DNA from: Enterobacteria phage FL68 Tallahassee/FL/2012
Direction: 5' to 3' (one strand)
Sequence record: KF044309.1
Length of the DNA stretch: 5,486 nt
Shown here: in pieces, positions 1-5,486 of the stretch
Position numbering within the stretch: the stretch's first letter is position 1
How the letters are laid out: every line of letters begins with the position of its first letter
The notes under the pieces: model-generated
What the model saw: only the letters and a program-made list of their open reading frames with translations
Told to the model about the DNA's origin: nothing
Database searches by the model: none
Position numbers and translations under genes: made by a program

Positions 1-3
1 ACC

Positions 4-33
4 TTGACACAACCATAACTACATATCTATCAT
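4..33 (+). promoter_or_regulatory. Candidate sigma70 promoter for gene A (pA-like): -35 TTGACA at 4-9, 18-nt spacer, -10 TATCAT at 28-33
   Basis: Perfect -35 hexamer TTGACA at 4-9; the best -10 at compatible spacing is TATCAT (28-33). The predicted transcript start (~40) lies upstream of the GGAGG Shine-Dalgarno at 48-52 and the ATG at 62. Position matches the H-A intergenic promoter of phiX174-type phages. Sequence pattern only. Confidence 0.3.
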
Positions 34-61
34 GCCTCCAAATCATCGGAGGCTTTCTTAC

Positions 62-1723
62 ATGCAACAAGCTAGTGACTTCTACAACAAACCACATATC
101 GACGCTATCAAACCACTCGTTGAAACCGCTGGTATGTCTGTGCTTTCTCAATCTCCAAACCTCCGTATCTGGAAACAGGTAAATTCTCGTATCAAACTAT
201 TGGAAGAAATCCTTGCTCATTACACCAATGGCATCCGCCGTGACGACAACGGCGACTTCTGGATGAATCCCAATTCTCAACTCGCAACCACAATTGCCTA
301 TCGTGCCCATCAAAAAGGACACAACCCAAAACTTATTCAATACCCTGATACATTCACTCTGGATGACATCATCCGTAAAAAGCCATTACCACAAAACGCT
401 CCTGACGAATTAAAACTCTCCGATGAAATCGGGGAAGACTATCGCCTTACAATCATCTCTCTAATCGAAGAAATGCAAGAAATCTACGACGTGCTCGGAC
501 AACTTGATATTAATAACACTATAGACCACAAACCTATCGGTAACGCCCACTGGAATCTACTCTATGAAAAACCTGTATATAAACACTGGTATGAACTGGT
601 ATCAAAACGACCCCTTAAATCAATCAGAGACGACTACAACTATGCAAAGGCTAAGGGTATTAAGGATGAATGCTCGAAAATCCTTGAGGAATCCACCATG
701 AAATCACGTAGAGGCTTTACCGTACAAAGACTAATGAATGCTATGCGCACTGCCCACACTGAGGGCTGGTACGTTGTATTCGATACTCTTACTCTTGCCG
801 ATGACCGCCTTAAGGATTTCTATGATAATCCCAATGCTCTTCGTGACTATTTCCGTGATATTGGTCGTATGGTTCTCACTGCCGAGGGTCGTTCTGTCCA
901 TGATTCATCTTCGGACTGCTATCAGTACTTTTGTGTGCCTGAGTATGGCACCCAGCACGGCCGTTTACATTTTCACGCAGTGCACCTTATGCGCACACTT
1001 CCTTTGGGTTCTATCGACCCTAACTTTGGCAAGCTGGTGCGTACTAATCGGCAAATAAATAGCTTGCAAAATACATGGCCCTATGGTTACTCTATGCCCA
1101 TCGCGGTCCGGTACTCCCAAGACGCATTCTCGCGCGCTGGCTGGCTCTGGCCCGTTGATACAAAGGGCGAACCTCTTAAAGCTACCTCGTATATGGCTGT
1201 CGGCTTCTACGTCGCTAAATACGTTAACAAAAAATCAGATATTGACATGGCCTCTAAAGGTCTAGGGAATAAAGAATGGAACAATTCACTCAAAACCAAA
1301 ATCAACCTGCTGCCCAAGAAAATCTTCCGCATCAGAATGTCTCGCAACTTCGGAATGAAGCTGCACACAATGAGTCACCTCTCAGCGGAAACTCTAATCC
1401 AACTGACCCAAGTGGGCTACGACGTGACCCCGTTCAACAACATCTTGAAGCAGAACGCCAAGAAAGAGCTACGATTGAGGCTGGCAAAGAAATCTGTCGC
1501 CGACGTTTTGGAGGCGCAACCTGTGACGACCAATCTGCTAAAATTCATGCGCAATTTGACCCGTCAAATCGGAGTGTCCAACCTGCAGAGTTTTATCGCT
1601 TCAATGACAACGAAATTAACAAGTATGGATATTTCTGATGAAACCAAAAACTACGTTGATACTGCAGGAATTACTGCTACTCACTTACGAATTAAATCGA
1701 AGTGGACTGCTGGTGGAAAATGA
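62..1723 (+). CDS. A: Replication initiation protein A (rolling-circle HUH endonuclease, gpA)
   Basis: Long ORF in frame 2, collinear with my recollection of phiX174/G4 protein A (e.g. [63 protein letters not shown]-terminus). HUH motif HFHAVH at 968-985; catalytic YVAKY at 1208-1222. Start is ambiguous: the ORF opens at ATG 32 (563 aa) with no Shine-Dalgarno, while in-frame ATG 62 (553 aa) has GGAGG at 48-52 with 9-nt spacing. I call 62; the alternative is 32..1723. Confidence 0.9.
500..529 (+). other. Viral (+) strand origin of rolling-circle replication, 30-nt conserved core CAACTTGATATTAATAACACTATAGACCAC; predicted gpA nick between G506 and A507
   Basis: Exact match to the 30-nt origin conserved in phiX174/G4/alpha3/St-1 as I recall it. 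Lies inside gene A at the homologous place and encodes [10 protein letters not shown]. Confidence 0.85.
698..1723 (+). CDS. A*: Protein A* (internal in-frame restart within gene A; C-terminal 341 aa of gpA)
   Basis: In-frame ATG at 698 with GAGGA Shine-Dalgarno at 686-690 (7-nt spacing). Product begins MKSRRGF as phiX174 A* does, and is 341 aa, the same length as phiX174 A*. Confidence 0.75.
1276..1638 (+). CDS. B: Internal scaffolding protein B
   Basis: 120-aa ORF in frame 1, wholly inside gene A. Collinear with phiX174 gpB as recalled (MEQ..., QLR(D/N)E(N/A)AHN, GLRRD(A/P)[17 protein letters not shown](K/Q)[11 protein letters not shown]-terminal (F/Y)GYF). GGGA Shine-Dalgarno-like stretch at 1265-1268. 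Stop TGA overlaps the K start (TGATG). Confidence 0.9.
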
Positions 1724-1808
1724 AGAAATTCAATCTGAACTTAAAAAACTCGAGAAGCTCTTACTTCGCCACCTTTCGCCATCACCTGAACGTACTGGCA
1801 AAGACTGA
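1638..1808 (+). CDS. K: Protein K (small non-essential protein overlapping A and C)
   Basis: Hand translation from ATG 1638 in frame 0 gives a 56-aa product, [56 protein letters not shown]. It is the same length as phiX174 K and shares the [17 protein letters not shown] and LEKLLL blocks. Overlaps the A 3' end and the C 5' end. Not on the supplied ORF track. Confidence 0.85.
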
Positions 1809-1974
1809 CGCTCTCGACGAGGAAAAATACCTAAATATGCTAGGTGCTCTCCTCAAGGACTGGTTCCGTTACGAAGAACATTTCGTACATGGTAAACAAT
1901 CAATGCTTGACTTATTAAATGAACGTGGACTATTATCCACATCAACAACCAACCCAAAAGGAAATACAAAATGA
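1720..1974 (+). CDS. C: Protein C (ssDNA synthesis and packaging switch protein)
   Basis: 84-aa product [21 protein letters not shown]..., collinear with phiX174 gpC ([45 protein letters not shown]). ATG 1720 overlaps the A stop TGA (ATGA). The track's 1702 start is a GTG upstream extension with no support. Confidence 0.9.
1907..1936 (+). promoter_or_regulatory. Candidate sigma70 promoter pD inside gene C: -35 TTGACT at 1907-1912, 18-nt spacer, -10 TATTAT at 1931-1936
   Basis: Near-consensus hexamers with good spacing, about 35 nt upstream of the D start. The homologous phiX174 region (TTGACA ... TACTAT) is the known pD promoter. The AAGGA Shine-Dalgarno for D at 1958-1962 lies downstream of the predicted start. 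Confidence 0.55.
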
Positions 1975-2426
1975 ACTCTAACGAATCTGCTGTTGCCTTC
2001 GCTACTGCTCTCGCATCTATCAAGCTTATTCAGGCTTCATCTGTGCTGGACCTGACCGAAGACGACTTCGACTTCTTAACCCGTGACCGTGTATGGATTG
2101 CCACTGACCGCTCCCGTGCCCGCCGCGCTATTGAGGCCTGCGTATATGGTACATTGGACTTTGTCGGATACCCTCGCTTTCCTGCTCCTGTTGAGTTTAT
2201 TGCTGCCGTCATTGCTTATTATGTTCATCCCGTTAACATCCAGACAGCATGTCTTATTATGGAAGGCGCCGAGTTCACCGAAAATATTATCAATGGTGTT
2301 GACCAGCCAGTTAAGGCCGCTGAACTATTCGCTTTTACCTTGCGTGTACGCGCCGGAAACACTGACCATGTTACACATGCAGAAACTAACGTACGTGAAC
2401 AATTACGTGCTCAAGGAGTAATGTAA
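1971..2426 (+). CDS. D: External scaffolding protein D
   Basis: 151-aa product, very close to phiX174 gpD as recalled (TALASIKLIQAS, VLDLTEDDFDFLT, VWIATDRSRARR, EACVYGTLDFVGYPRFPAPVEFIAAVIAYYVHPVNIQTACLIMEGAEFTENIING, PVKAAELFAFTLRVRAGNTD). ATG overlaps the C stop (ATGA). Confidence 0.95.
   Translation: MNSNESAVAFATALASIKLIQASSVLDLTEDDFDFLTRDRVWIATDRSRARRAIEACVYGTLDFVGYPRFPAPVEFIAAVIAYYVHPVNIQTACLIMEGAEFTENIINGVDQPVKAAELFAFTLRVRAGNTDHVTHAETNVREQLRAQGVM
2146..2421 (+). CDS. E: Lysis protein E (MraY inhibitor), embedded in the +1 frame of gene D
   Basis: ATG 2146 with GAGG at 2133-2136. 91-aa product MVHWTLSDTLAFLLLLSLLLPSLLIMFIPLTS..., matching phiX174 E in length and in the N-terminal transmembrane segment (WTLWDTLAFLLLLSLLLPSLLIMFIP). 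The track's 112-aa version starts at an upstream GTG. Confidence 0.9.
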   Translation: MVHWTLSDTLAFLLLLSLLLPSLLIMFIPLTSRQHVLLWKAPSSPKILSMVLTSQLRPLNYSLLPCVYAPETLTMLHMQKLTYVNNYVLKE

Positions 2427-2506
2427 TGGCTAAAGGCTCTCGTCGGCGTTCGCCGTCCCGCTCTAAAGGTGCTCGCCTCTGGTATGTTGGCGGCACACAA
2501 TTCTAA
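2426..2506 (+). CDS. J: DNA-binding (packaging) protein J, small basic protein
   Basis: Hand translation gives the 26-aa product MAKGSRRRSPSRSKGARLWYVGGTQF. The KGARLWYVGG core is conserved in phiX174 and G4 J proteins, and the short length matches my recollection of the G4-like J. Strong AAGGAG Shine-Dalgarno at 2413-2418; the ATG overlaps the D stop (TAATG). Too short for the ORF track. Confidence 0.85.
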   Translation: MAKGSRRRSPSRSKGARLWYVGGTQF

Positions 2507-2512
2507 TCTTCT

Positions 2513-2528
2513 AGGGGCTTCGGCCCCT
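2513..2528 (+). terminator. J-F intergenic stem-loop: 6-bp GC-rich stem AGGGGC/GCCCCT closed by a UUCG tetraloop, followed by CTATTT
   Basis: Perfect inverted repeat 2513-2518 / 2523-2528 with loop TTCG. Sits between the J stop and the F Shine-Dalgarno, where phiX174 has its inefficient terminator and mRNA-stabilising hairpin TJ. Confidence 0.45.
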
Positions 2529-2545
2529 CTATTTAAGGATATAAA

Positions 2546-3829
2546 ATGTCTAACGTTCAAACTTCCGCTGACCGTATTCCTAACGACCTTTCTCACCTCG
2601 TCTTCGAGGCTGGCAAAATCGGTCGTTTAAAAACTATCTCTTGGACTCCAGTTGTCGCTGGCGACTCATTTGAAACTGAAATGGTAGGCGCTATTCGCCT
2701 TTCCCCACTTCGTCGTGGCCTTGCCGTCGACTCTCGCGTGGATATTTTCTCCTTCTACATCCCGCATCGTCATATCTATGGTCAACAATGGATTGACTTT
2801 ATTAAAGCTGGTGTTAATGCTACTCCGCTGGCTCCTGTTACCTGCTCCTCTGGCTGGGACTCTGCTGCCTATCTTGGCACTATTCCATCATCTACACTCA
2901 AGGTTCCTAAATTCTTACATCAAGGATACCTGAATATTTACAATAACTACTTCAAACCGCCGTGGGATACTGACCTCACTTACGCTAACCCATCTAACAT
3001 GCCTGAACAGGATTATAAATGGGGTGTTCGTGTCGCTAACTTAAAATCTATCTGGACCGCTCCTCTGCCTCCTAACTCTAAAATATCAGAGACTATGACC
3101 ACTGGCGCTACGTCTATTGATATTATGGGCCTGCAAGCTGCTTATGCTAAATTGCATACCCAACAAGAACGTGACTACTTCATGACTCGCTACCGCGATA
3201 TTATGAAAGACTTCGGCGGACACACCTCCTACGATGGTGATAACCGCCCTCTGCTGCTTATGCGCTCTGAATTCTGGGCCTCTGGCTATGACGTCGACGG
3301 TACTGACCAATCTTCATTAGGTCAGTTCTCTGGTCGCGTCCAACAGACATTCAATCACAAAGTACCTCGCTTCTATGTACCTGAACACGGCGTCATTATG
3401 ACTCTCGCTGTTACTCGCTTCCCTCCTACTCATGAAATGGAGATGCACTATCTTGTCGGCAAAGAATCTTTAACTTATACCGACATCGCTTGCGACCCTG
3501 CTCTTATGGCTAACTTGCCTCCGCGCGAAGTATCCCTTAAGGAATTCTTCCACTCTTCGCCGGACTCCGCTAAGTTCAAAATCGCCGAAGGTCAATGGTA
3601 CCGCACGCAGCCTGACCGTGTCGCATACCCTTATAACGCTCTTGATGGCTTCCCGTTCTATTCTGAACTGCCATCTACTGACTTAAAACAACGTGTCTTA
3701 GTTAATACTGATAACTACGATGAAATCTTCCAGTCTATGCAACTCGCACACTGGAATATGCAAACCAAATTTAACACTACTGTCTATAGACACATGCCTA
3801 CGACTCGTGATTCAATCATGACGTCATAA
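2546..3829 (+). CDS. F: Major capsid protein F
   Basis: 427-aa product, collinear with the phiX174 and G4 F proteins as recalled (MSN(I/V)QT, GDSFE, LRLSPLRRGLA, GYLNIYNNYFK, IDIMGLQAAYA, QERDYFM, SGYDVDGTDQ, SLGQFSGRVQQT, KFKIAEGQWYR, LPTTRDSIMTS C-terminus); same length as phiX174 F. AAGGA Shine-Dalgarno at 2535-2539. Confidence 0.97.
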   Translation: MSNVQTSADRIPNDLSHLVFEAGKIGRLKTISWTPVVAGDSFETEMVGAIRLSPLRRGLAVDSRVDIFSFYIPHRHIYGQQWIDFIKAGVNATPLAPVTCSSGWDSAAYLGTIPSSTLKVPKFLHQGYLNIYNNYFKPPWDTDLTYANPSNMPEQDYKWGVRVANLKSIWTAPLPPNSKISETMTTGATSIDIMGLQAAYAKLHTQQERDYFMTRYRDIMKDFGGHTSYDGDNRPLLLMRSEFWASGYDVDGTDQSSLGQFSGRVQQTFNHKVPRFYVPEHGVIMTLAVTRFPPTHEMEMHYLVGKESLTYTDIACDPALMANLPPREVSLKEFFHSSPDSAKFKIAEGQWYRTQPDRVAYPYNALDGFPFYSELPSTDLKQRVLVNTDNYDEIFQSMQLAHWNMQTKFNTTVYRHMPTTRDSIMTS

Positions 3830-3840
3830 AGCCTATAACG

Positions 3841-3878
3841 TGACAGGGGGAAAAATTTTAATTTTTCGCCCCCTGTCA
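3841..3878 (+). other. F-G intergenic long hairpin (10-bp GC-rich stem plus 5-bp A-T extension, with a 2-nt bulge); candidate terminator and/or complementary-strand origin element
   Basis: TGACAGGGGG (3841-3850) pairs with CCCCCTGTCA (3869-3878); AAAAA (3851-3855) pairs with TTTTT (3862-3866); CG at 3867-3868 is bulged. The F-G intergenic region is where phiX174-type phages carry a terminator (TF) and their complementary-strand initiation signals, primase-dependent in G4 and PriA-dependent in phiX174. Function is inferred from position only. Confidence 0.4.
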
Positions 3879-3928
3879 GGTTGAACAAGCGCAAGCGCGT
3901 TAGCTGCCTAACTTAAAAGGAAACTCAA

Positions 3929-4468
3929 ATGTTCCAGAAATTCGTCAAAAAACATAACGCCCCGTTAACTTCTCAAGCTGCTATCTCTAAAGCTGTTACT
4001 CCATCTATGACCGCCGCCCCTCTTGTTACTACACCTCTCGGCGTGTCTTCTACTCAATTATTCTTGGAACTTACAACCACTGCCGCCGCTGGCGGCTTCG
4101 CTTACGCTATCCGCGTAGACAATTCTAACCCTACTGATAATCAGGTCTTCTCCGTCTGTGCTCACATTACATCTGACGTGGACCCTAAATATATTGCGTG
4201 CCTCGTTCGCTTTGAGGTCACTGCTGGTACCACTCCTACCGCTATGCCTCCTGTCTATGATGCTTACCCTATCGCTGGTTACTATGGCGCTGGCTCTTAT
4301 ACTGTTGAAGACTGCGCTACTATTCCTACTCACGCTGTCTCTTCTGGCAACGATGTATATGTCGGCCTTATGCTTTTCTCTCGCATGTGGCCCGTTGCAA
4401 AACTATCCGGTATCGCTTCCCTTAATCAGGTAAACAAGGAAGTAACCGTTCTCCAACCTCTTAAATAA
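3929..4468 (+). CDS. G: Major spike protein G
   Basis: 179-aa product with the phiX174 gpG N-terminus (MFQ.F...HN), the ACLVRFE block and the SLNQV(I/N)KE...LQPLK C-terminus. AAGGA Shine-Dalgarno at 3917-3921. Confidence 0.95.
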
Positions 4469-4478
4469 GGTATTCTCT

Positions 4479-5486
4479 ATGTTTGGTGCAATCGCTGGCG
4501 GTATCGCCTCATCTCTTGCTGGCGGACTCATCAACAAAGCCTTTGGGGGCGGTCAATCCGCCTCCTCTACTGGCGTTCAAGGTGATGTCCTCGCTTCTGA
4601 CAATAACGTAATCGGTGCTAATGATGCTGGTATCAAATCCGCTATTCAAGGCTCTAATCCGCCTAATGGCCAACAAGCTGCTCCCAATGCTATTTCGGGC
4701 GTTCTCGCTGACACTGGCAAAGACGCCCTATCTTCAATCACTGGCGCTGGCGTTAATAAACTTATGGAAAAAATCGGACTATCTAAAACTGCTGCTGATA
4801 AAGGCAAGGACACAAAGGATTATCTTGCTGCTGCATTCCCCGAACTCAACGCGTGGGAACGCGCTGGCTCTGGTGCTTCGTCTGCTGGCATGGTTGACGC
4901 TGGCTTCCAAAACCAAAAAGAATTAACTCGCATGCAGCTTGACAATCAAAAAGAAATCGCTAAGATGCAAAACGACACACAAAAGGATATCGCTGGTATC
5001 CAATCTGTCACATCCCGGCAAAATACTAAGGATGCTGTCTATGCTCAAAACGAGATGCTCGAATATAACCAAAAAGAATCTATGTCACGCGTTGGCTCTA
5101 TTCTCGAAAACACAAGCCTCACCAAACAACAACAAACTTCTGAAATTATGCGGCAGATGCTTACTCAAGCTCAAACCGCAGGTCAACATTTTACAAATGA
5201 CCAAATCAAAGAACTTACACGAAAAGTTGGCGCTGATATTGATTCTGTCCGCGCTAACACTGACCGTACACATGTAGAAACTCAACGTTCAAAACAGGAA
5301 GTTCAAAACTCTCGTTATGCTTCCTCACAAGTCGGTAAAACCGCTAAAGATGTCTCTAATGCAGTTACTGATACAGCTAGTTCTATTGTTGATTATTTTC
5401 GTGGTATTGATAACAAAGTGGCAGACGCTTATAACAACTATTTCAAAGATGGTAAATCCGACGGAATCGGGTCGAACATCAAATAA
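4479..5486 (+). CDS. H: DNA pilot protein H (minor spike, DNA-translocating tube)
   Basis: 335-aa product collinear with phiX174 gpH as recalled ([56 protein letters not shown](R/K)[48 protein letters not shown]). Gly-rich N-terminus and a Gln-rich coiled-coil-like middle. Stop TAA is the last three bases of the window. Confidence 0.95.

Follow-up and report, generated by a model that had tools for sequence, protein, structure and literature searches.

The window (the whole stretch of DNA that was analysed, 5486 nt) carries the eleven canonical genes of a microvirus, once each, in order and on one strand, as had been predicted, and their coordinates match the annotation of the FL76 and ID2 records. 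The genes, all annotated in those records, are listed below.

62..1723, + strand: gene A, rolling-circle replication initiator, 553 aa (Phage_GPA, E 9e-59; 100% identical to ID2, 89% to G4)
698..1723, + strand: gene A*, in-frame start inside A, 341 aa (ATG with GAGG upstream)
1276..1638, + strand: gene B, internal scaffolding protein, overprinted in A (Phage_B, E 2e-47)
1638..1808, + strand: gene K, 56 aa, spanning the A/C boundary, with Thr6 (Protein_K, E 2e-18)
1720..1974, + strand: gene C, 84 aa, acts in DNA maturation and in switching to single-strand synthesis (Phage_C, E 6e-37)
1971..2426, + strand: gene D, external scaffolding protein, 151 aa (gpD, E 1e-84)
2146..2421, + strand: gene E, lysis protein, 91 aa, overprinted in D (Microvir_lysis, E 2e-13)
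2426..2506, + strand: gene J, short basic DNA-packaging protein, 26 aa (Microvir_J, E 4e-14)
2546..3829, + strand: gene F, major capsid protein, 427 aa (Phage_F, E 6e-164)
3929..4468, + strand: gene G, major spike protein, 179 aa, divergent allele (Phage_G, E 9e-47)
4479..5486, + strand: gene H, DNA pilot/minor spike protein, 335 aa (Microvir_H, E 1e-138)

Every gene begins with ATG and has one terminal stop, and a purine-rich stretch (AGG/GGAG-type) was found upstream of each except K, the start of which overlaps the B stop. All ten distinct proteins exceeded the Pfam thresholds; their families are unambiguous, and each has a nearly identical relative among annotated proteins. The E protein possesses an LLLP motif within its N-terminal membrane helix. 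The size, the single coding strand and the gene order A(A*)-B-K-C-D-E-J-F-G-H are those of Bullavirinae (about 5.4-6.1 kb). The external scaffolding protein D and the spike protein G, which separate Bullavirinae from gokushoviruses, were both recovered by their profiles. Two further elements lie in and behind the coding sequences.

1907..1936, + strand: promoter-like TTGACT-18-TATTAT within C, some 35 nt before D (10/12 matches)
2513..2528, + strand: GC-rich hairpin AGGGGC-TTCG-GCCCCT in the J-F spacer (fold, -6.9 kcal/mol)

The former sits where promoter pD of phiX174 would lie, and from this position and the phiX174 map it may be the equivalent site. The latter is probably a terminator after J, judging from its position. 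No RNA family was detected in the window by Rfam at gathering thresholds.

A further signal, the viral-strand origin, lies inside gene A.

500..529, + strand: viral-strand (+) origin, 30 nt, CAACTTGATATTAATAACACTATAGACCAC (exact match to the phiX174 origin, 0 expected by chance)

By homology, protein A would nick between G506 and A507; the rep_origin of the phiX174 record, at 4306, is the A that corresponds to A507 of the window. Protein A itself carries the HUH motif HFHAVH (968-985) and the catalytic tyrosine motif YVAKYVNK (1208-1231). Thus, the combination that marks Bullavirinae, a 30-nt origin inside A and an HUH/two-tyrosine initiator, is present in full: the exact 30-mer, both motifs and the Phage_GPA domain.

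When the window was compared with deposited genomes by megablast, the nearest record was KF044310.1 (Enterobacteria phage FL76 Tallahassee/FL/2012), with 100% coverage and 99.9% identity. The record was deposited as complete and circular, has 5486 nt and is opened at the same base as the window. The two share their length, linearisation point and all eleven genes, and 5483 of 5486 bases are the same, the remainder being two substitutions and one resolved N. No record examined was identical to the window at every base. T1654C in the window changes Met6 of K to Thr and is silent in A (C at this position is also found in ID2, ID204 and G4), C2340T is silent in D and E alike, and the N at 3346 of the record is G in the window. 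The next record was ID2 (NC_007817 / DQ079869), with 97.7% identity across all 5486 nt, followed by ID204 with 95.3% identity over 91% of the length. The taxonomy lines of FL76 and ID2 place them in Bullavirinae, genus Gequatrovirus (the genus of G4), species Gequatrovirus talmos, and the window shows near-identity at the nucleotide level to this species (ID2, ID204, FL76). The original prediction of a whole G4-like microvirus genome was therefore supported by two records of exactly this length, and the best BLASTN matches fell inside the phiX174/G4/alpha3 group and not outside it. We consider it nearly certain that the window is the complete genome of a Gequatrovirus talmos strain (ID2/FL76 group, Bullavirinae, Microviridae), given as the viral (+) strand and cut directly 3' of the H stop. 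Such a genome is already known, since its close kin FL76 was sequenced previously; the result is an ordinary finding, correctly read, and no discovery.

ID2 Moscow/ID/2001, an Escherichia phage, is the exemplar of Gequatrovirus talmos and a model in experimental evolution. The window agrees with it in length and gene coordinates, and it has exactly the same F-G hairpin, G allele and proteins A, C, E and J. In contrast, 130 substitutions separate the two, 90 of which fall in gene F (7% there versus about 1% elsewhere), where they cause 14 amino-acid changes. This concentration in F could be expected of a laboratory recombinant or an experimentally evolved line, and ID2 x ID12 gene-F hybrids have indeed been constructed experimentally (PMC4627924). 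However, F of the window is that of the deposited isolate FL76 save for the resolved N, and nowhere does the window come close to being identical with ID12 or G4-type genomes, to which the identity is about 85% throughout (megablast). Further, of the two differences from FL76, one reverts to the base seen in ID2 and G4, and the other is silent in both D and E. A laboratory origin is thus very improbable.

The likeness to G4 (NC_001420, the type member of Gequatrovirus) extends to gene order, the (+) origin and a short J (25-26 aa). The length of the window lies between those of phiX174 and G4, as anticipated (5386 < 5486 < 5577 nt). The prediction that F is nearer to that of G4 than to that of phiX174 was confirmed (91.8% versus 66.3% identity), and the same held for J (69% versus 42%), the nearest relative of which is the J of alpha3 (77%). 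Since the genus and gene order are shared, the A, B, K, C, D, F and H proteins are 82-92% identical and the window is 91 nt shorter than G4, it might be read as a strain of G4 (species Gequatrovirus G4) with small deletions. We assign this reading a negligible probability. Nucleotide identity to G4-type genomes is only 84-85% over 87% of the length (phiX174, about 70%), and the matching records are classed as another species. The G protein is 43% identical to that of G4 and 46% to that of phiX174, the E protein 55% and 66%, respectively, and window positions 3833-4421 had no blastn match to G4. The complementary-strand origin annotated in G4 is likewise missing from the window. Thus, nucleotide identity, the divergence of G and E, the blastn gap and the origin profile described below refute a G4 strain. 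The term "G4-like" holds for A, B, K, C, D, F and H but fails for G, E and the F-G spacer. Only FL76 and ID2 carry a G with at least 95% identity; in the remaining 566 phage records that matched, identity was below 60%. The phage of the window is a species separate from G4, with a very different spike gene G and an F-G intergenic element of the phiX174 type.

The eleven-gene plan and, to the base, the 30-nt (+) origin are common to the window and phiX174 (NC_001422, Sinsheimervirus). The promoter and hairpin of the H-A spacer have homologues there, and so do the F-G hairpin and the conserved block 3' of it. The window differs from phiX174 in A (63% identity), in F (66%), in the length of J (26 aa versus 38 aa in phiX174) and in the stem of the F-G hairpin, the sequence of which is altered through compensatory changes. 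G4 differs from the window in a 32-nt spacer before J and in the F-G spacer, which is 136 nt in G4 and 99 nt in the window.

The F-G spacer contains the following elements.

3837..3882, + strand: long single-strand DNA hairpin (fold z -3.9; the strongest inverted repeat in the window)
3879..3903, + strand: nearly invariant block GGTTGA(A/C)CAAGCG(C)AAGCGCG(T/G)TAG just 3' of the hairpin (invariant spacer columns G50-G74)

A profile of the phiX174-type spacer matched the window with E 1e-26, and the spacer alignment held 46 invariant columns, with an identical apex, AAATTTTAATTT. Covariation was evident in the stem: 9 of 19 pairs showed compensatory change, 98.2% were paired, and none of 500 shuffles was as good. 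The block 3' of the hairpin is common to phiX174, ID18, PJNS002 and the Lille/SECphi17 phages. The location of the phiX174 F-G hairpin and its role in primosome assembly have been described (PMC9865509, PMC5778457), with the caution that phiX174 hairpins may serve otherwise, for example in transcription termination (PMC9865509). The window thus possesses, ahead of G, a phiX174-type hairpin homologous to the primosome assembly site of phiX174, and by this homology it would function as the complementary-strand origin.

In G4, by contrast, the origin occupies the 136-nt F-G spacer and consists of three stem-loops and CTG, at which complementary-strand synthesis needs only primase and SSB to begin (PMC6783573). 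An arrangement of three stem-loops followed by CTG (compare G4 3884-4019) was not found in the window, the G4 origin had no blastn match there, and the G4/alpha3 origin profile scored no better than E 1.6, as against E 5e-41 on G4 and 7e-43 on alpha3. A search with the G4 spacer returned 365 phage records, all with at least 90% identity, and one with the phiX-type spacer returned 110 phage records. No talmos-group phage was among the 40 listed of the 365 G4-type matches, and no G4-type phage was among the 40 listed of the 110 phiX-type matches. The phiX174-type element together with the absence of the G4 primase origin suggests that the complementary strand may be started in the manner of phiX174, through a primosome whose assembly depends on PriA, and not in that of G4, where primase and SSB suffice. 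By homology, the putative assembly site would bind PriA and depend on PriA, PriB, DnaT, DnaB and DnaC.

The ends of the window bear on whether the genome is complete. As predicted, the window ends exactly on the H stop (TAA at 5484-5486), and a promoter-like element precedes A.

4..33, + strand: promoter-like TTGACA-18-TATCAT upstream of A (11/12 matches, the top-scoring site of the window)
34..53, + strand: hairpin GCCTCC-N8-GGAGGC followed by TTTCTT (the sole terminator-like site detected in the window)

The TTGAC of the promoter-like site aligns with the H-A spacers of phiX174, G4, PJNS002 and SECphi17, and the site is presumably the counterpart of phiX174 promoter pA, its function being assigned by homology; a transcription start is annotated at 3962 of the phiX174 record. 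The arms of the hairpin are conserved in phiX174, G4, PJNS002, SECphi17, ID2 and ID204. We infer a dual role for it, in which it would terminate H transcripts and its 3' arm would double as the GGAGG ribosome-binding site of gene A. An in-frame ATG at 32 was considered as the start of A and rejected: it lies upstream of this ribosome-binding site (49-53), and the FL76, ID2, ID204, G4 and phiX174 records start A just 3' of the homologous GGAGG.

When the window is joined end to start, the junction reads ...CATCAAATAA|ACCTTGACAC... and the H-A spacer becomes 61 nt, close to that of phiX174, as had been estimated (63 nt in phiX174, 58 nt in G4). In PJNS002, lillemer, SECphi17 and phiX174, the records of which are cut elsewhere, the homologous TTGAC promoter follows the H stop directly, and nothing is inserted between them. 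The PJNS002 spacer aligns from the first base past TAA, and that of phiX174 has 6 extra bases there. Additional sequence between the H stop and the start of the window, which would have spoken against the original prediction, is thus not indicated, the junction being continuous in PJNS002, lillemer and SECphi17. A cut just 3' of the H stop is the convention of the ID2, FL76 and G4 records.

Neither topology nor single-strandedness can be read from a linear sequence, and the window could in principle be a piece of a larger prophage, plasmid insert, concatemer or contig, the ends of which fall at gene boundaries by chance. We give this almost no credence. The length equals that of two independently deposited circular genomes, neither a terminal repeat nor a duplicated gene was found in the window, and the H-A spacers of relatives cut elsewhere are alike in length (60-63 nt) and content. 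Further, none of 5,426 complete E. coli genomes matched the window, and a 36-mer of the F-G hairpin was absent from a bacterial and archaeal genome collection of 185,579 species; a prophage or contaminant was dropped because no copy was found in these complete E. coli or representative bacterial genomes. Circularity, which a single linear sequence cannot prove, rests on the deposited topology of FL76 and ID2 and on junction homology. From the circular records and the continuous junction in relatives, the virion DNA would be a circular single strand.

The exact junction 22-mer and 27-mer were absent from IMG/VR and JGI metagenome contigs. A control with an internal 36-mer matched only ID2 itself in IMG/VR, cut at the same base; the absence of the junction therefore says little and was not counted against circularity. 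The single metagenome match was a SECphi17-like phage, which is another species. Among contigs encoding the exact H protein, only the FL76 record was found and no differently rotated assembly.

The biology of phiX174 and G4 suggests the following life cycle. The circular single strand would enter the cell, and host enzymes would make it double-stranded from the F-G spacer hairpin. Protein A would then nick the (+) origin at 506/507 and drive rolling-circle replication. Procapsids would be built by F, G, H, B and D, C and J would direct the packaging of new single strands, and E would block MraY and lyse the cell.

It is conceivable, though we regard it as rather doubtful, that two host-dependent modes of starting the complementary strand coexist in Gequatrovirus and have been swapped by recombination. 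The primase-only G4 origin would be carried by G4, ID11 and ID12-type phages, and the phiX174-type hairpin, presumed to be PriA-dependent, by talmos (ID2/FL76/ID204) and ID18/EMCL318. In these last lineages the hairpin would lie beside an unrelated G allele, the donor lineage of which is outside the sequenced phages. If this is true and undescribed, ID2 and G4 would provide a natural, near-isogenic pair with which to study what favours one priming mode over the other. As a discovery the present analysis carries little weight; the gain is a clean annotation and a caveat on transferring G4 biology. Neither the spike protein G nor the complementary-strand origin is that of G4, and therefore assumptions on host recognition and priming made for G4 should not be transferred to this phage, the group of which is well used in experimental evolution.

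The sequence is that of an already known genome. When the whole window was compared with 50,697 phage records using megablast, a single match at 99.9% identity covered its full length: Enterobacteria phage FL76 Tallahassee/FL/2012 (KF044310.1), whose record describes a complete, circular genome, likewise exactly 5486 nt long. ID2 Moscow/ID/2001 (5486 nt), a standard subject of experimental evolution (PMC4627924), showed 97.7% identity, ID204 showed 95.3% identity over 91% of the window length, a large block of G4-type genomes showed 84-86%, and phiX174-type genomes fell in a 60-80% band. In the NCBI taxonomy, FL76, ID2 and ID204 (hereafter the talmos group) belong to Bullavirinae, genus Gequatrovirus, species Gequatrovirus talmos. 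As originally predicted, the best matches lay within the phiX174/G4/alpha3 group. Base-by-base comparison with FL76 revealed differences at positions 1654, 2340 and 3346 only. T1654C replaces the Met6 of K in FL76 with Thr in the window and is silent in A, and the window has the same base here as ID2, ID204 and G4; C2340T alters neither the D nor the E protein; and position 3346 is N in the FL76 record and G in the window. The window is therefore a corrected or slightly divergent version of FL76.

The coordinates of the eleven genes are identical in the FL76 and ID2 annotation and are listed here with the noncoding elements found in the window.

Features of the window
4-33, + strand, promoter-like site TTGACA-18-TATCAT, the best match to a sigma-70 promoter in the window
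34-53, + strand, terminator-like hairpin, the sole such site found in the window
62-1723, + strand, gene A
698-1723, + strand, gene A*
1276-1638, + strand, gene B
1638-1808, + strand, gene K
1720-1974, + strand, gene C
1971-2426, + strand, gene D
2146-2421, + strand, gene E
2426-2506, + strand, gene J (26 aa)
2546-3829, + strand, gene F
3830-3928, + strand, F-G spacer (99 nt) with a hairpin at 3837-3882
3929-4468, + strand, gene G (spike protein)
4479-5486, + strand, gene H, its stop being the last three bases of the window

All eleven genes begin with ATG and contain one terminal stop each, and a purine-rich stretch precedes every gene except K. Pfam thresholds were exceeded by all 10 distinct proteins. 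Neither duplicated genes nor a repeat common to both ends was found in the window. The coordinates, starts, stops and Pfam results agree with the original prediction that the eleven canonical Bullavirinae genes are each present once, in order, on one strand, and that the window ends on the H stop. The genome lengths given there for phiX174 (5386 nt) and G4 (5577 nt), between which 5486 nt falls, were correct, and the proposed proximity to G4 rather than phiX174 held for F (91.8% vs 66.3% identity) and J (69% vs 42%). Every observation in that prediction, including those on the promoter-like element and the H-A spacer described below, was confirmed.

Three lines of evidence (deposited circles, junction continuity and spacer alignment) agree in supporting the reading of the window as the entire circular genome. 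FL76 and ID2 come from independent isolations, and their records are both circular, equal in length and cut at the same base. A 600-nt query joining the last 300 bases of the window to the first 300 gave one continuous match in PJNS002, lillemer and SECphi17, whose records are cut elsewhere; these relatives possess no extra sequence between the H stop and the window start. In the multiple alignment, the TAA stop of H is followed by ATCTTGAC in PJNS002 and by ACCTTGAC in the window, and phiX174 has just six additional bases after the stop. Further, a TTGAC box, a GCCTCC/GGAGGC hairpin and a T-run are common to all aligned H-A spacers. Exact junction words had no match in viral and metagenome contig collections, which, as controls indicated, contain no differently rotated talmos copy. 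A search of 5,426 complete genomes of E. coli gave no copy of the window, and one-per-species bacterial genomes gave no match to a 36-mer of the F-G hairpin, which argues against a prophage or insert. SECphi17 (LT960607.1) and OBLN01002562.1 were deposited as linear records with a 55-nt direct repeat at both ends; this repeat is an assembler overlap on a circular genome, giving true lengths of 5483 and 5484 nt, respectively.

The joined H-A spacer is 61 nt long, near that of phiX174 (63 nt), as had been expected, and that of G4 (58 nt). It carries the predicted promoter-like element just upstream of A, and the GGAGG preceding the A start at 62 is the 3' arm of the 34-53 hairpin. Judged from the homologous start site in phiX174 (3962), transcripts from pA, the phiX174 promoter upstream of gene A, would begin in the hairpin loop, near position 40. 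The ribosome-binding site of A would then be accessible in pA transcripts but base-paired in those reading through from H. An in-frame ATG at 32, 30 nt upstream of the annotated A start, adjoins the 5' foot of this hairpin. Two long-range inverted repeats (34-49 with 1500-1515, 16 nt, 88% complementarity; 43-56 with 413-426, 14 nt, 86%) link the hairpin and ribosome-binding region to sites within gene A; they may have arisen by chance or form part of a long-range fold of the single strand or mRNA.

Gene A contains, at 500-529, a perfect copy of the 30-nt phiX174 viral-strand origin, and its protein has HUH and two-tyrosine (YVAKYVNK) motifs, so that A would be expected to cut the strand between G506 and A507 and drive rolling-circle synthesis. 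On the basis of record annotations and established phiX174 biology, F, G, H, B and D would build the procapsid, C and J would package the strand, and E would cause lysis.

The complementary strand would likewise be started in the phiX174 manner, at the F-G hairpin. In G4, the F-G spacer is 136 nt long, has no similarity to the 99-nt spacer of the window, and is annotated with the primer RNA and complementary-strand origin; there, three stem-loops and a CTG suffice for primase and SSB alone to start the strand (PMC6783573). In contrast, the window spacer aligns with those of phiX174, ID18, EMCL318, PJNS002 and the Lille/SECphi17 phages. The apex, AAATTTTAATTT, is the same in all these phiX-type spacers; the block downstream of it, GGTTGA-CAAGCG-AAGCGCG-TAG, hardly varies, and all fold, as single-stranded DNA, into the same long hairpin. 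In an alignment of six distinct spacers, 98.2% of the cells were paired, with 9 of 19 pairs changed on both sides; none of 500 shuffles equalled this, and sliding the pairing partner by 1-3 columns left only 37-60% paired. A profile of these spacers matched the window, ID2, ID204, SECphi17, PJNS002 and phiX174, with no match in G4 or alpha3, whereas a G4 and alpha3 origin profile matched those two only and not the window. In the phage collection, 110 records matched the phiX-type and 365 the G4-type spacer; no talmos-group phage was among the G4-type matches listed, and no G4-type phage among the phiX-type matches listed. ID18 and EMCL318, like the window, belong to Gequatrovirus, so that this single genus includes phages with either type of origin.

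The phiX174 hairpin ahead of gene G is described, in PMC9865509 citing Shlomai and Kornberg (1980), as recognised by the primosome; at the assembly site, PriA, PriB, PriC and DnaT load DnaB (PMC5778457). By analogy, the F-G hairpin of the window is presumably a primosome assembly site and not a primase-only origin of the G4 kind. Terminating transcription is another possible role of the hairpin, alongside or in place of this one. Identity between the window and the SECphi17/Lille/MG1 phages is 83-96% over the F-G spacer and the adjoining end of F (window 3751-3928 plus the first ~75 nt of G; SECphi17 3467-3624; Lilledu), with only about 55-58% in flanking bins; the spacer seems to be transferred as a unit.

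Interpretation as a complete G4-like microvirus genome is supported; "G4-like" is inaccurate for G, the E/J-spacer region and the F-G spacer. These three regions account for the dips in sliding identity to G4 (45-54% at about 3800-4400; 58-63% around 2400-2600). The G protein is 43% identical to that of G4 and 46% to that of phiX174. Among 569 phage records matching in tblastn, only FL76 and two ID2 records reached at least 95% protein identity; all others were below 60%, including ID204, which has a different G despite belonging to the same species (42-54% nucleotide identity in this region). The spike gene is an orphan allele among phage records. The E protein is closer to that of phiX174 (66%) than to that of G4 (55%), and the 32-nt spacer before J in G4 is missing in the window.

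Gene F contains 90 of the 130 substitutions relative to ID2 (7% divergence, compared with about 1% elsewhere) and 14 amino-acid changes, a pattern that points to recombination in the capsid gene or to greatly accelerated change; the substitutions are especially dense at 2700-3000 and 3600-3750. Rokyta et al. 2006 first described ID2 and reportedly found two or more transfers among the three clades. That work may already cover the mosaic features of the window (in G, the F-G spacer and F), or they may simply be implicit in public data, and we regard them as side observations rather than a finding. Salmonella phage PJNS002 is 95-97% identical to the window at 751-1050 (mid A/A*) and mostly 55-90% elsewhere, which looks like a patch of recent recombination.

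Follow-up and report, generated by a model that had tools for sequence, protein, structure and literature searches.

The window analysed here, by which we mean the whole 5486-nt stretch of phage FL68 DNA, is a complete, circular, G4-like Bullavirinae genome, opened directly behind the gene H stop codon. Three mismatches, none of them within positions 1-70, separate it from phage FL76 (KF044310), and its identity to ID2 (NC_007817) amounts to 97.7%; FL76 and ID2 are members of Gequatrovirus talmos. The 553-aa product of gene A is identical to gpA of these two phages (NCBI/UniRef) and shows full-length homology to protein A of phiX174 and G4, with identities, aligned from Met1, of 87-90% to ID18 and G4, 70% to phiX174, and 45% to alpha3. 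The longest open reading frame at this locus begins at ATG 32 and runs to 1723, encoding 563 aa with the extra N-terminal peptide MPPNHRRLSY. An earlier note on this DNA had placed the longest ORF at 32, the hexamer TATCAT at 28-33, GGAGG at 48-52, the second candidate start at ATG 62, and this peptide between the two starts, and all of these positions are correct. The features of the junction between genes H and A are collected in Table 1.

Table 1. Features at the junction of genes H and A in FL68, with coordinates in the window
Feature	Position	Strand	Basis or remark
-35 hexamer TTGACA, pA homologue	4..9	+	Best sigma-70 match; conserved
-10 hexamer TATCAT, adjoining the hairpin	28..33	+	Best sigma-70 match
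Upstream in-frame ATG, judged a non-functional start	32..34	+	Longest ORF; end of the -10 plus the stem G
Hairpin 5' arm GCCTCC	34..39	+	Terminator scan, folding, covariation
Hairpin loop AAATCATC, with predicted pA start at A40	40..47	+	Homology with phiX174 3962
Hairpin 3' arm GGAGGC, containing the gene A Shine-Dalgarno GGAGG (48-52)	48..53	+	SD pairing, conserved stem
T-rich tail TTTCTTAC, terminator U-tract and SD-to-ATG spacer	54..61	+	TTTCTT after the stem
Gene A, replication initiation protein, 553 aa, very probable functional start	62..1723	+	Annotation in KF044310, NC_007817, KC237308
Gene H stop codon	5484..5486	+	31 nt upstream of ATG 32 across the circular junction

In the predicted promoter of gene A, TTGACA, an 18-nt spacer, and TATCAT score 11/12 and constitute the top sigma-70 match in the FL68 genome. 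In an alignment of 21 Bullavirinae sequences, TTGAC was nearly invariant while the spacer drifts, and the counterparts of the -10 hexamer were TATTAT (ID204), TAACAT (ID18), TAATAT (G4), TTTCAT (phiX174 3950-3955), and TATATT (alpha3). A deep mutational scan of phiX174 recorded 15 detrimental mutations in the -35 at 3927-3932, the counterpart of positions 4-9, and found the -10 at 3950-3955 to be mutation-sensitive (bioRxiv 10.64898/2026.07.25.740675). The pA transcript of FL68 is predicted to start at A40, 7 nt after the -10; its phiX174 homologue is base 3962, marked in RefSeq as a transcription start, which is the first base of the loop and likewise lies 7 nt after the -10 TTTCAT. By this analogy ATG 32 would be located upstream of the pA transcript, and the earlier claim that a transcript from this promoter does not include ATG 32 is supported, as the homologous start lies downstream of that codon. 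Searching the literature for AAAUCUUGG, the 5' end sequence in vitro, brought up nothing relevant.

The GGAGG motif is part of a hairpin of the form GCCTCC-N8-GGAGGC followed by a T-run (34-59), the counterpart of the T_H terminator of phiX174. The earlier note had treated GGAGG as free-standing and overlooked that the Shine-Dalgarno sequence lies inside a terminator hairpin. In our scan, the hairpin at 34-53 with its TTTCTT tail was the only terminator-like site in the FL68 genome; the stem has 6 bp, five of them GC pairs, and a folding energy of -12.1 kcal/mol (z = -3.3). The tail TTTCTT is interrupted (5/6 T) and satisfies the rule of the terminator scan, and phiX174 has TTTTTT. Across 16 distinct aligned sequences, 99.2% of the stem cells were paired, against 35-63% in controls with slid partners, and RNAalifold independently gave the same six-pair stem. 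Three stem pairs show two-sided changes, e.g., U-A to C-G and C-G to U-A between G4/phiX174 and the alpha3-like phages; these compensatory changes trace to few evolutionary events and so support the structure without amounting to many independent tests. The sequence and length of the loop are free to vary between lineages, whereas the TTT after the stem is invariant and the tail ranges from 5 to 8 nt. No match was found in Rfam. In IMG/VR, the motif GCCTCC-N5-10-GGAGGCTTT occurs on at least 120 unrelated contigs of large phages, which is indicative of a generic terminator and makes the motif useless for finding relatives.

The combined pA-T_H element of phiX174 lowers the transcript level 0.29-fold by RNA-seq, and the authors of that work pointed out the overlap of promoter and terminator (bioRxiv 10.1101/2020.03.05.979765). 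It is also conceivable that the hairpin serves chiefly as an RNA-stability element, shielding upstream mRNAs at their 3' ends, or as a structure of the ssDNA genome, and that its overlap with the Shine-Dalgarno sequence is incidental. In phiX174, 17/27 mutations in the 3' stem/RBS were detrimental but only 3/23 in the 5' stem, so that hairpin formation was not strongly selected in that assay (bioRxiv 10.64898/2026.07.25.740675); in the NC35-like locus L025, the -10 and the 5' arm are lost and there remain the -35, the 3' arm with the SD, and the T-run; and the GCCTCC..GGAGGCTTT motif is generic in unrelated phages. Against such a role, the stem is kept across genera by compensatory changes, the T-run right after it does not vary, and the phiX174 RNA-seq shows a net drop of transcripts across the element (bioRxiv 10.1101/2020.03.05.979765). 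We regard this alternative as unlikely, and it would leave the call of the start codon unchanged.

To compare the two candidate starts, we paired the 22 nt upstream of each plus-strand ATG with the 3' end of 16S rRNA (n = 114). ATG 62 ranked first (1/114) at -9.5 kcal/mol, ahead of every other annotated FL68 gene, whereas ATG 32, which is preceded by CTACATATCTATC (the 13 nt at 19-31), was the weakest of all (114/114) at +1.9 kcal/mol, a difference much larger than chance would give. This agrees with the earlier view that ATG 32 has no ribosome-binding site of its own. The same note had credited GGAGG with ideal spacing to ATG 62; the motif is at 48-52 as described, but the gap of 9 nt, within the range of 5-13 nt, is usable and at the long end rather than ideal. 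That the 10-codon extension is open carries no information, given that 32-61 has no stop codon in any frame. The ATG at 32 can be understood as a by-product of the junction, since the -10 hexamer ends at 33 with the bases AT and the stem begins at 34 with G. From the Shine-Dalgarno pairing, the annotation of FL76, ID2, and ID204, and the relatives which keep the module without the upstream ATG, we are confident that ATG 62 is the main functional start of gene A and that ATG 32 represents an over-extension, as the earlier note had suggested. N-terminal protein evidence for A was not found for any of these phages. The sole fMet peptide reported for phiX174 A, fMQGVEFDNGDMYVDGHK, is internal and begins at Met62 (PMC6883844, Table 1), and thus gives no confirmation of the N-terminus.

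We compared the region upstream of gene A among the ID2, ID18, and G4 groups, phiX174, the Lilleen group (eight genomes including Lilleto), UViG 3300005306 (locus L020), and an alpha3-like set of 13 sequences including alpha3. The module of -35, -10, SD-bearing hairpin, T-run, and ATG of A was found in every fetched Bullavirinae lineage but one, the exception being the NC35-like locus described above. The GenBank segments 1-400 of NC1, NC41, and WA10, which follow phiX174 numbering, and of NC35 and NC3, which are alpha3-like with gene A past position 400, do not contain the region upstream of gene A. When metagenomes were scanned with the first 153 aa of A, two loci came up, of which contig L164 is the useful one, and a search of 5.8 billion proteins gave three matches. 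An upstream ATG lies 30 nt before A in the ID2 group, which includes FL68 (MPPNHRRLSY), and in the ID18 group (MPPNQRRLFY); 27 nt before A in the G4 group, which includes ID52 (MPPIKRRLF), and in phiX174 (ATG 3954, MPPNLGGFF); and 30 nt before A, shifted by one base, in the metagenomic contig L164 (MASINFGGFF). Hence the earlier remark that phiX174 A has nothing matching the ten residues is true of the annotated protein but not of the DNA, in which the in-frame ATG 3954 opens a comparable extension. The upstream ATG is absent from the alpha3-like phages, all eight genomes of the Lilleen group, and UViG 3300005306, which retain the promoter-hairpin-SD-ATG module, and most of these relatives have an in-frame stop between that position and the start of A.

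By the earlier note, conservation of the upstream extension among homologues would speak against an over-extension. An in-frame, open ATG is indeed present in ID18, G4, phiX174, and L164, but what is conserved of the peptide is limited to the residues specified by the two arms of the stem; those specified by the loop differ (NH, NQ, IK, NL), and the 3' arm is read in different frames in phiX174 and G4 (GGA GGC vs CGG AGG C). Since the conserved residues are those of the stem arms, the loop residues vary, the frames differ, and three groups lack the ATG altogether, we do not read the conservation of the upstream ATG as coding. As judged from the sequences, it appears to be explained by the -10 hexamer and the covarying hairpin stem, and not by a peptide. 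The alignment of A N-termini that had been proposed as a check favours the downstream start, as the A proteins of ID18, G4, phiX174, and alpha3 align from Met1 at 62.

Taken together, positions 4-64 very probably form a composite pA / T_H / ribosome-binding element ahead of gene A, as in phiX174-like (Bullavirinae) phages. By homology with the phiX174 start, pA transcripts would begin at about A40 inside the loop and, because they begin there, would contain neither ATG 32 nor the hairpin's 5' arm. On such transcripts GGAGG 48-52 would be freed from the strong hairpin, allowing initiation at ATG 62 and synthesis of the 553-aa A protein. Read-through from gene H is the presumed origin of the transcripts ended by the hairpin at 34-53; this RNA would carry the whole hairpin, most of it may be terminated there, and in the surviving read-through RNA the hairpin would sequester the Shine-Dalgarno sequence. 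The layout of the sequence, the Shine-Dalgarno energies, the conserved hairpin with its compensatory changes, and the state of the annotation were observed directly. The start site, termination at the hairpin, and the sensitivity of the promoter and the 3' arm to mutation are carried over from phiX174 data and are probable for FL68 by analogy. The computed cost of opening the region from -20 to +13 around ATG 62 was 5.9 kcal/mol on the pA transcript vs 15.3 kcal/mol on read-through RNA, and the direction was the same in ID18 (3.7 vs 9.9), G4 (3.9 vs 13.8), and phiX174 (6.1 vs 13.3). On the predicted pA transcript the Shine-Dalgarno sequence is still mostly paired in the ensemble (probability of being unpaired, 0.14); its alternative pairings there are weak and no better than those of shuffles (z = -0.35).

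The junction ATG is in frame with A in all five of the groups which bear it (5/5, in four length configurations) and is absent in three groups. Lineages without the ATG vary by single bases, the tail being 6, 7, or 8 nt long among the Lilleen-group genomes and 7 or 8 nt long among the alpha3-like phages. Compared with the Lilleen group, L164 has ATG in place of ATA plus one extra loop base, which places the new ATG in frame. The naive probability of the retained frame is about 1/27 to 1/81 (0.01-0.04), a post hoc figure based on 3-4 events with no phylogenetic control. The in-frame retention of the junction ATG is not predicted by our main model.

This pattern would be expected if gene A had two starts, with ATG 62 as the main one and ATG 32 used on RNA reading through from H to A to give a minor 563-aa A. 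Ribosomes finishing gene H, or rare initiation independent of a Shine-Dalgarno sequence, would use ATG 32 and melt the hairpin; selection would then keep the junction ATG in frame, while lineages without the ATG would drift through all three frames. In line with this, every ATG-bearing lineage is in frame and open although the loop and the tail differ in length, length is free to change where the ATG is absent, and the stop codon of H lies only 31 nt upstream. In phiX174, RNA-seq estimates suggest that about 18% of peak transcription reaches pA-T_H and about 9% continues past it (bioRxiv 10.1101/2020.03.05.979765), so that hairpin-bearing RNA may add to the gene A mRNA. Nevertheless, ATG 32 has the weakest Shine-Dalgarno pairing of the 114 ATGs and lies at the foot of a hairpin of -12 kcal/mol, and opening it on read-through RNA costs 10-15 kcal/mol (10.3 among the values). 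The frame pattern reduces to 3-4 independent length changes noticed post hoc and not phylogenetically controlled, the openness of the frame says nothing where all three frames of 32-61 are stop-free, and three lineages manage without the ATG. Moreover, the 5' stem of phiX174, including the G of the ATG, tolerates 20/23 mutations (bioRxiv 10.64898/2026.07.25.740675), and the loop-encoded residues are not conserved. On balance, we consider a second, minor start at ATG 32 quite unlikely.

That ATG 32 is the sole true start, with A being 563 aa and the public annotation 10 codons short, is exceedingly improbable: ATG 32 opens the longest ORF, an in-frame upstream ATG is present in several homologues, and some automated pipelines do call the long form of phiX174 (240 contigs; Salmonella phage SP14), but the codon has no Shine-Dalgarno sequence, the mapped transcription start of the homologue falls downstream of it, the strongest Shine-Dalgarno sequence of the genome would be left functionless at a correct spacing before ATG 62, the alpha3-like and Lilleen-like phages lack the upstream ATG and have in-frame stops, and the homologous A proteins align from the Met at 62. 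A leaderless route to ATG 32 was also considered. No promoter able to start a transcript at A32 was found in the sigma-70 scan of the genome, and a leaderless transcript from an alternative promoter was rejected for want of a suitably placed -10.

In public records, the start at ATG 62 is already in use. Gene A is placed at 62..1723 in the GenBank records of FL76, ID2, and ID204, and the records of ID18, G4, and ID11 use the equivalent ATG preceded by a Shine-Dalgarno sequence (G4, V00657/NC_001420, A = 59..1723; ID18, NC_007856, A = 59..1729). The 563-aa form was absent from a collection of about 15 billion proteins, in which the 553-aa form is present, and the long forms of G4 and ID18 were likewise absent. 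For phiX174, the long form (MPPNLGGFF followed by A, 522 aa) was found on 240 contigs, most of them phiX174 contaminants of other assemblies, and Salmonella phage SP14 has it too; at least 1000 contigs carry the 513-aa form. The expected over-extension of A by automated annotation thus did not occur in this phage, for which we found no such case, but the concern is real for the family, given the 240 contigs and the one deposited phage record with the 522-aa form. The value of the result for annotation is that choosing the longest ORF makes gene A of phiX174-like phages 9-10 codons too long. It also illustrates a compact overlap of signals in a tiny genome, where promoter, terminator, ribosome-binding site, and what looks like a start codon share the same few bases. 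The pA / T_H / RBS arrangement has already been described and the gene A start is already correctly annotated; the current understanding of these phages is unchanged, and the sole question added concerns the in-frame retention of the junction ATG.

Compared with phiX174 (nt 3927-3983, NC_001422), the FL68 element has the same parts in the same order and spacing, namely TTGACA, a -10 ending in CAT, GCCTCC-loop-GGAGGC, a T-run, and the ATG. The stretch cATGCCTCCAAATC..GGAGGCTTT is almost identical and the junction ATG is in frame in both phages. The -10 is nearer to the consensus in FL68 (TATCAT) than in phiX174 (TTTCAT), and FL68 lacks the upstream TATG extension. The loop is 8 nt in FL68 vs 7 nt in phiX174 and the stem 6 vs 8 bp, and the tail is 8 nt (TTTCTTAC) vs 6 nt (TTTTTT). 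As a result of the longer tail, the U-tract of FL68 is interrupted and its Shine-Dalgarno gap is 9 nt against 7 nt in phiX174; in G4 the gap is 6 nt. The G4 and ID18 groups belong to the same genus as FL68 and share the same module, the in-frame junction ATG, and an annotated start at the SD-preceded ATG, but the tail of G4 is 3 nt shorter than that of FL68 and the first residues of A differ (MQQASDF in FL68, MFKVHSD in G4, MQQHLTASDF in ID18). In the alpha3-like and Lilleen-like phages, the promoter likewise adjoins the hairpin, the Shine-Dalgarno sequence lies in the 3' arm (GAGGGC or GGAGGC), and a T-run and the ATG follow; unlike in FL68, the junction reads TATATT|G (alpha3-like) or TCTAATA|G (Lilleen-like) and hence holds no ATG. 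The alpha3-like stems, at 10 bp, are longer than that of FL68 and carry compensatory changes, and the tails vary by single bases.

A simple terminator scan of the window (1-5486) returned one site only, at 34-53, against 3.8 expected in shuffled sequences, and under the same rule no counterparts of phiX174 T_J, T_F and T_G were detected in its J-F, F-G and G-H gaps. Two further strong promoter-like matches were found in the window (see table); the one preceding gene D is consistent with a pD homologue, and the one within gene H has no known counterpart among those checked.

Coordinates of the features considered in this part
Sequence	Position	Strand	Feature	Remarks
Window	1907-1936	+	promoter-like match TTGACT/TATTAT	10/12; directly upstream of gene D
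Window	4939-4966	+	promoter-like match TTGACA/TAAGAT	10/12; within gene H
alpha3 NC_001330 (L012)	4-68		second promoter-hairpin-T-run-ATG module	immediately 3' of H stop
L025 (IMG/VR UViG 2974698941)	696-732		reduced gene A upstream module	NC35-like, alpha3-like; 6039 nt
phiX174	3954-5386,1-136		over-extended protein A, 522 aa	MPPNLGGFF plus A

For phiX174 protein A, an N-formyl-Met peptide, fMQGVEFDNGDMYVDGHK, has been cited as support for the annotated gene start and was detected only from the recoded kleenX174 template (PMC6883844, Table 1). In our comparison, this peptide starts at the internal Met62 of A and not at MVRSYYP. The over-extended 522-aa form has been deposited on 240 contigs. 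Salmonella phage SP14 (WYA77335.1) is among the carriers, and so are assemblies that bear the names Neisseria gonorrhoeae and Enterococcus faecalis, in which it is phiX174 spike-in contamination.

The second module of alpha3, about 690 nt upstream of gene A's own module, reads TTGACA ... GAGACTC..GGAGTCTTTTTT ATG and is followed by a 47-codon ORF (MKPAHRLYHPVLGSW...) which carries no annotation. Among the Lilleen-like phages, the spacers between GGAGGC and the A start at the H-A junctions of Lilleto (L169), Lilledu (L171) and Lilleen (L037) are TTTAAC, TTTAACA and TCTTTCGA, respectively. Close relatives differ in spacer length by single bases, which gives SD-to-ATG distances of 7 to 9 nt within this one group.

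The NC35-like locus L025 lacks about 29 nt with reference to alpha3. Neither the -10 hexamer nor the hairpin's 5' arm is left, and the junction reads TTGACAGA|TAGTTTTACTACGAGGAC TTTTTCGT ATG; the -35 hexamer, the 3' arm with its SD and the T-run are still present. This pattern of loss fits the phiX174 result, in which the 3' arm matters and the stem does not.

Follow-up and report, generated by a model that had tools for sequence, protein, structure and literature searches.

A predicted phiX174-type viral-strand origin inside the initiator gene of a G4-like microvirus and its conservation at the nucleotide level

Our analysis of the DNA of Enterobacteria phage FL68 Tallahassee/FL/2012 (KF044309.1), a stretch of 5486 nucleotides hereafter called the window, assigns the 30 nucleotides at positions 500–529 as the viral-strand origin (ori+) of a G4-like Bullavirinae phage. 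We hold this assignment to be nearly certain, with the cutting mechanism attributed by homology. The same nucleotides form ten in-frame codons of gene A, which encodes the initiator that would act on them. As judged by comparison across lineages, it is the nucleotide sequence on which selection acts, the encoded peptide being carried along, nearly frozen, within the diverging N-terminal part of the initiator protein (gpA). Two features define the locus:

Positions 62–1723, + strand: gene A, the rolling-circle initiator (HUH endonuclease), annotated in KF044310.1 and matching the Pfam family Phage_GPA (PF05840).
Positions 500–529, + strand: predicted viral-strand rolling-circle origin (ori+), also codons 147–156 of gene A; exact match to CAACTTGATATTAATAACACTATAGACCAC.

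The window is a complete microvirus genome of the G4-like type. In a megablast search of GenBank phage records it proved 99.9% identical, at 100% coverage, to FL76 Tallahassee/FL/2012 (KF044310.1; Bullavirinae, Gequatrovirus talmos), with three differing positions only (1654, 2340 and an N at 3346), and 97.7% identical to phage ID2. The annotation of KF044310.1 comprises genes A, A*, B, K, C, D, E, J, F, G and H. Through it, the window displays the genome context typical of a Bullavirinae ori+, that is, a circular single-stranded DNA microvirus of about 5.4–6.1 kb with the order A-A*-B-K-C-D-E-J-F-G-H. The 30-mer lies on the + strand upstream of the A* start (698), and its first base, at position 500, opens a codon of gene A.

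The original prediction held that these 30 nucleotides are an exact copy of the phiX174 gpA recognition and nick site embedded in the coding sequence of its own initiator. Comparison with the fetched records bears this out. All 30 bases agree with nt 4299–4328 of phiX174 (J02482), which lie inside 'protein A', and all 30 agree with G4 (V00657), the type phage of the genus, where the site even has the same coordinates, 500–529, and nothing relevant to the origin differs. In total, 565 GenBank phage records contain the 30-mer at 100% identity, including phiX174 and G4-like phages that have it at 500–529. In the window CAACTTGATATTAATAACACTATAGACCAC occurs once, and 200 dinucleotide-preserving shuffles of the window gave no match even at three mismatches, with none expected by chance. 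In phiX174 the site occupies the same in-frame place in gene A (codons Q107–H116), and the origin of alpha3, St-1 and phiK (Alphatrevirus) shares both location and frame, retaining 28 of the 30 bases and differing by T11A and A14G in the AT-rich spacer. On all the sequence-level features considered, the site thus belongs fully to the phiX174-type ori+ family.

For the comparison of initiators we used gene A from 18 genomes: the window; G4, ID18, Lilledu and Lilleen; phiX174 and GR8; four IMG/VR contigs; alpha3, WA13, ID21 and a dog-faeces microvirus; Pectobacterium phage Mimer; and two Vibrio phages. A locus search for gpA relatives had given seven loci, and representatives were therefore drawn from GenBank phage records. 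The gpA proteins were aligned and the codons threaded back onto the alignment. The residues of the presumed active site are as follows:

Positions 968–976, + strand: codons of the HUH motif H303-F304-H305 (phiX174 H263-F264-H265), by alignment; both histidines are invariant in 18 of 18 sequences.
Positions 1208–1222, + strand: codons of YVAKY with the predicted catalytic tyrosines Y383 and Y387 (phiX174 Y343 and Y347), by alignment; both are invariant wherever the region is present.

The gene A product matches Phage_GPA with an E-value of 9.4e-59 and has the two tyrosines in the YxxxY spacing expected of a cognate initiator. Other phiX174 residues kept in the 18-sequence alignment are Glu254, Arg261 and Thr202/Thr204, corresponding to E294, R301 and T242/T244 of the window. 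Given the family match together with these conserved residues, the window encodes a competent-looking cognate enzyme, its cutting activity being assigned by homology. The protein as a whole has diverged from that of phiX174, as had also been predicted: identity is 63% by tblastn or 70% in the MAFFT alignment, nucleotide identity is 70%, and the N-terminus of the window's gene A is 40 residues longer. The G4 protein is closer (89–90% identity). The gene A frame is in addition open over positions 32–61, from an ATG at 32 (MPPNHRRLSY...) located ten codons 5′ of the annotated start at 62; this MPPN... extension is likewise open in phiX174, G4 and ID18.

Against this background of protein divergence, the conservation of the 30-mer stands out. 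Invariance was counted over nine non-redundant lineages whose gpA proteins are 40–89% identical to that of the window. In this set no other 30-nt stretch of gene A comes near the conservation of the 30-mer: 25 of its 30 columns are invariant, versus 16 of 30 for the next-best stretch and 25.5% of ungapped columns gene-wide. Among degenerate columns with an invariant amino acid, the codon itself is invariant in 6 of 7 cases inside the 30-mer versus 7 of 83 outside (Fisher one-sided p=1.8e-5), a test that, like the shuffling, uses no phylogeny model and spans few independent lineages (about five clades). Pairwise comparisons give the same picture. Degenerate codons for the same amino acid are identical to those of phiX174 in 10 of 10 cases inside and in 56% outside, and relative to an IMG/VR contig whose gpA is 52–55% identical to the window's, in 10 of 10 and 43%, respectively. 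The strong purifying selection that had been proposed for this cis-element is therefore visible as frozen synonymous sites.

The boundaries of the conserved block are equally informative, as conservation ends abruptly at both edges of the 30-mer. In a 60-nt alignment of nine lineages including St-1, 23 of 30 columns are invariant inside the 30-mer, compared with 0 of 15 upstream and 1 of 15 downstream. The exact match around the origin spans 500–529 between the window and phiX174, 499–529 between the window and the IMG/VR contig with 52–55% gpA identity, and 488–534 between the window and G4.

One might argue that the gpA peptide of codons 147–156 is itself functionally essential and that the identity of the DNA is a by-product of selection on the protein. 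Indeed, phiX174-like and G4-like phages show hardly any variation in this peptide. However, all ten amino acids have synonymous alternatives, and yet the codons are fixed far more often inside the 30-mer than outside. Moreover, natural variants change the peptide and still keep 27–28 of the 30 bases. Both substitutions of the alpha3/St-1-type origin, T11A and A14G, are non-synonymous (I to N and N to S). The Vibrio-type origin has A2T (Q to L) plus two synonymous changes, with T12A as its spacer change, and in Mimer CAC is replaced by AAG (H to K), so that the origin ends in ...GACAAG and not in ...GACCAC. Experimental data also speak against selection on the peptide: according to a 2026 saturation-mutagenesis preprint on phiX174, synonymous mutations are detrimental at Q107, L108, D109, I110, N111, N112, T113, I114 and D115, and these positions colocalise with ori+. 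H116 is outside the preprint's detrimental list, in agreement with the variation of Mimer at origin positions 28 and 30. We therefore consider an origin conserved merely for its peptide very improbable. Frozen synonymous sites and natural variants that are often non-synonymous argue for selection on the DNA itself. If gpA reads the site as DNA, all three codon positions would be constrained, and the ten codons would be kept as a nearly frozen peptide.

Alternatively, the identity might stem not from long-term purifying selection but from a short segment that phiX174-like and G4-like phages recently exchanged by horizontal transfer. Rokyta and colleagues are said to have described, in 2006, recombination between Bullavirinae clades. 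There is also a segment of the window, 2166–2233, that is identical to phiX174 at 68 of 68 positions though G4 differs there. However, the exact or near-exact origin block is present in every lineage examined, namely phiX174, G4, ID18, Lilledu, the IMG/VR contig with 52–55% gpA identity, alpha3, St-1 and the Vibrio and Pectobacterium phages. In every case the block has the same limits as the functional 30-mer, with flanks that diverge at once. Constraint is a far likelier cause than the repeated transfer of exactly 30 nt, and we give exchange even less credence than selection on the peptide. Long-term constraint on the DNA thus remains our reading of the origin.

The segment at 2166–2233 merits a comment of its own. 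The window's longest stretch of exact identity to phiX174 is this 68-nt block (phiX174 nt 588–655) and not the origin. It lies in the D/E overlap, with D in frame 0 and E in frame +2, and encodes the N-terminal membrane segment of lysis protein E. The alpha3-like WA13 shares all 68 positions, while there are 4 mismatches in G4, 9 in Lilledu and 15 in Vibrio PG19. The identity is likely due to dual-coding constraint, and the patchy pattern among clades could stem from inter-clade recombination.

Within the origin, the parts can be delineated by what varies and what does not:

Positions 506–507, + strand: predicted gpA nick G506|A507, with the 3′-OH on G506 and the tyrosine esterified to the 5′ phosphate of A507, by homology only.
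Positions 502–509, + strand: invariant 8-nt core ACTTGATA around the nick, unchanged in nine of nine lineages, including a Vibrio phage with 40% gpA identity.
Positions 510–513, + strand: variable part of the AT-rich spacer (origin nt 11–14), with T11A and A14G in alpha3/St-1-type and T12A in Vibrio-type phages.
Positions 521–526, + strand: invariant 3′ block ATAGAC (origin nt 22–27), inside the invariant run 521–529.

The division of the origin into recognition, spacer and binding parts follows the anatomy worked out in the 1980s by van Mansfeld, Baas, Fluit, Jansz, Brown and Hurwitz. The decamer CAACTTGATA (500–509) is what we take to be the single-strand recognition sequence of gpA, reportedly defined by van Mansfeld and colleagues in 1980. 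ATAGAC is presumably part of the gpA duplex-binding ('key') region known from the work of Baas, Fluit and Jansz. The run that contains it, ATAGACCAC (521–529), is unchanged across the nine-lineage set, and Mimer deviates from it at origin nt 28 and 30. As for the nick, J02482 annotates the 'origin of viral strand synthesis' (rep_origin) at nt 4306, which is base 8 of the 30-mer and corresponds to A507 of the window. G506|A507, the position given in the original prediction, would accordingly be the exact homologue of phiX174 G4305|A4306. The 2026 preprint places cleavage and religation in phiX174 at the same G4305/A4306 junction within the 30-nt ori+, via Tyr343/Tyr347.

The sequence of events at the origin has been established for phiX174. 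For the FL68 phage we infer these steps, including cleavage, the covalent intermediate and the exact nick, from the identity of the site and the homology of the enzyme. On supercoiled replicative-form DNA, gpA would bind the 3′ part of the origin, and the AT-rich middle would melt. One of the two tyrosines (Y383 or Y387) would then attack the + strand in the decamer between G506 and A507, leaving gpA covalently joined to the 5′ phosphate of A507 and the 3′-OH of G506 as a primer, which host Rep helicase and DNA polymerase III would extend around the circle. At the regenerated origin the second tyrosine would cut and the first phosphotyrosine bond would be resolved, releasing a circular + strand and re-arming gpA.

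Many plasmid and CRESS-DNA virus origins show the nick site in a hairpin loop located outside the rep gene. The predicted origin in the window differs from these in both respects: the site is inside the coding sequence of the initiator, and a search for a hairpin in the single-stranded fold of 470–560 revealed no significant structure (MFE −2.5 kcal/mol, z=+0.93, with 168 of 200 shuffles folding at least as well). Such a region fits a phiX174-type origin, opened on supercoiled duplex, rather than one displayed in a hairpin loop; an origin of the kind found in CRESS-DNA viruses and many rolling-circle plasmids was rejected for want of a stable stem-loop. The nicking chemistry, on the other hand, is common to phiX174-type origins and the double-strand origins of pC194/pUB110 plasmids and CRESS-DNA viruses. 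In HUH-Rep rolling-circle replication, a tyrosine endonuclease nicks a specific site, becomes linked through a 5′-phosphotyrosine and terminates by strand transfer.

The distribution of the origin in sequence collections was explored with motifs of different stringency. A stricter 20-base degenerate pattern retrieved 20 IMG/VR contigs, all of them Bullavirinae genomes of 5.2–6.3 kb, carrying just two alleles: the exact 30-mer or the alpha3-type with 28 of 30 bases. With the 14-base core ACTTGATANNNNTAACAC there were at least 120 IMG/VR matches, and those outside Bullavirinae fit the full 30-mer at chance level (15–23 of 30). Among the matches listed, none of the non-Bullavirinae contigs encoded a gpA relative. 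Three small IMG/VR contigs had a weak tblastn match beside the core; this was a single long ORF (632–811 aa) with E-values of 8–9.5 and no real similarity to gpA, and we dismissed it as a chance match. The exact 30-mer also occurs in GTDB species genomes: at least 120 contigs with a length of about 5.4 kb matched it, in unrelated bacteria and archaea (Phaeobacter, Clostridium, Helicobacter heilmannii and Methanoculleus among them). We rejected the idea that these are prophages. Since at least 95% of the 31-mers of every contig listed also occur in phiX174, they are phiX174 itself, that is, Illumina sequencing spike-in contamination in public assemblies. In the record of Mycolicibacterium phage J1 (MZ417522.1, 24,953 bp), nt 3162–4667 hold a gpA-like ORF with 64.7% identity to the window's gpA, the same as that of phiX174, suggesting that a phiX174 fragment was assembled into the record. 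A Protaetiibacter phage record was also among the matches to the window or its gpA. In Mimer (ON872163.1), gene A is annotated as two CDSs, and the ORF containing the origin stops after about 317 codons, which indicates a frameshift, a sequencing error or a real split.

Two intergenic regions of the window also drew our attention. The F–G intergenic region (3830–3928) contains a long and stable hairpin, GTGACAGGGGGAAAAATTTTAATTTTTCGCCCCCTGTCAG, at 3837–3882; its fold has an MFE of −20.7 kcal/mol (z=−4.77), and none of 200 shuffles was as stable. It is in this region that G4, so similar at the viral-strand origin, differs from the window, and it is here that G4 has its primase-dependent complementary-strand origin, annotated at G4 3970–3998. 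Because the F–G intergenic sequence of the window aligns with that of ID18 and hardly with that of G4, the complementary-strand origin and/or F terminator of the ID2/FL76 lineage may differ from those of G4. In the J–F intergenic region, a GC-rich hairpin, GGGGCTTCGGCCCC, followed by the T-rich run TCTATTT (2510–2535) resembles an intrinsic terminator placed after gene J.

Knowledge of the origin and its nick site, of its place inside gene A and of its conservation among isometric phages goes back to about 1980. The very phrase '30-nucleotide icosahedral bacteriophage origin' is title wording of Goetz et al. 1988, as cited in the 2026 preprint. The original interpretation was thus right, but its interest was overrated, as this is a classical element in a deposited G4-like genome. 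Its value is mainly that of a positive control, a classical cis-element overlapping coding sequence having been recognised from raw sequence. The dual constraint on the site is confirmed quantitatively, and biologically no new knowledge is added; the cost of synonymous changes at the origin has now been measured directly in phiX174 in the 2026 preprint. A small added value lies in the catalogue of tolerated origin positions, namely 2, 11, 12, 14, 21, 28 and 30, compiled from alpha3-like, Vibrio and Pectobacterium microviruses.

Some of these tolerated positions fall in the AT-rich spacer. Based on an AlphaFold 3 model, the 2026 preprint proposed that F455 and F471 of phiX174 gpA act as a wedge entering the spacer of ori+. 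The corresponding residues of the window are:

Positions 1544–1546 and 1592–1594, + strand: codons of gpA F495 and F511 (phiX174 F455 and F471), by alignment; these codons overlap gene B.

All phages that carry the exact 30-mer keep F455 wherever this part of gpA aligns, and they keep F471 as well, save for one poor-quality IMG/VR contig that is gapped at 471. The alpha3/St-1-type and Vibrio-type phages, whose spacers carry T11A with A14G and T12A, respectively, have T/N/Q and S at the F455 and F471 positions. Natural variants of the origin may thus be matched by changes in the initiator, as expected if spacer and wedge had co-evolved. As this co-variation comes from two clades only, it is confounded by phylogeny, and we regard co-evolution as a rather doubtful, tentative reading. 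If it were true, Bullavirinae-like phages would fall into origin specificity classes set by the spacer and the wedge.

Follow-up and report, generated by a model that had tools for sequence, protein, structure and literature searches.

The region in which genes A, B, K, and C meet in the genome of Enterobacteria phage FL68 Tallahassee/FL/2012 (KF044309.1) is, with high confidence, the canonical cluster of overlapping genes found in Bullavirinae microviruses of the phiX174/G4 type, in which stop-start overlaps most likely couple the translation of neighboring genes. Within the cluster, K is a small, probably accessory gene overprinted in the third frame on the end of A/A* and the beginning of C. 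The analyzed window, which is the whole 5,486-nucleotide stretch of DNA, was identified as a complete circular microvirus genome by a megablast search against a phage collection. The closest genome is that of Enterobacteria phage FL76 Tallahassee/FL/2012 (KF044310), with 99.9% identity at 100% coverage, followed by Escherichia phage ID2 (NC_007817), with 97.7% identity over the full 5486 nucleotides, ID204 with 95.3%, and then G4, ID18, ID11, and similar phages with approximately 85%. FL68 and FL76 differ at three positions genome-wide: 1654, 2340, and 3346, the last of which is an N in the record. Membership in the family is established directly, because the Pfam scores of Protein_K, Phage_B, Phage_C, Phage_GPA, and gpD are all far above their cut-offs, and the E-values for A, B, C, and D range from 6e-37 to 1e-84. 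Near-complete genome identity is accompanied by a collinear gene order, and, judged by its sequence, the FL68 genome is that of an FL76/ID2-like strain of Gequatrovirus talmos, in the G4-like clade of Bullavirinae. Over the whole genome, G4-like and phiX174-like phages have only about 66% identity.

All genes of the cluster are located on the forward strand, and their frames are given here as the start coordinate modulo 3. Gene A, which encodes the replication initiator, extends over positions 62–1723 in frame 2 (Pfam Phage_GPA, E 9.5e-59), and A* (698–1723) begins at an in-frame internal start of A at position 698. Gene B, encoding the internal scaffolding protein, is nested in A at 1276–1638 in frame 1 (Phage_B, E 2.3e-47). 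Gene K, with 56 codons for amino acids, occupies positions 1638–1808 in frame 0 (Protein_K, E 2.3e-18) and overlaps both the 3' end of A (1638–1723) and the 5' end of C (1720–1808). Gene C encodes the DNA maturation protein of 84 residues and is located at 1720–1974 in frame 1 (Phage_C, E 6.3e-37). Each of these features, including A*, has its counterpart in the annotation of FL76 and ID2. The 3' end of A thus shares its nucleotides first with B and then with K, and across 1276–1974 the cluster uses all three forward frames. The B/K junction has the sequence TGATG (1636–1640) and the A/C junction the sequence ATGA (1720–1723), both read directly from the sequence. In the surrounding context, C and D share a further ATGA (1971–1974), in which the C stop and the D start overlap, and the D/J junction is formed by TAATG at 2424–2428, all on the forward strand. 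The four consecutive junctions B/K, A/C, C/D, and D/J are therefore each a stop-start overlap of −1 or −4.

The coordinates and frames at the two junctions flanking the beginning of K and of C were established to the base. An earlier note on this DNA had claimed that the B stop and the K start share one nucleotide, and this is what the sequence reads: A1638 is common to the B stop TGA (1636–1638) and the K start ATG (1638–1640). The sequence of positions 1630–1644 is TAT TTC TGA TGA AAC, and it contains a second in-frame TGA for B at 1639–1641. The claimed overlap of the C start ATG (1720–1722) with the A/A* stop TGA (1721–1723) is likewise present. The A/C junction is AAAATGAAG at 1718–1725 and, in the wider segment 1715–1726, GGA AAA TGA AGA, where A has AAA (1718–1720) as its final sense codon. 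K reads through in the third frame, as the note had stated, with codons AAT (1719–1721) and GAA (1722–1724) spanning the A/C junction, and positions 1638–1808 are double-coding throughout, since each base belongs to K and additionally to A (up to 1723) or to C (from 1720). The claim that nucleotides 1720–1723 are decoded in all three forward frames holds if the stop codon of A is counted; the sense codons of A, K, and C all meet only at position 1720. A second point of triple use, absent from the earlier note, is base 1638, which is part of the A sense codon GAT (1637–1639), of the B stop, and of the K start. The remark that a track of open reading frames can miss K fits the settings of such listings: the default minimum is 60 amino acids, and the 56-residue K is called only with a minimum length below 57. 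The B/K and A/C junctions, with K crossing the latter, are confirmed to be exactly as annotated in the FL76 and ID2 records. The assignment of the region to the A/B/K/C overlap of a G4/phiX174-like microvirus is supported, and its coordinates equal those in the GenBank annotation of the same two phages.

The overlap architecture is shared by the relatives of FL68. In FL76, ID2, and G4, as in FL68, B is located at 1276–1638, K at 1638–1808, and C at 1720–1974, and the A stop ends at 1723; the TGATG and ATGA junctions and the 56-residue K are also the same. The K protein of FL68 is 98% identical to those of FL76 and ID2, and 82% identical to that of G4. The architecture of FL76 does not differ from that of FL68 in any respect, and the C/T difference at position 1654 falls within K, where it encodes Thr6 in FL68 and Met6 in FL76 and is synonymous in A. 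The same overlap geometry occurs in G4, ID18, phiX174, ID204, EMCL318, ID12, and ID8. Conservation of the junction motifs is observed directly: TTCTGATGA, containing the B stop and K start, and GGAAAATGA, containing the A stop and C start, are both invariant in 13 aligned G4-like and phiX174-like sequences.

The comparison with the map of phiX174, which had been proposed as a check on the cluster, gives a one-to-one correspondence, with B ending at 51, K at 51–221, A ending at 136, and C at 133–393. The B/K (nucleotides 49–53) and A/C (nucleotides 133–136) junctions of phiX174 carry the motifs TTCTGATGA and GGAAAATGA as in FL68, and the frame relations are alike. In both phages, K is 171 nucleotides long and the distance from the K start to the C start is 82 nucleotides. 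The K proteins of phiX174 and FL68 have 62.5% amino acid identity over 56 residues, with no stop, and the C protein has 86 residues in phiX174 and 84 in FL68.

The alpha3-like phages resemble FL68 in that a K frame is located between B and C, and TGATG at the B/K junction, which is present in all three genera compared, is kept; the corresponding sequence of WA13 is GGATATTTCTGATGAAGC. The N-terminal leucine-rich helix of the alpha3-like K is recognizably homologous to that of FL68 K. In contrast, the A stop TGA of the alpha3-like phages is located at 2241–2243 and the C start at 2270, with 26 nucleotides between them, and ATGA at the A/C junction was not found in St-1, WA13, or Lilleven. The alpha3-like phages, unlike FL68, therefore lack the triple-frame point between A and C, and 26 nucleotides of their K are single-coding. 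St-1 additionally differs from FL68 in that its K is annotated from an upstream start at 2142 and overlaps B by 16 nucleotides.

It is most likely that the stop-start overlaps serve translational coupling, in which a ribosome terminating on the upstream gene would re-initiate at once on the downstream gene. The output of K would then depend on the translation of B, and the output of C on the translation of A/A*. In Haloferax and in E. coli reporter systems, gene pairs with ATGA and TGATG junctions exhibit coupling by termination-reinitiation, and a Shine-Dalgarno motif is not strictly required for the reinitiation (Huber et al. 2019, PMC6728339). The junctions of FL68 are similar to those pairs in their −4 and −1 overlaps, in the co-directional orientation of the genes, and in the E. 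coli translation system. They differ in that the downstream genes of FL68 are also overprinted, with K lying over A and C, and in that their coupling is putative. In phiX174, start/stop overlaps have been described for B-K, A-C, C-D, and D-J, and genome decompression that removed them lowered the amount of protein C, of which, according to the authors, the lost coupling 'may' be the cause (bioRxiv 10.1101/2020.06.10.143693); a changed 5'-UTR could be the cause instead.

A less probable explanation, which nevertheless deserves consideration, is that the stop-start overlaps are by-products of compression and overprinting, and that free 30S subunits initiate K and C independently at ribosome-binding sites of their own. 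Independent initiation of C would be possible because a Shine-Dalgarno-like element, GGTGG (1712–1716), is located 3 nucleotides upstream of its start, and its predicted anti-Shine-Dalgarno pairing of −4.9 kcal/mol is close to the values for D, E, F, and G. Furthermore, the C gene of the alpha3-like phages, which begins 26 nucleotides downstream of the A stop, can do without the ATGA overlap. K, however, has the weakest predicted pairing of the 11 starts in the genome, −3.1 kcal/mol, which corresponds to approximately the 25th percentile of genome positions and is thus no better than the background quartile. Independent initiation is also at odds with the retention of TGATG in three genera, the invariance of ATGA across clades that share only about two-thirds of their nucleotides, the −1 or −4 overlap at all four successive junctions, B/K through D/J, and the drop in protein C once the junction of phiX174 had been dismantled (bioRxiv 10.1101/2020.06.10.143693). 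Coupled translation through the overlaps is thus the reading that we prefer for both K and C.

Comparison of conservation by codon position, another of the proposed checks, favors the K frame in the A/K overlap and the C frame in the K/C overlap. In the A/K overlap (1641–1719), 22 of 79 columns are variable, and the variable sites are distributed over K codon positions 1, 2, and 3 as 5, 7, and 10, and over the corresponding A positions as 10, 5, and 7. Most of the differences of FL68 from its G4-like relatives in this segment leave the K protein unchanged but alter that of A (5/6 for G4, 3/4 for ID204, and 5/9 for ID18). In the K/C overlap (1723–1805), 38 of 83 columns are variable, 20 of the 38 at the third position of C, which is the first position of K, and here the majority of differences are silent in C while changing an amino acid of K. 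In both overlaps, the pairwise substitution counts are small and the comparisons phylogenetically non-independent. So the better-protected frame appears to be that of the K N-terminal helix over the C-terminal tail of A, and that of C over the C-terminal half of K. That the C-terminal half of K yields to C agrees with the naturally shortened K of ID204 and lillemer. Overprinting has been inferred as the origin both of K and of the extension at the C-terminus of A (Pavesi, reviewed in PMC8227390), and the better protection of the K frame in A/K and of the C frame in K/C fits this published view. The double-coding segments of FL68 are 84% (A/K), 85% (D/E), 77% (A/B), and 74% (K/C) identical to those of phiX174, compared to 56–68% for single-coding genes.

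The end of the A/K overlap, including the A/C junction, varies little: in the 13-sequence alignment of G4-like and phiX174-like phages, only 2 of the 44 columns of 1680–1723 vary, and 1685–1713 form a 29-nucleotide exact run with phiX174, the third longest in the genome. These observations could point to a third, non-coding signal superimposed on the two reading frames, which we consider improbable. The stretch would then act as a re-initiation enhancer or a Rho-utilization element setting the K:C ratio, and the K N-terminal helix, not the A tail, would be the dominant constraint; should this unlikely proposal be true, K would have a condition-dependent role yet to be found, despite its dispensability in laboratory assays. 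Such a signal would agree with the transcription map of phiX174, which places features near the 3' end of B, K, and the 5' end of C, namely a Rho-dependent terminator, T_C/RUT-3, that lowers the amount of K transcript, together with a candidate promoter at the 5' end of C. Positions 1756–1795 of FL68 are identical in 32 of 40 nucleotides to the sigma70-like sequence highlighted in that map, and the local consensus scan detected no promoter at 1756–1795. In the promoter and terminator consensus scan of 1200–2200, nothing was found within 1640–1800; the promoter-like sites are located at 1907–1936, inside C, and, as a weak one, at 1604–1633, and their count is not above that of shuffled sequences. 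The RNA structure at the junction is not significant (z = −1.13), and no Rfam family matches anywhere in the window. The stretch is also not conserved in the alpha3-like phages. The third position of A is the second of K, and the third position of K is the first of A, so the A/K phase leaves almost no free sites. Moreover, the D/E overlap, with its 85% identity and a 68-nucleotide exact run with phiX174, is conserved equally or more and needs no such signal. A third function of 1680–1723 was therefore rejected as the explanation, and the conservation of the junction needs only two constrained reading frames, because the D/E overlap equals it and the codon phase of A and K leaves few sites free to change.

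The K frame was compared in 15 relatives from three genera: FL76, ID2, ID204, G4, ID12, ID8, ID18, EMCL318, and lillemer of Gequatrovirus (G4-like); phiX174, WA10, and GR8 of Sinsheimervirus (phiX174-like); and St-1, WA13, and Lilleven of Alphatrevirus. The earlier note had staked K on the conservation of its reading frame and start codon in relatives, and direct comparison demonstrates both: none of the 15 relatives has an interrupted frame, and the ATG is invariant. The length of K is 56 amino acids in most relatives, 50 in ID204, 54 in lillemer, and, in the alpha3-like phages, 58 when counted from the first ATG. Across the three genera, 14 residues of the aligned proteins, most of them leucines, are invariant, at identities down to approximately 40%. 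The match of FL68 K to PF12283 (Protein_K) has a score of 66.6 bits, compared to a gathering cut-off of 25, and aligns K residues 1–51 with positions 1–51 of the 56 in the profile. The position of K is also that of a Protein_K gene, with its start at the B stop, overlaps with the 3' end of A and the 5' end of C, and the use of the third frame. The predicted fold of K is a helix-loop-helix, with helices formed by residues 3–22 and 29–46 (single-sequence AlphaFold2, mean pLDDT 79). A tblastn search of the phage collection with K returned matches from the G4 clade alone (374 records) and did not retrieve the K of phiX174-like and alpha3-like phages. These were recovered by local tblastn and alignment, and they were hidden in the search of the collection because of the short leucine-rich query, the low-complexity filter, and the size of the database. 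K is without annotation in some recent records, namely those of lillemer, GR8, and Lilleven.

The length of the K open reading frame was dropped as evidence in favor of conservation. When the protein sequences of A and C were fixed and synonymous codons were drawn according to the genome's own usage, 3.9% of 20,000 resamplings left the K frame open for at least 56 codons. By length alone, K is thus weakly unusual (p ~0.04), and the genome contains longer non-genic ATG-initiated open reading frames in alternative frames, with 58–106 amino acids. Three such frames used as controls (738–1058, 5032–5277, and 1083–1265) contain stops in one or more relatives. The last of them, which is in the frame of K, was considered as a further overlapping gene and rejected; it is interrupted by stops in G4, ID12, ID8, ID18, and EMCL318, and is open in the phiX174-like phages. 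K lies beyond chance because it matches the Pfam family and stays open in all the relatives, whereas each control frame is interrupted in one or more of them.

The role of K in FL68 would be that known from phiX174 and stated in the records of its closest relatives. The identification of the K protein in G4 is credited to Shaw et al. 1978 (Nature 272:510) in PMC6542195. K of phiX174 is non-essential and alters the burst size, as cited from Gillam et al. 1985 in a 2026 preprint (bioRxiv 10.64898/2026.07.25.740675). The same preprint describes a saturation mutagenesis of phiX174 in which, under laboratory assay conditions, neither nonsense nor missense variants of K lowered fitness. The notes in the FL76 and ID2 records also describe K as a non-essential modulator of burst size. 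Since mutants are cost-free in phiX174 and K is shortened to 50 residues in ID204 and 54 in lillemer, K, and its C-terminal tail in particular, has a selective value that is either small or condition-dependent. It is very improbable that 1638–1808 is a chance open frame in an alternative phase of A and C that encodes no functional protein, with its triple-frame use an annotation artifact: the open frames among the synonymous resamplings, the non-genic frames of greater length, the viable nonsense mutants of phiX174, and the missing annotation in three records would agree with this, but it is contradicted by the strength of the Protein_K match, the open frame, 14 invariant residues, and invariant ATG in the relatives, the preference within the G4 clade for A/K substitutions that are synonymous in K, the interruption of the control frames, and the K protein and burst-size effect that the literature, as cited above, reports for G4 and phiX174.

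Overlapping genes have their founding example in the A/B/K/C overlap that phiX174 and G4 share. The overlap architecture of phiX174 was reportedly described by Sanger et al. in 1977 and that of G4 by Shaw et al. in 1978, and gene K of phiX174 is said to have been described by Tessman et al. in 1980. The overlap has been known since 1977–78 and is annotated in public records of Gequatrovirus talmos. The cluster in FL68 therefore has little weight as a discovery, and its practical use is that of a positive control: a reading of the sequence alone can recover a 56-residue overprinted gene that is missed by open-reading-frame callers with a length threshold. Some small comparative results may interest researchers studying overprinting and are consistent with published views: the better conservation of the K frame where it overlaps A, that of the C frame where it overlaps K, and the lack of ATGA between A and C in alpha3-like phages. 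For the phage itself, the overlapping layout, with K as a small accessory gene placed over the end of A/A* and the beginning of C, fits additional coding sequence into a genome of 5.5 kb, the size of which is limited by the capsid.

The overlapping stops and starts of the A, B, K, and C genes continue downstream of K. The C stop and D start share an ATGA overlap (1971–1974), and the D stop and J start are fused in a TAATG overlap (2424–2428), shortly upstream of which the E stop TAA is located (2419–2421). Together with B/K (TGATG, 1636–1640) and A/C (ATGA, 1720–1723), C/D and D/J thus make up an unbroken series of four junctions, each with an overlap of −1 or −4.

The length of K (1638–1808) and its annotated start vary among relatives. 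K is naturally short in ID204, which belongs to the same species as the window (relative's sequence L008, 739–891; 50 amino acids), and in lillemer (L012, 772–936; 54 amino acids). This natural shortening in the two sequences suggests that K can do without its C-terminal tail. In alpha3-like phages, K contains an additional in-frame ATG upstream (MGIFLM...). The K gene of St-1 is annotated from this upstream ATG (L006, 2142–2160), which results in a 16-nt overlap with B, whereas in WA13 the annotated K begins at the ATG of the TGATG motif (L007, 2158). Position 1654, one of just three differences from FL76, is C in the window and T in FL76, and encodes Thr6 or Met6 of K, respectively, whereas the change is synonymous in A (TAC/TAT). 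The difference from ID2 at position 1749 is synonymous in C and exchanges Leu and Phe in K. Both K and B are unannotated in the recent public records of lillemer (L012), GR8 (L013), and Lilleven (L015), and both frames are intact in all three. The overprinted genes are missed by automated annotation.

The A frame at its longest extends from ATG 32 and encodes 563 amino acids in the window; however, GenBank records place the A start at ATG 62. A strong Shine-Dalgarno sequence, GGAGG, lies ahead of ATG 62 but not of ATG 32; at −9.5 kcal/mol, no other in the genome is stronger. Gene A also contains a 60-amino-acid alternative-frame ORF (1083–1265) in the same frame as K. Although the genomes of talmos, lillemer, and phiX174-like phages keep this ORF uninterrupted, it was rejected as a conserved gene, since one or two stops break it in G4, ID12, ID8, ID18, and EMCL318.

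A promoter-like site (1907–1936, TTGACT-18 nt-TATTAT, 10 of 12 matches) is located inside gene C upstream of D, at a position that corresponds to that of the pD promoter in phiX174. The number of promoter-like sites of this kind is not above that in shuffled sequences. Logel and Jaschke described a sigma70-like sequence upstream of the candidate btss49 promoter of phiX174. Residues 1756–1795, within the K/C overlap, are identical to it at 32 of 40 positions, and the local promoter scan called no promoter there.

Across the genome, the longest stretch that matches phiX174 exactly spans 68 nt and lies in the D/E overlap (2166–2233). The highest conservation is consistently found in double-coding regions.

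Follow-up and report, generated by a model that had tools for sequence, protein, structure and literature searches.

A sigma70-type promoter within gene C of an ID2-clade Gequatrovirus genome as the probable counterpart of the Bullavirinae D promoter

Gene setting and layout of the promoter motif

The stretch of DNA analysed here (5486 bases, hereafter the window) is a complete microvirus genome, which along its whole length shares 99.9% identity with that of FL76 Tallahassee/FL/2012 (KF044310), a phage classified in the Bullavirinae as Gequatrovirus talmos. The window falls in the ID2 clade, with 97.7% identity to ID2 and about 85% identity to G4, ID11 and ID18. According to the KF044310 annotation, the genome encodes gene A (62-1723; A* is also annotated), gene B (1276-1638), gene K (1638-1808) and gene C (1720-1974, + strand, also present in the list of open reading frames), followed on the + strand by gene D for the external scaffolding protein (1971-2426), the lysis gene E nested within D (2146-2421), gene J after D (2426-2506, with its stop codon at 2504-2506), gene F (2546-3829), gene G (3929-4468) and gene H (4479-5486). 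For both FL76 and ID2, the GenBank entry is confined to coding sequences and has no regulatory features.

The first-pass annotation placed a sigma70 promoter at 1907-1936, and both direct reading and a consensus scan returned exactly the elements that it had named on the + strand, namely the -35 hexamer TTGACT (1907-1912, 5/6 consensus matches), the 18-nt spacer TATTAAATGAACGTGGAC (1913-1930) and the -10 hexamer TATTAT (1931-1936, 5/6). The combined motif has 10/12 consensus matches without a TG extended -10, and the consensus scan yielded no alternative spacer register here. The whole motif lies in the last third of gene C, with the -35 hexamer overlying codons L63-D64-L65 (cTT GAC Tta) and the -10 hexamer overlying codons L71-L72-S73 (cTA TTA Tcc). 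The start codon of D (1971), the first gene downstream, is located 35 nt past the last T of the -10 hexamer, with 34 bases between them, and the KF044310 annotation thus bears out the spacing that had been proposed, as well as the position of the element inside gene C and upstream of D-E-J-F-G-H.

Sigma70 promoters of E. coli consist of a -35 element close to TTGACA and a -10 element close to TATAAT, separated by 16-18 nt (optimum 17), and their primary transcripts begin 5-9 nt past the -10 element. At the site described here, the TTGA of the -35 hexamer, which covers the four most informative matrix positions, is consensus throughout, the -10 hexamer includes A2 and T6, and the spacer of 18 nt lies within the 16-18 range, one above the optimum.

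Chance occurrence and energy scores

The frequency of such motifs was estimated from 2000 dinucleotide-preserving shuffles. The + strand of the window contains 4 sites with at least 10/12 matches, as compared with 0.64 +/- 0.80 in the shuffles, 0.5% of which reach 4, and a site of at least 10/12 whose -10 ends 20-60 nt upstream of 1971 was obtained in 0.45% of the shuffles. Sites of this class also occur on the + strand in the D/E overlap (TTAACA-16-TATTAT, 2233-2260), which is unconserved, its -10 being CATCAT in G4 and phiX174, and inside gene H (TTGACA-16-TAAGAT, 4939-4966), which G4 shares and phiX174 lacks.

Every 41-mer on both strands was additionally scored with the Kinney/Brewster RNA polymerase energy matrix, taken from the supplement of PMC4958007, which is derived from lac, assumes 18 nt between the hexamer rows and comes with an error given as about 1 kT. 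With -8.29 kT, the site at 1907 scores best in the genome on either strand, and the runner-up reaches -6.89 kT. A genome-best score of at least the quality of the -8.29 kT site was found in 8.1% of the shuffles, so the score alone is not compelling, and it is position and conservation that make the case.

Conservation among microviruses

The 110 nt upstream of D were aligned for 29 sequences (the window, FL76-like sequences, ID2, ID204, G4, ID11, ID12, ID8, ID52, WA14, ID18, PJNS002, phiX174, alpha3 and IMG/VR loci), and the hexamers were then tabulated together with those of three metagenome contigs. G4-like sequences carry TTGACA, an 18-nt spacer and TATTAT (11/12), the lineage of ID2, ID204 and FL76 carries TTGACT-18-TATTAT (10/12), and phiX174 as well as the metagenome virus L028 carry TTGACA-18-TACTAT (10/12). 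Alpha3-like phages have TTGACG, a 17-nt spacer and TATCTT or TACATT (9/12), while a distant metagenome relative with 69% D identity (L054) has TTGACA-17-TACTTT (9/12). TTGAC is invariant in every Gequatrovirus, Sinsheimervirus and Alphatrevirus sequence examined, and the sixth base of the -35 hexamer is T only in FL76, ID2 and ID204 among these sequences. The 18-nt spacer is common to all G4-like and phiX-like sequences, in contrast to the 17 nt of the alpha3-like phages, and the -10 hexamer TATTAT is identical in all G4-like sequences.

In phiX174, G4, ID11, ID2 and others, the promoter likewise occupies codons 63-65 and 71-73 of gene C, the -35 hexamer being read as cTT GAC Nnn and the -10 hexamer as nTA nTA Tcn. 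The phiX-type and G4-type -10 hexamers differ only by a TTA CTA to CTA TTA swap, which is synonymous for Leu-Leu. The agreement with ID11 (Gequatrovirus G4; PMC4958007) encompasses the coordinates (1907-1912 and 1931-1936), the gene C codons, the 18-nt spacer, the -10 hexamer TATTAT and the downstream order D-E-J-F-G-H. The difference lies in the -35 hexamer, which is TTGACA (11/12) in ID11 and G4 but TTGACT (10/12) in the window, ID2 and ID204, where the substitution also alters residue 65 of protein C from Ile to Leu. Moreover, D starts at 1971 in the window as compared with 1976 in ID11 and G4, which brings it 5 nt nearer to the promoter, and gene C of the window and the D start share an ATGA overlap, an arrangement found in phiX174 but not in ID11 and G4.

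The homology with the D promoter (pD) of phiX174, which the first-pass annotation had proposed, was confirmed by the alignment and the shared gene C codons, and the phiX174 sequence quoted there proved exact (NC_001422, 320-349, TTGACATTTTAAAAGAGCGTGGATTACTAT, with the D start at 390). The promoter of phiX174 (Sinsheimervirus; -35 at 320-325) shares with the window codons 63-65 and 71-73 of gene C, the 18-nt spacer, TTGAC and a -10 hexamer lying on Leu-Leu-Ser, while differing in its hexamers (TTGACA, and TACTAT read as TTA CTA T in place of CTA TTA T), in residue 63 (Val, GTT, vs Leu, CTT, in the window) and in the distance from the -10 hexamer to the D start (41 nt vs 35 nt). In the alpha3-like phages (Alphatrevirus), TTGAC likewise occurs at the corresponding position close to the end of gene C, upstream of D, but it is part of TTGACG, the spacer has 17 nt, the weaker -10 (TATCTT/TACATT, 9/12) runs into the gene C stop, and the C-D intergenic leader is longer.

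The metagenome scan, which was based on D-protein alignment, mostly recovered copies of the phiX174 spike-in, and the informative new sequences were L027, L028 and L054. In L028 (OBLN01002562.1, 5539 nt; 325-365), PJNS002-like promoter surroundings are combined with phiX174-type hexamers (GTTGACA ... TACTAT), which shows that the two -10 versions interconvert via synonymous Leu codon swaps. An alpha3-like genome, L014 (IMGVR_UViG_2974698926_000001, 6259 nt; region 700-980), contains TTGACG-17-TATATT at the end of gene C and about 200 nt more between promoter and D start than alpha3, which would lengthen the D leader to an unusual extent. In the metagenome contig FUFK010037421.1 (327,964 nt; L029-L057), the phiX174 D region is repeated many times, mostly at spacings that are multiples of about 5386 nt, and this repetition almost certainly reflects misassembly of the sequencing spike-in. 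PhiX174-like sequence is also present in the record of 'Mycolicibacterium phage J1' (MZ417522).

Selection on the hexamers beyond the coding of gene C

Codon usage was compared across 13 distinct Gequatrovirus and Sinsheimervirus sequences in the non-overlapped part of gene C (1810-1947). The third-codon positions inside the hexamers (1908, 1911, 1932 and 1935) are invariant in all four cases, whereas 6/42 of the third positions elsewhere are invariant, two of the six belonging to Met or Trp codons. The hypergeometric probability of this distribution, calculated by hand, is 210/163185 (about 0.0013), a value that treats the sites as independent although they are few and the sequences are related.

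The hexamer bases are also kept through changes of the encoded residue. Residue 63 is either Leu (CTT) or Val (GTT), and residue 71 is either Leu (CTA or TTA) or Ile (ATA), with the hexamer bases retained in each case. Leu71 and Leu72 are always encoded by NTA, while other Leu codons nearby freely use CTC, CTT, CTG, TTG, CTA and TTA. As judged from these comparisons, the selection acting on the hexamers is in excess of the coding requirement of gene C.

Experimental evidence from relatives and alternative explanations

In ID11, the annotated feature table lists the D promoter at the same coordinates (D.pro.m35 1907-1912 and D.pro.m10 1931-1936; PMC4958007). During experimental evolution of this phage, exactly one D-promoter mutation was gained in 62/68 wells (91%) and by 81% of isolates (PMC4958007). 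The mutations (1908T>C, 1909G>A/C/T, 1910A>G, 1911C>T/A, 1932A>G and 1935A>G) are all located within the two hexamers, and several of them are synonymous in gene C (PMC4958007). Assays of the two most frequent ones, 1910A>G and 1911C>T, showed delayed lysis (PMC4958007). Such down-mutations of pD have repeatedly proved adaptive, both under high multiplicity of infection (ID11) and under high temperature (phiX174).

In phiX174, qPCR showed a significantly lower ratio of D to B transcript for single substitutions at 319, 321, 323 and 324, which lie within or adjacent to the -35 hexamer; this held for three hosts and two temperatures, and two of the four substitutions are synonymous. The reduction of the D transcript was put at 75-80% by the authors of the ID11 study (PMC4958007). 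A 2026 saturation-mutagenesis preprint on phiX174 reported that synonymous changes in gene C are harmful at codons V63, D64, L71, L72, S73 and S75, and its authors attribute these effects to pD. The description of the element by the first-pass annotation as driving the late operon stands as far as its location upstream of D-E-J-F-G-H is concerned, but it overstates the role of the promoter if phiX174 is taken as a guide, in which every pD-transcribed gene is also present on pB transcripts, pD raises the transcriptional current about 2-fold according to RNA-seq, and pD transcription weakens at partial terminators that follow J, F, G and H.

The motif is very probably the D promoter, a simple unregulated sigma70 promoter within gene C. 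The identification given by the first-pass annotation is regarded as correct on the grounds of its geometry, its orthology with ID11 and phiX174, its conservation, its rank as the top energy-matrix site of the genome and the 0.45% shuffle rate. In phages of the phiX174/G4 type, this promoter is used by the host RNA polymerase and raises transcription of the scaffolding, lysis, capsid and spike genes. The element is thus an already known one, the pD of the Bullavirinae, which merely lacks annotation in the GenBank record, while its promoter activity, start site, transcript extents and phenotypic role in this phage are what we infer by functional transfer from phages that are 70-85% identical in the promoter stretch.

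Two other accounts of the motif were weighed against this identification. Since the entire motif is embedded in conserved coding sequence, the hexamers might be a by-product of gene C coding combined with chance, the genes D to H being expressed by read-through from pB and pA with little or no initiation at the site. Such an account would be in keeping with the coverage of all pD genes by pB transcripts in phiX174 and with the genome-wide energy score, which by itself reaches only P = 0.08. It would also accommodate an older study, as summarized in a later source, in which the signal of cloned phiX174 pD fragments with long flanks (90 bp context) was undetectable, a result implying that the activity of pD out of context is inconsistent. 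Set against this are the invariant synonymous positions of the hexamers among variable neighbours and the persistence of their bases through amino-acid replacements. The same account is opposed by the harm done by synonymous hexamer changes in phiX174 and their selection in ID11 with a lysis phenotype, by the lowered D transcript of phiX174 mutants altered in or beside the -35 hexamer, and by the RNA-seq step-up at pD. A by-product of coding is therefore considered very improbable.

It is also conceivable that a different register or a neighbouring site is used, such as a -35 element at 1889 paired with TATTAA (1913-1918), or a homologue of the btss49 site that has been proposed for phiX174, at the 5' end of gene C. 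By the energy matrix, the 1889 site indeed ranks second in the genome (-6.89 kT), and Logel and Jaschke observed that the rise of transcription in phiX174 begins upstream of pD. However, the 1889 site is 1.4 kT weaker than the site at 1907, its -10 is unconserved (TACTGA in both G4 and ID11), and the mutations selected in ID11 map to 1907-1912 and 1931-1936, which leaves the use of another site extremely improbable and the motif at 1907-1936 as the preferred position of pD.

Strength relative to phiX174 pD and the TTGACT variant

The -10 hexamer of the window is nearer to consensus than that of phiX174 (TATTAT, 5/6, vs TACTAT, 4/6), as the first-pass annotation had noted, and the annotation went on to suggest stronger late transcription. 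A real promoter that exceeds phiX174 pD through its better -10, raising the expression of D to H, would be consistent with the energy scores of -8.29 kT for the window, -8.09 kT for G4/ID11 and -7.94 kT for phiX174, as well as with the cost of +0.48 kT that the matrix assigns to T1933C in the window background. The suggestion is not sustained by the remaining comparisons. The -35 hexamer of the window loses one match (TTGACT, 5/6, vs TTGACA, 6/6), T1912A being worth -0.34 kT in the same background, so that both promoters total 10/12; the G4/ID11 promoters reach 11/12, and TATTAT is the usual -10 throughout the G4 clade. The gap between the window and phiX174 amounts to 0.35 kT, which corresponds to a predicted difference of about 1.4-fold and is below the matrix error of about 1 kT, and the predicted advantage arises mostly from spacer and flank terms and less from the hexamers.

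Moreover, the same matrix was reported by the ID11 authors to give near-zero effects for 1910A>G (+0.17 kT) and 1911C>T (-0.10 kT), which are the best experimentally supported pD down-mutations and are thus mispredicted by it (PMC4958007). Relative strength is therefore not callable from sequence, since the gap is below the model error and known down-mutations are mispredicted. The repeated adaptive value of pD down-mutations also argues that a stronger pD is not the expected direction of selection, and a promoter stronger than that of phiX174 appears unlikely.

The TTGACT hexamer is the sole lineage-specific detail of the promoter and was not previously described. Its sixth base differs from that of every other clade, and it could somewhat alter the activity of the promoter. 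The substitution (A1912T, I65L in protein C) sits in the hexamer in which laboratory evolution of ID11 and phiX174 fixes lysis-altering down-mutations, and it might be a naturally fixed change that slightly readjusts D/E expression and the timing of lysis in the ID2/ID204/FL76 lineage, as opposed to a neutral or protein-driven one, a proposal which is nevertheless speculative and rather improbable.

Other promoters and terminators

The beginning of the window contains a pA-like promoter on the + strand (TTGACA-18-TATCAT, 11/12; 4-33), adjoined by a T_H-like hairpin on the same strand (GCCTCC-N8-GGAGGC followed by TTTCTT; 34-53), which was the sole match of the terminator scan and aligns with the pA-T_H region of phiX174, where the same promoter-then-terminator arrangement is found. 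The longest gene A open reading frame starts at ATG 32, inside the pA-like -10, while the GenBank gene A starts at ATG 62. A homologue of the pB promoter is located inside gene A (TTGCAA, 1064-1069, and TACTCT, 1088-1093, separated by 18 nt); with 8/12 matches it is below the scan threshold, and it aligns with TTGCAA-18-TACAGT of phiX174, upstream of the annotated start at 4899. The coordinates of the pB homologue are identical to those of B.pro in the ID11 feature table (1064-1069 and 1088-1093), which also lists A.pro at 4-8 and 26-32 (PMC4958007). The RefSeq record of phiX174 gives start sites for pA (3962) and pB (4899) only. Published work on a codon-constrained promoter concerns pB and not pD.

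Hairpins were recognized after J, F and H, of which only the one after H (34-53) was flagged by the scan. Just past the J stop, the sequence AGGGGC-TTCG-GCCCCT followed by CTATTT (2513-2528, + strand) was identified by reading of the sequence and was not flagged by the terminator scan of the window; it is the probable T_J partial terminator at which the shortest pD transcripts would end. In the ID11 feature table, a J terminator is listed after gene J (2565-2578 in ID11 coordinates; PMC4958007). After gene G, neither sequence reading nor the terminator scan recognized a terminator. Between F and G lies a long hairpin with an inner A/T stem, TGACAGGGGG ... CCCCCTGTCA (3841-3878), which is not followed by a T-run. 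The F-G intergenic region of G4 harbours the complementary-strand origin and primer site, and the hairpin of the window may be related to such an origin, instead of or besides serving as a T_F terminator.

Proposed transcription from pD

In the double-stranded replicative form, the E. coli RNA polymerase holoenzyme would recognize the two hexamers and is predicted to start transcription near 1943-1945, 7-9 nt past the -10 hexamer. The start of phiX174 pD, which we take to be G358, 9 nt after T349, is homologous to A1945 of the window. The predicted leader (1945-1970) would be short, A/C-rich and unstructured, and it would carry the Shine-Dalgarno sequence of gene D, read from the sequence as AAGGAA (1958-1963, + strand) 8-13 nt before the start codon. 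The ribosome-binding site of D in ID11 is annotated at an equivalent distance from the start codon (PMC4958007).

No features suggestive of regulation were detected around the promoter. The predicted stability of the RNA from 1944-2020 does not exceed that of shuffles (z = 0.00), the single-strand DNA fold of 1890-1960 does not go beyond shuffles (z = -1.14), no operator-like inverted repeats are present around the promoter, and the Rfam scan of the whole window returned no family at gathering score. The sole direct repeat around the promoter, the 8-mer AAATGAAC at 1917 and 1969, is probably due to chance. The absence of inverted repeats and of DNA or RNA structure is consistent with an unregulated promoter.

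Transcription from pD would proceed through D/E/J and then F, G and H with progressive attenuation at partial terminators, and both pD and pB transcripts would end at the T_H-like hairpin (34-53). Initiation at pD would add to read-through from pB and pA farther upstream, and the additional mRNA of the D region would fit the demand for scaffolding protein D; the phiX174 authors have proposed that a strong D promoter meets this high demand. In relatives, pD helps to set the level of lysis protein E and, in turn, the timing of lysis.

Concluding remarks

Marking pD at 1907-1936 would complete the regulatory maps of FL76 and ID2, as would marking pB (1064-1093) and pA/T_H (4-53), although the importance of the finding is slight beyond correct annotation. 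The natural TTGACT variant lends itself to comparison with those pD mutations, selected in the laboratory, that adjust when lysis occurs. The element also offers a clean example of a promoter embedded in coding sequence, in which recognition by RNA polymerase dictates which synonymous Leu, Asp and Val codons are used.

Follow-up and report, generated by a model that had tools for sequence, protein, structure and literature searches.

Positions 2146-2421 of the phage FL68 genome hold an ordinary phiX174/G4-type microvirus gene E, which is already known and annotated and is nothing new. Taken as a whole, the data are best explained if this stretch encodes the microvirus lysis protein E, whose targeting of MraY and binding of SlyD would follow by homology, and we hold this reading with high confidence. 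The nesting of gene E in gene D was one of the earliest cases of overlapping genes to be reported, and E serves as a model ‘protein antibiotic’ through its block of MraY. In FL68, its presence simply confirms a standard G4/ID2-type microvirus. The FL68 protein adds one more natural variant of E, with an identical membrane helix and a divergent N-terminus and tail, and its practical value is small. It could be set beside the E proteins of phiX174, ID21 and ID52 to ask which residues govern the need for SlyD and the efficiency of lysis, as in the making of bacterial ghosts, for instance.

Gene E lies within gene D

The window, by which we mean the whole 5,486-nt stretch of DNA analysed, was identified by megablast against GenBank phage records as a complete circular microvirus genome (Microviridae, Bullavirinae). 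The first-pass annotation of this DNA had placed a lysis gene E, read in the +1 frame, wholly within the scaffolding gene D, with its stop codon among the last codons of D, and the coordinates and frame remainders agree with this placement (Table 1). The E frame opens with an ATG at 2146-2148 and comprises 276 nt, that is, 91 codons plus the stop; relative to D it reads in the +1 frame, as 1971 mod 3 is 0 and 2146 mod 3 is 1. The E stop straddles D codons 150 and 151 (GTA ATG), and the D stop and the ATG of gene J share one A (TAATG). The predicted product, MVHWTLSDTLAFLLLLSLLLPSLLIMFIPLTSRQHVLLWKAPSSPKILSMVLTSQLRPLNYSLLPCVYAPETLTMLHMQKLTYVNNYVLKE, begins MVHWTLSDTLAFLLLLSLLLPSLLIMFIPLTSRQHV and ends YVLKE.

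Table 1. Features of the gene E region of FL68 and homologous E frames in other phages. Positions are those of the window unless preceded by an L number.
Feature	Position	Strand	Basis
Sigma-70-like site TTGACT-18-TATTAT inside gene C (candidate pD promoter)	1907-1936	+	Consensus scan, 10/12 matches
Gene D, external scaffolding protein, 151 aa	1971-2426	+	PF02925 (gpD), 1.1e-84; 84% identical to phiX174 D
GAGG, Shine-Dalgarno-like, 9 nt upstream of the E ATG, within D codons for I-E-A	2133-2136	+	Sequence
Gene E, lysis protein, 91 aa	2146-2421	+	ORF read; annotation in relatives; PDB, Pfam and PHROG matches
CAT codon, His3, same residue as the phiX174 slyD-bypass allele R3H	2152-2154	+	Sequence
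Predicted E transmembrane segment, residues 9-29, TLAFLLLLSLLLPSLLIMFIP	2170-2232	+	Hydropathy; 21/21 identity to phiX174
CCG codon, Pro21, helix-kinking proline	2206-2208	+	Sequence; kept in 14/16 aligned E proteins
Pfam Microvir_lysis C-terminal domain, E residues 35-74	2248-2367	+	PF04517 positions 1-40/40
E stop TAA (2419-2421), D stop TAA (2424-2426), J start ATG (2426-2428)	2419-2428	+	Sequence; J versus PF04726, 3.6e-14
Longer E ORFs of G4, ID12 and ID8	L012:2154-2465, L013:2154-2471, L005:573-863		
Leu21 E homologues of five K-12/Salmonella microviruses	L004:576-851, L006:576-863, L018:476-763, L019:476-763, L020:476-763		Homologous to FL68 2146-2421

Two candidate expression signals precede E. 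The GAGG upstream of its start codon would act as a weak ribosome-binding site for E, and the pattern to which it belongs, GAGGC(C/T/A)TG(C/T)GT(N)T-ATG, was found in 16/16 genomes compared. The sigma-70-like site further upstream sits where pD would be looked for and is, by analogy, a candidate for this promoter, which would transcribe both D and E; the phiX174 pD is located in gene C (bioRxiv 10.64898/2026.07.25.740675).

The naming of this frame as lysis gene E, also made in the first-pass annotation, is borne out by annotation and by profile and structure matches. E is annotated as ‘cell lysis protein’ at exactly these coordinates in the records of FL76, ID2 and ID204, as is D at its own. 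The FL68 protein matched both solved E chains of the MraY–E–SlyD complex, that of phiX174 (8G02, chain 8g02_B; 6.1e-28, residues 2-91) and that of ID21 gpE (8G01, chain 8g01_B; 3.1e-21). Its residues 35-74 matched Pfam PF04517, ‘Microvirus lysis protein (E), C terminus’, scoring 50.4 bits where the gathering cutoff is 25, and its full length (1-91/91) matched PHROG 1472, of the category lysis, at 1e-42. The label ‘endolysin’ that phrog_1472 carries is a misnomer, E being a non-enzymatic MraY inhibitor.

Set beside known E proteins, the FL68 protein is an unremarkable member of the phiX174-type family. FL76 (AGS81880.1) and ID2 (NC_007817, YP_512374.1) have the same gene at the same coordinates, encoding the same 91-aa protein; ID2 E is 100% identical to FL68 E, and FL76 differs from FL68 by one base across the E region, at 2340. 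The phiX174 protein shares the length of 91 aa, the +1 position in D, a stop 5 nt before the D stop and Pro21, at 67% overall identity, but it has Arg3 and Trp7 where FL68 has His3 and Ser7. The E proteins of G4, ID12 and ID8 (Gequatrovirus G4) resemble FL68 E in their start position in D, N-terminal helix and His3, with 59-66% identity; their ORFs extend beyond the end of D, however, and those of ID12 and ID8 overlap the J start, whereas FL68 E ends inside D. Containment of the whole of E in D thus holds for FL68 and phiX174, whereas the nearest sister species departs from it. The alpha3, ID62, NC35, WA13 and ID21-type proteins agree with FL68 E in start and membrane helix, at 57-59% identity across the length in common, but with 75-76 aa they stop about 50 nt before the D stop, unlike FL68 E. 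Judged by those features of Bullavirinae E that can be assessed from sequence, FL68 E has the profile expected of the family; the RWxxW motif, which is a non-consensus criterion, is missing.

The membrane segment is identical to that of phiX174 E

The first-pass annotation described a strongly hydrophobic N-terminal segment nearly identical to the phiX174 E transmembrane domain, and proposed a transmembrane prediction on the 91-aa product. The segment is present and the likeness is closer than claimed, as residues 9-29 are identical to phiX174 E at 21/21 positions and are uncharged. Kyte–Doolittle hydropathy gave one N-terminal helix, with the best 19-residue window at residues 10-28 (mean 2.79, the maximum), and insertion in the membrane is predicted.

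Ahead of this helix, FL68 E reads His3-Trp4-Thr5-Leu6-Ser7 (Ser7 codon at 2164-2166), and the N-terminal Arg-Trp-x-x-Trp pattern is therefore absent from it. This motif has been proposed by one group as the element that recognizes Phe-288 of MraY (PMC11812184). Across 16 aligned E proteins, Trp4 was the sole residue of the motif to be invariant. The alignment comprised FL68 and 15 other distinct genomes, which sample the phiX174-like, G4-like and alpha3-like groups and include two unclassified phages. Because RWxxW is missing in G4-like phages, we argue that it does not define the E family.

Within the helix, Pro21 was kept in most of the aligned proteins (Table 1), and in ID52 E the P21A mutation abolishes lysis (PMC11126076). 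Five K-12/Salmonella microviruses (PJNS002, MG1, SECphi17, Lilleto and lillemer) have records without an E annotation, and all of them retain an open E homologue of 91-95 aa with Leu at the position of the otherwise invariant Pro21, in the stretch LSLFLLLSLTTFI. The change from Pro21 to the Leu stretch in these phages is made by five third-position changes that are silent in D. A leucine at this position is odd because P21 has been reported as essential in both phiX174 and ID52 E. Either the Leu21 proteins act in another way, or the need for P21 is not universal.

The C-terminal part of E is weakly basic and variable

By homology, residues 35-74 of FL68 E would form the cytoplasmic, SlyD-binding part of the protein. 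The C-terminus had been called basic in the first-pass annotation, and this stands in sign but less so in degree. Residues 30-91 (2233-2418) contain 6 K/R and 2 D/E, for a net charge of +4 and a pI of 9.6, which makes the region weakly basic when set against the corresponding part of phiX174 E (13 K/R, net +11). Past residue 35, phiX174 E has the same residue at 32 of 56 positions (57%), and the two proteins may differ in the details of how they contact MraY and depend on the chaperone.

The E proteins vary in length at this end, from 75-76 aa in the alpha3-like phages through 91 in FL68 and phiX174 and 96 in G4 to 103-105 in ID12 and ID8, and the C-terminus of E is evolutionarily plastic. Given the short alpha3-like proteins, the last ~15 residues of FL68 E are dispensable for the family.

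Proposed mechanism of lysis and its possible dependence on SlyD

In the reading that we favour, E would be translated at a low level from the D mRNA, starting at the internal ATG behind the weak GAGG site. The helix near its N-terminus, which spans roughly residues 9-29 and is kinked at Pro21, would insert in the inner membrane and lodge in a hydrophobic groove beside helix 9 of the host translocase MraY, blocking lipid I synthesis. The chaperone SlyD would hold and stabilize the cytoplasmic C-terminal part, giving the MraY–E–SlyD ‘YES’ complex. Septal wall synthesis would then fail in growing cells, which would burst and release phage. The FL68 sequence itself establishes the ORF, its frame relative to D, its homology and conservation, and the constraint on the membrane segment; the MraY target, the membrane topology, SlyD binding and lysis are all predicted from relatives whose E has been studied by experiment. 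According to one report, MraY is the target of E, SlyD is required, and E occupies the groove beside helix 9, with resistance mapping to F288L (PMC11812184); according to another, the YES complex consists of MraY, E and SlyD, with MraY kept in an inhibited state (PMC10914600).

We also considered that FL68 E is the same gene with the same MraY target but is SlyD-independent, a natural ‘Epos-like’ or ID52-like E; this is possible, although we regard it as rather doubtful. In phiX174, R3H (G575A) belongs to the classical pair of ‘Epos’ mutations, which permit plating on slyD hosts via raised E synthesis (PMC4825663), and a CAT codon 3 (G575A + C576T) arose in experimental adaptation to slyD-defective hosts (PMC3324380). 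FL68 has CAT at codon 3, which gives it both the R3H residue and the adapted codon. ID52 E, also G4-like, is reported still to lyse a slyD knockout, and mraY overexpression protects cells against it (PMC11126076); stabilization by SlyD, which holds for phiX174 E, is therefore not universal. The scarcity of K/R residues in the C-terminal domain relative to phiX174 points the same way. However, R3H in phiX174 is thought to raise E synthesis, an effect that may depend on mRNA context, and His3 is common among G4-like phages. The C-terminal region of FL68 E also still matches PF04517 end to end. We folded the 70 nt of RNA around the E ATG in search of a start-occluding structure that His3 or R3H could relieve, and the fold was no better than that of shuffled sequences in either FL68 (z = +0.67) or phiX174 (z = -0.25). 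Lacking significant structure, the E start gives no mechanistic support for reduced SlyD dependence. His3 and the much less basic tail nevertheless make a lower SlyD dependence of the FL68 allele conceivable. If SlyD independence were true, a small number of residues at the N- and C-termini would decide chaperone dependence in this family, which would then differ from one wild phage to another.

It is far less probable, to the point of being very unlikely, that E acts mainly by oligomerizing into a transmembrane tunnel that fuses the inner and outer membranes, as in the ‘bacterial ghost’ model, and not mainly on MraY. E-specific transmembrane tunnels have been seen by electron microscopy according to the bacterial-ghost literature (PMC8622331, PMC11126076). 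Against this, genetic resistance maps to mraY (F288L), and two reports describe an E-derived peptide that inhibits MraY and cryo-EM structures with E bound to MraY (PMC11812184, PMC10914600; 8G01, 8G02). The holes are taken to mark where the wall gives way, and not to be a pore formed by protein.

Conservation and selection indicate that E is a functional gene

The first-pass annotation had named an interruption of the E frame in close relatives as one observation that would speak against it, and this objection fails. Reading Bullavirinae genomes directly, we found the homologous +1 ORF open in 21/21, FL68 included, a sample that takes in the phiX174-, G4- and alpha3-like phages and a clade infecting K-12; three of the genomes from this clade lie beyond the 16 aligned. 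In a tblastn search of FL68 E against all phage records, 533 of the 536 matching records gave a single uninterrupted alignment covering at least 80% of E. The E ATG sits at the homologous D codons V-Y-G (gtATATGGt), 22 codons into the open stretch, in 16/16 aligned genomes. In ID1, an upstream stop trims the open leader and leaves E unaffected.

The overlap also leaves a mark on D. Given the +1 offset, third codon positions of D are second positions of E, so every D-synonymous change there alters E. Computed position by position over the 16 genomes, mean pairwise diversity at D third positions was 0.48 in codons 1-58, which lie outside the overlap, and it was 0.157 where E residues 1-30 are encoded and 0.45 along E residues 31-91. 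Among codons whose amino acid is invariant in D, 14/28 varied synonymously under the E helix, versus 24/27 and 28/31 elsewhere. This roughly threefold lower synonymous diversity argues for extra purifying selection exactly on the E membrane helix. For the C-terminal part of E, the rate of change is close to what the silent sites of D permit.

These data bear on whether the +1 ORF might be a by-product of D amino acids and codon choice, with no functional protein expressed. We re-encoded the D protein 20,000 times using the FL68 genome’s own codon usage, and 4.4% of these synonymous recodings gave a +1 ATG ORF of at least 91 codons. The length of the ORF is thus modestly beyond chance, and it is homology and conservation, not length, that make the case for a gene. 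In addition, the LAFLL...LSL core of the helix follows automatically from the conserved D motif RFPAP(V/A)EF, and it is seen as well in a Vibrio microvirus in which the +1 frame runs for just 18 codons before a stop. An unexpressed by-product is nonetheless effectively refuted, and we give it almost no chance, because the frame is open from the same start in all of these divergent genomes and nearly all database matches, D synonymous diversity is suppressed under the membrane helix, and E has homologues among E proteins that were purified and whose structures were determined. Homology and conservation argue overwhelmingly for E as a gene.

The Vibrio microvirus, phage vB_VpP_WS0699, has a recognizable D (L009:717-1169) that keeps RFPAPAEF. 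We found no E homologue in the +1 frame of its D region, which reads MELLTWSEWLAFLLRLSL and then stops, an 18-codon ‘proto-E’. The core of the E helix is therefore a by-product of a conserved D motif, which is consistent with an origin of E by overprinting. Phage vB_VpP_WS0699 itself must lyse its host by another route.

Genome context

By megablast, the closest record to FL68 is FL76 Tallahassee/FL/2012 (KF044310, 5486 nt), with 99.9% identity over the full length, followed by ID2 (97.7%) and ID204 (95.3%); G4-like phages are at about 85%. FL76, ID2 and ID204 are all assigned to the species Gequatrovirus talmos. Compared base by base, FL68 and FL76 differ by just two substitutions, 1654 C/T and 2340 T/C, and the record has an N at 3346. 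The change at 2340 is silent in both frames (TTG/CTG, Leu, in D; CCT/CCC, Pro, in E), and that at 1654 is located in the A/K overlap. Gene order is standard, A/A*, B, K, C, D(E), J, F, G, H, and D, J, C and K each match their own Pfam family. For gene A, the mechanically called ORF starts at an ATG at 32 and all related records start it at 62, so that the two calls differ over positions 32-61.

Minus-strand ORFs over the E region (2030-2212, 2076-2228 and 2225-2362; 45-60 aa) were dismissed, as they are unannotated in every related record. To our knowledge, microviruses express only the strand given here. A repeat scan over 1900-2560 returned nothing beyond one chance 14-nt pair, and a simple-rule terminator scan over 1500-2700 found no terminator. 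That simple scan overlooked a G+C-rich hairpin in the J–F intergenic region at 2513-2528, GGGGCUUCGGCCCC, followed by UCUAUUU, which has a fold energy of -13 kcal/mol (z = -1.7) and is probably the equivalent of the T_J terminator. Inside gene A, at 500-529, the genome carries an exact copy of the 30-nt viral-strand replication origin of phiX174, CAACTTGATATTAATAACACTATAGACCAC.

Follow-up and report, generated by a model that had tools for sequence, protein, structure and literature searches.

The stretch of DNA analysed here (5,486 nucleotides, hereafter the window) comprises the whole genome of a G4-like microvirus: it matches phage FL76 (KF044310, Gequatrovirus talmos, Bullavirinae) with 99.9% identity over all 5486 bases and phage ID2 with 97.7% identity. 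Positions 2507-2545 are exactly the entire spacer between genes J and F (39 nt), which reads, up to and including the start codon of F, UCUUCU-AGGGGC-UUCG-GCCCCU-CUAUUU-AAGGA-UAUAAA-AUG (Table 1). A GGGGC-UUCG-GCCCC hairpin had been predicted immediately before F, and we find it at 2513-2528 with one additional outer A-U pair, so that the stem comprises six pairs, five of them G-C, around a 4-nt loop closed by C2518-G2523; this stem and loop lie within the dimensions of intrinsic terminators (that is, at least 5 bp and 3-8 nt). The description of what follows, a weak U-tract and then the Shine-Dalgarno sequence of F, also proved correct (CUAUUU, then AAGGA).

Table 1 Features of the J-F spacer and its flanking genes in the window.
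Feature	Positions	Strand	Source
Gene J (DNA-packaging/core protein), upstream cistron	2426..2506	+	ORF list, KF044310 annotation
Gene J stop codon TAA	2504-2506	+	ORF list, KF044310 annotation
Unpaired 5' spacer UCUUCU, from J stop to hairpin; variable in relatives	2507..2512	+	Sequence, alignment, per-sequence folds
Hairpin 5' arm AGGGGC	2513..2518	+	Folds, covariation counts
UUCG tetraloop, C-G closed (cUUCGg type)	2519..2522	+	Folds
Hairpin 3' arm GCCCCU	2523..2528	+	Folds, covariation counts
U-rich tail CUAUUU, short and interrupted; presumed release site of a leaky terminator	2529..2534	+	Sequence
Gene F Shine-Dalgarno AAGGA, 6 nt before ATG	2535..2539	+	Sequence
Gene F (major capsid protein), downstream cistron	2546..3829, ATG 2546	+	ORF list, KF044310 annotation

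The J-F hairpin, with 4 T among the 8 bases past the 6-bp stem, goes unreported in a consensus terminator scan; the U-tract (CUAUUUAA) thus contains 4 U in 8 where at least 5 are called for, and is borderline, at 5 in 8, when counted from the GC core (UCUAUUUA). We take the miss as a sign of the weak U-tract and not as an argument against the hairpin. A search of the whole window with Rfam covariance models, at E-values up to 10, gave no match overlapping 2507-2545; Rfam has no family for the element.

Stability of the hairpin and other structures in the genome

Folded as RNA, the J-F hairpin has a minimum free energy of -11.7 kcal/mol (ViennaRNA), alike in contexts of 41 nt and 26 nt, and the same hairpin is retained when 215 nt are folded; as + strand single-stranded DNA, it reaches -6.9 kcal/mol with a z-score of -2.4. 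The original prediction, made from general knowledge of RNA folding, had called the structure exceptionally stable. The calculated energy upholds this in a relative sense only, given that a hairpin within gene H folds at -16.4 kcal/mol: among all 24-nt segments of the + strand of the genome, the J-F hairpin is joint second in stability, with the gene H hairpin ahead of it and one in the H-A spacer level with it.

Local shuffling gave z-scores of -1.2 (41 nt) and -2.4 (26 nt), and 24 of 200 shuffles of the 41-nt spacer folded at least as stably as the native sequence; such shuffles are a weak test of this hairpin, because runs of four G and four C residues pair in nearly any order. Across 30 dinucleotide-preserving shuffles of the whole genome, a mean of 0.6 segments per genome folded at or below -11.7 kcal/mol, and the chance of such a match within the given 39-nt spacer is therefore expected to be well below 1%.

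Several other structures occur in the window. In the H-A spacer (4-62), a promoter-like site, TTGACA-18-TATCAT (4-33, 11 of 12 matches), is directly followed on its 3' side by a hairpin, GCCUCC-AAAUCAUC-GGAGGC plus UUUCUU (34-59, -11.7 kcal/mol, z-score -4.7), which is the sole match of the terminator scan. The GGAGG Shine-Dalgarno sequence of gene A (ATG at 62 according to the FL76 annotation; the ORF list begins the frame at 32) forms the 3' arm of this hairpin, and the layout mirrors the overlap of pA and T_H known from the literature on phiX174. The gene H hairpin, the most stable short hairpin of the + strand (4545-4565; GGGGGCGG-UCAAU-CCGCCUCC, z-score -3.75), could be either a structured element, of RNA or of DNA, or a side effect of the Gly/Ala-rich coding sequence. 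We take the phiX174 sequence GGAGGCGG-UCAAAAAG-CCGCCUCC to lie at the corresponding position of gene H. This sequence is contained in the phiX174 reference genome (supplement, bioRxiv 10.64898/2026.07.25.740675). Folded as DNA, the F-G spacer (3830-3928) forms a long hairpin, GACAGGGGG(A/T-rich loop)CCCCCUGUC, together with two small hairpins (-20.7 kcal/mol, z-score -3.9); the region is annotated as the complementary-strand origin in G4 and holds T_F and the PriA site in phiX174. Inside gene A, positions 500-517 match exactly the core of the phiX174 viral-strand origin (CAACTTGATATTAATAAC).

Conservation and covariation among relatives

J-F spacers were gathered from 12 IMG/VR genomes, about 20 Bullavirinae in GenBank (including phiX174, G4, alpha3, phiK, St-1, WA13, ID21, ID32, NC28, NC29, ID52, ID12, ID8, ID41, ID18, EMCL318, ID204 and Lilleput), FL76 and three metagenomic contigs. 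A hairpin in the same position was present in 24 of 24 relatives (21 aligned Bullavirinae and three metagenomic), which span the genera Gequatrovirus, Sinsheimervirus and Alphatrevirus. In every relative, it is a GC-rich tetraloop hairpin located 4-8 nt past the stop codon of J and 3-7 nt ahead of the Shine-Dalgarno sequence of F, and the three loci returned by a metagenome scan for divergent relatives each carry the standard GGGGC-UUCG-GCCCC form. The Shine-Dalgarno motif [A/G]AGGA was found in all 21 aligned relatives, with AGGA invariant and G at the first position only in phiX174 and NC11. The tails of the relatives are equally short, with 2 to 5 U in 8; in the WA13-like clade of alpha3 relatives, the tail ahead of the Shine-Dalgarno sequence is merely UAU, and classical intrinsic termination may accordingly be weak or absent in some phages that retain the hairpin.

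The hairpin itself is built on five alternative stems (GGGGC/GCCCC, GGGCC/GGCCC, GGCCC/GGGCC, GAGCCC/GGGCUC and GUGGGAC/GUCCCAC; Table 2), with energies of -10.4 to -14.9 kcal/mol except in NC29; lower energies of whole spacers (down to -15.6 kcal/mol in EMCL318) include extra predicted pairs beyond the hairpin. NC29, a natural isolate, has lost one G of the 5' arm without compensation and is left with a 4-bp hairpin, GGGC-UUCG-GCCC (within 2522-2593 of NC29, -7.1 kcal/mol), and some loss of stability is therefore tolerated.

Table 2 Variant forms of the J-F hairpin in relatives.
Phage	Hairpin
NC28, phiK	GGGCC-UUCG-GGCCC
alpha3	GGCCC-UUCG-GGGCC
St-1	GAGCCC-UUCG-GGGCUC
ID52, ID12	GGGGGC-UACG-GCCCCC
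G4, ID41, ID8	GUGGGAC-CGCG-GUCCCAC
Lilleput	GUGGGAC-CACG-GUCCCAC

As a plain MAFFT alignment of the spacers placed the hairpins of G4, alpha3 and St-1 out of structural register, it was replaced by a loop-centred alignment of 22 nt with 18 distinct sequences. Centring on the predicted loop biases the alignment somewhat toward structure, which is mitigated by controls with slid partners and by RNAalifold. In this alignment, both sides have changed at five of the seven stem pairs, and standard pairs fill 89 of the 90 cells of the inner five pairs. The covariation score was 0.326, compared with 0.096 in column shuffles (reached by 0 of 500), and every covariation measure falls when the 3' partners are slid by 1-3 columns. 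RNAalifold, run independently on the same loop-centred alignment, recovered the same helix with compensation at four of six pairs. Stem positions that vary without compensatory changes would have spoken against the original prediction; what we observe is the opposite, a stem rewritten with compensation, and the aligned spacers show that a base-paired J-F structure is under selection across the Bullavirinae. We consider this conservation with covariation to be the decisive evidence against a chance origin of the hairpin.

The C-G pair that closes the loop is invariant in the 18 distinct relatives, and the four loops observed (UUCG, UACG, CGCG and CACG) all fit YNMG, a stable RNA tetraloop motif that includes cUUCGg and uCACGg (PMC2346598). 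The combination of YNMG loops with a fixed C-G closure suggests RNA, and not the viral DNA, as the target of selection.

T_J as the published counterpart, and alternative readings

The 16-nt hairpin AGGGGCTTCGGCCCCT is identical in 16 of 16 bases to phiX174 nucleotides 969-984, and the coding sequences of J and F on either side can be aligned with those of phiX174. On the basis of this identity in sequence and context, the J-F hairpin is the base-for-base counterpart of phiX174 T_J, an element that, together with its roles, has been in the literature on phiX174 and G4 since the late 1970s to early 1980s; it is thus an ordinary element, already described, and nothing new. T_J is the Rho-independent terminator of the phiX174 J-F spacer and blocks 20-40% of transcription (bioRxiv 10.1101/2020.03.05.979765). 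By RNA-seq, T_J, T_F and T_G each stop 20-40% of the transcriptional current, all three rank in the weakest quartile among E. coli terminators, and the predictor RibEx picks exactly UUUUAAUUGCAGGGGCUUCGGCCCCUUACUUGAGG in phiX174 (bioRxiv 10.1101/2020.03.05.979765 and its supplement). Read-through of T_J measured by qPCR fell from 68% at 37 C to 34% at 42 C (PMC3335065). The same source, where it cites Hayashi, Hayashi and Muller 1983 on phiX174 and G4, describes transcripts ending at T_J as the most stable and reports faster decay when the T_J structure is disrupted (PMC3335065). The suggestions that the hairpin could act as a leaky terminator and as an mRNA-stabilising 3' end therefore agree, by homology, with the published functions of the identical element in phiX174 and, for stabilisation, also of that in G4.

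More recent work counts four hairpin-dependent, Rho-independent terminators in phiX174, T_J among them, in the J-F, F-G, G-H and H-A spacers, and in saturation mutagenesis only 14.6% of single-base changes in these terminators reduced fitness (bioRxiv 10.64898/2026.07.25.740675), so that, in the laboratory, the phage has no strong need of the element. Among the rows listed in that source, phiX174 nucleotide 1000 is tolerant (bioRxiv 10.64898/2026.07.25.740675). A change two bases beyond the T_J hairpin, C987T, which is proposed to lengthen the T-tail, recurs when phiX174 evolves in chemostats (PMC3606162). The tail of the window (CUAUUUAAGGA, 2529-2539) resembles phiX174 985-994 as it stands after C987T (UUACUUGAGGA to UUAUUUGAGGA).

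We regard it as likely that the hairpin in the window is the T_J of this phage, that is, the leaky terminator and mRNA stabiliser of phiX174-type microviruses. Termination and stabilisation would here operate by analogy with phiX174 and G4, as described in the literature on those phages. Transcription would start from upstream promoters that are counterparts of phiX174 pB and pD, and, once the host RNA polymerase has passed the end of J, the nascent RNA would form the 6-bp, GC-rich cUUCGg hairpin. Because the tail is short and interrupted, only a minority of polymerases would release at CUAUUU, and the remainder would read through into F, G and H, which would produce a step-down in mRNA dosage from the B-K-C-D-E-J block to the capsid and spike genes. 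Transcripts that terminate here, or read-through transcripts that are trimmed back, would end in a very stable hairpin, which may block 3'-to-5' exonucleases and so give rise to long-lived D-J messages. Stem-loops at 3' ends are generally known as barriers to exonucleases in bacteria, and it is from this knowledge that we infer the barrier step at the J-F hairpin. What the literature on T_J drawn on here reports is the stabilising effect, with no mechanism for it.

In the WA13-like phages, the tail decays to UAU, yet the stem is kept, as are the YNMG loop closed by C-G and the spacing of 3-7 nt from the Shine-Dalgarno sequence. The primary purpose for which the hairpin is conserved might therefore lie outside termination, either as a fixed structural insulator or standby platform by which the rate of F translation on read-through mRNA is set, or purely as an exonuclease barrier (with 3' ends generated by trimming); we consider this unlikely. 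The translational form of this reading, which takes up the remaining original suggestion, a modulator of F translation, holds that the hairpin insulates the ribosome-binding site of F from upstream coding RNA, or serves as a platform for standby ribosomes, and that termination is a by-product. It draws on the short and constrained distance between hairpin and Shine-Dalgarno sequence (3-7 nt in three genera, against tails that contain anything from 2 to 5 U in 8), although this proximity may simply follow from a spacer length of 30-45 nt. In silico, with upstream RNA included, mutants in which an arm was replaced by its complement raised the predicted cost of opening the region from the Shine-Dalgarno sequence to the AUG by 0.2-2.0 kcal/mol, a cost that was back at the wild-type value in the double mutant with compensating arms; however, the effect is small, and its sign reverses for RNA that begins just before the hairpin. 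Covariation gives nothing specific to such a role, and published experiments on phiX174 already explain the element by termination and by the stability of mRNA. It is thus rather improbable that the hairpin is kept mainly for F translation, and we treat an effect on translation as a possible secondary role.

A role of the palindrome in the single-stranded viral DNA, whether as a secondary cleavage site for A/A*, a contact for packaging or the J protein, or a priming signal, is highly unlikely in our view. In its favour, the + strand forms the hairpin as DNA too (-6.9 kcal/mol, z-score -2.4), and phiX174 986-987, just 3' of T_J, are reported to lie within an extra-origin A/A* cleavage site and to change repeatedly in chemostats (PMC3606162). 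However, the window has ATTTAA where the tail of phiX174 has ACTTGA, a match to the origin core CAACTTGATA, so that the putative cleavage core, unlike the hairpin, is not conserved; an A/A* secondary cleavage site at the tail of the window was rejected for want of the ACTTGA core. In addition, all loop variants fit a motif documented for RNA tetraloops, and d(TTCG) is not known to have extra stability comparable to that of the RNA loop. The complementary-strand origin of G4, moreover, is annotated in the F-G spacer, where the hairpin of the window is much larger.

It is extremely unlikely that a longer helix is the real element, in which AUCUU (2506-2510) would pair with AGGAU (2536-2540), sequester the Shine-Dalgarno sequence of F and leave the UUCG hairpin as a cap. 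Such a helix appears in the minimum-energy spacer folds of EMCL318, G4, Lilleput and ID18, but it is absent from both the minimum-energy and the centroid structures of the window and does not exist in the phiX174 and alpha3 clades; in ID41 (UUACU) and ID52 (UUUUU), its 5' partner is altered with no matching change in the invariant Shine-Dalgarno sequence, and the helix was rejected as not conserved. Finally, the probability that the hairpin is a functionless GC-rich palindrome is negligible: its local z-score is only -1.2 at 41 nt, with 24 of 200 shuffles folding equally well or better, but three genera keep it in place and compensate the changes in its stem, such hairpins are rare in whole-genome shuffles, and experiments have been published on the identical element of phiX174; the covariation result excludes chance.

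Beyond annotation, the element matters little. In this model phage family, it would set the step-down in mRNA dosage from the scaffolding, lysis and packaging genes to the capsid and spike genes. The five stems, four YNMG loops and short tails of the relatives constitute a series of natural variants that could serve to separate termination from stabilisation at T_J.

Comparison with known systems

With respect to cUNCGg/YNMG hairpins in general, the UUCG loop and C-G closure of the window fit the class, the characteristic three-dimensional fold of the loop (U-G trans-wobble pair, syn G) being predicted from sequence; compared with other members, the tetraloop here merely caps the stem of a terminator and stabiliser, and it neither has a known tertiary or protein contact nor implies one. 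The arrangement shares with the intrinsic terminators of E. coli a GC-rich tetraloop stem followed by U residues, located past a stop codon and on the transcribed strand. Unlike canonical E. coli terminators, it has a short and interrupted U-tract (4 in 8 after the full stem), lies within an operon and abuts the next ribosome-binding site, where it would attenuate transcription and not end it.

The J-F hairpin of G4, which belongs to the same genus (Gequatrovirus), occupies the same position and is of similar stability (-13.1 kcal/mol), and the downstream sequence UCUAUUUAAGGAUA is common to both phages. Its stem (GUGGGAC-CGCG-GUCCCAC) is, by contrast, wholly different, with 7 bp and a CGCG loop in place of UUCG; the G4 form is the compensated alternative from which most of the covariation signal comes.

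The closest likeness is to phiX174 T_J (Hayashi et al. 1981, 1983, 1989; Logel and Jaschke 2020), which has the same flanking genes on the same strand and the identical 16-nt hairpin AGGGGCUUCGGCCCCU (-11.8 kcal/mol, compared with -11.7 kcal/mol in the window), followed in both phages by a short, imperfect U-tail and then the Shine-Dalgarno sequence of F. The two differ in the distance from stop codon to stem (6 nt in the window, 4 nt in phiX174) and in the tail, which is UACUU-GAGGA in phiX174 and CUAUUU-AAGGA in the window, where it has one U more. The window therefore carries the phiX174 sequence form of T_J within a G4-like genome.

Follow-up and report, generated by a model that had tools for sequence, protein, structure and literature searches.

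A probable phiX174-type primosome assembly site in the F-G spacer of phage FL76

What is the role of the long hairpin that lies between the coat gene F and the spike gene G of phage FL76? The window, meaning the whole stretch of DNA analyzed here (5486 nt), is 100% identical to the record of Enterobacteria phage FL76 (KF044310.1, Gequatrovirus talmos), a complete circular microvirus genome, and every FL76 position given below is a window position. The F-G spacer is the sole long non-coding stretch in this genome, the others being the J-F (39 nt), G-H (10 nt), and H-A (61 nt) spacers. A first-pass annotation considered the role of its hairpin to be undecidable from sequence alone between an origin used by the primase DnaG, a PriA site, and a terminator. 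Comparison with relatives decides for a site of the phiX174 type. With a probability of about 0.78, the spacer carries a phiX174-type primosome assembly site that would serve as the complementary-strand origin, an assignment that draws on homology to phiX174, a structure under selection, the lack of a G4-type origin in the genome, and the presence of the same module in plasmids. The kind of element is already known; FL76 is a slightly unexpected genome in which to find it.

Two hairpins between genes F and G

The features of the locus are as follows, with the basis for each in parentheses.

2546-3829: coat gene F (open reading frame map and KF044310.1 annotation)
3830..3928, + strand: F-G intergenic region, 99 nt, from the F stop to the G start (open reading frame map and KF044310.1 annotation)
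3837..3882, + strand: hairpin 1, with AAC/GTT as closing pairs; its phiX174 homolog at nt 2308-2351 is the hairpin of the (-) strand origin, of PriA binding, and of T_F (folds, covariation, MN385565.1)
3841-3850 with 3869-3878, + strand: lower stem of hairpin 1 (folds)
3851-3857 with 3860-3866, + strand: AT-rich upper stem of hairpin 1 (folds)
3851..3866, + strand: top of hairpin 1, AAAAATTTTAATTTTT; AAATTTTAATTT is invariant in 12/12 Bullavirinae compared (alignment)
3879..3903, + strand: conserved 3' flank, GGTTGAACAAGCGCAAGCGCGTTAG; consensus GGTTGAnCAAGCG(C)AAGCGCGnTAG (alignment of phage lineages)
3884..3901, + strand: hairpin 2, AAC-aa-GCG-caag-CGC-GTT; homolog of phiX174 about 2353-2369 with its d(GCGAAGC) core (covariation, folds)
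3917..3921, + strand: Shine-Dalgarno-like AAGGA for gene G, 7 nt 5' of the ATG at 3929 (direct sequence reading)
3929-4468: spike gene G (open reading frame map and KF044310.1 annotation)

When the spacer is folded as DNA, 3841-3856 pairs with 3861-3878 to give 16 bp interrupted by a 2-nt bulge (C3867, G3868), so the earlier description of a bulged hairpin of about 15 bp at 3841-3878 was accurate. Beyond a G.G mismatch, three extra pairs, AAC/GTT, join 3837-3839 with 3880-3882. Hairpin 1 is the longest inverted repeat of the whole genome and also its most stable hairpin: in a genome-wide scan with a 50-nt sliding window and DNA parameters, it reaches -16.6 kcal/mol, compared to -11.7 kcal/mol for the runner-up window and a mean of -3.2 (sd 2.2). 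The fold of the spacer has a z-score of -3.9 as DNA, measured against dinucleotide shuffles, and of -3.8 as RNA, and hairpin 1 is retained in both the MFE and the centroid structure of a 401-nt context. With this predicted stability, hairpin 1 on the packaged (+) strand can be considered a candidate SSB-resistant structure.

The second hairpin follows after one base. Its limits (3884-3901) are defined by the only two variable positions of the flank, 3885 and 3900, which covary: the FL76 and WA14 lineages have an A-T pair here, and the PJNS002 and phiX lineages have C-G. Apart from these two positions and one inserted C, the 3' flank is unchanged across the phiX, WA14, PJNS002, and FL76 lineages. 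The short GC palindrome noticed previously at 3889-3899 is indeed there and forms the core of this conserved hairpin, and the same fold is predicted in 6/8 lineages. The extra C of FL76 (3892) falls in the loop. In the FL76 lineage, it also turns the CAAGCG-AAGCG of phiX and WA14 into a perfect tandem repeat, CAAGCG-CAAGCG (window 3886-3897). A third small hairpin in the FL76 MFE structure, TTAG-CTGC-CTAA (3900-3911), was left uncounted because its pairing conflicts with the outer pairs of hairpin 2 and finds no support in phiX or PJNS002.

An AAGGA/AGGAG-type motif is found at the equivalent place before gene G in the relatives of FL76. A consensus scan of the F-G spacer returned no promoter (-35/-10-like pair) and no terminator-like site, and an Rfam search of 3700-4050 returned no family at E <= 1. 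In the GenBank records of FL76 and its relatives, the phiX-type F-G element is without annotation.

Homology, selection, and copies outside the microviruses

Evidence for homology comes from the comparison with phiX174. When the spacer was compared by BLAST with 50,697 phage records (2.3 Gb), it matched phiX174 at 2305-2371 with 77-79% identity (E about 1e-5), and the same search gave no match to G4. Homology is evident when the phiX spacer, TATAACGCCGAAGCGGTAAAAATTTTAATTTTTGCCGCTGAGGGGTTGACCAAGCGAAGCGCGGTAG, is set directly beside that of FL76, TATAACGTGACAGGGGGAAAAATTTTAATTTTTCGCCCCCTGTCAGGTTGAACAAGCGCAAGCGCGTTAG. The core of the element is 77% identical to phiX, and the adjoining end of gene F only 64%. 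A covariance model (R2) built without any sequence of the FL76 clade, from phiX174, ID34, WA11, WA14, EMCL318, and PJNS002, matches window 3831-3911 with 67.1 bits (E 2e-16); a search of G4 and alpha3 with this model gave no match. The position is also the same, in the F-G spacer on the viral strand. The suggestion of a complementary-strand origin is thus supported in its phiX174 PriA form, on the strength of the 77-79% identity and the 67 bits, and unsupported in its G4/DnaG form.

The primosome site of phiX174 is a textbook element, and the sequence AAGCGG is the old n'-site consensus, which is not used as evidence here. In the phiX record MN385565.1, nt 2308-2351, which correspond to FL76 3837-3882, are annotated as "Complementary (-) Strand Origin of Replication." According to one published paper, the primosome of phiX binds in the F-G spacer, and a review describes a fork-like hairpin on SSB-coated DNA where PriA, PriB, PriC, and DnaT load DnaB. 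A saturation-mutagenesis preprint from 2026 treats the phiX hairpin at 2308-2351 as the PriA site overlapping T_F, and it reports 16 detrimental mutations spread over both stems of the shorter hairpin at 2353-2373. In the same mutational scan, many mutations in the 5' stem increase laboratory fitness, so a perfect stem is not needed in phiX.

By homology with phiX174, the following course of events can be proposed for FL76. The circular (+) ssDNA would enter the cell and receive its coat of SSB, and hairpin 1 (3837-3882) and hairpin 2 (3884-3901) would remain folded as a fork-like structure. PriA (protein n') would recognize this fork, PriB and DnaT would join it, and DnaB would be loaded from DnaB-DnaC. 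DnaG would make the primers, and Pol III would turn the ssDNA into the replicative form. In the mRNA, the same hairpin may have a secondary role as a weak T_F-like pause, terminator, or 3' stabilizer. Both PriA binding and the dependence of FL76 on these host factors are what we infer from phiX174. The prediction is that FL76 and its relatives, though grouped with G4, need the PriA-PriB-DnaT primosome at the first step of infection, like phiX174, and this bears on their host range and on the use of these phages as replication probes.

The structure has been maintained while its sequence changed. The spacers of 12 Bullavirinae were aligned, and they contain four versions of the stem: the FL76/ID2 type, the WA14/EMCL318 type, PJNS002, and the phiX type. 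Across these four phage lineages, 9/20 pairs of hairpin 1 have changed on both sides. When the FL76 structure is imposed on the alignment, 97.8% of the cells are standard pairs, compared to 37-49% in controls in which the 3' partner was slid by 1-3 columns, and the covariation score of the observed alignment was reached by 0/500 shuffles. A 2-nt insertion in the 5' arm of phage Lilleto (L015 about 155-237) pairs with the CG bulge, making a perfect stem and an element of -28.7 kcal/mol, and in a metagenomic microvirus (L031, 4900-4980, - strand), a C in place of G3840 turns the G.G mismatch at the foot of hairpin 1 into a pair. Predicted folds of eight lineages with differing stem sequences give one architecture, namely a long hairpin, one base, and a small hairpin. 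The two-hairpin structure is under selection.

Among the compared phages, the parts that do not vary are the AAC/GTT closure, AAATTTTAATTT at the top, and, in the 3' flank, GGTTGAnCAAGCG(C)AAGCGCGnTAG. The lower stem has no conserved sequence, and the 5'-arm GAAGCGG of phiX is GACAGGGGG in FL76, so recognition by PriA could differ in FL76 if PriA reads the lower-stem sequence. The natural variants, that is, the four stem versions of the phages together with those of plasmids, provide a ready mutational series for the primosome assembly site, in which the lower stem tolerates change, unlike the AT-rich top and the 3' flank that contains hairpin 2.

Metagenomes were scanned with the 3'-flank motif and then with a covariance model; since it was this motif that brought up the non-phage copies, the invariance of the flank in them is partly by construction. 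The scan yielded phiX174 spike-in copies, microviruses, and four contigs without similarity to the FL76 proteins A, D, F, G, and H. Many of the motif matches were rejected as phiX174 spike-in copies or as chance matches without a hairpin. Scans of IMG/VR returned only known lineages and one chance match in a coding region (L028). Contamination is also the probable source of several database entries: 5386-bp "plasmid" records from Vibrio, Cellulomonas, Edwardsiella, and E. coli match the phiX174 F-G spacer and probably represent the phiX174 sequencing control. A record of Mycolicibacterium phage J1 matches it likewise, and a 328-kb metagenome contig (FUFK010037421.1) has many matches at a spacing of 5386 nt.

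Two of the four contigs, L035 (313-392, which equals NC_011406.1 about 2088-2167) and L070 (30-108), carry the hairpin followed by a GGTTGACCAAGCGAAGCGCGGTAGG flank. L035 matches 2.5-kb enterobacterial plasmids of the pIGMS31 type, with a MobV relaxase, a Col(IMGS31) replicon, and no microvirus genes. The plasmids that host the module belong to the pIGMS31/pHW126 rolling-circle family and occur in Klebsiella, Enterobacter, Pantoea, and Citrobacter. In the pIGMS31 study, the replicons are described as pHW126-like, with a Rep that has the relaxase activity typical of rolling-circle plasmids, and an "ssi-like palindromic sequence" was dispensable for replication, its loss leading to multimerization. 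The other strand of L035 also has a hairpin, a weaker one, at 233-302. On L089, a 13.5-kb metagenome contig, the module (12929-13012, - strand) lies directly downstream of an open reading frame of the SSB family (13021-13509, - strand; Pfam PF00436, E 2e-42). This arrangement of module and SSB gene recalls the leading regions of conjugative plasmids. In L029, a 1.4-kb contig (455-536, - strand), the AT-rich top is replaced by the GC-rich CCAGGC-TAT-GCCTGG, with the flank and hairpin 2 unchanged. That the same module recurs in small rolling-circle plasmids and next to an ssb gene speaks for a single-strand initiation signal that is portable.

Weighing the other readings

One rival reading is an origin of the G4 type. 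FL76 belongs to the G4 genus, its F, D, and H are 81-85% identical to their G4 counterparts, and the G4 origin lies in the same spacer. In such an origin, DnaG alone would recognize an SSB-resistant hairpin, and the primer would start at one of the two CTGs of the spacer, 3873-3875 or 3904-3906, the latter of which lies 22 nt before the G start, compared to 21 nt in G4. Even so, this reading is very unlikely. The spacer is 42.6% identical to the G4 spacer, whereas the mean for shuffled sequences is 42.2%; the alignment with the G4 oric that had been proposed as a check was run with MAFFT and was forced, with no real homology, and the spacer aligns with the phiX174 origin instead. BLAST with the G4 and alpha3 origins returned no FL76-, ID2-, or WA14-like phage. 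A covariance model (R1) built from the G4/alpha3 oric scores 162 bits on G4 and 140 on alpha3, but with filters off it finds at best 11 bits (E 0.26) in the whole window, inside gene H, and a G4-type origin elsewhere in the FL76 genome was rejected on this search. The CTG at 3873-3875 that had been pointed out in the 3' arm is present, but it was rejected as a DnaG signal. The triplet occurs at chance frequency, with 139 in the genome and 2 in the spacer versus 2.5 expected. The arm CTG is absent in PJNS002, shifted in WA14, and base-paired in FL76, whereas the start CTG of G4 is single-stranded just 3' of stem-loop I. At 3904-3906, ID204, Lilleto, and WA14 have CTA instead.

A different possibility is that the element works mainly at the RNA level, either as a weak Rho-independent terminator (the T_F of FL76) or as a stabilizer of the mRNA 3' end that determines the ratio of F to G transcripts. 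In phiX, the homologous hairpin carries the annotation T_F, the phiX terminators T_J, T_F, and T_G are each reported to remove 20-40% of transcription, and the RNA form of the FL76 hairpin is very stable (centroid -26.6 kcal/mol). Conservation among the phages cannot by itself separate a DNA-level from an RNA-level role, since the phiX hairpin doubles as T_F. However, hairpin 1 (GGTTGAAC) and hairpin 2 (TTAGCTGCC) both lack a T/U-tract after them, and the terminator scan of the spacer was empty, so a terminator role in FL76 is at most secondary; the earlier proposal of a terminator keeps some weight from the name given to the phiX homolog and is weakened by the missing T-tracts. The phiX T-run after hairpin 2 has no conserved counterpart in FL76, WA14, or PJNS002. 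Invariance is seen in the AT stem near the loop and in the 3' flank, parts that a terminator does not require. The module is also found in plasmids outside any F-G operon context, and its presence in replicons that pass through ssDNA favors single-strand initiation at the DNA level over a transcriptional role specific to the phages. A mainly RNA-level function is therefore unlikely. As for the remaining readings, filamentous phages and the leading regions of conjugative plasmids use long imperfect ssDNA hairpins as single-stranded promoters, and one non-phage copy of the module adjoins an ssb gene, so host RNA polymerase might read the folded hairpin in this way and make the primer, as in an origin of the Ff/M13 or Frpo type. 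This is highly improbable, given that the spacer has no -35/-10-like pair and that the homologous phiX174 site is the classical system that is independent of RNA polymerase and dependent on PriA. Short AT-rich palindromes are common, but a chance palindrome without function is refuted, to the point of having almost no probability, by a hairpin about 5 kcal/mol stronger than any other in the genome and by compensatory changes across lineages.

In contrast to the F-G spacer, the J-F spacer (window 2515-2535) has a classic compact terminator-like hairpin, GGGGC-TTCG-GCCCC followed by TCTATTT, which is a candidate T_J and lies just below the T-run threshold of the terminator scan. The H-A spacer (window 1-61) has a layout of its own. 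At 4-33, there is a strong promoter-like site, TTGACA, 18 nt, and TATCAT, and directly after it, at 34-53, comes the sole consensus terminator-like hairpin in the genome, GCCTCC-N8-GGAGGC followed by TTTCTT. The GGAGG in the 3' arm of this hairpin is the likely ribosome-binding site of gene A, and a similar layout, with pA and T_H overlapping, has been described in phiX174.

A possible exchange of origins and comparison with known systems

The phiX174-type primosome site is present in several members of the G4 genus, namely FL76, ID2, ID204, the Lille-phages, WA14/ID18, and EMCL318, whereas G4 itself has an unrelated primase origin at that place. The F-G spacer of G4 is 136 nt long and contains three stem-loops and an annotated primer, 3970-3997, that starts at the CTG of CCCTACTG. 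The G4-type origin is well conserved among G4-like phages, and alpha3, St-1, and NC35 carry it in the G-H spacer. The F-G primase-type origin of a G4-like phage is 81% identical to the G-H one of an alpha3-like phage (ID52 L022 24-159; alpha3 L010 4960-5094), and with this identity in two different spacers, the primase-type origin module has moved between them.

These distributions permit a tentative joint reading, rather doubtful as a whole, in which an ancestral PriA-type origin was swapped in the G4 lineage and the specificity of the site resides in the 3' flank with hairpin 2. In its first half, the ID2/FL76-, WA14/ID18-, and PJNS002-like phages would have the PriA type and strict G4 the DnaG type in the same F-G slot. 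The PriA-type site would be ancestral because it is common to phiX174, and the sharing of the site with phiX174, together with the placement of the G4/alpha3 origin in different spacers in each genus, suggests that it was replaced in G4 sensu stricto. If true, the G4 lineage took up an alpha3-like primase origin, a natural swap altering which host replication factors the phage needs.

In its second half, the reading would place the sequence specificity of the site in the invariant 3' flank and hairpin 2 and not in the large hairpin with its variable stem. The flank lies outside the annotated phiX174 origin hairpin (2308-2351) and is common to the rolling-circle plasmids and the ssb contig. If this were so, the detrimental phiX mutations at 2353-2373, now ascribed to termination, would reflect replication. 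A full-text literature search, whose scope did not extend to Rokyta et al. 2006, Shlomai & Kornberg 1980, and Arai & Kornberg 1981, found no statement on the phiX-type spacer of ID2-like phages and turned up no biochemical results on PriA or host-factor use for FL76 or its ID2-like relatives.

The site of FL76 can be compared with four known elements. The oric of G4, alpha3, and St-1 has the same job, the priming of the complementary strand on SSB-coated ssDNA, and in G4 it occupies the same F-G spacer. However, its stem-loops III, II, and I, followed by the CTG start, have no sequence or structural homology to the FL76 spacer, and its start is the invariant CTGC(A/T)AAGCC. The phiX174 T_F is the same hairpin read as RNA, and the FL76 version lacks the U-tract. 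The single-strand initiation signal ("ssi") of the rolling-circle plasmids pHW126, pIGMS31, and pIGRK is alike in having a hairpin and then GGTTGACCAAGCGAAGCGCGGTAGG at the same spacing, and the phage model gives it 75-77 bits. Microvirus genes are absent from the replicon, and the published "ssi" of pIGMS31 is likened to the L035 element by its description, not by coordinates.

The fourth element is the phiX174 site itself; the FL76 genome belongs to a different genus. In both phages, a pair of neighboring hairpins occupies the viral strand of the F-G spacer, with AAC/GTT closing the first, an identical top, AAAAATTTTAATTTTT, and a near-identical 3' flank, GGTTGAnCAAGCG.AAGCGCGnTAG. The lower stem differs, being GACAGGGGG/CCCCCTGTC in FL76 and CCGAAGCGG/CCGCTGAGG in phiX; FL76 is fully Watson-Crick where phiX has a tandem G.A/A.G mismatch, and it has a 2-nt CG bulge that is absent from the phiX hairpin. 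In the loop of hairpin 2, the GCGAAGC of phiX becomes GCGCAAGCGC in FL76 through one extra C. Unlike phiX, FL76 has no T-run after hairpin 2, and its leader 5' of the hairpin is 16 nt shorter.
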